Program-made: the position numbers and the translations under genes
Assembly (NCBI GenBank): GCA_038087875.1
Contig: CM075987.1
Location: 21,950,001 to 22,014,000 of the forward strand
Direction of reading: 5' to 3'
Length of the DNA stretch: 64,000 bases
Origin: Malacoraja senta
Taxonomy: Eukaryota
Notes under the pieces: model-generated
The model's database searches: none
What the model saw: the letters and a program-made list of their open reading frames with translations, nothing else
Told to the model about the DNA's origin: nothing
In this document: in pieces, positions 1 through 64,000 of the stretch
Layout: each line of letters begins with the position of its first letter
How positions within the stretch are numbered: the first letter of the stretch is position 1

Positions 1-382
1 TTTCTTTGGCACAGCTTTGGTCCTCATATTGATAAACAGCAATACAAGTTTCCAAAGGTGATGTAAAGACTGGAGGAAAGACTAGGTGCTGGGAGGTCTC
101 TTATACCTGCATTAAGGAGGCAATTAAACACACCTGAGCAATTACAAACACCTGGGAAGCCATGTGTCCCAAACATTATGGTGCCCTGAAATGGGCAGGA
201 CTATTGCTGTACACAGCCGTAATTTCTACATGGTGAAACCAAAATGTATAAAAATACCCTTTAATAAAATCTGACAATGTGCACTTTAACCATTTCTTTT
301 TTATTACAAATCTCAAATTGCGGAGCACAGAGGCAAATAAATAAATAATGGGTCTTTGTGCCAAACAATATGGAGGGCACTG
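1..382 (-). mobile_element. End of a Tc1-like transposon, same family as 17833-19550, truncated by the window edge
   Basis: Closely similar to 19175-19550; ends GGAGGGCACTG followed by TA. Confidence 0.9.
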
Positions 383-3300
383 TAGGATGTTATTCTTGAG
401 TAATCATATATTCTAGGGAAGAAAATATGTTTCTTTAATGGAGACCCCAAAGATCACAAGACTGGGAATATGCTCCCTTCCAATTTTATTGTAACATCAC
501 ATGAGATATGGGAACATTGAAACAGTTCTTAACCAGAGATGCCTAGATGTGGGGGTAATTACATTACCTTGTCTACCAGTGAGCCATTTGAACCAGAAAA
601 TGTGGTGGTGATCATTGGATATCAGTGTAGTAACAAATACACTAAAATGGGCCTTTGTGCTCCTGGGTTAAAGATGTAAAACTTTATCCAGTGTTCCCTG
701 TCCAATCAAATTCCCATCGCTACTATTAAATCATAGAATGATACCGTGCAAAGGGATCTATTATTGACAAAACTATCATTGTTGCACAAAAAGAGCACTG
801 TGTGTGAAACTGAAAGCACTTTTAAATAAATCATTCACCTGAATGAAATGAAAAATGAAGAAAATATGAAAAAAATAGAAAAAGATATCACCAGAATCTG
901 CAGATCAATACTTTTTTTAAGGAAATAATTTGATCGTTCTTGTGAATAATATCCTACTTGATATTATTTCTTGACCTGTGCCAACCAATTACCCTCCAGA
1001 TCCCGTGCGGGTCTGTTGCCCTAAACAATGTCACTGAGGAACAAACAATGGATTGTAGACTTTGGAAGACATGGATAGAGGATATTACAAAACGTCACCT
1101 ATCGTTGACTTCTCGAGATGCTACCTGACCCACTGAGTTACTCCAGCATTTTGTGTCTTTTTGTAAACAGCCATCTGCAGTTCCTTGTGTTTGGATCGTA
1201 GGCTTTACTTGTTTCGGTATTTTACAGGATAAACGTGTTTTCCAACAGGAAATGAATGTTCCATAATAAACGCAGCCTGTGTTTGATGTTATAAACGGCC
1301 TTCTCATTTTTTTTAAATTGCCTTGCCAAAGTGTAACTAGGTACTTGGTAATTATTCCAAAAGGCAGAAATGGATTGTAAAGAGTGATTTTGCTTGTGTC
1401 AAATAGAATTGTAGCAAATCTCTCAGATGCAGTAACACAAATATATGGGGGGAAAAAACATAATTATTACCCATCTAGTCTATTGACATCTATATCTTAT
1501 GATCAATAGATGATGCTAATGCTAATTAGTACTTTATAATTTCAGTTGCTGTGTTGAAGAAATTTGGAACAATTCTATCTGCTGCAAGCAGCATAATTCC
1601 CTAGAATCCCATTTCTGTCTTTTGGAAGAATTAACTGTCCACCACCGCTCTCAAAACAAAAAAATACTTGCTGTAGGGAAATGTGAATTTCTTTGTGGAA
1701 GTTGGGATTAATGTTTTAATTTTGCATTTTGTTGGAACTTCCCATGTGAAGCCCAGTCTGGGCTCCTTGTAAACTAGTCTGGAGATAATCTGCTGACTCC
1801 TGGAAAACTGAATGAATCTAACCAATATTCCTTATTTCCCATCAAAGTTCAATATTGTCTGATAATATAAAATGCTTTGATATCTTTTCCAGAATTATAT
1901 CTTGGTTACTGAAGGCTTAAGGCTCAGCTAAGCAAATCCATAGTTTTTTTTAAAGACTCAATTTGTGGGACTCTTTGGTTTTCCTGTGCTGCGCTATAAT
2001 GGTGCTTTCCCGGATGTCTCTATCACAATGTGTTTATTGTCATACAACACCGAAACAGGCCCTTCAGCCCAAATCATCCATGCCAACCAAGATGCCCCAT
2101 CTAAGCTAGTCCTAATTTCCTGCGTTTAGTATGGAGTCTAACACCAGTGTTCAGGAGAATTGGAAAAAAAAGTGCCAACTGGTGTTTAAAAAAAAAATAG
2201 AGTTGACGGTGTAATGGTTGGAATCGAAAGAAATATACCTTTTGGTTGTACAAGACCTAATGGAATTAAGTATCTAGGTTGTCATAGTCCATAAGGACAC
2301 TCCTTAAAATACAATTTCCTCAGATGAACTCGCAAATCAATCAGGAAAAGGGTTTCTCTTTGGCCAAGTGGTTGGTATAAGAGCTGTTTGAAATTTGGGA
2401 ATGAAGCTTGAGTATCCGGTAAACAATAACTATTAATTGTAGTCTTAAAGACTTATGAACTTAATTGCTGTCTTAAAGACTTTTAAGAAGCCAGATTTGA
2501 AAATGTATTTCATGTCACTTGTATGGTCAGAAGTTCTATTCTGCCGTTGAAGGTTGAATAACAACATTATTGAGAACATTTTCAATCTGCATCTTAATGC
2601 AAGGTATTCCTGCCATGGGAATGCATGGTTGGACGTGTTGGATACTTACAGTGTGCTCGCCAAACTTGAACAAGGTTGAAAATTTAACTGCTTGTACTAA
2701 AGTGTCGAAATATGCCCCACCCATAAAAGTCTTAATAACAGAAAATAATTTTGTCAGTCGAGATTAGATTTATTTTCACGCTTTACTTTTAATGTTGTTA
2801 ATGTTATTTGTGACCCAAATTGAATTTTGATATTCTCTATCCTGCCCCACACCCCCCTCAAGTTATTAATAAATCATAAGAGTGATAGTGAATGGATCTT
2901 TTTGTGCGACATTGGTTAAGGGAATTAATTTTTGCCAGGGCATTGGGGAAAACTCCCCTGCTCCTATGATATGAAAGAGTGATGGGACCCTGTTTAACAT
3001 TATTATTAGCTGGCATCACTGATGGTGCGACACTCATTTAATCCTGCACTTGGATATATCAGCCAAGAAGATGTGCTCTGGTTTGAAATAGTAAGGAATC
3101 AAAGAGGTGGCCATTACTGTTCCACTGGATGTGCTTTTGACAATAAGCCCATTTCTGACCATCCCATTCAACTTTTAGAAACATAGAAAATAGGTGCAGG
3201 AGGAGGCCATTCGGCCCTTCGAGCCAGCACCGCATTTTTGACAATACTTACCACTGATTTTTATCCATGCATTGCTGGCTTGGGCCTGGCACCATTGTTG

Positions 3301-5379
3301 ATATGCAGCATCAATACTTTCTTGCCAAATCCTGTTGGAAAGGAGGATTAGCCCAGCAGTAAAGCTTGCAATCCTGTAGTTTCTTCCTTGCACAAAGATC
3401 GCACGTTTTAAGTTAGTGGTGCACGAGGCCCAGTTGGTCTGTATTCAATCATTTTAGATGCAGCTTATGATACAGACTATTTTATGCATCACTTCAAATG
3501 TTTTGCCTCTGTTTTCAAGGATATCCTTTTCTAATATTATACAGTCTGCATGCAGAATTATCTGATGTTTGTCTGGTTATTATTTACCAGTTTAAATCAG
3601 TTGGTCAGAAGATAACTGATCATTTAAACTAATGTTGCAAAATGAGCCTTTTCAATATTATTTACTGTCTTGTACACCCTTGAGATTTCTTTTAAAGTGA
3701 TTATTTAGCAGGGTGGAAAGTGTGATTTTTAAGTCTTTTTTCAATAATTCTAAGACCTTATCACAGGGGAATAGCCTCAAGCCTTTTACTGCGCTCCCTC
3801 TCTGAGCTTTGAATTTCTTCCTTGTGTTTCTGCAGTCGGAAATGGATGAGGTGCTTATTCAGTGGTCTGACAGAGGTCTGTAAAATATAGTCATAACATC
3901 CTCTAACTTGTATTTAATTGCTTTGACCAGATAATTTAACATTGTTCTGATTTATGCTGCCCTGCTTCAGTATGACAACTTTAATAACCATTATCATTAA
4001 CCTGCTGAGATTCTGAGACCATATCTATTTTAATATAATCTGTGAAGTGTGCACACTGGAGCACTTTTTAGAATGACCCCTGAGCAATACATCAATGTGC
4101 ATCATTCAAGAAAAAGTTGATATTTAAAAAAATATAGTTGTTGGCACTTCTGCTATCGGATCCTATTCTGCCATTGAGCACCCATGAGCTTACAAAATTG
4201 TGAAGTGGCATCTATAGCTTAATCTACTGCTATCATTTTTCCTGTTAATAAGAGCCGCAGATGCCATTGGATCTAATGTTGAATTCCAATATAATGTATT
4301 TTAATTAAACAAAGAGTTTTGTAAGTTGGTTTTAAAAAGTGATCGTGTCACAATCAGACAAGGAAATATGCGGGTTATTGATATTCAAAAGTTTATTTAC
4401 ATTTTAAATAAAACTCATTGATCCACAGACCCTTATGTGACACTGCTTGGTGACATAGTGTGTGACATTTATGTGACATGGTGAAAAGATATTCCATTTT
4501 ACTACTTCCTGTTACTCATTCTGTGTGATCCATGTATTAATTGTGCCTTGTTGTGCTTTGCTTTGTAACATCCGAGTATGATTTGTACATTAATACCCAG
4601 TCTTGGCATGCCTATAGCCCTTGGTTTGTGGTCAGTGAGAACAGGGAATGCTCTATTTTGTAACGGGATTTTATACCTATACCTTGTAGAGGGCAACAGA
4701 AAAATGTAACCTGTCTGTTTGGAACCGTAATTATATCTTGCAACTTCTGAAAGGTGAGGGTGGGAGCAATAAACAAAAATAGTGAGAAAAATCATCCTTG
4801 AGCCATATTAATGCACCACCTCACGAATGGTATAAGAATTGGTCAGGAGCAAATAACTTCTTCCCTCAGTTGGTTTGTAGCTCAGGAGTAGAGAATTAAA
4901 TATGGGGAAACTGTTTTGTACCTGTAAATGGACAGTCTGTACATGACAACCTGATGTTGCAGGTGCATTGGATCTCATTATTATTTTCATTTAATGTTTT
5001 TATTGTGACCCTTATTATCTGCCTTTATCATCTCCTTATTAAATCATGTTCTTAGTTCCTTTAAAGAATGTCACGTATTGGGGAAAGTTTGCTGAAATGC
5101 TGAGAATTTAAGCAAAAGGGGATCCAAGAGGTTTAAAGGTGTTGCTGAACTAGTGCATGAGGAAAGTCTTAACTAAACGAGATGGACAAATTCACTGTAA
5201 AGGTATTTGGCACGTGTTGCAACACAGATCAAAACCTATTACCATACCCCTAGTAGACACACCATTCGCAAAGTTTCTTTACCAGCAACAACAAATCTGG
5301 ACATGTTGAACTGAAAATTTCCAAAATCTAAAAGTGAACGATTAGTCTTATCTTAACATCCCCAGGTATCAACCTGAGC

Positions 5380-6110
5380 AACATAAAATTGGCTGGAGAA
5401 TTCAGCAGGTTGAGCGGCACCTGTGGAGGAAAATGAACAATGTTTTGGGTCGGGATCCTTCATCTGGGTTGAAAGAGGGGAAACATTCAGTCTAGAGGGG
5501 AGGAGGAGGGCAAGAATTGGCGAAGGAGGGGTGGAAACAGGTTAGGAGGGGTTAATTGGCAGATGGAGTCAAGTCAGGGAGGGAAGGGTGGAAATGGTGA
5601 CAGAGGCTGGGCTGCAGATGAAGGAATCTGATGAGAAAGGAAGGTGAAACATGGAAGGTGGGATGGGCAGATGGGAACAATGGGAAATGGAGACCCTATA
5701 GGAGAAATGTGTGATTGCGGAAAAGAATGTAGGTAAGGGAGGGGAAAGAAACTGGGTGAAATCGGGCTGAGGGGGTTGTTGATAAGTAAGATATGTGTGA
5801 GAGGATCTGGGTAGATCAGAAGGAGGGAAATGGGGACAAAGAGGCAGTGGGTACTTGAAATTGAGGAATTGAATGCTCATGCCATCAGATTGTAGATTAC
5901 CAAGGTAGAATATCGGGAGCTGCTCCCCTAGTTTTCGTTTGGCCTTGCCCTGACAGTGGAGGAGGCCGAGAATAGACAGGTTGGTGTGAGGATGGAAAGA
6001 TGAATTACTATGATTTGCATCTGGGTTCTCCAGATGGCCATGGGGGACAGAGCACTGGTGCTCAGCAAAGGCTGCATTTGGTCTCACAGATGCAGATGAG
6101 GCCATTGGCA
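5380..6110 (-). mobile_element. Degraded Penelope-like element 3' fragment (GIY-YIG C-terminus and UTR)
   Basis: ORF 5569-6111 contains HPHTNLSILGLLHCQGKAKRKLGEQ..FYLGNLQSDGMSIQF, followed by a pyrimidine-rich UTR and the shared terminal repeat. Confidence 0.7.
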
Positions 6111-8676
6111 AATTGTGAATAAATAATTATCAAAATGTATCCGATAATATTTTGTTTATTTACAACCAAATCCATTGTAAGGGGAAATTGTGGTGGGGAG
6201 GTTGAAGAAAGACCTAAGAATTTTCAGATTAATCTGTAACGGTTCTATTTTAGAGTTTGTGGCAGTCGGTTTTAGTTTGGTAGATCCAGAGATGTCTTTT
6301 GGTATTGGTAGAATCCTGGTCTCCACTGGTGTATAAGGATTATATACTTTTCCAATACATCAATTACAATCTTGTTTTCTGAGGCTTTCCCACATGTACT
6401 ACTACTGCAGCACCTTAAGGTAGTGTGGATCAATTCTTGCAGGTGGATAGTGGATTCAGTCTCATGGCTGCTATTGAGAAGTCTTCAATTTAGAAATTTG
6501 AGACACTAGGGACTGAAAATATTGAAGGCTGAGTTCAAATGTGTGCCTATTTCTATTGTTTTTAATTATTGTTTTTGATGTAAAATCTTTGCCATGTGAA
6601 TTGAAATTGCATTTTAATTTAAAAAATCGTCACTGCTATCCTGTATCCATCAATACATTAAAACAGTATGAAATGAAAAAAATATAGTGAATTGATTTGT
6701 ATATTGAGTAAATGGGCAAATAATTATAAAACCATGGCAGATAGACAGCATAAGTATATCAGTCAGGATTCAACTGAATGAAGAACATTTGACTGTTTTT
6801 CAGGTCCTCTTAAAACTCCTTTTTAAGTTTAGAGCATGACATGATAAAGTTAATGCCAATTGAGTATGGTAATAGGTAGAGAGGACAACTTGCATAAAAT
6901 ATTACCAAATGTTTTGTTAAAATGGTGGGTTTTATAAAGTGAATATTTTGCTTCCACTGCTGTCTCTGAAAACTGATGGTAGTTGTTGTGGTGGAGTAGG
7001 AGTATGTGACAGCCAAATCTTGTGCAGTCATCTTCAGGCGAGAAGATTCTACAGTGGAAATGGGACTAATATGGGGATCTGCAGATTCTACCACAGGTGG
7101 AGTGGGACGTGCCTGATGTGGCAGGTGAGAGGTCAGTAGTATGGGAAGTGATGCACTCCTTTCCTCATTTTCACTGGGCTTCTACTTATTTTTTGACCAA
7201 AGTTGCTTCTGAATGATCTTTTTCTGTTTTTGAGCAGTCTTGGTCCATACCCATATATCTGTGGCATTATTACCTTTTCAAGGAGATTAGAAGAATGTTC
7301 TTGAATCATTTACTTAGTCTTCCTTTGGAGTCTGAAAAAGAGTGCTTGCGCCAGAATCTAGTGTGGAATATGGGAACAATTTGGTCTTCCCATCAAAGCT
7401 GGCTGCACATAATTGTCCTCTATTGGAAATTAAAAAAAAGACAAATTGCAGGGTTAACTCACCAGGTCACGCAGCATATCTGGAGAACATGGATAGGTGA
7501 GCTTATGGGTCAGGACCCTTCTGCAGGCTGACGATGAAGAGGGTCCTGAAACGTCACCTACCCATGTTCTCCAAAGATGCTGCCTGACCCAATGTGTTAC
7601 TCCAGTGCTTTGTACCTTTTTTTGTAAACCAGCACCTGCAGTTCAATACGTTTCTTCTATTGGAAAGTGTTGGCCTGGGTTAGGACATTAACATTGGTTC
7701 ACTAATCCCCCCCCCCCCAATTGGATTTGGAAGATTTTGCAGTATAGGGGTGCCTCTGCAATCTTGAGTCTCTAAACTTTATGTGAACCAGGAATTTAAT
7801 TGTACCCGAGTGAATGTGACAATTAAATCATCTGAATCTGCCTGGCGTAACTAGTTCACATCTTAGAAACATACAAATCCCCCCCCTGGGTTATGAACGC
7901 CCGACTTATAGAGACCACAAACATTCAAACGAGCATTTGGGAGATCAACAGAAAAACTGGGGATAGTTTTACAGGCTGGTGGTGGGAACAGAAGATTTCT
8001 GTGTCTTCCTCCCTACTTACACATCCATTCCCAAGCCTAATAATCAAGGGCTGGGTCAGCCAAGCAGAGTTGTGAGCGCTGAGACTTTCACTCACTGACC
8101 CAGTGAGGGCAGCTGCTCTTCCTGCACTTGTCTCCCATCTGGACACAAAGTTTTTGAGTTACTCAGCAGGTTAGGCAGCATCTTTGGAAAACATGGAGAG
8201 GTGATGTTTTGGGTCGAGGCCTTTCATTCGACCCGAAACATCGTCCAACTTTGTTCTCCAGAGATGCTGGCAGACCTGCTGAGTTACTCCTGCACATCGT
8301 GTCCTTTTATGTATTAACCACCATCTGCAGTTCATTGTTTCTACTCTCCTATCTCAACATTAATGCGATCCTCTTCTGCAGTTTTTGTTCATTTGCGACT
8401 TACAAACAGTTTGAGTTCCAACATTACTCGGGTACGAAGCCTTCTCATCATCCAGGGACCTTTTATATGAGAGAGCAGGGCTAACTCATTGTTATGCATC
8501 AAGTTTTGTACTGGGTTTGAGGTCCTGATCTTCAAATACGCCTCCTCAGCCAGCCAACATTATTGCACACTGAATGGCGATGGTGAATTTCACTTCTGCA
8601 TAGCTGGAGATGTGCACCATGAACCTTTACTGTCTGGGATGCCAGAATTGGTAGAGGACCACAATTTGCAATGATG

Positions 8677-8975
8677 TTGCCTCGTTGTCACCTTCCCCCT
8701 CAGCTAACAATGAACCATTCTACCTTTCCTTGACCAACGTCTGCTTTGGATCTCTCCTTTTCACAACTTTCCCTTCCAAATCTCTAGCTTCCTGCTCCCC
8801 TGACAGTCTGAAGAAGGTAGACAAAAGTGTTGGAGAAACTCAGCGGGTGCAGCAGCATCTATGGAGCGAAGGAAATAGGCAACGTTTCGGGCCGAAACCC
8901 TTCTTCAGACTGAAGAATGGTCTCGACCTGAAAGGTCATCCATTCCTTCTCTCCAGAGATGCTCCAGCATTTTGG
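8677..8975. mobile_element. Rearranged Penelope-derived terminal repeats immediately upstream of the DOLPP1 promoter
   Basis: Same CTGAAGAAGGG..CCCGAAACG / AGATGCTGC repeat family, in both orientations. Confidence 0.75.
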
Positions 8976-9079
8976 TGCTCTTCTCTGCATGATGTAACCG
9001 TCCAACTGGAAATACTTTGCTTGTGGAATGGAAGCAACGAGATGCAACATTTACTCATTGATCTGGAGGCAGCTCCATT

Positions 9080-9620
9080 CCAGCGGGAGGGGTTTGTTCC
9101 GCGATTGGTCCGATTCCCCTTAGCGACCGGCTTCCAATTGGTCGGCATTGACTTGGGCAGCCCCCTGCTCGCCGGCGCTGTGATTGGCCACCGGCGGGCG
9201 GCCGTGATGCGGTAAAGATGTCGGCCGTTGAACAGTGCTCGGTTGCTGTGGAGAAAGAGCGGTGGGAGCCGCTGTCCTTGACGCACGTCGAATATCCCCC
9301 AGGTAATGAACCTCCTGCAGGGGTTTCTGGAAGAACGGTTCACAGCCGCCTTGAGGAATAAGTTGCGAACGTGGAAGGCAGAACGAGAATATTGCCGGGA
9401 CGAGTCGGCGCCTTGTTTGCAGGCCGGACCGGGATTTAAATTTTTTTTTTTTTTTTGAGGAAATTTGGGTTGTTGGATGAGCACCTTCGCCGGTCGTAGC
9501 AACACAATAATGTGCTCTTGGTTTCTCCGCGCCCGCCCGCCCTCGTGTGCCAGTTCAGCCGAATTTTCGTCCCGACTACAACCGACGTCGCGCGTGCGCG
9601 AAGAGCTGTCATGGTTAAAA
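9080..9620 (+). promoter_or_regulatory. CpG-island promoter and first exon region of DOLPP1
   Basis: Dense CpG in an AT-rich background. Three ATTGG (CCAAT) boxes at 9104, 9137 and 9183. YY1-like AAGATGTCGGC over the start codon. NRF1-like GCGCGTGCGC near 9590. No obvious TATA box. Confidence 0.8.
9218..9302 (+). CDS. DOLPP1: DOLPP1 coding exon 1
   Basis: ATG at 9218; [28 protein letters not shown]; donor GTAATG at 9303; lies in the CpG island. Confidence 0.95.
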
Positions 9621-12600
9621 TATTTATAGCAATGACTAATCTGCAGGTATTACATTGACTGTACCGCCGCTCGAGGTTTAAAAAAAAAAGAGGACTGTTA
9701 CTCCGTATTATTTTATGGCTAAGGCTGCAAACGTTGATTTCACAGCATCATCGAAGTTCATAGTTTTTTAATATATATATATATATATATATTAAAAGGA
9801 ATTGAACATTATAGAAAGATTAGCAGCAGTAGGGAGGTTGGGGATAGCATCAAGCAGGGAATTAGGGATGCGTGTAGCAAAGGTACAGCAGTTATCATGG
9901 GTGACTTTATTAATCTTCATATAGATTGGGCCAACCAAATTGGTAGCAGCGCTGAGGAGGAGGATTTCCTGGAATGTATACGGGATGGTTTTTTAAACCA
10001 ATATGTAGAAGAACCGACTAGAGAGCAGTTGCCTATCTCCTTTGCTCCATAGATGCTGCTGCACCCGCTGAGTTTCTCCAGCATTTTTGTGTACCTTCGA
10101 TTTTCCAGCATCTTTAACATAAGGCCATCCTAGACCGGGTATTGTGGAATAATAGACAATAGGTGCAGGAGTAGGCCATTCGGCCCTTCGAGCCAGCACC
10201 CATTCAATGTGATCATGGCTGATCATCCCCAATCCGTACCCCGTTCCTGCCTTTTCCGCATATCCCCTGACTCCGCTATCTTTAAGAGCCCTATCCAGCT
10301 CTCTCTTGAAAGCATCCAGAGAACCTGCCTGAGGCAGAGAATTCCACACACTCACAACTCTCTGTGAGAAAAAGTGTTTCCTCGTCTCCATTCTAAATGG
10401 CGTATCCCTTATTCTTAAACTGTGGCCCCTGGTTCTGGACTCCCCCAAAATCGGGAACATGTTTCCTGCCTCCAGCGTGTCCAAACCCTTAACAATCTTA
10501 TATGTTTCAATAAGATATCCTCTCATCCTTCTAAACTCCAGAGTGTACAAGCCCAGCTGCTTCATTCACTCAGCATATAACAGTCCCGCCATCCTGGGAA
10601 TTAACCTTGTAAACCTACGCTGCACTCCCTCAATAGCAAGAATGTAATTCCTCAAATTAGGGGACCAAAAATGCACACAATACTCCAGGTGTGGTCTTAC
10701 TAGGACTCTGTACAACTGCAGAAGGACCTCTTTGCTCTTATACTCGACGACTCTTTTTATAAAGGCCAACATGCCATTCGCTTTTTTCACTGCCTGCTGT
10801 ACCTGCATGCTTACTTTCATAGACTGATGAACAAGGACCCCCAGATCCCGCTGTACTTCCCCTTTTCCCAGCTTGACGCCATTTAGATAGTAATCTGCCT
10901 TCCTGTTTTTGCTACCAAAGTGGATAACCTCACATTTCTCCACATTAAACGTCATCTGCCATGCATCTGCCCACTCCCCCAACCTGTCCAAGTCACCCTG
11001 CATTCTCATAGCATCCTCCTCACAGTTCACACTGCCACCCAGCTTTGTGTCATCTGCAAATTTGCTAATGTTACTTTGAATCCCTTCATCCAAATCATTG
11101 ATGTATATTGTAAATAGCTGCGGTCCCAGCACCGAGCCTTGCGGTACCCCACTAGTCACTGCCTTCCATTCTGAAAGGGACCCGTTAATCCCCACTCTCT
11201 GTTTCCTGTCTGCCAACCAATTTTCTATCCATGTCAGCACTCCACCCCCGATACCATGTGCCCTAATTTTGCCCACTAATCTCCTATGTGGGACCTTATC
11301 AAATGCTGGAAGGATTTGTTAGCGATCTTGTTGTGCAAAGCCCCTTGGGCAACAGCGACCATAATATGGAATTCTGCATTAGGATGGAGAGTGACACGGT
11401 TAATTCAGGAAATAGGGTCCTGAACTTAAAGAAAGGAGACTTTGAAGGTAAACGATGGGAATTGACTAAGATAGACTGGCAAATTATACTTAAAGGATTG
11501 AAGGTGGCAATGCAATGGCTAAGATTTAAAGACCACGTGGATGAACTCCAAAAATTGTTCATCCCTGTCTGACGAAAAAATAAAACGGGGAAGGCGGATC
11601 AACCATGGCTAATGAGGGAAATCAAGGATAGTGTTAAATCCAAGGACGAGGCAGATAAATTGGCCAGAGAAACCAGAGGACTGGGGGAAATTTAGAATTC
11701 AACGGAGGACAAAGGGGTTAATTAAGAGGGGGGAAAAAGAGCACGAAAGAAAGCTTGCGGGAAATATAAGCACTGACTGTAAAAGCTTATTTAGATAGGT
11801 AAAAAGGAAAGGATTAGTGAAGACAAATGTAGGTCCCTTACAATCAGAGACAGGTGAATTTACAATGGGAAACAAAGAAATGGCAGAACAGTTAAACGAG
11901 TACTTTGGTTCTGTCTTCACCAAGGAAGACACAAACAATCTCCCAGGAATACTAGGGGACCGAGGATCTAGTGGGAGGGAGGAACTGAAGGGAATCCACA
12001 TTAGTCAGTAGATTGTGTTAGGTAAACTGTTGGGACTGAAGCCAGATAAATCCCCATGGCCTGATGGTCTGCATCCCAGAGTACTCAAGGAGGTGGCCCT
12101 AGAAATCATGGATGCATTGGTGATCATTTTCCAATGGTCTCTCGACTCTGGATCAGTTCCAATAGACTGGAGGGTAGCCAATGTAACTCCACTTTTTAAG
12201 AAAGGAGGGGAGAGAAAACGGGGAATTATAGACCAGTTAGCCGTACATCGGTAGTGGGGAAGATGCTTGAGTCAATTGTTAAAGATGTTATAGCAGTACA
12301 TTTGGAAAGCGGTGACAGGATCGGTCAAAGTCAGCATGGATATATGAAGGGGAAATCATGCTTGACTAATCTGGAATTTTTTGAGGATGTAACAAGTAGA
12401 ATGGAAGAGTAGAGCCAGTAGATGTGGTTTACCTGGACTTTCAAAAAGCCTTTGACAAAGTCCCACACAAGAGAATAGTGTGCAAAATTAGAGCACATGA
12501 TATTGGGGGTAGGATATTGACATGGATGGAGAACTGGTTGGCAGACAGGAAGCAAAGTGTAGGAATTAACGGGTCCTTTTTAGAATGGCAGGCAGTGACT

Positions 12601-15600
12601 AATGGGGTGCCGCAAGGCTCGATGCTGGGACTCCAGTTATTTGCAATATATATGAACAATTTAGACGAGGAAATTAAATGTGATGTCTCCCAGTTTGCGG
12701 ATGGCATAAGGCTTGGTGGCAGTGCGAGCTGCGATGAGGATACTATGTGGCTGCAGGGTGACTTGGATAAGTTTGATGAGTTGGCAGATGCATGACAGAT
12801 GCAGTATAATGAGGATAAATGTGAGATTATCCACTTTGGTGGCAAGAACAGGAAGGCAGATTATTAAATGAATGGTGTTAGATTAGGAAAAGGGGAGGTG
12901 CATCGAGACCTGGGTGTGCTTGTACATCAGGCAAAGAAAGCGAATGGCATATTGGCCTTCATTGCAAGATGATTTGAGTTTAGGAGCAAAGAGGTCCTAC
13001 TGCGGTTGTACAGGGTCCTGGTGAGACCACACCTGGAGTATTGTGTGCAATTTTGATGTCCTAATTTGAGGAAGGACATTATTGCTATTGAGGGAGTGCA
13101 GCGTAGGTTCACCAGGTTAATTCCCGGGATGGTGGGACTGACATATGATGAAAGAATGGGTCGACTGGGCTTGTATTCACTGGAATTTAGAAGGATGAGA
13201 GGTGATCTTATAGAAACATATAAAATTCTTAGGATTGGACACGCTAGATGCAGGAAAAATGTTCCCGATGTTGGGGAAGTCCAGAACCATGGGTCACAGT
13301 TTAAGAATAAGGGGTAGGCTATTCAGGACTGAGATGAGGAAAAATGTCTTCATCCAGAGAGTTGTGAATCTGTGGAATTTTCTGCCACAAAGGCAGTGGA
13401 GGCCAATTTACTGGATGTTTTCAAGAAAGATTTAGATTTAGCTCATAGGGCTAAAGGAATCAAGGGATATAGGGAAAAAGCAGGAATGGGGTACTGATTT
13501 TAGATGATCAGCCATGATCATATTGAATGGCAGTGCTGGCTCGAAGGGCTGAATGGCCTACTCCTGCACCTATTTTTCAATGTTTCTATACTTTGCATTG
13601 TTCAATAGAGGATGGGGTAAGCATAATTTTAAGAGTTGTTATGTACATGACTGCTTTCTTGTTCTAAAAAGTGTTTATTGGTTAGTGTTTTGGAAGTGTA
13701 GTCACTGTTGTAAAATAGGAAACATCACATTTACACATGGCAAGAAATGCTCGAACAATGTAATAATAAGGTATGCACAAAATAAACACACAAAATAATA
13801 AGGTAGACACCAAGTAAACACACAGCAGTCTGAAGAAGGGTCTCGACCCGTAACGCCACCCATTCTTTCTCTCCAGAGATGCTGCCTGTCCCGCTGAGGT
13901 ACTCCAGCATTTTGTCTGTTTCCGATTTAAACCAGCATCTGCAGTTCTTTCCTACATGTAATAATAAGGTTGAAGAAAGAACTGCAGATGCTGGAAAAAT
14001 CGAAGGTTGACGAAAAAGCTGGAGAAACTCAGTGGGTGAGGCAGCATCTATGGAGCGAAGGAATTGGCGACGTTTCGGGTCGAGACCCTTCTTCAGACTG
14101 ATTTTGGGTGGGGGGGGGAGGGGAGGGAAAAAGAAAGGAAGAGGCGGAGACAGTAGGCTGGGGGAGAGCTGGGAAGGGGAGGGGAAGGAAGGAGAAAGCA
14201 AGGACTACCTGAAATTGGAGAAGTCAATGTTCATACCGCTGGGGTGTAAACTACCCAAGCAAAAATAATAAGGTAATCTGTTTTAATTGTATCGCTTAAG
14301 GAATTATGAATTGTCAGGGCACTAGAGGATGGTGAGGAGAGTACCTCCTATCTTCCTGAGAAAACAAACAAAAGCAAGGTTTAATATCTCTGAAACATGG
14401 TGCCAACTGATTCAGAGATGAGAATAGTATCATTGAAACGTGGCATCCTGTAATACACTGAATTATCTTGTTGCAGGCTGAGATACTGATAGATGACTGT
14501 TCAAGCATAACATTTGATAACAAGTTTGAAATTGTGACCAGTAATTTTGTTATTGATTTATGGCATTTGGGGTGAAAAAAATGCCATAAATTTAATAAAT
14601 AACTTTACTACATTTGAAATGTTTATTATTAAAAGAAAACAGCAAGCTACGCATGTTATAATTGGTTAAGAACATTTGAAGTGGAGTCAAGGTTTGATGC
14701 ATCAAACTGTGGCACCAAGATACAGGAGGAGATTAAAAAAACAAATTGCTGAAGGAACTCCAGTAGGTCAGGCAACGAAAATGGACATTTGATGTTTTGG
14801 GTTGAGACCCTTCCTCTGGCTTGAAAGAGTGGCTGGAGATGACCAGTTTAATGGGGTAACCAAGTGGATCAATAGGTGAGGAGAGATGGAGTAAGTAAGA
14901 TGGGGAAGTCAAGGCTGGAAATAATGAGGCTGAGATGTAACCTTGGAATGTGATGGGAAAGGATTGGCTACAGGGTCTGACTTCTGAATCTGAAGGTGTG
15001 GTTTCAATTCCTCCAACATTATGTATATTGGAAGAGTAATGCACTGTTTGAGATGCTGTCTTTCAGTTAAGACATTCAGTGTTGAACAGTCTCCCGTCTC
15101 CTGGTTGGTGTAGATCCTTTGGTACTTTTTGAAAATATTTGCCCCTCTATCAATATTGCTTAATTGGAATCTTTAAAACAAATACAAGAGTTTATCTTAT
15201 ATTTTTCATGACCTCTGGATTATCTCAAAGCATTTTATGGCCAGCTTTGCACTTTTGAAGTGCTATAGAGTACTTCCTGAGGTCACACGGTATAATAAGT
15301 CCTTTTATTTGTTATGGGCAGTTTTTTGTGTTTGGCTTTTTAAAGGGGCATTTCCTTTGCTTTTCATTGTGCTAATAGTCAACTATATAATGTGCACCTT
15401 GCTTTTGTTTTATTCTGCTTGGTTGGAGCAGATCATTTTTGTTATTACTCCACTGTTGTTTACTCAACCTTCCCAGCTGATGCCTAACATGTTGCATGTT
15501 CCATAAGCATCTGACATTCTGAGATCCACTATTTGTTTATAAAGGCTTCTAATGTGTCCAATTTTCCCATTTGTATTTAAAATATTCGTGTATACATATT

Positions 15601-18600
15601 TATCCACTGTTTAATATTAAAACAGAAAATCCTGGAAGTACTCAGTAGATCAGACAGCATCTGTACTATTTTGCTTTTGGATCACTTGGCTGCTATAAAT
15701 CTCCAAAATATGAGTTTACTATCCTCCATCTTTTTGGATTATTTCTCTTGCTCCAAGCGCAATAACTAATTAACTTAATATACTAGTGAGCCTGACTTGA
15801 AACGGCTCACAGTTGCTGTGGCTGGCCATGACTGTGATCATGGAGGAGTCTCAGGATTCGAATGTACTTTTCAGGGCATCCATAGGTGGATAGGACGCCC
15901 CCTAAGAGTTTCCTTGATACCGAGTCGAAGGCCTCAGTGAGGTTGATGAATGCCATGTACAAAGTTGTTCATGACATTTTTCTTGTAGTTGACGCATTGT
16001 GAAGATCATGTCGGCTGTTCCACGTGATGGTCTAAAACTGGCTTGTGTCTCCGGAAGGATCTTCTTGGCTAAGTCAGATCAGGAGTGAAACAGGGATGCG
16101 TGATTGCCCCTACACTGTTCACCATCTTCATTGCGACAACCATCCACATCATCAAGGACGACCTACCCCCAGGAATCGAAATCATCTACAGAACAGATGG
16201 CAGACTTTTCAATCTTGCCTGTCTCGTCCAAAACTAAGACATCTATGAGCTCCCTCATCGAGTTCCAATACGCAGACGACAACTGTGTTGCAGATCTCTC
16301 AGAAAATCATCTGCAACAGATCCTGACTGCCTTCAACAGTGCAAACACAAACTCGTATTTACCATCAACTCCAAGAAGACTCGGGTTATCTACCAATCGT
16401 CACCAACTGCGACAAATCGGAGAGAACCATCAATTCAACTTGGTGAAACAACCCTGGAAAATGTGGATCATTTTCCGTACCTTGGAAGTCAATGTCGACC
16501 TCCTCCAATGTCGACCTTGATGACGAGATCCAACATCGTCTTAAGTGTGCTGGAACAGCTTTTGGACGTCTTTGAACGAGAGTCTTTCAAAATCGTGACA
16601 TCCGAACAGACACCAAAATGTTAATGTACAAAGCAGTGGTGATTCCAACTCTCTTGTATGCATCAGAAATCTGGACAATATACCGACGCCATCTGAAAAC
16701 ACTTGAAAAGTTCCATCAACGATGTCTTTGAAGCAGCTTAAATATCAGCTGGGAAGACAGAAGAACCACGTCAGCGTGCTGAATGAAGCAAAAACACCTA
16801 GCATCGAAGCCTTCATCATCAAGAACCAACTAAGATGGGTCGGTCATGTTGTTCGGATGGAAGACGAGCGTCTACCAAAGCAAGCCTTCTACTCCCAGCT
16901 TAAAGAAGGCAAACGTAAAAGAGGCGGACAAAAGAAGCGATTCAAAGACGCCTTAAAAGCCAACATGAAGAAATGTGAAATCGACATCAACAGTTGGGAA
17001 ACCAATGCCAAGGACAGGAAACTCTGGCGAACCATCATCCAAGAAGGAACAGCGACCTTCGAAGCCAAGAGATGTGCAGAATTAGAAGTAAAGCGAAGAA
17101 AACGGAAAGAGAGGCAGCAACAACCATAGCCCGATCTGCCATCCGGAATTACGTGTCCTGAATGCCGAAGAACTTTCAAAGCCAGGATTGGACTCATAAG
17201 GCACGTGAGAGTCGATAAAAACAACGGAACATAGACCATCATCCTCGACCTTGAGGGATAGCCACGACGACTAGTGAGCCAAGATTTGCCTTTGTAATGA
17301 ATCAGCAACATACCAAAGTGTATGGTCCACTTAAACTTCCCCTTTCCAGTTACTTAATTCCAGTAGCATTTGAGTTCTTTTTTGCATGATCATTGAACTT
17401 CCCCTCCAACCTCTTTGCCTCAACTTCTTGTAGTGGAAAAGCAAAAACAAAAAGTGGCGGATGTTCGAAACCTGAAAAAAAGACAAAATTTGCTCAGCAA
17501 GTCAGGCAACATTTGTGCATTTTGGCTCACTGGGATTTGCAGTAGAGTTCCACACTTGTAATATTCTTTGAGCAACTATTTGATTTATTAGTGAGTATGT
17601 TAATGCCTTCTAATTTTGCCTCCACCTAGCCCCTCAACATGTAGAAAACAAATTCTACTCTTCTGTCCTTTTGAACTTGTTATCCTAAAGGCTTATCACT
17701 GGATCAATTCTCAGCCTTCTATTTTCTAAAGGGAAAAACCTTGGTCTTTTCAGCCTTTCTTACTAACTCCAGTCTCTGGCATTGTACCAAGAAATCTTTT
17801 GCAACTTTTCTAATACATTAATCTTCTATTTACAGTGCCATTTTTGTTTGGGACAAAGACCCATCATTTATTTATTTGCCTCTGTACTCCACAATTTAAG
17901 ATTTGTAATAGATTTGTAATAGAAAAAATCACATGTGGTTAAAGTGCACAGTCAAATTTAATGAGGGCCATTTTTATGCATTTTGGTTTCACCATGTAGA
18001 AATTACAGCAGTGTTTATACATAGTCCCCTCATTTCAGGGCACCATAATGTTTGGGACACAGCAATGTCATGTGAATGAAAGTAGTCATGTTTAGTATTT
18101 TGTTTCATATCCTTTGCATGCAATGACTGCTTGAAGTCTGCAATTCATGGACATCACCAGTTGCTCGGTGTCTTCTCTAGTGATGCTCTGCCAGGCCTAT
18201 ACTGCAGCCATCTTTAGCTTATGCTTGTTTTGGGGGCTAGTCCCCTTCAGTTTTCTCTTCAGCATGTAAAAGGCATGCTCAATTGGGTCCAGATCGGGTG
18301 ATTGGGCAATAGACAATAGGTGCAGGAGTAGGCCATTCGGCCCTTCGAGCCAGCACCGCCATTTAATGTGATTGACTTGGCCACTCAAGAATTGACCATT
18401 TTTTAGCTTTGAAAAACTCCTTTGTTGCTTTAGCAGTATGTTTGGGATAATTGTCTTGCTGTAGAATAAATCGCACGCCAATGTGTTTTGAGGCATTTGT
18501 TTGAACTTGAGCAGATGGGATGTGTCTATACACTTCAGAGTTCATTATGTTACTACCATTAGCAGTTATATCATCAACGAAGATAAGTGAGCCAGTACCT

Positions 18601-21600
18601 TCAGCAGCAATACATGCCCAGGCCATAACACCCCCACCACCGTGTTTCACAGATAAGGTGATATGCTTTGGATCTTGGGCAGTTCCTTCTCTCCTCCAAA
18701 CTTTGCTCTTGCCATCACTCTGATAAAAGTTAACCTTCATCTCATCTGTCCACAAGAACTTTTTCCAGGACTGTGGTTGCTCTTTTAAGTACTTCTTGGC
18801 AAACTGTAACCTGGCCATCCTATTTTTGCGGCTAACCAGTAGTATTCATCTTGCAGTGTAGCCTCTGTATTTCTGTTCATGAAGTCTTCTGCAGACAGTG
18901 GTCATTGACAAATCCACGCCTGACTCCTGAAGAGTGTTTTTGATCTGTCGGACAGGTGTTTGGGGATTTTTCTTTCTTATAGAGAGAATTCTTCTGTTAT
19001 CAGCTGTGGAGGTCTTCCTTGGCCTGCCAGTCACTTTGCGATTAGTAAGCTCACCAGTGCTCTCTTTCTTCTTAATGATGTTCCAATCAGTTGATTTTGG
19101 TAAGCCTTAGGTTTGGCTGATGTATCTAACAGTTTTATTCTTGTTTCTCTGTCTCATAATGGCTTCATTTAACTTTCATTGGCACAACTTTGGTCCTCAT
19201 TTTGATAAACAGCAATAAAAGTTTCCAAAGGTGATGGAAAGACTAGGTGCTGAGAGCTCTCTTATACCTGCATTAAGGAGGCATTTACACACACTTGAGC
19301 AATTACAAACATATGTGAATCCATGTGATCCAAACACAATGATGCCCTGAAATGGGGGGACTATGTATAAACACTGCTGTAATTTCTTCATGGTGAAACC
19401 AAAATGTATAAAAATGGCCTTTATTAAAATCTGACAATGTGCACTTTAAGCACATGTGATTTTTTTTTCTATTACAAATCTCAAATTGTCGACTACAGAG
19501 GCAAATAAATAAATGATGGGTCTTTGTCCCAAACATTATGGAGGGCACTGTATGTGGAATGGTCCAGTTAAGCATCACTGAGGGAAGAGAGAGAGAGGAT
19601 GAGAAATTGAGTTGTTGTCAAACTTGACCTGATATCTGCATTTTCCACTCTGTTATTAAATGGTGACCACATGGTGACCACAAATTAAGATTATTAGCTG
19701 AGATATATTTATTTAATTGGTTTTGCAACCAATGATTGAGAAATCCTTCCGAGTGCGCTTTCAATATTGTGCTTGTACTGTAAGCACAGACTGTACGCAT
19801 GGGACTGGATTGATACTTGAACCCATGGTATCTGACAAGCATGTTGGCAAAGGAAGAGGAGGTAGCAACTTTTTTATTCTCTCAGTAACAATTTGGATTT
19901 ATTTAGCACCAATATTTCGCAGTAAAATGTTCCGTGAGATTAGATGTTCTGTCAACAATTAGAAATTGAATGAGGCAAATAGAACCAGAAGTTTAATCAA
20001 AAGCGTTTTAAGGAGTGTCTTACAGAATCAGCGAGAGGAAGGTTCGGAGAGGGATTTCTGTAACGCGCATGCAGTCTGCAAGTCTGTCCACCAGTTGGTT
20101 GGCAATTCAAACTGGTGGAGTGCAAATAATTTTGGAAGATTTTAAGGATGTTACAAACAACTGGATGAAATCAAGGGAGGATTTGAAAACAAGCACAAGA
20201 ATCTTGAAATAAGTTAATTGCCAAATGTTACAGGTTCACAAACACTTGATAGATGAACAGGGCAGCTTGAATCGGGACACCTGAAGCAGGATTTTAGTTG
20301 CCCTAAGGTTTGTAGAGGATAAAACAAGGTGGGATAGTCAGGAGTCTCTTTCATAATAGTCAAGGCTAAAGGTTAGAGATATACAAATAAGAAATTTGGC
20401 AGCAGATGAACTGTAGCAAGAGTGGAGATGGGCAGTCGACTTATTGCGGTTGAATGTGCTGCCAGAATTATGAAAGTACTCTCTTCAGCCTTTAGTGCTG
20501 GCGAAAGGGATGAAGTAAGCTAAAAGGGAATAGAATTGTGGTGGGACAGAGACGATGGGTTTCGTGCATCCAGTATTTAATTTTACTGGTGTCTTTCTCA
20601 GAGCAGCATTTGATAATCCCAGGGTTTTGATCATTCATATTTTCAGTCAAAAATTTCAGCTAAGCAACACTGGGGAGAGTTTAAGTACTTTATACATTTG
20701 CATTAATGTTTTTTTTTAATCATTGTGTTGCATGGCCCTAAACATACAATAATCTTTCTGGCTCTTCAGATGACCTTGCAGGAAAGGTGCTTGCATATTT
20801 AAGTCTCGTACCGGTATTTATCCTTTTTGGTTTCGTCACACTCATCGTGTTTAAGAGGGAGCTGCACTCTGTAAGTATTAGAGTTTTTGAAATCTTTTTC
20901 TTGTTAATGGCTAGGAATGTTTGCTCTAATCGTCTTAATGTTGATTTTCCCAAATACGACTTAAAAGCAATGTGTTTGAATTTTAATACAGTGCTCAATT
21001 GTATTCATGCAATTTTTAATATCCCTTAGTGATAAATATTTAATAATTTATAACATTTGCAAGGTACTGCAAAATGATGTATTCAACAATTATTTATCAT
21101 TAGTTCACTAATTAAATTATGCTTCTTGAATCCCAGAAGTAAATAGATTATATACATTTATTGCACTTTGTTTTGTCTGTGCTGTCAAATTAGTGATCAA
21201 AAACCTTAATTCATTGACAGTGGGGTAGGTCACCTGTATCTGGCTCCTAGATAAAATATATGGTGGGTGCAAAGAACGGAGATAAATGGAAGATACACAG
21301 TTCTCTTATAATTGTGGTCGGTGTATTCAATGCTGTACACTCAAGCCCACCAATCCACATTATTCTTCTCTTTCCAACCCAAATAATAATTCTAATCAGT
21401 GATTTTGTTAGAAATATCTGTTGGTTTACGTGAACAAACTGAAAAAATTGAATAGAACAATTGGATCCTGGAAACTGAATGAAGCGTGAAGTGTGTGCAA
21501 TTAACATTTTATAAAAGCTGAGCAAGCATGCGGTTGAAAAGCTCAAAGGTTCATACGGTTCAAAGGTTGATTTGTTCAAGAAGATGGTCTGAGCACTAGA

Positions 21601-24600
21601 TCTTCCTGAATGGCTGCAGTTGAATTAGATGGAGCAGACATTGAGAGCCCAGAATGCAGGCAGAATGATTACCTAGCTTACCTGCCAATGGCCAGGGAGA
21701 AAATGGCAACAACTCAAATTTTACGGCTTCCCCATTCAGCCACTTTCCCAGTCTGAAGAAGGGGCTCGACCCGAAACGTCACCCATTCCTTCTCTCCAGA
21801 GATGCTGCCTGTCCCGCTGAGTTACTCCAGCTTTTTGTGTCTATTCCCAATTACCTTGTCTGTCTCAAACTTCAATTGTTCTCCTATATTTTTGATGTAT
21901 AATAATGGTTTCTAATAATTTCAGTATTTGTATTAATCTCTGTGCATGTCGCAGGATGCATTGATAAATTGATTTTTGATTTACTCCATTCTGTTCACAG
22001 ATTTTGAAGGGATTTGTAAGTGTCTTTCTTCGTTTAGGGTTGGTAGTAAAGGATGGTAAGAATTGTAGCAATGAAAGCATATGCCATCGTGAACAGTAAA
22101 GTGTTTGATGATGGAATGTTTTAAAAACACATGTGCACGAAAAGCATTTAAATTTCTAAATTCTGTTGTTTTGTTTCAGATTTCATTCCTCTGTGGTTTG
22201 GTACTAAATGAAATCTTCAATTGGGTAATTAAGAATGTGATCAAAGAGCCCAGGCCATGCCAAGGTGAGAGACATTCATTGTTCTAAATGTTTCTATTCA
22301 TTTCTATTTCATGAGTGAATTATCTTTTGAGATTCTTTAACAACCAGAATACTGTGCTTTCTGATGTGCAAGTTACCATTTTACATGATAAAGCATACCG
22401 GCCAGACATGCAAATCTTTTTTTATAATTCTAAAGACATTTCATGCTTAAACATTGAATATGGATTAGTTAAAGTAGTTACTGAGCCTGATGGTGGATTG
22501 GGATTAGCAAATTGTTACTTGGTAAATGTTGGCATTACTGAATCCATTGCCTTTCATATGATTTAGAAATTCCTGCAAGCTATTGCAGTTCAAACCTAAT
22601 ATTTGAAAACAAGTTTTTTAAAAGGCTTATGTACATGGAAAATGTTTTCTTTATCAGTCACAATGTTATGCCCCAATGATGATAGGTGTTTCTTGTCATA
22701 CGCACAAATACACGAGGTACACGTACAATGAAGATCTTGCAGCAGTATCACAGGCATATAAATTCTGATTAACATGCCAAACATAAATCATGCATAAATT
22801 GTTAGTTAACTCTTGACGAAAGTGTTAACGTGCTCCTAAACAGTAGATGGGTCTATGGGGGTTCTTTACTATGTTGAGCTGCTACACTCAGGTTGCTATT
22901 CGTAGCCTGCGCGGCAGATACTGACCAAAATAATGCTAAAAATAATGGCTTTCAAACTGCACAACACGCCTCCCGGAGGAACTGTCACTGATACTGAGCA
23001 ATTTTGTCAACAATAATTATGGAATTTGTATCGTAAAGAATCCGTTCTCGGATTGATTCTACAGGATCTTTAGGAAATAGCTTGACCATTTAGTCTTTAA
23101 GAAGGAACTGCAGATGCTGGAAAATCGAAGGTAGACAAAAGTGCTGGAGAAACTCAGAAGGTGCAGCAGCATCTATGGAGCGAAGGAAATAGGCAACGTT
23201 TCGGGCCGAGACCCTTCTTCAGTCTGAAGAAGGGTTTTGGCCCGAAACGTTGCCTATTTCCTTCGCTCCATAGATGCTGCTGCACCCGCTGAGTTTCTCC
23301 AGCACTTTTGTCTACCTTTGGCCATTTAGTTGGTGTTTTTGCCATATTATAATGTCTGCATAGAAGCAGTTTAAGCAATTAACCGTAACATGACATCAAG
23401 GGAATTTCCATTCCTGACGCTGAATGAGTAGTTCACTGCTTGTGGTGCAATTACCTCTGAAGTGCAATTTAATGATGTCATATTATCCAATCGAAGTCTC
23501 AGAATCCAACTGCTCATATTTTCAAAACATAAAGATATTGGTCTGAGTGTCCTTCGAGTTGGCAGGTAAATTATAATCAGAATGCCATTGGTGTTCTTTG
23601 CATGGGATCCGATGGAAAAAGAAGGATCCTATAAAATTAAGGTCAGGAAGCTTCAGTCAAACAAAGCATTTTCTTCAAATACAAAAATCATTGCAATGTA
23701 GAAGTAAGAACAGAAAATGCTTATGAAGCAGGAAATAGAATTAACGATGAAAGGCACAGGTGATTAGTGGGCAAAATTAGAGCACATGGTATTGGGGGTA
23801 GGGTATTGACATGGATAGAGAATTGTTTGGCAGACAGGAAACAAAGAGTAGGAATAAACGGGTCCCTATCAGAATGGCAGGCAGTGGCGAGTGGAGTGCC
23901 GCAAGGCTCGATGCTGAGGCTGCAACTATTTACAATATATATTAATGATTTAGATAATGGGATTAAAAGTAACACTAGCAAATCTGAAGATGACACAAAG
24001 CTGGGTTGGCAGTGTGAATTGCGAGGAGGTTGTAGGGTGACTTGGACAGGTTGAGTGAGTGGGCAGATGCAGTATAATGTAAATAAATGTAAGGTTATCC
24101 ACTTTGGCAGCAAGAACAAGGAGGCAGATTATTATGTCAATGGTGTCAGATTAGGAAAAAGGGAAATGCAACGAGACCTGGGTGTCCTTGCATACCAGTC
24201 ACTGAAAGTAAACATGCAGGTACAGCAGGCAGTGAAGAAAGCTAATGGCATGTTGGCCTTCATAACCAGAGGATTTGAGTATAGGTGTAAAGAGGTCCTT
24301 CTGCAGTTGTACAGGGTCCTGGTGAGGCCACATCTGGAGTATTGTGTGCAGTTTTGGTCTCCTAATTTGAGGAAGGACATCCTTGCTAGATGCAGGAAAA
24401 ATGTTCCCAATGATTGGGGAGTCCAGAACCAGGGGCCACAGTCTAAGAATAAAGGGGAGGCCATTTAAAACTGAGATGAGAAACAACTTTTTCAACCAGA
24501 GAGTTGTGAAATTGTGGAATTCTCTGCCACAGAAGGCAGTAGAGGCCAATTCACTGGATGAATTTAAAAGAGAGTTATAGAGCTCTAGGGGCCAGTGGAA

Positions 24601-27600
24601 TCAAGGGATATGGGGAGAAGGCAGGCACGGGTTACTGATTGTGGATGATCAGCCTTGATCACAATGAATGGCTCAAAGGGCGAAATGGCCTCCTGCACCT
24701 ATTTTCTATGTTCTCGGTCATTGATCTGAAATATTAACTGTTTCTTTCTCCAGGGATGCTGCTTGGCTGATTTATTTATACCACTTTTTGTTTAAAGATA
24801 AAATATTTATTAAAGACAATACCTGAAAGACTAAAAATCAATAGACTTCATTATTTCTACTGCTCCTTTTGATCATAATAGTTTTTTGTGTGGGGGTGTA
24901 ATTTGACGTCATACAAAAGGTTCCTTAATGAAGAGATGAGCCTCCCTAATCCATGCATTGGAACAAGGTCTTCCTTATGTTATGAATGCTTGATATAGCC
25001 TGCGCATATGACTGAGTGTTTGGTAGACCTGCGGATGAATATGCCGGCGGCTGCAGGCATGATTGACTGGGATCGGAACTGTGGATTTCTATCTGCTTTC
25101 TCTCAACCCGGGCTGATGGGGATGGGGGGGGGGGGGGTCCAGTTAATCCAAGCAGAGCTAGGAGCGTTGAGCAGAATTGCTCGCTCACTCCCCGAGTCAG
25201 TGAGGCCTGCTGGCCACTGCTCTTCCTGCACCTGCTCGCTCTTCTGTCACAGCTTTTTCTGTGCTCCTCTCCCTACATGGCGGTGTGTTGTTCATTTTTG
25301 CCTTATGAACAGTTAGGATTACAAACAATTCTTAGGAACGGAAACCTTGTCATAATCTGGGGTTTGGCTTCTATTTCATATGTTGTAAATGTTTCTTAAT
25401 TACTTTGACAGGTGGTCATCGGAATTTGTTTACAGAATATGGGATGCCCTCCAGTCATTCCCAGTTCATATGGTTCTTTTCCATCTACTCACTTCTATTC
25501 CTTTTATTTAAGGTATGCATGACTCTTTTGATACAGTTCCTAGTTTGATACTATATGTTTTTCACTTTCCACAAAAAGGAAATATTATAAAATTGTCTAA
25601 TTTTATTAAATAGAAAACAATAGAGTAGATGATTCCACTGGGCAGATTGAATGTGAAGGTCAAATGCAAACTTCAGATGGTGATTCCAGTGTGCCGATTC
25701 CAGTGGGCGGATGTACTTTGGACCCCATTGAAAAGTTAAAACTATCATTCTTGAAGCATTCTTTTGATTTTTATGGCATGTCAGGAGGCATAGTTGCACA
25801 GAATATAAGGGCTTCTTAATGTCCAATGTGTGGTGCTGGGAAATGCTAAAATGGAGGTGCTGCATTATTGCAAAGTATTTAATAGTGTGAAACCTGGTTA
25901 GTTTCTATGAGAAATCTAGTATAAATACTTCATAATAAAGTTGGTGTAGGAATGCATATATATTTTGTACATGCATTATAAATGTTTAGAGATCCGATAT
26001 AGAGGTATTTATTAAGTGGCTGTTTTGCTGATGTGCCTGATAATTTTATAGTCCTGGAGTTGTACAGCATGGAAACAGGCCTTCCTTGTCCATAGTTGGC
26101 ATATTGGGCTGGTCAACATCTGCCTGCAATTGGCTTGTGTCCCTCAACTCTTCCCACCTACGTGTATTTTAAAAGTTAATTAAATCTGATTCTAAAGGTT
26201 CCTCTGGAAGTTGCGATGAGCAGTGCAAATATGGATTGTTTTCCAGCATGTGCTGGATTTCAAAAGAGATTCAAAAACTGATTACAAAAGTGATTGAAGA
26301 ATTGAAATTGGTATGCTTCTGCTTGATAGGGAACAGAGGGAAAAACAAACTACTTTTGACTGTCTGGAATTAGAGGTTATTTAGTTGATTAAGAACAGAA
26401 TTGACATTAGGAATTCATGGCAGTGGTTGAAGTCTTGTGTTACTAATAGTCTAACCTTGTCCGAGGAATACATTTGGATGAGCTATTGGAGAATTGAATA
26501 CGCAACAGTGAGGTATGCCAGACACATGCAGATTATTTTAACATCAATGTCCATACTGACTTGTACTGATTTGTGTTCTGGGGTTTTAATATTCCTGTCC
26601 TCGTATTCAACCCTTCTAGCGTCTCATTTATCTCCATCATGTAATTCCTTTAGCCTTACAGCCTTAAATTTTAGAGACAGCCATATTTAAGATGTCCTCC
26701 TTGATTGACCAAGTCAAAGGCTTCCGTGAGGTCAATAAAAGTCATGTGTAATGGGTTTTATTAATGCTTGCATTTCCTTTGGAGTTGATATTTGGTTACC
26801 CGAACTTCAGACATCAAGCTGCAAGGTGCAGAAATATGTAGTCATTTAGGAAAGCTGAGTATACTCAAATCTAGTCAATGTGGTTTTATAGAAGGGAAAT
26901 CTCTGAGGATGTGACAGTCAGATTAGTTTATTATATATATCAGGGTGCAGTAAAATTCCTTGCTCATATGAATATCACAGAGTAAACAATATACATACGA
27001 TAATAATAAATACAACAACAAATCCAAAACACAGAATAGTGAAAGATTATAGTGCAAAATCCGTATATGCAAAATAATATTAAAGTACAATTACAGAATA
27101 AGCAAGGAAGTAAAGCTAACAGTATGAGTATGTGGCAGCTCCTCTGGGAATGGGATGTGAAAGAGGTGTTTGATTCAGATGCCTGATAGCAATAGGGCCG
27201 AAGATGTTCTTCTGTCCGGACGTCCAAGCTTTCAATTCTTGTATCGTGTCCCAGAAAATAGAGAGAGAAAGGGAATGGCCAGTGTGACATGCATCCTTGA
27301 CGATACCTCTTCCTGATGCAACGCATTGTGAGGTTGGACTGGATGGAAGGAAATGATGAGCCCATGTTCACCCCTCTGCAAGCTCGGGTGGTCAAGAGCA
27401 GAGCAGTCTCCATCTCACGCTGAGCTGCATCCTGTCAGAATACATTCTATAGCACATCTGTAGGAGTTCGAGAGATTCCTTTTGGACATGCAAATCTTCT
27501 TAGGTGCCCAAGAATGTAAATATGCTGATATATTTTCGTGATCATTGCAAAGGTGTGAAGGGACCAGATTAGCTTGCTGGTGATTTAGATGCCCAGGAAG

Positions 27601-30600
27601 CTGAAGCAGTCGACCATCTCTACAGCAGCTTTATTGATGAGGACAAGGTTGTGTTCACTCTTAGGTCAACAACCAGCGCTCTCATTTTGCTCATATTAGG
27701 GATAGGCCTTGGAGCCTTCATCTTCTAAGTTGACAATCCTCGGATTGACTGGCACAGAAAAAGACAATCCACGGATCTTCTTCCCTCTTGAATGCATCAG
27801 ATTTTCATTGCCCTAACATTGATAATCTAGTTCCCAGTTGTCTGGTCCCGAAGCTTGAATTTACATCCTTTAACAGCTCTGATTCTCAACTGTTTCACAG
27901 ATGTTCCTTTTAAGATGACCCTTAAAAGTTACCGTTTCGACCTAGATTTTAATATATGTCCCAATAGTTCCTTATTTGGTTGATCCCAAACATTTTTTGG
28001 TAATAATTCTGTGGGGCCCTGAGGATATTTTACAGTTTTATTGGTACAAATAAACATTATTGACTCAAGATGTTGACATATTTGAAAAAAAAGTCATATT
28101 TTATCCTTTCTCTAGAATGCACCAAACAAACAATGCTAGATGTTTAGACCTGTTGTGGAGGCACGTTTTATCCATTTGTTTGCTGACTTTGGCATTCCTC
28201 GTCTCCTATAGTAGGTAGGTAATACCTTGTCTTTCAGTAGATGGCATGAGGTGTTGGTTTTGCTTTAATGTAACATACTCTGTGATATTCTGTATTATTA
28301 TGAAATTAAAGTAGAAAGATGTCTTGTTCAAGCTATAAAGTCTGACTGTTAAACACAACGAGGACACCAGTAATTTGATAGTTTTGTGATTTGATGAGGT
28401 GGGATTATGTGGGGATAATGCAACTTTAAGGGGCTAGCTTTTAAACTGTCCTTTGTTTTAAAATGTTTATTCTTTAACAAAGTGTGTATCTGGGGGTTGG
28501 CGGGGTGGGGGGGGGGGGGGGATAGATAGAATGCACCCAATTCAAAATTTTACCCAAGCTTAAACTAAAATTGTGGCACTGCCAAGTATTAGAGTCATAG
28601 CGAGTCATCGAGTGATACAGTGTGGAAACAGTCCCTTCGGCCCAACAATGTCCCAGCTACACTAGTCCCACTTGCCTGCGCTTGGTCTATATCCCTCCAA
28701 ATCTGTGCTATCCATGTACCTGTCTAACTGTCGCTTAAACGATAGGATAGTTCCAGCCTCAACTACCTCCTCTGGCAGCTTGTTCCATACACCCACCACC
28801 CTTAGTGTGATAAAGTTAACCCTCAGATTCCTATTAAATTTGTTTTACCCTTCACCTTGAACATATGTCCTCTGGTTCTCGATTCCCCTACTCTTGGCAG
28901 GAGACTCTGTGCATCTACCTGATCTATTCCTCTCATGATTTTGTACACCTCTATAAGATCCCCCCTCATCCTCCTGTGCTCCAAGGAATAGAGACCCAGC
29001 CTACTCAACCTCTCCCNNNNNNNNNNNNNNNNNNNNNNNNNNNNNNNNNNNNNNNNNNNNNNNNNNNNNNNNNNNNNNNNNNNNNNNNNNNNNNNNNNNN
29101 NNNNNNNNNNNNNNNNNNNNNNNNNNNNNNNNNNNNNNNNNNNNNNNNNNNNNNNNNNNNNNNNNNNNNNNNNNNNNNNNNNNNNNNNNNNNNNNNNNNN
29201 NNNNNNNNNNNNNNNNCTCACACCCTCTAGTCCTGGCAACATCCTCGTAAATCTTTTCTGAACCCTTTCAAGCTTGGCAATATCTTTCCTATAACATGGT
29301 GCCCAGAACTGAACCCAATATTCTAAATTCAGTCTCACCAACGTCTTATACAACTTATTCATCCCATAAACTTCTGTATACATAGATCAAAGGCTCTTCA
29401 GTGAGGAAATTGCATTTGACTGAGGTGTCAGAGGGAATACCTTTGTATTGTTGATGCCTTCAAGTCTGTTTGGTGGTAAATATGACAATTCAATAGCAAG
29501 AGCAAAGAGATTTAAGTAAATTGACAAAGGAAGAGGGGAAGAGAATTAAGAAAACTCTTCTTGTACCGTGTACATGAATCCATTCCCAGAATAGGTGGTG
29601 GAAGAAAAATTGACCGATTTTCAAAAGGAATTGTATGTATAATTAGAAAAATTTGCATACGTGTAGGATTAATTATGAAGAGTTCTACTAACGAGCTAGT
29701 GGAACAACTGTAAATACAGAAAAACTCTACAGTTCATTTCAGTAGGGGATACTGTGTTTGTTTTTACAGAGTCTATTTGATGTACCATTCCTGGAGCCAA
29801 GTGATATATGGAGTCATAGCAGGCGGGGTTATGGGAGCAACCTGGTTTATCTTTACACAAGAGGTACTAACGCCACTATTCCCTAGAATAGCTTCATGGT
29901 AAGTACCTTAATTATTAATATTTATATGGGGATGATAAGAAGCTCTTAATTTAAGATGTTCAGATTTCATTATAATTAGATGTTCTTCATTAGAACAGAC
30001 TTATTCGGATTGGTATTTTGAAATATTTTCTGCATGCTCTCCAAGTTGTATCTCCAATGAATATTTTTAAAGGATTAAATTAGAACCATTTCTCAGCCCC
30101 GCTAAAATGCAAATAGATCTGTCCTTTACCTGGTTGATAGTTCCTGAAAGGTGAAGCTGGGTTCATGACTTTATTACTTTAGACAATCTTCATAATATGG
30201 GCTGAATCTCTGAAAGGCCTGATGGCAGTTATTTCGATTGTTACCAGGACTTGTGGGCTTTTTTTTGTTGTCAGAAGATATGCTAATGGATTTACGTGAC
30301 AATTATTTGTTTTGCGATTGGCCTCCCTGACACTGACCAGCCTTAGGGCTACAGCAGACAGCCTCTGCCATCAGCAATCTAGGCAACGTTCACCAGAATT
30401 GAAGCACCTGGAACACTGGAATGTCTTTTTGCCAGCTACAAGAAAAAGTTGAATGTGTCTGAGGCATTGCTCACGTTTGCTCTCTTGGGACTGCTGAGAG
30501 GAAGGGGTGCCTTGAACAATTGGCCAAAAGCAAAAGAAGGCCTTGCCCAAGTCTGGGGTGCTTCTGACCCGAGAGGGCCAGACTGGTGGAGGAGGCCCCC

Positions 30601-33600
30601 TGTTCTCCAAGTCTGCTTACTAGTTGTAGGCCTCTGCTGGGAACACCTTTGGTATCTAGCAAACCAAGATGCAGCTAGCTTCTTGGTGGGACAGAGTCCT
30701 GCGGGTTCAGACCAGGATCGGAAACTGACGTGAAGTCAACAAATGGCTTCCTTTTGAAATGAAGTTGGAGGTGACTCCAAGTGAAGGTGAGGTGCCAAGA
30801 TCCAGGGCAGTCATTTGAAGCCAGCAAGCCATAGGATGGACCTTGGGCTTGCCACCCTTTGGAGAAATGTGCTGGAAGAAACCGCATTCTTCCATGACGA
30901 GGCCAGTGAGATTGAATGATGTAAATGCCGGAATCTTGAGCAAAACATAAAATGCTGGAAAAGCACAGTGGGTGAGGCAGCCTTTGGGGAGGTAATGGAC
31001 AGGCAACATCTCATGTCACCATTTCAAATGCAATTCATTTTACTGCTATTTTTCCTCATAATTTAGGCCAATCTCAGAATTCTTTCTGATACGGGATACG
31101 AGTCTGATTCCAAATATTCTCTGGTTTGAGTACACAGTCACAAGGTCAGAAGCACGGTAAGATGATAAACTTTGATCACTCACATTTGTGCTGGTTTGAA
31201 TAAATCTGCTTGTTTTAGCACTATCTTGGATGGTTTTATTGTACTATAGGCATTATTTAAAATAAGCCAACTTTTTACTGTATGAGATCCTTTTTAGCTA
31301 GAGACGATTAGGAATCTTTATTTGTGAGGTCTTCAGTCAACACCTTTATGGCTGCCTGAAACACGAGGCCCTCATCCTGCAGTTTAAGTAGCAAGCAAGT
31401 GAACAAAAAGCAGTGCCAGTGCTCCTGTTCGTTTAATTAAAGCATCTAACGACGATCTTCAATGGAACATTTCTGATAGCTTTCTTGCCTGTGGATCTTT
31501 AGGTGCTGGGTTTAAATTTGAATCCTGAGCTGGCTCATGATGCTCCCAGTGAACTACTTGGGAACACTAGAAAAATGCTTCATTGTCAGAGGTGTCATTT
31601 TTGGATGAAATATTAAATAGAGACCCTATCCGTCGTCCCAGATTGATTAAAGAATAACTGGAGAATTCACTTTTCAATGTCTGTATTTATCTTTCAAGAA
31701 AATCATCAATAGTTATTTGGTTGCTTCACATTATCTCTTGTGGAAGATTGCTTTAAATGAAATGAAACATTGATTACCATGTTTCCTATATTGCAAAATA
31801 GATCACACTTCGAATTAACTCAGTTTGTTGTAAAATGCTGAGTTGTGTTGATTTCACAGAAGAGTTTGCAGTTAATATAAAATTATTTCCTTTATTATTA
31901 CCTAAAAGGTTTAACTGCAAGTGTGCTGAAGCAGACTTTCAGGATTTCTGTGCTTGCAAGTACTACTTGCATCTAGCCAGCTAGTACAGTGCAGAACAGA
32001 GGAAATCTCCTGCTTTGCCATCCAGTGTTATTCCAGTATGAAGAACATTAATTTGAAAGGTTATTTGATGCTATGCTGAAAGAATCCCAGCAATCATCCT
32101 CCATAATTTCTTGACTGATTTCTTATCCTGGTCCAGACACCAAGATGGCCTGTGAGTGAATAGTCACTTGGGTTGCGTAATATTGTCTGATTGACAAATC
32201 AATGTTACAGTAGGTGAATTCAAGATAAAGGGGAAATTCCTGGCAAACAACAGCTGAATACATTGATGGTTGGTCTGAAAAGTGTCAGAATTGGATATTG
32301 TGAACATTCTGTTGAGTAGCAGTTTATTGATCAGGATAAAGAGATTTTTGTATATAGCTAGCGCTGTACTTCCCATCGTATTGTTTGATGCAATACGTAT
32401 TGTTTGATGCAAAGATCACTGCAATATTACAATACAATACAATACCATTTATTGTCATTTGAACCTCAAATTAAGTTCAAACGAAATTTGGTTTCTGCAG
32501 TCATACAAACAAGTAAAAAGAACCAAGACACAACACAATTTACACAAACATCCATCACAGCGAATCTCCTCCTCGCTGTGAATGGAAGGCAAAGTCTTAT
32601 CTCTCCCCTGCACTCCCCATTCTCCTCCCGATGTCAGAGTCGGAGCCCCCGGTGGGCGATGGAAAATAAGTCCCGCAGCCATTAAAGCCGCGCCGGGCGA
32701 TGCAAGGCCGCCCTCCGGGTCGGGATGTTGGAGCCCCCGGTAGCGCTAGCAAGTCCCGCGGCCATTAAAGCCGCGCCGGGCGAAGTTAGACCCAGCTCCA
32801 GGTCATCTTCAACCCCGCAACTCGGGCGGGAGAAGTTGCCGTTGCGGGAGCGCCGAAAAGCGGTCTCCCACCAGGGACCCGCGAGCTCCCGATGTTACCG
32901 TCCACCAGACCTGCGGCTGGAGCCTCCGAATCTCCGAGGTCGGGTCACAGCCGCGCGTCACCGCAGCTCTCCACGCTCCGAACTCGGCCAGCTCCACGAT
33001 GGTGAGTAGTCCGCAGGCTCCGCGACTGGAGCCCCAGGTCGTTCCGGTTGGAGGCCGCTCCACGGTGCTAGGCCCCAACGACAACGGAGACCCGACAGAG
33101 AAAGGTCGGTCCTCCATACAGGGAACAGATTTTTTTAAGTTTCCCCCTCTCCCCCCCCCCCCCCCCCACATATACACAGTTAAAAACAATATAAAAAAAC
33201 ACAAACAACTACATTTAACTAGACAAAAATTAAAAAAAAGACAGAAGGACTGCAGTCGAGCCGCTGCCGTTAGGCGCCGCCACTTCATACTGTATTTGGC
33301 CTGGGACCAAGTGATGTGATATAAAAGGTTTATTTTCCTTGTATTCTCGTGTCATATCTTGAACCCTCAGATTTCTACCATTAAATAAGACCATAGTTGG
33401 TCTTTTAATCAACCCTTTTCTGCTTTTCCCCATAGTTAATTCTGAGACTAAAAATATTTTGTTATCAATGACTATGCATTGACAGCTCCCCCTAGGATAG
33501 TGTATTTCAAATCTACAATCTCCTGAGTAAAATTCTCCCCTCCATTGTATTGTAGATGCTGATTCCTTGTTCTATTACTTCTAGATCTAGATTGTCAAGC

Positions 33601-34238
33601 CTATGTAAACAGTCTTAATATTTGCTGTCGGGCCTTGTATGATGTCACAGAGCCTTCCCGTCCTCTTTACTGGCCAGCTTTTTTCCTGACGTTCCTATTA
33701 TTGCCATTGTTCAATCTGGATCATGTTTCTTGAGCATCAGGGAGAGAACAAAACAGTTGATTTTCTTAATGTAAAGCCGCATCGTCCACTTTTTAGAGCT
33801 ATTCTTTGGTGATTGTACCTTAGCTACCTAAACTTCAAGCTCTAGAACTATTTCCTAAGTTGTTTAATCTCTAATCATTTTTCCTCTTTTAACCCCCTTC
33901 TTAAAACTTAGACCAAATGTTTGGTTGCCTATTCTGATATCTATAGTAGCAAGGTATTAATGTTGTCTGTTTAACGTTCCTGCAAAAGGCATCGTTATAT
34001 AGAAGGCACTGTGTAAGTGATTGCTGCTGTAATTCTGCTCTAAGTGGTAATGGCAATGAAGAGATGGCTTTCTATCCTCTTTGAATATTATTTATGCACT
34101 TCAACAATAGAGCTTTAATGAATTCCCTGTTGTCAGTTATCACATTAACAAAATTTGATCATGATTACATTTTTCTTTTCTTTTTTAAAATCTTCCTTCA
34201 GAAACAGACAACGGAAATTGGGTACCAAGATGCAGTGA
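9218..34238 (+). CDS. DOLPP1: Dolichyldiphosphatase 1, spliced gene with 8 coding exons (9218-9302, 20770-20870, 22180-22264, 25412-25512, 28116-28214, 29770-29898, 31067-31156, 34202-34238); about 241 aa once one extra base in exon 4 is removed
   Basis: Joined exons read MSAVEQCS...[70 protein letters not shown]/...[14 protein letters not shown].../[19 protein letters not shown]...[16 protein letters not shown]...[54 protein letters not shown]2 motifs (K-x6-RP, PSSH, SR-x5-H) are present and all introns are GT-AG. Confidence 0.97.
9795..13590 (+). mobile_element. 5'-truncated, decayed CR1 LINE (endonuclease end, RT and 3' tail), interrupted by an antisense CR1 and a short Penelope-derived piece
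   Basis: Fragments [56 protein letters not shown]; typical CR1 3' tail. Confidence 0.93.
10150..11305 (-). mobile_element. Younger CR1 LINE 3' fragment nested in the + strand CR1
   Basis: ORF 10566-11276 ([21 protein letters not shown]...FADDTKL...[11 protein letters not shown]) and the 3' tail. Confidence 0.95.
13826..14262. mobile_element. Two Penelope-derived insertions in opposite orientations
   Basis: Terminal repeat on + (13826-13956) and a longer - copy reaching the ORF end [17 protein letters not shown]. Confidence 0.8.
15793..17269 (+). mobile_element. RTE-clade LINE, 5'-truncated with a 5' inversion
   Basis: + strand [43 protein letters not shown] and a (CGA)n tail. Inverted RT segment at 15793-16070. 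11-bp TSD ACTAGTGAGCC at 15782-15792 and 17270-17280. Confidence 0.93.
17833..19550 (-). mobile_element. Full-length but defective Tc1-like (DD34E) transposon with long (~230 bp) IR/DR-type inverted repeats
   Basis: TA|CAGTG...CACTG|TA termini. Transposase fragments [43 protein letters not shown]. Frameshifts and a CR1-tail insertion are present. Confidence 0.95.
20770..20870 (+). CDS. DOLPP1: DOLPP1 exon 2
   Basis: ttcag acceptor; [39 protein letters not shown] donor; 101 nt. Confidence 0.96.
21751..21843 (+). mobile_element. Short Penelope-derived repeat with a hammerhead-like core
   Basis: CTGAAGA-stem-GAAACGTC core; flanking TTCCCA direct repeat. Confidence 0.75.
22180..22264 (+). CDS. 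DOLPP1: DOLPP1 exon 3
   Basis: tttcag acceptor; [34 protein letters not shown] donor; 85 nt. Confidence 0.96.
23095..23320. mobile_element. Palindromic (fold-back) Penelope-derived insertion
   Basis: 95-bp inverted arms (23128-23222 and 23224-23318); flanking CCATTTAGT direct repeat. Confidence 0.85.
23760..24712 (+). mobile_element. CR1 LINE 3' fragment with an internal deletion
   Basis: ORFs 23767-24054 and 24055-24468 are RT-like and closely similar to the other CR1 copies; CR1 tail present. Confidence 0.93.
25412..25512 (+). CDS. DOLPP1: DOLPP1 exon 4 (one extra T near its 3' end)
   Basis: gacag acceptor; [35 protein letters not shown] donor; 101 nt where frame continuity with exon 5 needs 100. 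Confidence 0.93.
26940..27700 (-). mobile_element. Degraded Rex1/Babar-like LINE 3' fragment
   Basis: Decayed RT C-terminus and a tail resembling the Rex1 pieces at 48630 and 55314. Confidence 0.5.
28116..28214 (+). CDS. DOLPP1: DOLPP1 exon 5
   Basis: tctag acceptor; [38 protein letters not shown] donor; 99 nt. Confidence 0.96.
28590..29355 (-). mobile_element. CR1 LINE 3' fragment spanning an N gap
   Basis: [19 protein letters not shown]...[15 protein letters not shown]...[13 protein letters not shown]. Confidence 0.9.
29017..29216. other. Assembly gap (200 N)
   Basis: Run of N. Confidence 1.
29770..29898 (+). CDS. DOLPP1: DOLPP1 exon 6
   Basis: tacag acceptor; [48 protein letters not shown] donor; 129 nt. 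Confidence 0.96.
31067..31156 (+). CDS. DOLPP1: DOLPP1 exon 7
   Basis: tttag acceptor; [35 protein letters not shown] donor; 90 nt. Confidence 0.96.
32428..33284 (-). mobile_element. CpG-rich non-coding retroelement-like repeat with a Rex1-type 3' tail
   Basis: (TATTG)n tail preceded by TGACAATAAA on -; GC-rich body with an internal direct repeat; no credible ORF. Confidence 0.6.
34202..34238 (+). CDS. DOLPP1: DOLPP1 exon 8 (coding part, ends with TGA)
   Basis: Long pyrimidine tract and ttcag acceptor; [11 protein letters not shown]. Confidence 0.95.
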
Positions 34239-35564
34239 TGCAAAATCAGCTTATTTTACTTGAGGGCAAGACTGGTGCGGATCTCAAAGGAAAGGAAAAT
34301 CAACAGCAACAAAAACATGTCATTTGAAAATTCATTATTTTTTGGAAGATGATCAAAGGCAAGCTGAGACATATGTCGGCAGTCTAGACACCCTCTGTGA
34401 TTGCAGTCAGTATTGATATAGCTTGCTGTTAGCTTTCTACTGCATGTTAGATCACACCAGTTAAATGAAGCACGCGCGCACAGTGCCAGTGAAATGTGAT
34501 ATTATTGCATCTGATTTGGGAATATGATTTTTACTTTGAAGAAGGGCAGCAGGGGAAAGGGCATACTTCACATTGTGTGAATATGAAATATTTCGAGAGG
34601 AAAGGATATTTTTATGACACTGGTTTAAAAACAAATATTGGAAGAGAAGAAGGAGTTTATGAATTGTCAATCAGGTATCTGACATATTAGGGTTAATACT
34701 GTAGCAGCCAGAAATACTATAAGGGATCATGTTGCACTTTAGGAAAATCTGCGATATGAATGGGAAAACTGAATTTTATTTTTCCCCATTGGTTACAATT
34801 ATCTGTGGCTTTTAAGAAGTCTCTTTGGCTAAGCAGAAATTGGCATTTTTTTCCAGAATCATGTTAAGGGGCTAGTTATGTACATTCTGACATTAATGTC
34901 ATTGAGCCACACAGAAAAGGGATTGTCAGTGTTTTGTCCTCCCCCCCCCCCCCCCCCCCCCCAAAACTCCTAATGCTCTCTACATCTTTGGTTCAGGCCT
35001 TTCAATTTGATTCTCTATTATTTAAATACAACATGATTTGGCAAACTGACAGTTAGAAATTATTGTGCATTTCAAAAATAGGCACTTTACCTGGGACCAG
35101 AGTTAATGCTAACCCTAACATGAGCTTTGAAGTGAACAGGGATAGAAAATACCAGGTTGTCTCAGAATGGTATGTGTGATGGTCTTGGGTGCCCTCTGCA
35201 TCATGTTGATATATTCACGTATACAAATACTAACCTCAACTTCTACCCACACCTCATTGCTGCAGTAGCAATATGCTGAGTTTATTCTGGTAGTGAGGTG
35301 GGGGCTGCATTTTATTCTGAAATCAAGTTGCATCCAGTGTGAAAATATGGTATTTTCATCTTTCACATGCTTCTCCCACACTGATGAGTGAGCAGGTTAA
35401 AAGTATTATTTCCTATCTCCACAGACATTGTTGATTTTGTCACTTAAATATAACCCGTACATGGCCATTCCGAACTAAAACCACCTAGTTCTGCTTTTAC
35501 CAATGTAACAGTGAGGTATGTCTGTTTTACTTCATGGCAAGCCTTTGTGTCTGCTGTAGTGCAC

Positions 35565-35720
35565 AGTCCCCTCTGAGTCACCAAAGGTTCTGGGTTCACT
35601 TGGCACTCCAGACACCCGAGCGCAAACTGAGGGATTGCGGCACCTTTAAGAGTGACATGTTTTGGATAGACTTTAAATCAAGGTCCCATCTGTTTTCTCG
35701 GGTAGATGGAAAAAGATGCT
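35565..35720 (+). mobile_element. Ancient DeuSINE-like fragment (related pieces near 14985-15130, 31500-31860, 45200-45540)
   Basis: Degenerate similarity to the Deu-domain core (GCACTGTC.GAGGTG.C.T.TTT.GGATGA.AC.TTAAA) as recalled. Confidence 0.45.
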
Positions 35721-38700
35721 CCAACATGCTATGTGCCATAAAGTGCTCTGGTTGGTCTTGCAAAAGGCATTCTTTGTATTTAGTGAAATGTGCTAGGGTA
35801 AAATTTCCTGGCATTGTGGTGCCATTTCATTTCTCCTAGAGTCCTTGAGCAGTAAAAGCATGGATCACATTGACCCTCACTGCCCACAAATGGTACAAAC
35901 ATTAGACTCCCTGAATTGCCATCTAAGTTTGAATCAGGAAACAGCCTCTTAATTTTAAACCGGGCATTTAGTTGCTCTTTTTGTTTCTATAGCCTAAGAG
36001 TAACTCTGAGAGAACGTGTGCTGTCAAATTTTGCTCATGCATGGGTGCTTCAACATTCACCTAACATCCACCTTTAACAATTGTGGCACATATGCTAATC
36101 CTATATAACCATGGTGATGAGGATTTCACTTGACCCCGTCATCTTTTCACACATTAGTAACCCAATGGGAATATCTTCTTTGGGTTGTTAGTTTGGTGAA
36201 CCTCTAATGCAGGACGAGCAGCGAATTATGTGGGCCAGCAGGTTGTACCCCCTTGCTCTCAAGGAAACCCTCATCTGGGAACACAACTTTGCGATGTTTC
36301 TCTGAGCTTGTTGATTATCAAGATGAAACCAATGCTGTTTAGAGATAGGAAATGACATTCAGCACATGTACTACAGTGAATAATCACGCGACTAAAAATG
36401 GAGTTCAGATGCTTGACGTACAGACCATTGCTAGTGAATGATTTATTTTCAATCTGCTTTTGAAACAAAACAAAATTCCAAAACGGGTTATTGTCAGTAT
36501 TTTGGGTAGTACCTAGGTGGAAACATTTTATGTTTTTAGCATTTCAAAATGCAATTATGAATCAACTGATATTTTGATTAAACAATAATTGCTTTCCTGA
36601 AACATTTCTCATTTTAAATAAATGTTTGGAAATTAAGGTTTTTGGACTTGCATAAAAATAGATAATATTTTGGGAGAAGAGGGTTTTGTTTTGCACGGTT
36701 CAAGTGGAATTGTCTTGACTTTCCTAAAGTCATTTTCTTCCTCTCTCCAAATGTTTGTGCACTGTTAGTCCAAGAGTCGAGCTTGAACTTGTTAACCAGA
36801 TACCATATTCACCGCATGGATGAGTTCATTCAAAAAAATGTATTTTAAATCTCAACTCTGAGGAAGGGTATGTGAAGTGACCGTCTGATTTTGTTCATAG
36901 GTAGCAAGGTCACTGACATGGAGATTTGCACTGGTGTTCTTTGGGTTTTTTTGGGTTCATTCTCGTTTTAATCTGATGTGTTTACAATGGTGGTGCTTTG
37001 CTTGTTAGTAAGTAAGCTTAAGTATGGAGACTTGGACAGACTAAAATCAAAGAAACCAGTGTAAGAGTTATGTCAAACCATTGACTCAGTAGTAGATTTT
37101 TAAATCACAGGATGGTGAAAGCTGCTGATGCTTCTGCAATTAAAACCCCAATTTCACCATGTGTGACAGTACCAACTGGTATAATTTAGTTATTGGTATT
37201 TATTATTGGTTGGCTTTATGCTTAACTCTTTTTGATTTCAACAGCCATTGAACTACAATATTATTTTCTGTGTGGACAAACTGGAGGCAGCCACGTGGTT
37301 GCTATTAGGTGGTATGGTGGTGAACCATGAGAACATGGTGAAACTTGGGTCCACTATTATGTCAGCTGCTTTAATGATTGAATGGCTACCACACTTCCCA
37401 ATCTAGGAACTAAATGTGGAATGGAAATCAAGAACATAGGAGGTGGACGAATAGAAGCATCTGCCCCCTGACAATAAGAATGTGGGTGCTTATCGAACAT
37501 GGTTGGTGCTACCCACAGGTAGATGATTTAGCAGTGAATGCAAAGGATTAACGGTTGGATAAAGTACTTGGCATTGATAGAATGATCGCTCTCGAAAGGG
37601 ACCAAGTGAAAAGAGTAGAGTGGAATATTATAGGAAATGGCTCTTGGTTTCTGCTGCTAGGTGGAGGTTTGCAAGCTCTCCTTGTAACTCTGGCCGCTTG
37701 TGTTTCCTCCCACATCCCAAAGATTTGCTGGTGGTAGGATGATTGGTTGTAGTAAACAATCTCTCGTATAGAGTTGATGGTGGGAGAATCAGGGTGAACT
37801 ATGAGAGCAAAGATGGGGTAGAAGGAAATAAGTGGTGGAGTGAGTCAATTGGGATTGCTCTGAGGGGCACCATAGATTTGTTGGTCTGAATAACCTATAT
37901 CAAAAAGTATGAAGTAATAATAGTAAGAACTGACACGAGGGCAGTATGTTTTTTTTTTAAAGTAATGCACTTAATTTTTGGATCTCGCCTTTTCACAAAT
38001 GTTTTAAACAATTCTTCTCATGCACATGCTCATTTATTTATTCTCTTTTACCTTTCCTCACTTTCACACCCAGCAGATATTGATTCAGTCTATTGTAAAG
38101 ACTGTACACTTAAACGTTCAGTGAATTTGCAGAATCTTGGTTAGCTTAATCTTTTTAGATTTGGAAAAGCACCGTGATGCTATGGATGTTTGTGATTGTA
38201 TTTCTTTTGTGTGGTGTGTTGAGAAGTTTTAAGTATTTTTTTAAATTGTAAAATGTGTTTTGCTCGAGTTAGAAATTGCTTATTTTCCATTTCTGGTCAT
38301 GACCCTCAATCCTTTCCTTTTTGTGACTTTACATCAGTCCCTAATGTTTTTTAATTTGTATCAACATTGTCATCTGCAGCAAAATTGTTCATCAGCCAAA
38401 ATATGGCAATTCTGGTCGTCTTAAACGTAGCAGTGATCACAAGTCTAAACAAATATGTTTTTAGTGCTTCATGGAGGATTAAATACAAGATGATGAAAAT
38501 ATGCAGCGTATACTGAGCCCAAGTTAATCACTAGAATTTGATGTTGCTCAGTAGTGCCAAGTTAATTATCCGTTCCTGGTGGGGGTTTTCCCATAAATCA
38601 TCAGTTGTTTTGATAAATGAGTTTTTCTTGTCCCGCTGAGTTGTTTCAAAAGTATAGAATCACTGACACGGCATAAATGCCAGCCTTGGATACGAGCAAT

Positions 38701-41700
38701 AGTTTAGTCTTTCAGCTTGATGCAAAGCTTTCCATTTCATTCTTTTGGATCCTGTATATTTTTCAGTGGATTCTGTATGTAAAGTGTGCATTGTAAAAAA
38801 GAATATTATGGGGAGGGGTCTAAAATTCCAAAACCTTGATATTGCTTTTGAAATCTGGCAGTAAAAGTTGCTGCTGGTTTGACTGGCATGATGCTGACCC
38901 AGCCTAGTGTCTCATATCACTTAAAATAGCCTTAGTGTTTTGATAGGTGTAGAAGCAGTATTATAACAGGTGTTTTTCCACAGCGTGATCAAAGTGCAGA
39001 TTTTGTTCATTTTTGAAATAACATTGTACAGAATGAAGTAATTTACTTTAAGGGCAGACAAATCGTGTAATGTTTGGGTCAGCTCAGAGCAAATAATATT
39101 ATACCCAGGACACTGGGATAGAATTTATCAATTCTAAGTTGGGAGTAGATGCTTGGCAGCTCACAGATCAATGCTTCACAGGGTGGTGTTAACGGTGAAC
39201 CCGATCAGATCTCTGCATAAGGGAATTTGTAATAATCTTTCTTGGATAAAGTAGATTTTTTTAAAGCTGTGATCCTTCTGGTTGGATGACAAACCAGCTC
39301 TCACTGTCTGGTGAGGAACATGTCTGCTATCTGTAAATGTTCCATTGTTTTTATCAATTGAAAAAAAATCTATAATTGCTATTCAGGTACACTATGAAGG
39401 GCTATTTTGAAAAGTGCTTCCTCTAGATGTAGCACGGTTTTGTAGTTTGGCTTCTTGTATTCTGTTAGTGTGGTGTTCACAATGTGATTGCCTTATATGG
39501 TGCACTGTACCTTTTTTATGCTATGTATTGCTGTTTGTAAATTTAAATCAATTTCTAACATGGGGGATAGGGATTGGGAAAGAAGCCACAGGTAAAAGGT
39601 TGATGGCTGCATTATCTTCCTCTTTTCCAAAGATTATTAACATTCCATGCTGAATTGATCATAAATGTTTGAATGGATGTAAGTACAGACCCAAGGCTGA
39701 AAGAATCAAATGCAAAACAAAATGATTTCAATTGGTACATACAGCAGAAATTAGTTGATATATGGAGCTTCGAAGTAGATTGGTTCTCAAGCTCTGAACA
39801 CAAAGTGCTGGCGTAACCCTGGGTCAGGCAGCATCTGGAGGACATGAAAATGTGCCTTTTGGGTTGGGACCTTTCATCAGTAGAGCTGTTGGTGTTCTCT
39901 GCAGGATTCCAGCATCTGTAGTTCCATGTGTCTCTGTTTTTCAGATTGAGAACAATCCCCCTCCAAATAGGTGGAATCTTCAAACTAGGTTGCCCTTTTT
40001 AAGAAGCTATTAGTAGCACATCGGGATCATGTTCAAACAGGCACTTTTATTTGATGTAACAGCCTTGGCTCAGTACATGGAACAGTTACCTTTTCCACTT
40101 CAACACAGAATGTGCATGTACTTTACTCGAGTAATCTGTAATATTTAAAATGGATCCTAAATATAAGGAAATGGATCCTTATTTGTACAAGGGTATGTGG
40201 TTTAAGCCAAGTCTTCTGTCAAGTTACTTTTTTGTGAAAAAATAGGATACTGGAAACTGAACTGGATGGGCAAGATTAATAGTTCAAAGCAAAGTCCATT
40301 GATCTTTTAAAGAGGGAGGTTCGCTTCTCTTAACTCATTGGTGTAATCACAGCGAGAGTCAAGAGTGTTTTACTGTCATGTGTCCCAGTTAGACCAATGA
40401 AATTCATCCACGCTGCACAACAGAATATATAAACATAGTACACTGTAAACAATATAATAAATGAGAGGAAAAAAAGTACAGGCCAACTTAGTGTTTTACA
40501 CGGAGACTGTAACTGGTTTTTGGTATAAATGACGTTGCATTGAATGTTTTAAGCTTCTGCATTGTTACTTTACTCCCAACCCTCTCCTACTTAAACGGGT
40601 ACATTTTATCATTCTATTCCTACTTTTTCCCTGAATGTTTTGGGACTGAATATTTTATACATGGTAGATGCTAATAATTTTCATGTGCAGAATATCTTTG
40701 AGTGGTAGAGGCTGCATTGATGTTGCTCCGCAGCATTAATTTGTGCTAACAGTGCTGTGAGTAATGGGGTCTGAGTGATCTAACAATCTAAAACCATAGT
40801 GCTGAAGGCCAGCTGGTCCATCGTGCAAATGTTGGCTTTTAGTGAGAGCTAGTGCTCCCTGCTCTTCCAGTCCCTAATACTCTAATAAATCATTACAACA
40901 TCTCAAAGACCACTGTCTGTTTTGAGACTTTCACTTGAATCCATCTGCGCGTAGTGCATTGTAAGCCTCTGCTCATTTTGAGAGACCAAAGAGAGTGAGG
41001 AATTTACTTCTAATTCAACCTTATTACATAACTTCTGCTAGCACTAGAAGTTCTATTGTGAGAAATGAAAATGTCAGAGGGACATTTTGGATCAAAATAC
41101 GTTGTTGCATCATGTATTTCATTGGATTCATTGCGATGCTGTAACTCAAAAGGTTTTTGTTCTTTCCATCCCAACTTCCCCCACATGAGTAACACTGTTC
41201 TCCATCAGCACGAAGTGGTTGGCAATGTGAATGGCAATTTGAGATTATCCAAACTGAACATATATTTTAAAGCAAATAAATCTGCTTGAAACTATTTTTT
41301 ACCAGAATGGAATTGGACCCAATGTAAAATCATTTCATCTCCTGTGGGATAAAATAGCAAGCTACTGTCTAATTGGAAATTTGGTGGTTTTAAACTTTGT
41401 TAAGCTGGCTAAAGAAGTCTGTAAGGAAACGTGCATAAATGTTCCAATTGTACTTTATGGCAAATACAATGCTTGCCTGCCATACTATTTTCTTTGCTGT
41501 GGTCTTTGTTTGCCGTGGAAATTATAGAGTGGAGAGACAAGCTGGAATGTTGGATATACATTCTTGGTTTGTATGCAGTGTATCCCTTGCACAGGAGGTA
41601 AACATTTGCAAAGTAGCATTGACAGGATTGGAAAGTGAATGTCCCATCTCCACAAGAATTATGAGTAATAGAATTTTGTACCGTAGAATAAATGTGTGCA

Positions 41701-41932
41701 TTTCCACGCTAGTTACTCACCAGCCTGACAAAGTAGTACTTGATCACATTGTCTATGCTTTCTTGCCATTAGTTTGAAATATACACAAACCAGCGTCCTG
41801 CTTCACTTGTCAGCAGCAAGTGAAGCAGGAGACTTCAAGGCAGGTAGAAGCACATTTAAACTGATCCTCTTGCAGGAATACCACAGCTGATGAGAACACA
41901 ACTCAAAGTGGGTAGGATGCATTTTTAAAGAT

Positions 41933-41938
41933 TTTATT
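41933..41938 (-). terminator. Probable CRAT polyadenylation signal (AATAAA)
   Basis: TTTATT on +, about 2.15 kb past the CRAT stop, with a GU-rich tract downstream on the - strand. Confidence 0.5.
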
Positions 41939-44080
41939 ACATTTAGAAAGATTGGATACAATTTTAAAGTACATTATCAATGAACTTTTACATTCATGGG
42001 TAGCAGTTAAATATATATGTCAAACTGATCACAAATTAAAATATGTCAAACCGTTAACTGTAAAACGATAATGGCAAATAGTGAAATGTAAAATTGAAAC
42101 AAATGAATACTCAGCAGAGCAGGCAGTATGTGGGGAGAGAAAATTTGTATTTCAGGTCCTAATTATGTTGAAAGATCATTGATTTGATTCTCTCCAGATT
42201 CCTGCCTGACCTATGTACTGTTAAGTGTTTTGTTTTTAATATACTAAATCAGTTCCATAAACATGAAATAATCCCTTTTAAAATCATGGGCCATAAAAAT
42301 AACAGGCATCACAATGGAAAATGAACACATTCACAGCAGGACTTTAGATTTAATCACTGGCTTGTTATAGGGGGATATCCAACTGTTCCATGCTCTGGTT
42401 CAGAAAGTTGCAGCTATTGCTTGGGGCACAAATAGGTCAGTTCTGTAAATATTGCTGAAGTTTTAAGAAAATGACCACCTAAGCCACTGTCATCTAAAGG
42501 TCTTCCCAAAATGCACCTTTTTGAAATATGAATTGCAATTCTTGTAATTGTATAAATATTTGTATTTCTCAGTGATAGAATGAGGGACATTTCTTTGGCC
42601 ACCTTGCAGAATCAATTAATTTCACAGAAGGTCCTCTGGGTATTTATGGGATAAAGTAACTTTCCACTTCATTAACAATTAGGCACTTCCTCCCTCCCTG
42701 GATCAAAGCCTTTGAATAACTGGCAATAGCTGTGCAAATTCACAGTAAGCTCCCCTTTAAGACCTGGAGCACTGATATCAATTAATGCATGAGCAGGTAT
42801 GTATTTATTAGTTAAAACTGGCTTAAATATCAGGTAAGTGATTTAAAAGCATTGTAAGTACTAAACCTGCATTTGTGTTGGGAGCACAATAGAAAATTCC
42901 AGCAGCAGCAGCGGGACACATTGGCAAGGGTGCCTATGCAATCTTGTTTTAGCATGCATATTAAATTCAAACAATTTCCAGCTCAATAGTCTTCTTTTCA
43001 TAATTTAGTTATTTAAAAAAACAAAAGCAGTTGTTGAGTGTAATGTCCCGTCCCACTGAATATTTCATAAAAATCATTTAACTACCATGACCCAGTGCTG
43101 ACTCTTTCACTATACATTTCAATATGCAAATGTATTTAATTCCTTTTGAAAGTTACCATTGAATCGGCTCTGCATTAGGCCAGCAGAGACTTAAAGGACT
43201 GAATTACATGGTTCTGGGCTGTTAGAATTCATAATAGACTGCCTTTGCACCCTGCAAGGACCAAACCTATCCTTTTAGAAATATACAGAAAATACACATT
43301 TTACACAAACAGATTGTGTTGCAGCTTGCTGGTGATAAAAAATAAGATGCAAAAACGTATCGTCAGATAATTTGTATTTCCACATCTCCCTTGTGTCTTA
43401 ACCAGCTATCTGAACAGTTTCTACATCAACCATACAGCCAAGGGTATGTGGAGATCTAATGCTGTAATAAAACATTCCTTTTGTTCTAAACTTGGCCTTG
43501 AGTCCTTCAGATATGTTGGGGGGAAATACTGTCATGCTTACAGCAAATATTCACCAGGAATATTTATAAAGCAGCAGTTGAGAATTTTACATACAGTACA
43601 TTGATTAAAATATATTCCCTGGATAACTAGAACCAGCTGGTAATCCTGGTAAGCAGAGGACTGGGTTTCTTTGAATACCTCAAGTTTATCAGCAAAGATT
43701 TGCTGATTTATGTTTTTGCAATCTACTGTTTACTTCAAAACAAGTTGATGCTTATGATTCAGCTGCAGCTCTTTGGATCAGACTGGAACATTCAGGCTTG
43801 TTATACGAAAGGATCTCAAATGTTGGAAGCAAGTGACTATGATCGTAGACAAAGGTGAGACAATTAGCCACGATGAGATGGAGAACAGGCTATTTTTGCA
43901 GCATTTTTTTCTTTAAAAGGCAATTAAAAAAAATAAACTTACATTCTCTCGGTAATTAGTGCCTAGGGAAGAGCACCTTGTGACACCTAACAAACACCAA
44001 CCCTCACAGCATGATCAATTAGCAATCTCATGCCTGGCTGAGGGTAACTCTAGTCCCTCCAACCTCATTACCTGGCTGCT

Positions 44081-44296
44081 TCAGAGTTTTGAGCTGTTTG
44101 TCTGCACAAGCAGATCTCTCATATCAACTAGCGCCTGCTCCAAATAGTGGGCAAGTTTAGCTGCATTGGTCTCTGCACAACTGTTGAACGCAGACACTGA
44201 GAAGTTCATGTGGTTGTCCATGGGGTTGTAGCATACACCATAACCGTCCGGCACGACTGGCCCAAAGCACATCAGGCAATCTGTCTTAGCAGGAAC
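44081..44296 (-). CDS. CRAT: CRAT exon 14 (coding part; C-terminal SKL peroxisomal targeting signal)
   Basis: VPAKTDCLMCFGPVVPDGYGVCYNPMDNHMNFSVSAFNSCAETNAAKLAHYLEQALVDMRDLLVQTNSSKL*. Confidence 0.96.
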   Translation of the reverse strand, partial: VPAKTDCLMCFGPVVPDGYGVCYNPMDNHMNFSVSAFNSCAETNAAKLAHYLEQALVDMRDLLVQTNSSKL

Positions 44297-47200
44297 CTAC
44301 AGAATACACAAGAGTCAATTTAAACTTGTTTTTACCTCCTCAAAACAGAGCCAGCTGCAGAGAGTTAAACTGTAGGGCATTAGGCTTCCTTTGCTACTGT
44401 GAGCAGCATACACTTATGCAATATACCTTGCTGGCTGCCATTTCACCTATTTCTTTTTGCAGTTTATCCACATCTCCTCCAGGCTGAAGACCAATAATGT
44501 GCTGATCTCTCCAACTATTGGTTCAGGATAAAATAGTGCCATAACCTCCAATCAACCCCAGCCTACTGCTGCGAATGGGGACATGAACCACTGTGGTTTC
44601 TACATGGTCAGATAGTGTAAGTTTAAAATACCATAACCTAATCATTAACAGGAACTACAACACTTTCAAATCCAAAGCATCATAAAGGCATAGAATAGTA
44701 CAGCACAACATGCCCATCGCCCCCCCCCCCCCATGCCTGTACACTTATCTACCTGCACATGTCCCATATTCCTATCCCCAAATCTTTTAAATCCCATTAA
44801 CATATCTGCTTCAACCATCGCATCAGGCACTCATCCTCCCGTGTGTTTAAAAAAAGCTTGCCCTGCGTATCCATCTCCTTTTAAACTTTTCCCTCTTGCC
44901 TGTACAATCTCGACATTCCAGGAAAACCTAATAGGAAAATTGAGTCAGCACTCAGTCTTCCTAGTTCATGAACTTACATTGGCTCCACTGTATTGGCTTT
45001 CATCAGTCCCTGTCCCCATCTGTTTTGCTTTTTGATTTCATCCCACCCACCTTAATCCTCACAGATGCTTAACTAGCCTCTGATGCAATGCCTACGCATC
45101 TATTTATCAGTGACAGTGCATCCAAGCCCCTACAGTTAAACACGACTGAAACCTCTCCTCTAACTATTCCTTTGGTCCCAAGGCATAATTGAAAATCATG
45201 GCCAATGTTTTTATTATACCTCAACCAACATCACAAAAGCAAATCACCCACTCATTCATTCCATCGTTGTAATACTGGAAATTCAACAGCCAACATGTGC
45301 ACAAGCAAGTCCAATAAAAGCAGTGACTATATTTCAAAAACTACTTAAGTGCCAGTAAAACACTCTGGGGCATCCCAAGGTTGCATATATAAACATGTTC
45401 AATCTCCCTTTCATTTTCCATTCAGACTGATGGAAAATGAGGGACAATTGTATTTGAGCGATGCAGTATTCTCCCTGAATACACCTGGCTACACACTGAA
45501 ATCACATTTGGGATTCATATGCAATTTTGAAATTTTCTGAATAAGGAGGAAACTGAAGGTCTCACCTGACTGGTTGATAAATTGAAATGAAAGGCAACAG
45601 CATAGGATGTGTCCATGAAGATCTCTGGGATTCGAACCAGATCCTCAATGGCCTGATGTTTAAGGCCAAATAGATGTCTATCAATTGCTTGGCCTCGGAT
45701 TGCCTAAAAACAAAATTATTATCTATCAATACACAATGCTACTTTGTACCACTGCCAGTCTACCTGTACCCATGTACCATGAAGAAGGTCTGAAGAAAGA
45801 TCTCGACCCGAAATGTCACCCATTCCTTCTCTCCAGAGATGCTGCCTGACCTTCAGCAATTTATGTCTATCTCATGTACCATCCCTTGTATGTCCACCAC
45901 CCACCAAAATTACCGCTCCTGCCAGAACTTCACATCTCTGTCATCACCATCCCTCTACACTAGCATTGCTAATAAGCATGTCATCGCTACCCCCTTTCTC
46001 ATTCCCATCCTGTACAACACGACATACTCAAACTGCAGCAATTAATGCCCCCCCCCAACTGTTTTACATTATTTTCCATCCACAACACTAGCACGCTCTA
46101 CCCAGCAATGACGGGATTGATTGCAACTGCTCCCTGAACAAAAGGATCGGTTAAGAGTACTTTGTTTCGTAATTAATGATTTTCAAACAAGGATAGGGGT
46201 ATTTGGGAACAAAGTGGTGAAGACAGTTATTCCACTTACCAGGTCTGTGTAGGCTCTATGTGCTTGGACAGCTTGCCTCATCAGGGCCACTTTATTTTGC
46301 TTCTACCGGTAAATAAAAAATCAAAACATGGTCAAAAATGCACAATGATGAAACGATTAATTCACAGAACCCAAAGTCGATTAATCAGCAATTGAGGGAG
46401 GGAGGAAAAAACAGTTTCAGTTTGCCCATCAAGTCAGCTTGTGGATATAGAGCACGGTTTTGGAATGCGTTGACAAGACAACAGGGAAATGAAGAGATGC
46501 CAGAAAAGCATGGATCAGTTTTTCAAAGGAGTGCTTTAAGGGAGAGATAGATGGAAAAGTTTAGGGATTAATCTGACAATTTAGAATCCAGATAATTGAA
46601 AGCATAACCTATCAATGCTGAAGTGATGGAAATTGGAAAGTGCACGAAAAAAAACAAGAACTGAATGATTACAGAACTTTTAAGTGGTAATGAACATAAT
46701 GGGTCTGTGGTGTAGCAGGGCTATGAAAATAGTCATAAAGCCATCATAGAAACTGGCCCTTTGGCCAAACTTGTCCATGCTGACCATGACGTCCCATCTA
46801 AGCTAGTCCAATTTGTGCATATTTGAACCATATCCTTCAAACATTTTCCTATCCATGTATCTATCCATTTAAAGGTTTTACTATACCCATCTCAATTACC
46901 TCCTCTGGAAGGTCATTCCATACACCCACCACCTTGTGAATGAAAAAATTGCCCAAGATTTCTATTATTTTTTCCCTATCACCTTAAACTCATGTCACTT
47001 GATTCTTGATTCTCCTATCTTGGGTAAAACACTATTCACCCTACCAATTTCCCTCATGATTTTATACACTTCTATAAGATCACCCCTTAGCCTCATGTGC
47101 TCCAAGGAATGAAGTCCTAACTTGCCCAATCTCCCTAGAGCTCAAGCCGTCAAGTCCTGGCAATATCCCTATCACTGCACTACGTCTAGCTTAATGACAT

Positions 47201-50200
47201 CCTTCCTATAGCAGGGTGACCAAAACAATACTCCAAATGTGGCCTCACCTATGTCTTGTACAACTGTAACATAACATTCCAACTTAATACTATGACTGAT
47301 AAAAGGCCAATGTATCAAAAGCTATTACCACCCTATCGACCTGTGATGCCATTTCCAGGGAATGGTACACCCAACTCGATCCCCCTGCTCTGCAACACTC
47401 ACCAGGGACCTACCATTACGAAGGTCCTGCAAATGGCACATTGGAGCTGATGATGGTTGGAGGGGACTGGATCAATTGGTCTGTGTAGTTTGGTACAGGT
47501 TAGGAAGGATCACACATGATAGGTTGAGCATCTCAGCTGGATCCAATTCCATTATACATATAACAATACAGAAGGTGCAATCACATTAGTCCATTCTGCG
47601 TTTTATTTTCTCATTGCTGTGCAGTTTATTCCCTCTGACATAAGCACACCAATTTCCTTTTAATTCTCTGCATCATTAATTGACACATTGATAATTTCCA
47701 GTTGCCAATATACCCACCATCACATCTTCGGGAAACCAGAGCATCCAGAAATCCACATAGTCAAGCAGAGAACATGCAAACTCTGCCCAGACAGCAACAG
47801 TCAAGATGGAAGCTGAGACCTTGTTGCACCACAATTGCTATGCCAATCTGATTGAATCCCTCCCCACACTGGTTACTAAGTAATGTATTTTACGCGAGCC
47901 AAAGGGTTAGATGAACATGGCTTCTTCAGGGAGGAAAAAAATGTACTTGTGCTAGAAAGTGTTCAGAAGTTAACATTGCGCAGTAGGATCTGAGGCAGAT
48001 TGTTACTGCAATAGTCCAGTTATTGGACTAGCATCCAGAGACTTGGTTCATTGAAGCAGTCAAGAATTTCAATTCCACCATTGCAACTAGGGAATTTTAA
48101 TTCAAGTAAAGATGGAATGAAAGACTAATATCAGTAATTGTAATGATCATGATAATGCCTCAGAATTGTTACAAAATCCTACATGGTTCACCGATGAGCT
48201 GCAGGGTAGGAAATCTGCAGTCATTATCTGATCTTGGTTTAAAGACCTCCCAATTTGGTTGGGTTAATTGCTCCAGTTCAGAGATTATCAAGAATGCTAA
48301 GGTGTACAGAAATACCCATCTCCCATGAATAAGGAGGACCATCAGATTCACAAAACATTACTTCGCAACAGAACAGCCACTCAATTCTTGCTGGTACTGT
48401 TTAGACTCCACATAACTTTGGCAAAATTTAAATGTCTCCACCTCAGTAAAATCTGTTACCAGACATACTATCGGTCCTGCACGGATTGTTACCTGTAGCT
48501 CTGAGTTTCAGTCCTACTTCAATCAGTATGTTGTTAACATAATCCAAGATAAGGCATCAGTGCATTTTAGGCAATACAAAATTATCGAAGATGACATTAT
48601 TTTAAACTGAACACTGATCTGCTCCCTCAATATCTCACAATCACTATCATCCTGGCCACACACTCATCTCCCCGCTACCTTCAGGTAGAAGGTACAGGAA
48701 CCTGAAGACTGCAACGTCCAGGTTCAGAAACAGTTTCTTCCCCACAGCCATCAGGCTATTGAACTCAACTCAAACAAAACTCTGAATATTAATAGCCCTT
48801 TATTTGCACGTTATCTGTTTTATTTATTGATGTGTATATATTTATACAATGGTATATGGACACACTGATCAGTTCTGTATTTATGCCTTCTATATTCTGT
48901 TGTGCTGAAGCAAAGCAAGAATTTCATTGTCCTATCTGGGACACATGACAATAAACTCGCTTGAAAGAAGAACAAGAGCATTCTTTTCAGCGTACTGGCT
49001 AACATTGATTCTGCATCGCTAAAGCCGTATATTGCTTTCAGCAATCTGGCTGCTGCATTTCCAACTTGCATCAGGAGCCATTGTAAGTCAGTAAAGGCAG
49101 GAGAAATGGAGAGCAGCATCGGAACCAGATCCCTTCTGACCCAACACCCAATTTAAACAGAGACACAAAGAACTGCATTGGCTAGAATCTTGAGCAAAAC
49201 AAAGTGCTGTAGGAACTCAGTGGGTCAGGTTGCATCTGTGGAAGGAATGGACAGGCAACGTTTTGGGTTGGGTCTGACCAGACCAGCCTGAAGAAGGGAC
49301 CTGATCTGGAACTTTGCCTGCCCATTCCCTCCATGGATGCGGGTCTGACCCACTGAGTTCCTCCAGTACTTTGTTTTACACAATTTAAACTTTTAAGAAC
49401 ATAAAACTGGACACCACAGGAAGACATTTGGTCCATCACGCTGGTTCTGCAATAGATCAATTCCCACTTGACCTTGCTTTCATCATAACTCTTAACTTTT
49501 TTTATTAATCCAATTCCCTTTAGAAATGCATTATTTAACTTGATTCAACCATTATATCACATCCCCTTCTCAGGCTCTGTCACACTTTCATGGCATCAGG
49601 TTAATTAAACTCCAGGACAATCCTGAATTTTATATCTGATATATAATGGACACAGTTTTTTTACTTTACATAACCTTTGGTAATGTCAACCCACTTTATA
49701 CTGATGATGTGAGAGAAGAGAGAGAGAAGTACAGTTTAAGTTATTGCTAACTTCTTTACCCTAGAAGGTTGTTTGCAAAAGGAATGTGGCATTTCAGAGG
49801 TCCAAGTACCTGTTCCTGCGGGTTATCCATGGCACGCACAAAGACTGAGGATTCGACCGAGGCCGAGCGAATTGTGTCAGTGCGCCCGAGTTGAACATCC
49901 GCAGGGAGGCACTTTCGTAGGTTGCACGCTGCTCACCGTATATCCTGCCAAGAGACAGAAGCACAGCAAGGCGATGAAGGGAGGCAGATTTCTGATGTAA
50001 CTCCACATGGACTGGTAATTTGGTGGGGTGGGACGGAGGAGGGGAACTATGCTTTTTTGATGGAAGCAGAGTCTATTTTCAAGCCTGGAAATTTGTGTAG
50101 AAATGGTGACCAGTACATCACCCCTTATCCCTCCAGTCCCTCTCTCGCCCACCAACTCACTCGGTGTTGGTTGTTAAAGAGGAAGGAAATGAGGAAATCA

Positions 50201-53200
50201 TGAATCATGAATTTTGTGAGTTTCCCAGCAGTTTTACGGTAAATCACATGATATCAAGAAACAGCTGAGAGCATTGTACACAACAAAGGTGTTGGGACCA
50301 GAATATCTCCCAGTTGAAGCACTGAAGATTTACACTTTAGAATTAGCCACAGACTTAGCCAAACCTTTCCAGTACTCGTATCTAACCAACAATATTAAAA
50401 TTAAATGGAGGGGGGGTTGATTTTAAGTTTTTGTTGTCATTTAGAACATCTACTCAAACCACATTTAAGTAGGCATTATGGCCAAAGGGCCTGTTCTTAT
50501 ACTGTACTGATCTATGTTAATACATATTGTGTTTATATATATCATCCAATGTTTTCTTTGGATTAGTCAATATGATTTGATACATTAAACCCTTGTTTTA
50601 ATGGTTCCTTTATAACGGATTTGGGTTATAGTGGACGGACCTGTTGATGCCATCCCGACTCGCATGGTCTCCCCAGTCCCCGACCCCAACACAAATGCTC
50701 AGTTTAATTTTGCCAGGACTACTTAGGTCCACAAAAGTTGGCCTAAATAAATTGAATTCTTGAGATAAATGAAAGTGAGTGATCATTTCTGATACCAAGG
50801 CAGCATTTGACCAAATGACATCAAGCAACCCTAGTAAAACTAAAATTAATAGGCATCCATGAAAAGCACATAGGAAGATGTTTGTGATTGTTGACTTCAG
50901 TCATCCAAAGACACTGAAATTTCACAGGGTAACAACTTATGCCCACCCAGCTTTAGCTAATTCATCAGTCACCTTCCTTCACAAGAAAGGGGAATGTTCA
51001 ATTCCATTTGCATCTCCTCAACAAACTATGAAGTCCATGCCTGCCTGCATCAATACCTGGACAACACCCTGACATGGGCCCTGATATGGAAGTAATAGTG
51101 TTGCAAAAGAGCATTTAAAAATGCAATATTGCTGTGATTTGGAATGGGATATCTGAAAGGGTGTTGGAAGCAGATTCAAAAGTTACATTTAAATGGAAAT
51201 GCATTCAAAATAGAAAAATTGTTTTTTCAAAGAGTCAGCACAGGCATGATGGAGCAAATGGCTTATTTTATGCTGCGTAAATCTACCCTTGGATATACTA
51301 GGAACATTGAGCACAGTATCTAAGATGATGTCTCTCACCTGTAATAAGCCAATTGCAAAGCAATCTGGATATAGGCATCTGGGCTCAACCTCTGGGACTT
51401 CACAAAAACTTTCCCAAAATGCTCGAACACAAAACATTTTATATCCATATCATGCACCATCCTGGATAGAAAGGAAAATAAGGATGAATCTCTTCACTTG
51501 CAAGATAACCCAGCACTTTCTCTAACCTATCCCATACTGTTAAATAATATCAGAATGCAGTTATATCTGCTGGTTCTCCCAACAGTAAGCAGCACGTTGG
51601 CGCAGCGGTAGAATTGCTTACTTACCGCGCCATAGGCCCAGGTTCAATTCTGACTATGGGTGCTGTCTGTACAGTTTGTACATTCTCCTGTGACTATGTG
51701 GGTTTTCCAGGTACTCCGGTTTCCTCCCACATTCTAAAGACCTACAGGTTTGTAGGTCAATTGGTCGGCGTGGACTCAGTGGGCCGAAGGGCCTGTTTCA
51801 GCGTTGTAGCTCTAAACTAAATAGGGGCAGCACTTCATCTGCAAGNNNNNNNNNNNNNNNNNNNNNNNNNNNNNNNNNNNNNNNNNNNNNNNNNNNNNNN
51901 NNNNNNNNNNNNNNNNNNNNNNNNNNNNNNNNNNNNNNNNNNNNNNNNNNNNNNNNNNNNNNNNNNNNNNNNNNNNNNNNNNNNNNNNNNNNNNNNNNNN
52001 NNNNNNNNNNNNNNNNNNNNNNNNNNNNNNNNNNNNNNNNNNNNNGACACCAAGAATCAGACAATGAACACGGAGAGGCTGCTGGGAGCCGAAGCTCAGA
52101 TACAAATACCCAAAAGGAGTTGAACAAGAGGAAGAAGGGAAAAAGATACCAAGTAGAGGGATGATTTTGTTTGGGGTGGGATGGAAAAAGGACAAGAGGG
52201 GTAAGGTCTTTTGGGCTACTATCTGATACCTAAAAGCCAGGTATGAGCTTCCCCGATGTTCTCTGTATCTTTTCTCCCTTCTAACCTCAACCCTTCCACC
52301 CCCTTCTCTCTCAACCCTCCAGGGCTGGTACTTCCAAAGCAATGAAGGAGTTCCGAGAACAATAAAAACATCTTTAGTGAGCGAAAAACATCTCAAAGCT
52401 CAAAATAAATGGAAAGACAATAATCCATGGGGCAGCTGTGAAGTTCCCCACATGAGACATACCATTCTGAAAGACACTTGCAGCAACCCACAGCAACAAG
52501 CTTCTCATATATAGCTACAGCCCCAGATCAATAAAGGAGATGCGTGGGGAAAGTTTATTTTAAAACAGATAGTGATAGATGCACGGTGCCAGGAATTGTT
52601 GGTACAGGCAGATATTAAAGTACAATTTAAAAGGCTTTTGGATAGGCACACGGACATGCAGGGAATAGAGGGGAATGGAACTATTCCAGACAGAAGAGAT
52701 TAGTTTAACGGCATCATGTTCAGCATGGACATTATGGACTGAAGGGCCGTTTAGTTTAGTGATACAGTGCGGAAACAGGCCCTTCGGCCCACCGGGTCCG
52801 TGCCAACCAGCGATCCCCGCACATTAACACTATCCTACACACACTAGGGACAATTTTTATATTTACCAAGCCAATTAACCTACAAACTTGTACGTCTTTG
52901 GAGTGTGGGAGGAAACCGAAGATCACGGAGAAAATCCACGCAGGTCACGGGGAGAACGTACAAACTTCGTACAGACAGCACCCGTAGTCGGGATCGTACC
53001 TGGGTCTCTGGCGCTGCATTCGCTGTAAGGCAGCAACTCTACCGCTGCGCCACCGTGACCGCTGTATTGTTCTATGTTTGATGTTTTAATACTCTCTCAT
53101 ACCCTCCCAGGTATGCAAATACAGCCATACATATAACTTTCAAAAAATAAACATGGTCATAAGTGATAGGAGTAGAATTAGGCCATTCGGCCCATCAAGT

Positions 53201-56200
53201 CTACTCTGCCATTCAATCATGGCAGATTTTTCTCTCCCTCCTAACCCCATTATCCTGCCTTCTCTCCATAACCTCAATTGATGTCAATTATATTTGAACA
53301 AAGTGGCCCGATTACTGCCCACTAGTCTGCTTACCCCCTCACACACCTGCAGGGTTTTGTCAAACCACCTGTTGCCGCTGTTCCAGCGACTACCTCCGCC
53401 CATGCAACATCTGAGCCGCAACGCGACTCATGTAGAGTTCATCAGACACCTTTGGCACTGGAGCATCCAGGCAGATGGTGAAGATGCACCTCTGGATGCA
53501 TTTCACAGACTCCTTGTTCACCTTATCTGGAGAGGGCCAGAGAGAAGCAAACAGAAACAATGAGCAGTTCCAAAATTCTTCATGGTAGCATTAGAGAAAA
53601 TTAAATTTGCTTACACAAATATATTCCATTACCACAAAATATAATGGTGAGCTATCACTGGATTCAAGTGCATAGCTCATTTAAATCAAGGAGACTAGGA
53701 GAGTTCCCAGTTGTTTCAAACCCTTACACATAAGTGTGGGCATTATTGCAAGACCAACATGTTCTCCAGAGATGCTGCCAGACCCGTTCCTAATGTTCAT
53801 AATGCCTTGAGTATTAGAAAGGCGCTATAATAATCCCATCCATTATTATTATTATTATAACTGCCCTTAGAAGATGGTGTTAAGCCACCTATTTAAACAC
53901 CTGCGTTATACGTGGTGTCAGATATGGGATTCGAGGATTCTGACCCTGCAAAGTGGGAATGGTGGTATATTTCCAAGTGAGGATGGCATCTGAGCTGGAG
54001 AAGAACTTGGAGGTGATGAACAGAATCAGTTCCCATATACCAACCTCCATTGGCTTTCTCACCAGTAAAAATTGTGGGTTTGGAGAGGTGGCATCCAACA
54101 ATCTTTTAATAATAACAACAATCTTTTACTAATAACCAATGCAGGTTGCTGCAGTGCAAACTGTACCCATTGTGAAACCAGTACAATAGAGTGAGGGTTT
54201 AAGGCCAGGATTTTAGGTGATGGTAGAGGTTTTGCCTTGAATGATCTTGAGTTCCCGAGTCGCTCCTCTCGCTTATTTGTCATGTTCTGGAGACAAACCT
54301 TTGATCAGTGTGTTGTAAGCATTTGCCCAGCTGTTTCGATGACCAGTTGAAAGGATTCCAATTGGCTCTTTGTTTGTCTGGAGTGAAGAATGCCAGATCT
54401 TCTCCAATTGCATGGTAAAGTTGGTCCACAGTTAGGGGACTGCCATCACTGTTGTACACAAAGAGCTCAAAGAACTGCAAAACACAGATGGACATCATTA
54501 ACTGCAAGTATGGACTAACAGTCACAGAGCAGAACAGGCCAAGTACTGTCAAAGTGCCTTTGAGTTATAGAGTCAGAGTTATGCAGCACAGAAAAAGGCT
54601 CTATGGCTCATCTCGCCCATTCTGACCAAGACGCCCCATCTAAAATAGTCCTATTTAATCGAGTTGACCCATAACCTGTAATCCCTTCTTATCCATGTTT
54701 TGTAAAGTGGTTGCCTCCTTTCCATTACTGCATCAGTGACTAATTAAAACTACATTGTTGAATGCAAAGACCCATCTCAGGATGATATGAAATAGCAGAT
54801 AGAAATTGGTTAGTGATTTGTGAACAACCAGGTCACAGGGCCACCAGGACACAAGGCGATTTAGATCAACACTGGAATTGCAATGAGGAAATACCTGTGT
54901 TGCCTCAGGAGAGGAACATGGGGAAAGAAAACTAAGAATCGTTCAGCACATACAAGTGGTTGCAAGAAACCTACCTGAAAGTTGTGCACAATTGTTACGT
55001 GGGTTGGTTTTTTAGTTAAGGAATAGTTGGCAAAAGAATCACTTTTGGAACCTGGAATCCTGCATGATGATAGAATCTGGTAATATTGGTTCATGCAGAG
55101 AGGGCTCCCTCCTAAACTCTCCACAGGAAGAGTCTCACTGAGAACAGAAACAAGAGGGAAAGTCTTTACTTATTAAATATTAGACAGCACAGAGCTTCAA
55201 ATGTACAAAATTCTCACTTTGGTTTAAAGACCTCAAAACCTGTAATAGTTATACATCACGGAAACAGGCCCTTTGACCCAACTCGTTACCCTTGACCAAG
55301 TTGTTTATCTAAGGCCAGGAAGCGAGCGGGCAAGATCATCTCCGACTCCTCTCACCCTGGCCACAAACTCTTTGAATCACTTCCCTCTGGAAGGCGACTC
55401 CGGACTGTCAAAGCTGCCACAGCCAGTCATAAACACAGTTTTTATCCACGAGTAGTTGCTCTACTCAACAGCCAAAAATCTGTAGCCTCCCTTTGATCTG
55501 GTATTTTGTTGGTTCACATGCTTGATCAATGGTGTTTTATCATTAATGTTTTATCAGGGCTGCCAACTCTCACACTTTCAGCGTGAGAATCACGCCTTGG
55601 AGCCAATTCTCACGCCTCACGCTGATGACCGAGTTCTCACGCTGAGTTCAGACCCTGCGCAGTTTGTCCCTTTGCGCCATGTGCCAGCGCGATCTGTCCG
55701 GTCTGGGGAAGATCGTCGGTTGAAGGCTGTGAGTGACGTCGCGTTTCTTCTCTTCTCTTTTGGTCGAATGTGCAGCTGCCGACAACATGAAGCAGCTGGA
55801 GATGGAACTAACCCGGTGAATCAGTTGTAAAACATGGGGGGGGGGGGGGAGTAAGGACCAATTGGGCCCAAGGAAGAGAGAGGGGAGAGGGGAGAGAGAG
55901 GGGGTGGAGTGGGAGGAGAGAGAGGGGGAAGAGAGAGAGAGGGGTGGTAAAAGAGAGAGGGAAAGAGGGAGAGAAAGGGGAAGAGAAACGGGGGAAAGGA
56001 AGAGAGGAGGGCAAAGTGAAAGAGGAGATAGAAACAGAGGAGAAAGAGAGGGTAGAGGGGGCAAGGGGGGGAGTGAGGTGGGAGGGAGAAATGGGGGAGA
56101 GATGGGGGGAGAGGGGAGAGGGGGAGAAAGAGGGGAGAGAGTGGATAGAGAGCAAGAGGGGGTGAGAGAGAGAGGGAGATAGAGGGGGAGATAGAGGGGA

Positions 56201-59200
56201 GATAGAGAAGGAGGGGAAAGAGAGGAGAGAGTGAGAGGGAGAAGAGGGGGAGAGAGGAGAGAGAGAGGGGGAGAGAGAGTTAGGGAAAGACAGGGGAGAG
56301 GGAGTTAGGGGGAAAGAGAAGGGGAGAGGAGAGAGAGAGGGTGAGAGGGGAGGGTGGAGAGAGAGAGAGGCGAGAGAGAGGGGGGGAGTGAGGTGGTAGG
56401 GAGAGAGGGGGAAGAGAGAGAGAGAGGAGAGAGGAGGCGAGAGAGAGGGGGAGAGAGAATGGAGAGAGGGGAAGAAAGGAGAGAGGGGGGAGAGAAGAGA
56501 GGGGGGAGAGAAGAGAGGAGAGAGAGGGAGAGGGAGGGGAGATGGGGAAGAGAGAGGGGGTGAGAGGAGAGAGTGGAAGAGGGGAGAGCGAGAGGGGGAG
56601 GGAGAGAGAGGTGGGAGGGAGAGAGAGTGGAGAGGGAGAGAGAGGAGAGAGAAGTGGGGGGGGAGAGAGAGAGAGAGAGATAGGTGATATAGAGGCAAGG
56701 CTGCCAACTCCCATGCATTGAGCATGAGAATCACGCATTTTGCCAAATTCTCACGCTGATCACAAATTTCTCACGCTCTGTCGTGAGAAATTCTATGATC
56801 AACGAAAATTTCAAAACTAATATCAACTGCATGGGCCACGGGAGTTGGAAGCAGAAGCAGCGGCGGGGACAGATGCGGACGGGGAGTGGGGGCTGGCGAG
56901 TGTTTGCTGGGCTGGCGAGTCGCTCACTGCAACTCCGGCCATGGAGCAGCCTCAGTGCAAGAGTCCCGGGCCGTCGGCGGCGTCGGAAGCGTTGCGCCGC
57001 TGCTGTGAAAGTCTCTGTGCCAAATTCGCCCTGGTGACCAGCATGGATCAGGCTGCGGCTCAGTGCATCCTGGAGGACAACCAATGGCTGCTGGAAGTAA
57101 GTACCAAGCACTGGGTAGAAACGGTGGAAGATAGTGGACTTCAAATGGGAGTGGTTGGGGAAAGCACCCTGCTTGCCTGCTAGATTTCCACTTACTGTAA
57201 CTGCAGGAAAAATGTTCCCAATGTTGGGGGGAGTTCAGAACCAGGGGTCACAGTTGAAGAATAAAGGGTAGGCCAGTTAGGACTGTGATGAAGACAAACT
57301 TTCTTCACCAGAGAGTTGTGAATCAGTGGAATTCTCTGCCACAGAAGGCAGTGCAGGCCAATTCACTGGATGTTTTTCAGAGAGAGTTACATTTAGTTCT
57401 TGGGGCTATTGAAATCAAGGGATATGGGGAAAAAACCCGGAAAGAGGTACTGATTTTAGATGAATAGCCGTGATCATATTGAATGGCAGTGCTGGCTCGA
57501 AAAGCCGAATGGCCTGTTCCTGCACCTATTTTCTATGCTTGAGTATATGGCAATAAAAACTCAATCACTTGATTTTGAAGCATTCATGCATGGTGGAGGT
57601 ATAATGTAGTCATAGAGTGATACAATGTGAAAACAGGCCCTTCGGCCCAACTTGCCCACACCCACCAACATGTCCCCAGCTACACTACCTGCTTTTGGTC
57701 CATACCTCCAAACCTGCCCTATCCATGTATCAGTCTAACTGTTTCTTAAATGTTGGGATGGTCCCTGCCTCAACTACCTCCTCTGGCAGCTTGTTCCATA
57801 CACCCACCACCCTTTGTGTGGAATAAGTTACCCCTTAAAAAGTTACCTCTTAAAAATAATTAATACAAAAAACATTGAAATCATACTTCTACATTGCACT
57901 AAAACATGATTTTAATACATCAAATTTCAAAAAGTCCCTACCCTGGGAGGGGGGACACCCCACTTCCACACCCTCTCCCCACCCGGTTTCCTCCACTCCC
58001 TCACCGGGTACCCCCAAAGCCAGTGATCAGTGATCGCTCAGCCTCCCCACTTTAAAAAACGCTCCGCGATCCCTGGTTCAGATGGAGAACACTGCCAGAT
58101 GTGAGCGGGGAACTGAGGCCAGTTGTCCATGATGTCTGGATCCCCAATGCTCAGCGCTTCATGTTTCGGAGTCGGCTAATGTTATTGATTTGTAATTAGT
58201 TGACAAAACCTTAATTTATGAATCTGGAATATCCAGGGGGATGGGATAAGTGTAATATTAAAATGACATGCAAGGTGTCAGGCTGTCTGTCACAACATAC
58301 AGCCCCGGTTATAACCCATTATTTCCTTCAGTTAAATATTGGGAAGGTAGCACTATTGTCATTTGCCACTCAACTATTATGTTTGTTTACCTCACTGACT
58401 ATTTCTAACCCCCCCCCCCCCCCATAAATTCCTTTGACAGGTTGAATAGAAATGTCCCCAATCTCGTTGTTTTATTAATTCAATACGTAGATGAACATCC
58501 TCAAGGAGTGTAATCAGATGGAAACCGATTCAGATGCGATATTTAAGAGCTTGTTCAAAGAAGGGGAATATTTTAAAGGAGTGACGGAGATACATGCAGG
58601 GGAATGTGTGAGGAGGTTATTATTTTCTTTAGTTTTAGCTTGAACCAGGACATCTGAACATTCAAAGTTTAATATAGTAATTGTACTGATACTGACCCCA
58701 ACCAACCACGTAATGAACATCATCCATTCCGGAGGTTTGACTTTTATGATGCCATTTAAACTTCACTTGGATTTCAATCATTTCAATGTAAAAGTAACTG
58801 GGAATGGGGAGCATTGGAACAAAAATTTGCCCTCGGTACATATTAACTGTAATATAATAATGTATGCATGTTGGTAGGTGCAATCAAAACAAAGATATTT
58901 TTATCATTGTTGTGTTATGGATACCACAGAAAATATTATGTACTCTCAAGATCACATTTAATAGAATAATATTGCTTAAATATATAGTTATTGGACTTTG
59001 CATTTTGGAAAAGTCCCAGCTGAGAGGAAGACAGCAAAATACTGAAAATATTGGGGGTGAAAATGACTTCAGGACAGTTTGTTAGGAAAATGAAAGAAAT
59101 GGTAACAGAATACATACGGCTGAGTGAGTATAATTTTATGGATGATAAATTGTGTTCAACCAATTGATGACTTCTTTGACAAAGTAACTAGCATGTTAGA

Positions 59201-62200
59201 TAACAAGGAAGCCAATGGATGTAGCAAATTTTGTTATAGATGATTTGGTCTGTGAAGTGCCCCATAAAAGATTACTGCATTAGATAAGCACCTATGGACT
59301 TGAACGTAATAGGTTAAGTCCAGGGGGTCAGATATGGGGCTTTATGTGAGGGCCAGATATATTGTCAGTGCAGAGGGGCTAGGAGCAAGGCCAAGTGTGC
59401 ATCCAGAGTCAAGGTCTGGAATAGTACTAGATGTGCAGTCAAAGCTGGGACCAGGGGTGTGTTCAGCACTGGGAACCTAAGCAGATAAGCAGCTATGATC
59501 AGGGTAGAATAGGGGGGGGGGGGCAGGTGTAAGGCTGGACTCAGGGTCAGGAATGAGAGAATGTCAGGGTCAGGAATGAGAGAAGGTATGCAAATGGAGT
59601 CAGGGTCAGGAGTAGTACCCGGTGTGCAGTGAGACCCAGGTTGGTCAACATGGGCCGTGTTTGATTATAATCTGATTTCCATACATGAATATACTAAGAT
59701 CAATCATGTGCTGCACGTGTTGATCAGAGCCTGGGCTCTACTGTGGAATGTAATTTAGTCTAACCTTATTCATAGCTAATCCAATTTAAAGCATATATAT
59801 TGCATTCAAGTGTAAGTTAAAAAGACTCGCTACAGTATGCATCATATTGTAGCGAGTGCACCCTCCTCCCCTCCCCCTCCCACACCCCCCCCGGTCGCTA
59901 TGCTCCCTCGGGCTTGGTCTCTCGCAATTTCTCACTCCCAACTCTCACCCAATGTTGGCAGCCCTGGTTTTATTATTATTAATATTTCGTGTTTTCCGAG
60001 TCATTCGTAACTGTCACTGTATGTCATGTTGTTACTTGTGGGTGGAGCACCAAGGCAAATTCCTTGTATGTGAATACTTGGCCAATAAACTTACTTACTT
60101 AAGCTAGACCCATTTGACTGCATTTGTAAGACTGTAATGCCCTCCGTCCTCACAATTTCCGAGATCTTTGCACCCCAGGCTCTTATTCACACACAAATTG
60201 GCAGTCTGCCTTCCCTGGGCCAGGTTTTAGAATGACCTCCCAAAATACTTTTCCAACTTTCCTCATTTTAAAATGCTTCTAAACTCCTACTTGCGTCTCC
60301 TGCCACTCTTCTTAATATCCCCACTCGGAGCTCGGGGTCAATTTTTAAATCAGCTTTATGGACTGTTTGGAATATTTTATAAGGCAAAATGAAATTACAT
60401 CAATAATCTACATTTTCTATTACCAGTTTTCCCATATTCATCTTAATGTGGTGATGAATTAACATTTGCACTTACTTGTCAATCATAGATTTAAAATCCA
60501 GCACACCAGCTATTAATTTAGCAGAAAATCTGGAAGAGAACACAGGCAGAGATTGGGACCGAATATGAATGAATGGCAGTGTGCTCACTGCTTTACACTG
60601 CCTAGAGTCGTTTTATTTCAGCTAAAGTCACATCATCAAAGAATTTACATTTCATTACCTCAGGATACCTCAAAGTATTCTATGTGGTATTTTTGAATTA
60701 TTTTCATAGTTGTAATGCAGGAAAATTCATAAGCCTTCTATGGAAGTAGAGGTGTTGGTGCGCTTTATCGGCCATAGCTTTGATGTGGTTGATCATCTTC
60801 AAAACAACTCTGTGGTATCTAGGCTGAAGAAGGGTCTCGACCCGAAATGTCACCCATTCCTTCTCTCCAGAGATGCTGCCTGTCCCGCTGAGTTACTCCA
60901 GCTTTTTGTGTCTATCTGTGGTATCTTTCTTTTATTTATTCATTCAAAGAATATACATGTCACTGGCCATGTTAGCATTTACTGTCCATCCATAATTGTC
61001 CTCGATTTATGGAGACAGTTAAGAGTCAACCACGTTTCTAGGTCTATCTAGCCTTGCATGTCAGCAAGAATGGGCAAGTTTGAACCAAATGAGGTTTTAA
61101 CAACAACCAATAGTCAGATTAACTTAATTTTTCTAGTTCCAAGTTTATTTAATTACTTGAATTAAATTGCCAAGCTGATATAGTGGGATTCAAACCCACT
61201 GCTATTTATCCAAAGTCCAGATCTCTGGGTGCTCATCTAGTGCCTTAGTCCCCATGCTACCACACCACTTTTCCCACTTAAGAGAAAGGGGGACAACATC
61301 CATTGTTTAATCCAAACCCCATCAACTCATATGTTGAGTTTTTTTTGTAAGGCAAGGCCTCTGTTGAGGAATGACCATACTGCATATGGTCCAATCTGAA
61401 GAGGGTCCCGACCCAATGCTTTATCTAGGCATGTTCTCCAGAGATGCTGCCTGAGCTGCTGAGAGTCCCAGAATGCAATTCAGTGCTGGAATGGGATACT
61501 ACTTTCTCAATCAGTCACAAAAGCAATCCACTGGTGCAGTAAGACGAGGCTGCTTGGGGGGGGGGGGAGAGAGAAAGGAGGGGGTGGTGGTTGGAAGGCA
61601 GCATGATGTCAATGAGGGGCTCAGGTAAAAACAGCTGGTTGAGCTGGCTTGGAAATGAATAAGTTGAATGCTAGGTTGGTATTAGAATACAAGGATTGTT
61701 AGGTCTGCTTGGATTTCATCATTATTTCCCACCCCCAAATTCATCACTCAATAAAACAGCGCTCCCCACCTCTGCTACCCCTTCAATATAATATTTTTAG
61801 ATCTAGTAAAGAAACATTTGATTTGGAAAAAAACTCTTCCTTAAACCCCCATCATTGTGATTTTCTCTTTGACATTTTCTCTGCACTCAGACCCAGAAGA
61901 TTCGACTGAATCCATTGTGTTCCCCAGGCCTCTGGTGCACAAGCTCAACCTGGTCCTTGCACAAGGGTCTGCCATAAAAAAGAGCAGACAGAATTCAGAG
62001 CCATCTCCAGTCTGGAACATTGCTTCCATGGCAATCCTGGGACACTGCACACTTCTACCTGTGTGACAGAGATTAGGATTCCAGCCATGCCTCCACAACA
62101 TCTACTGGTTTTACAGGAAAATTGGCAAACCAACACAAGGCAAGACAGCCAATTTTCCCATCAGATGTAGAAAATTAAACACCATAGGCGATCATCAGCA

Positions 62201-63317
62201 ATTCTGCACCCATTCACTTTACATGGTAATTGGTCAGTCATGTTATAGTCTTACAGCGTGGAAACAGGCCCTTCGACCCAACTTGCCCACACCGACCAAC
62301 ATGTCCCATCTACACTGTTCCCACCTGCCAGCGTTTGGCCCATATCCCTCTAAACCTGTTTGATCCATGTACCTGTCTAATTCTTTCTTAAATGTTGCAA
62401 TAGTCCCAGCCTCAACTACCTCCTCTGGCAGCTCGTTCCATACACACCACCTTTTGTGTGAAAAGATACCCCTCAGATTCCTATTAAATCTTTCCCCCTT
62501 CACCTTAAACCCATGTCCTCTGGTTCTCGATTCCCCTACTGTACGTCTACCCGATCTATTCCTCTCATTATTTTATACATCTCTATAAGATCACACCTCA
62601 TCCTCCAGCACTCCAAGAAATAGAATCCCAGCCTGCTTAACCTCTCCCTATAGCTCAGGCCCTCGAGTCCTGGCAACATCCTTGTAAATCTTCTCCGTAC
62701 CCTTTCCAACTTGACATCTTCCCATAACATGGTACCCAGAACTGAACACCATACTCTAAACGTGGCCTCACCAACATCTTATATAGCTGCAACTTGACCT
62801 CCTTGTAATTTATGTGAGCCTGGCCTTTGCTTATCAACGTTATTGTCACACATGTTTTCTTGACATGCACTTTAATGCAAATGTCTGTTGCCCCCTTCCT
62901 AACTCACACCAAACCCCATTCACTCTCACAGACCTACAGTGGCCTTGTTCCATACATTGCTTTTTTTTTTTTTTTTTTAATTCTCACCCTTTTCTAAGCC
63001 TTCATTATGGCCTTCTCCAACAGTACAACTTTTCAAGGTTGCTGTGTTTCATTGATTGCAACTTCTTGCAAATCCCCATTTTTTAATGACTCCACCCGAT
63101 TCCACAGAATCAGACGTAGGAAGTTTTCTCCCATGTAAACCACCATTAGGATTCAAGTCAGGATTGCTGCTTTCACAAATGCATTGCCACACCATTACCT
63201 CAGCTGTCCTTGACGATCATGATAATCCTGTTTTGGCAACAGCACACCGGGACTGGAATGAATGACCACAGGGAGCCTGTTTTCTAGGTAGGCTGTCCTC
63301 AGCCACCACTCGCTCAG
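44081..63317 (-). CDS. CRAT: Carnitine O-acetyltransferase, partial spliced gene (exons 3-7 and 10-14 in window; exons 8-9 not visible; 5' exons beyond the window end)
   Basis: Exons translate to LSEWWLRTAYLENRLPVVIHSSPG..., CMNQYYQILSSCRIPG..., NRWFDKTLQ, SPDAYIQIALQLAYYR, ATYESASLRMF, DRHLFGLK, LSTSQ/VPAKTDCLMCFGPVVPDGYGVCYN...SSKL*. Introns are GT-AG. Met is present at the acyl-pocket position (DCLMCFGP), as in CrAT rather than CrOT/CPT. Confidence 0.96.
45566..45703 (-). CDS. CRAT: CRAT exon 13
   Basis: AIRGQAIDRHLFGLKHQAIEDLVRIPEIFMDTSYAVAFHFNLSTSQ; 138 nt; STS carnitine-binding motif. Confidence 0.95.
46240..46302 (-). CDS. CRAT: CRAT exon 12
   Basis: KQNKVALMRQAVQAHRAYTDL; 63 nt; AG/GTAAG boundaries. 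Confidence 0.93.
46735..47400 (-). mobile_element. Degraded CR1 3' fragment
   Basis: Similar to the CR1 copy at 62240-62805. Confidence 0.85.
48630..48965 (+). mobile_element. Rex1/Babar-like LINE 3' end
   Basis: HPGHTLISPLPSGRRYRNLKTATSRFRNSFFPTAIRLLN and a GACAATAAA tail. Confidence 0.75.
49810..49944 (-). CDS. CRAT: CRAT exon 11 (-1 frameshift near 49890)
   Basis: IYGEQRATYESASLRMFN, then after a shift RTDTIRSASVESSVFVRAMDNPQEQ; 135 nt where 136 is needed. Confidence 0.92.
51339..51461 (-). CDS. CRAT: CRAT exon 10
   Basis: MVHDMDIKCFVFEHFGKVFVKSQRLSPDAYIQIALQLAYYR; 123 nt. Confidence 0.94.
51588..51821 (+). mobile_element. tRNA-derived V-SINE (HE1-like), internally deleted
   Basis: Box A TGGCGCAGCGG, box B GGTTCAATTC, V-domain GGTTTCCTCCCACATTCTAAAGAC, CR1-like tail. 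Confidence 0.85.
51846..52045. other. Assembly gap (200 N)
   Basis: Run of N. Confidence 1.
52750..53062 (-). mobile_element. Full-length tRNA-derived V-SINE (HE1-like) inserted in a CR1 tail
   Basis: Box A/B head, V-domain GGTTTCCTCCCACACTCCAAAGAC, CR1-derived 3' end with (CTAAA)n. Confidence 0.9.
53347..53526 (-). CDS. CRAT: CRAT exon 7 (+1 frameshift near 53400)
   Basis: KVNKESVKCIQRCIFTICLDAPVPKVSDELYMSRVAAQMLH, then after a shift GGGSRWNSGNRWFDKTLQ; 180 nt where 179 is needed. Confidence 0.92.
54299..54474 (-). CDS. CRAT: CRAT exon 6 (+1 frameshift near 54414)
   Basis: FFELFVYNSDGSPLTVDQLY, then after a shift MQLEKIWHSSLQTNKEPIGILSTGHRNSWANAYNTLIK; 176 nt where 175 is needed. Confidence 0.92.
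54975..55137 (-). CDS. CRAT: CRAT exon 5
   Basis: ETLPVESLGGSPLCMNQYYQILSSCRIPGSKSDSFANYSLTKKPTHVTIVHNFQ; AG/GT boundaries. Confidence 0.95.
55314..55554 (+). mobile_element. Rex1/Babar-like LINE 3' fragment, left part (continues at 59967-60100)
   Basis: RAGKIISDSSHPGHKLFESLPSGRRLRTVKAAT..; the right part ends AATAAAC(TTAC)n. Confidence 0.75.
55872..56682. repeat. About 800-bp GA-rich (homopurine) low-complexity tract
   Basis: Almost only G and A on the + strand. Confidence 0.95.
56941..57096 (+). pseudogene. TDP2: Captured first coding exon of a TDP2-like gene (N-terminal UBA-like region) inside a DNA transposon
   Basis: GCCATGG Kozak at 56941. MEQPQCKSPGPSAASEALRRCCESLCAKFALVTSMDQAAAQCILEDNQWLLE resembles TDP2 RRLLCVEFASVASCDAAVAQCFLAENDWEME. 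It is followed directly by a phase-0 GTAAGT donor. No downstream TDP2 exons are seen. Confidence 0.8.
57200..57540 (+). mobile_element. CR1 3' tail inside the DNA transposon (a second, - strand CR1 tail is at about 57608-57830)
   Basis: Similar to the CR1 3' ends at 13250-13590 and 28590-28830. Confidence 0.88.
60476..60529 (-). CDS. CRAT: CRAT exon 4
   Basis: FSAKLIAGVLDFKSMID; 54 nt; AG/GTAAG boundaries. Confidence 0.94.
60821..60914 (+). mobile_element. 94-bp Penelope-derived unit with a hammerhead-like core and a 12-bp TSD
   Basis: TCTGTGGTATCT at 60809-60820 and 60915-60926. Confidence 0.85.
62240..62805 (-). mobile_element. CR1 LINE 3' fragment
   Basis: LYKMLVRPRLEYGVQFW...[15 protein letters not shown]...[11 protein letters not shown]. 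Confidence 0.92.
63199..63317 (-). CDS. CRAT: CRAT exon 3
   Basis: LSEWWLRTAYLENRLPVVIHSSPGVLLPKQDYHDRQGQLR; 119 nt; AG/GT boundaries. Confidence 0.95.
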
Positions 63318-64000
63318 CTGAACGGGAAAGAAATGAGAAGGTAAACTGGAAGAGGCATTGCTCAAGTGTATATCCAGACTGCAAATGGAGTTATGCTTTT
63401 CAACAATGGAAAACTTCACTTCCTGATTTTTGGTTCAATACTTGCCCAAATTTGGCAAGGCCAGTTGTAGACTCCCCCCATAGATCCTGAACTTTTAAAG
63501 AGATGCACTGAGTTTCTTACCCCGTTTAAAACATTCCAATGTTCTCCATGTGCAAAGAATAGGTTTGACATCAGGAGACAAGGAATTGATTCTGTCTCAG
63601 ATTCATTTAAAAAAATGATGCACAAATTCAGATCCTTAACAGTGCATGATGCAAATTATGAAGGGTAGAAAATCATAAGTTTTAACGACACTGATGAAAG
63701 GAACTAACCGGACGGCTCTTTGAAAGTGTTGGCACAGACACAACAAGACACAATTCTATGTATTTGGAGATAATCACAGTTTCATGGCACCAAATTTCCC
63801 CAGATGATTGGCAACCTTTGGATGACCATCAACTCAACATGATGTTCAGAAGATGGTGTCCAATCTGGTGAAGAGTACCCAGCTGCAATATGAATAAGAG
63901 TGCAAGTCTCTGTAGCAGCACAAAGATAATATTGGTCACTAAAATGGCCAAACACATAAAATTGTACAAAGTGTGGAAAAGGAGAATCAAGAAACAATTT

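Follow-up and report, generated by a model that had tools for sequence, protein, structure and literature searches.

A high-copy terminal inverted repeat element carrying a 5' fragment of the host TDP2 gene in Malacoraja senta

Capture of host gene fragments by described transposons

The capture of host gene fragments and their mass dispersal by transposons with terminal inverted repeats (TIRs) are well documented in plants. In vertebrates, Helitrons, which move by a rolling-circle mechanism and have neither TIRs nor target duplications, are to our knowledge the main documented route for capture and dispersal of this kind. The account of bat Helitrons in PMC4224331 describes the amplification of the NUBPL promoter and first exon by HelibatN3 in Myotis lucifugus, and states that captured 5' gene ends attain the highest copy numbers among these elements. 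As described in that source, HelibatN3-NUBPL is the closest known parallel of the element analyzed here, which differs from it in possessing 13-bp TIRs and 6-7-bp target duplications, in its host, a cartilaginous fish, and in the gene concerned, TDP2. Moreover, in the present case the capture extends no more than ~100-180 bp upstream of the ATG and may thus fall short of a complete promoter.

A second likeness is to the Pack-TYPE transposons (Pack-MULE, Pack-CACTA and others), non-autonomous TIR elements which contain host fragments acquired as DNA and move in trans, and which are presented in PMC8903248 as a plant phenomenon. Plant Pack-TYPE elements often hold fragments of several genes, whereas a single host fragment was identified here; this TDP2 cargo is moreover present in an unusually high number of copies. 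Full-text literature searches on TDP2 capture by transposons, vertebrate Pack-type capture and fish transduplication returned no title or abstract opening describing such a case. TDP2 (tyrosyl-DNA phosphodiesterase 2) is a DNA-repair gene, and a TIR family that has dispersed its leader, start codon, UBA-like exon and donor to some thousand loci or more would constitute a clear vertebrate example, with a different mechanism from that of Helitrons.

Structure of the element and its position in CRAT

The window, that is, the whole 64-kb stretch of Malacoraja senta DNA under analysis, contains an element of 4,412 bp (55555-59966) whose organization, together with that of its surroundings, is as follows:

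54975-55148, minus strand: CRAT exon directly downstream (in gene direction) of the element-bearing intron; Carn_acyltransf profile positions 117-174
55313-55554, plus strand: left half of the host interspersed repeat, whose right half runs from 59967 to approximately 60085, with (ACTT)n at its end
55548-55554, no strand: left target-site duplication GTTTTAT, 7 bp; a single GTTTTAT occurs here in paralogous copies of the host repeat
55555-55567, plus strand: 5' TIR CAGGGCTGCCAAC, 13 nt; 100% complementary to the 3' end
55555-55849, plus strand: 5' module, unit A, with TIR, subterminal TCTCAC(GC)/GTGAGA repeats and a CpG-rich stretch of ~200 bp; from repeat analysis and family loci
55850-56695, plus strand: purine-rich (GA) low-complexity tract, ~840 bp; also in family copies
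56696-56838, plus strand: unit B, internal TIR-like copy CAAGGCTGCCAAC plus subterminal repeats; 79% to 55555-55615
56839-56940, plus strand: captured TDP2 5' flank/5' UTR, CpG-rich; similarity to the parental locus on contig C19 starts here
56941-57096, plus strand: captured TDP2 exon 1, ATG plus 52 codons, UBA-like N-terminal region; from homology and alignment to the parent
57097-57854, plus strand: captured part of TDP2 intron 1, beginning with the GTAAGT donor; aligned to the parental intron
57202-57540: 3' fragment of a CR1-like LINE in the captured intron (RT-tail similarity); same order in the parental intron
57607-57835: second interspersed repeat in the captured intron; same order in the parental intron
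57855-59953, plus strand: family-specific internal 3' region without recognizable coding capacity or similarity to the parental locus
59954-59966, minus strand: 3' TIR, GTTGGCAGCCCTG on the plus strand; exact reverse complement of CAGGGCTGCCAAC
59967-59973, no strand: right target-site duplication GTTTTAT; single copy in paralogous empty sites
63153-63317, minus strand: CRAT exon upstream of the element-bearing intron; Carn_acyltransf profile positions 61-109

Two TCTCAC motifs precede the 3' TIR, and the internal TIR-like copy at 56696-56708 matches the TIR at 12 of 13 positions and is followed by the same subterminal motif. The leader and exon stand out in composition, with a GC content of 0.64 and a CpG o/e of 0.74 at 56830-57100, against 0.22-0.37 elsewhere in the element and in the adjacent intron. 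A Pfam scan of the 26 ORFs of at least 45 aa in the element yielded no transposase, including none of P type (THAP domain plus P-type RNase H fold); a weak APG6 match within 57855-59953 was rejected.

The 52-codon frame ends in NQWLLE at 57096. Its best named match is residues 1-54 of little skate TDP2 (78% identity, E 2e-16), and it also matches the UBA domain of human TDP2 (PDB 6q00, E 2e-4), the Pfam UBA_4 score of 15.8 bits lying below the cut-off of that profile. The frame thus shares with TDP2 the N-terminal UBA-like domain, but the element has exon 1 only and is devoid of the endonuclease/exonuclease/phosphatase domain (Pfam PF03372).

The element splits a ~360-bp interspersed repeat with 368 candidates in the genome, of which the 39 scored copies, the window's own excluded, were 96-98% identical. 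At the corresponding position, both of the other host-repeat copies examined (paralogous sites) had one uninterrupted GTTTTAT. The surrounding gene was identified as CRAT by its match to carnitine O-acetyltransferase (PDB 1nm8, E 9e-24). The element was thus inserted as one unit, through a 7-bp staggered cut, into this short interspersed repeat within a CRAT intron and antisense to CRAT.

These results bear out the architecture set forth in the original prediction, which had proposed perfect 13-bp TIRs and a 7-bp GTTTTAT duplication bounding 4,412 bp, a CpG-rich block with a GCCATGG start (ATG at 56941), 52 open codons and a GTAAGT donor (57097-57102), similarity of this frame to the TDP2 N-terminus, the lack of a transposase, insertion as a single unit into a repeat, and an antisense location within a CRAT intron, CRAT lying indeed on the minus strand. 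The internal TIR-like copy and the purine-rich tract were absent from it, as was a 24-bp difference between the captured and the parental exon.

Family, parental locus and origin of the captured exon

Genome-wide searches point to a large family. The 351-bp exon region gave 2,001 first-look candidates, and all 40 that were scored were 92-100% identical; the 38-nt 3' terminus had 1,558 matches at up to 3 mismatches (reversed control, 0), and the exon/donor junction 958 at up to 2 mismatches (control, 0). The family is about a thousand or more copies strong, of the order of 1,000-2,000. On contig C1, 32 of 79 perfect donor junctions were accompanied within 10 kb by a correctly oriented perfect 3' end, where 0.085 would be expected by chance. 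Among 19 ten-kb family loci that were fetched, 10 contained a copy with both ends and three were 5'-truncated or fragmented; the outer 5' module was unit A in 11 and a duplicate of 56696-57024 in five. The same TIR ends delimit 10 full-length copies besides that of the window, and the target duplications of these 11 copies comprised five exact 7-bp and five exact 6-bp repeats, all different, and one of 7 bp with one mismatch.

TDP2 exons, together with a collinear exon 1, were located at C19:4674572-4712516 on the minus strand. This exon-1 locus aligns to window positions 56839-57389 (80%) and 57404-57854 (82%), with no alignment to other parts of the element, so that the similarity spans ~100 bp upstream of the ATG, exon 1 and ~760 bp of intron 1. 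The captured exon is 24 bp (8 codons, in frame) shorter than the present parental exon. Since the captured stretch and the parental intron hold two older repeats in the same order, the fragment must have been taken up as DNA. A second, partial TDP2 copy, whose exon 1 was not located, also lies on C19, and this paralogue too might be the donor. The expectations of a multicopy exon linked to the TIRs, of a parental TDP2 locus elsewhere and of capture at the DNA level, with similarity continuing into intron 1, are thereby all sustained, and the general interpretation as a Pack-type TIR element is supported by the tests run. We consider it very probable that the element is a copy of a high-copy, non-autonomous cut-and-paste (class II) TIR transposon family in which a 5' fragment of host TDP2 was acquired as DNA. 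The family ancestor would have acquired about 1 kb of the TDP2 locus, comprising ~100 bp of 5' flank/UTR, exon 1, the donor and ~760 bp of intron, and the TDP2 block may be simply a passenger.

Comparison of the copies is informative on the age of the capture. Being the best matches to the window, the sampled copies are biased to its subfamily in both divergence and intactness, and within this sample they lie about 2.4-3.8% from their own consensus, with ATG, frame and GT kept in 21 of 28. Identity between this consensus and the parent amounts to 81% in the 5' flank, 92% in the exon and 88.5% in the intron, and the block appears to have been acquired a single time, long before the main amplification of the family. 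Substitutions by codon position (25/1243, 37/1245 and 29/1245) show no third-position excess; the synonymous share of single-base codon changes is 28/89 = 0.31, where uniform mutation would give 0.21, and divergence is slightly lower in the exon than in its flanks. These comparisons give no clear indication that selection acts on the protein, though the last two figures leave weak room for some constraint. The donor reads GTAGGT in the parent and in three older-looking copies, whereas the main subfamily has the consensus donor GTAAGT.

The most serious rival to host capture, which we nevertheless hold to be quite improbable, is that the exon is native to a transposon gene, the protein of an autonomous relative beginning with a UBA-like exon and the present copies being internal-deletion derivatives. 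It could draw on the position of the exon, only 143 bp inside the internal TIR, on the lower divergence and frequent intactness noted above, and on the fact that no autonomous partner with the element's TIRs was found in the genome to reveal the gene structure. Nonetheless, the similarity to host TDP2 extends beyond the exon into the 5' flank and the intron with its two nested repeats in order, the N-terminal UBA region occurs also in human TDP2 (PDB 6q00) and the exon is therefore ancestral to the host gene, codon positions behave without third-position excess, and the sole abundant transposase family found, which is P-like, begins with a THAP exon. Even if this rival were true, the exon would still be host-derived.

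Less probable still is that two neighbouring elements, 55555-56695 and 56696-59966, make up the 4.4-kb composite by accident, only the inner one being the true TDP2 carrier. The internal TIR-like copy at 56696 would fit such a structure, as would the existence of two alternative outer 5' modules and of two copies (L015 and L016) whose similarity starts at the internal TIR, without outer 5' module or GA tract upstream. However, the target duplications flank the outer TIR rather than the inner one in the window copy and in 10 others, and hence the composite is the unit transposing in the window's subfamily. This possibility refines the capture of a TDP2 fragment by a TIR transposon rather than opposing it.

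We give hardly any credit to the idea that the segment is a true paralogue of TDP2, or a segmental duplicate of its 5' end, and that the TIR-like ends arose by coincidence or are those of unrelated elements on either side. Although the open frame with its Kozak-like ATG, the CpG-rich leader and the donor resemble a real first exon, tblastn with full-length TDP2 detected no further TDP2 exon in the 64-kb window (only residues 1-62 match), which deals with the possibility of a real gene, and near-identical copies, numbering about a thousand or more, are tied to the same termini, with a different target duplication at each copy and a clean paralogous empty site; the 3'-terminus counts and the junction/3'-end pairing refute it likewise. 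A processed, RNA-level TDP2 retrocopy that landed in a transposon is just as improbable, since, in spite of a possible processed TDP2 pseudogene on C4, the donor is retained together with ~760 bp of intron 1, collinear with the parent, and nothing from exon 2 onward is present. That pseudogene candidate (C4:78117580-78117930) runs continuously through residues 1-114 and has 3 stops.

Candidate transposase source and possible consequences

The superfamily of the element is best approached through its ends and target duplications. The short TIRs and subterminal repeats recall BuT5, a partner of the Drosophila P element, and zebrafish Pdre2, and 9 of 13 positions of the Pdre2 TIR CATACCTGTCAAC (as given in PMC10983969) are common with that of the element. 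According to PMC3698922, documented target duplications of the P superfamily measure 7-9 bp, and BuT5 displays two duplication lengths, 1 bp apart, within one family, as does the element with its 6-7 bp; for Pdre2, 8 bp is reported in PMC10983969. Six of the 11 copies fit the P-superfamily length with 7 bp, while five have 6 bp, and the 6-7-bp range as a whole corresponds to no documented length among those checked (7-9 bp for P, 8 bp for hAT and Pdre2). Three other assignments were rejected: hAT, for which PMC3706591 gives duplications of about 8 bp, as none of the 11 copies has an exact 8-bp duplication; Dada, which in the same source makes 6-7-bp duplications, is devoid of TIRs and inserts only into small RNA genes, as the element has clear TIRs and 11 different, unrelated target sites; and Helitrons, given the TIRs and target duplications.

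The genome of Malacoraja senta harbours an abundant, young and intact P-element-like (THAP9-type) family, whose transposase gene begins with a THAP exon and not with the TDP2 exon. In intron 1 of this family, 21 nt of the element's 5' end are reproduced in 37 of 40 matches, query locus included. Yet the unit ends of the P-like family, ACCAAAGATAC... and ...GCAGGGGTGGGGC, differ from the element's TIRs, no target duplication was seen in the two copies of the unit examined, and, apart from the 21 nt of the 5' end, the purine-rich tract next to them and a fragment of an unrelated interspersed repeat, the element and the P-like unit have no similarity. The element would be mobilized in trans, through binding of a transposase to the common ends. 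The P-like family might be regarded as the candidate source of this transposase, which is a lead and not proof.

Copies lying in introns in sense orientation would offer a CpG-rich leader, an ATG and a consensus GT donor, and could start chimeric transcripts. A broader proposal, which we regard as unlikely, is that the P-like family is still active and mobilizes the Pack-type element, the ~1,000 TDP2 cassettes acting as alternative first exons and giving rise to UBA-fusion or antisense transcripts at many host genes. If this were true, the family would be the equivalent, among vertebrate TIR elements, of the NUBPL-carrying bat Helitron, and the shift of the donor from GTAGGT to GTAAGT would be more than chance. 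The dispersed copies provide concrete loci at which to ask about new first exons, antisense promoters and UBA-fusion proteins. They also entail a warning for annotation, as hundreds of spurious first exons labelled 'TDP2-like' will emerge from gene prediction, and public protein collections already include short read-through ORFs of the captured-exon kind.

Anatomy of the element and its place in CRAT

The assignment of the 4,412-bp element at 55555-59966 to the Pack-type class, that is, non-autonomous TIR transposons with a host gene fragment acquired as DNA, is well supported. PMC8903248 presents such elements as something found in plants. Our full-text literature search, judged by title and start of abstract, returned no paper describing a TDP2-carrying transposon, Pack-type capture in vertebrates or transduplication in fish. 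The bat HelibatN3 Helitron, which carries the 5' end of NUBPL, differs from this element in its mechanism of transposition. Both ends of the element are directly bordered on the outside by GTTTTAT, and the interior is composite:

Features of the element and of its host gene
55555-55567: 5' TIR, CAGGGCTGCCAAC, 13 nt
up to 55849: unit A (the outer 5' module), subterminal TCTCAC(GC)/GTGAGA repeats, then CpG-rich ~200 bp
55850-56695: purine-rich tract, ~840 bp
from 56696: internal second TIR copy, CAAGGCTGCCAAC, then the same subterminal motifs (79% over 61 nt)
3' of the internal TIR copy: TDP2-like block
between the TDP2-like block and the 3' TIR: ~2.1 kb without recognisable coding capacity
59954-59966: 3' TIR, exact reverse complement of CAGGGCTGCCAAC
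63153-63317, minus strand: Carn_acyltransf exon on one side of the element
54975-55148, minus strand: Carn_acyltransf exon on the other side
51332-51469, minus strand: further Carn_acyltransf exon
45557-45706, minus strand: further Carn_acyltransf exon
44135-44323, minus strand: further Carn_acyltransf exon

The original prediction held that this segment split a host repeat cleanly, as one unit, and paralogous copies of that repeat bear this out. The left flank (55313-55554) is part of a short interspersed repeat, for which the genome gave 368 first-look candidates; the 39 copies scored, the window's own left out, are 96-98% identical over this stretch. Both of the two copies fetched run uninterrupted through ...cattaatGTTTTATtattattaat..., continue into the sequence found after 59973 and finish in an (ACTT)n tail. 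They document a cleanly empty paralogous site and set the duplication at 7 bp. Copies of the host repeat also recur at a spacing of ~11.36 kb on contig C2 (three at 156659912-156682870 and two at 156834103-156845706), which suggests that the repeat is embedded there in a tandemly duplicated ~11-kb unit.

The exons on either side of the element, together with the match of exon 54975-55148 to carnitine O-acetyltransferase structures (E 9e-24, versus 3e-7 for octanoyltransferase), place the element in an intron of a CRAT gene, with its TDP2 exon antisense to CRAT, as had been proposed.

Also in agreement with the prediction, a Pfam scan of 26 element ORFs of at least 45 aa yielded no transposase match. 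The same approach offered a second captured gene at ORF 58644-58877 (APG6/Beclin BARA, E 0.0025, 18 bits against a cut-off of 34), which was rejected as a chance match; five of six other copies scored 13-19 bits and the sixth gave none, and the BECN1 exons of the same genome (C10:18112209-18114807) showed neither DNA nor protein similarity to the element. Within unit A, the CpG-rich part 55644-55849 (o/e 0.82) resembles a short leader exon and its GTGAGT donor, followed by a ~47-bp intron-like stretch to CAG and an ATG and then GTGAAT. This part may represent a further 5' fragment acquired by capture, or else the leader of a putative autonomous element; its parent was not found.

The TDP2 cargo and its parental locus

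The cargo opens with an ATG at 56941 and a 52-residue frame to 57096, directly followed by GTAAGT (57097-57102), in a block (56830-57100) with a GC content of 0.64 and a CpG o/e of 0.74, against 0.22-0.37 in the remaining element and the surrounding intron. Its identification as the N-terminal UBA-like region of TDP2 was confirmed by a match to little skate TDP2 (360 aa), which covers the entire 52-residue frame with 78% identity (E 2e-16), and by one to the solved UBA domain of human TDP2 (PDB 6q00, E 2e-4); Pfam UBA_4 scored 15.8 bits, under its cut-off of 21.8. When the 64-kb window was searched by tblastn with full-length TDP2, this exon was the sole hit and the next best had an E of 2.1; no downstream exons on the plus strand make this the real gene.

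The parental gene foreseen elsewhere was located by a genome search with little skate TDP2, on the minus strand of contig C19 (4674572-4712516), where matches at 83-92% cover residues 85-143, 209-270 and 256-360, and where exon 1 has a match at 4712310-4712516; the same search gave about a hundred exon-1-only matches elsewhere in the genome. The exon-1 locus aligns with 56839-57389 (80%) and 57404-57854 (82%) of the window and with no remaining part of the element. The aligned block takes in the exon and its donor, preceded by ~100 bp of sequence 5' to the ATG and followed by ~760 bp of intron. The intron part contains two repeats, a CR1-like LINE tail and another interspersed repeat, whose order and orientation are those of the parent. 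Since the 5' flank and this collinear intron were retained, a retrocopy origin is excluded and the predicted capture at the DNA level stands.

Some differences separate the family from its present parent. The family exon is 24 bp (8 codons) shorter, and the parental donor (locus L021) is GTAGGT versus GTAAGT in the main subfamily, including the window. GTAAGT is closer to the donor consensus than GTAGGT. The parental form was kept in three divergent copies (L014, L016 and L018), two of which (L014 and L018) contain up to ~80 bp more parental sequence at the upstream side.

Two other TDP2-related loci were observed. A partial copy at C19:4603402-4611049, on the same strand and ~65 kb from the full gene, matches residues 205-270 and 268-360 of skate TDP2 at 80-85% and is probably a tandem duplicate. 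At C4:78117580-78117930, a continuous match to residues 1-114 (54% identity, one TGA and two TAG stops) spans the position of the exon 1 end and is possibly a processed pseudogene.

Copy number, composite 5' end and age of the family

For the 351 bp that surround the exon, a search of the 1.94-Gb assembly yielded 2,001 first-look candidates, and all 40 scored were 92-100% identical, essentially at full length. Matches to the 38-nt 3' terminus at no more than 3 mismatches number 1,558 (reversed control 0), and those to a 30-nt word spanning the exon/donor junction at no more than 2 mismatches number 958 (control 0). Of the 79 perfect donor junctions listed for contig C1, 32 lie within 10 kb of a correctly oriented perfect 3' end, where 0.085 would be expected by chance; this is a lower bound, because junctions and 3' ends alike were listed as perfect matches only. 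The main cluster of junction-to-3'-end distances on C1 (~2.75-2.88 kb) corresponds to the arrangement of the window's element, and a second one at ~1.05-1.25 kb (for example junction 152536876 with 3' end 152535723) implies a shorter deletion subfamily, with ~1.7 kb less inside, which was itself amplified.

Nineteen loci of 10 kb, each surrounding another copy, were fetched, and in 10 of them the copy has both ends. These copies measure 4,057-5,988 bp and are collinear with 55555-59966 at 84-94% identity. Among these ten and the window's copy, the target duplication is an exact 7 bp in five, 7 bp with one mismatch in one and an exact 6 bp in five, with no exact 8-bp duplication in any. All 11 duplications differ, so that the expected linkage of the exon to the TIRs, in many copies with distinct duplications, is borne out by these and by the pairs on C1.

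The outer 5' module varied among the 19 loci, being unit A in 11, a duplicate of 56696-57024 in 5, and truncated or fragmented in 3. Because similarity to the element in two further copies, L015 and L016, starts at the 56696-type TIR, with neither an outer 5' module nor a purine tract upstream, the ancestral carrier probably spanned 56696-59966, the outer module being a later addition. In the window's subfamily, the target duplication borders the outer TIR.

In 24 subfamily copies, a sample biased by having been chosen as best matches to the window, divergence from the majority consensus was 3.8% in the 5' flank, 2.4% in the exon and 2.9% in the intron; against the parent, the consensus showed 81%, 92% and 88.5% identity in these three parts. 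As the copies are close to a consensus that is far from the parent, these sequence comparisons suggest that capture long preceded the sampled copying burst. Substitutions at codon positions 1, 2 and 3 amounted to 25/1243, 37/1245 and 29/1245; single-base codon changes were synonymous in 28 cases and non-synonymous in 61, a synonymous share of 0.31 versus 0.21 under uniform mutation, an excess that could be due to transition bias. The ATG, the open frame and the GT are all intact in 21 of 28 copies. These figures give no clear indication of selection on the protein, on which weak constraint may exist; the TDP2 block appears to be a passenger.

No chimeric annotated protein was found by word-index searches (2 matches among longer proteins, 3 among those of similar length) or by exhaustive HMMER (3 matches): every match was either skate TDP2 or a short read-through ORF without a name, and a cluster look-up yielded no names. 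A 365-aa open frame around the exon copy C1:306149496 proved to be a stop-free purine-rich tract read through. Sequencing runs of four organisms (E-H), one of which may be the source species, contained 0.52-0.69 of the words sampled from 56700-57900.

Candidate mobiliser

The 6-7-bp duplications rule out most superfamilies, including hAT (~8 bp). Dada elements, which according to part of PMC3706591 make 6-7-bp duplications, were rejected because they have no TIRs and strictly target RNA genes. Duplications of 7-9 bp are given for the P superfamily in part of PMC3698922, with two lengths possible within one family. Zebrafish Pdre2, in the portion of PMC10983969 that concerns it, has a 13-bp TIR (CATACCTGTCAAC) with 9 of 13 positions in common with the element's, although its duplications are 8 bp versus 6-7 bp here.

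A P-like (THAP9-type) family is abundant in the same genome, all 150 scored candidates reaching 122-141 bits with Pfam TNP-like_RNaseH_N. The family is young; its open frames reach 790 aa, its copies share 94-100% identity, and many of them lie on small unplaced contigs. The one copy examined (L045:3285-3500 plus L044:1-5494, equal to C1:237358684-237364393) has three exons: a THAP exon 1, a 1.3-kb intron, a THAP exon 2 and a main exon whose 769-aa frame lies at L044:2002-4308. Intron 1 contains, ~250 bp upstream of exon 2, GTGTGAGAGTTGGCAACCCTG (L044:1043-1063), itself preceded by a ~500-bp CT-rich tract (L044:540-1050), together forming the reverse complement of the element's first 21 nt (one mismatch) and of a purine-rich tract. 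Of the 40 best matches for the region, the query locus included, 37 extend across the junction of the two, and the association of the element's 5' end with the P-like family is far beyond chance. This segment may be a truncated nested insertion or a 5' module of shared ancestry.

The unit ends of the P-like family, mapped at ACCAAAGATACTAGAGG... and ...GTAAGCAGGGGTGGGGC by two copies with different flanks, differ from the element's TIRs. In these two copies the ends have no element-type TIR and no visible target duplication, and the remaining similarity between the element and the P-like unit is only an unrelated interspersed-repeat fragment. The association does not establish the P-like transposase as the mobiliser, and the element is left unassigned to a superfamily, with P as the lead. 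Directly upstream of the examined P-like copy, L045:1077-3206 contains a reverse transcriptase fragment from a LINE ORF2, open over 710 aa and by eye L1/Tx1-like.
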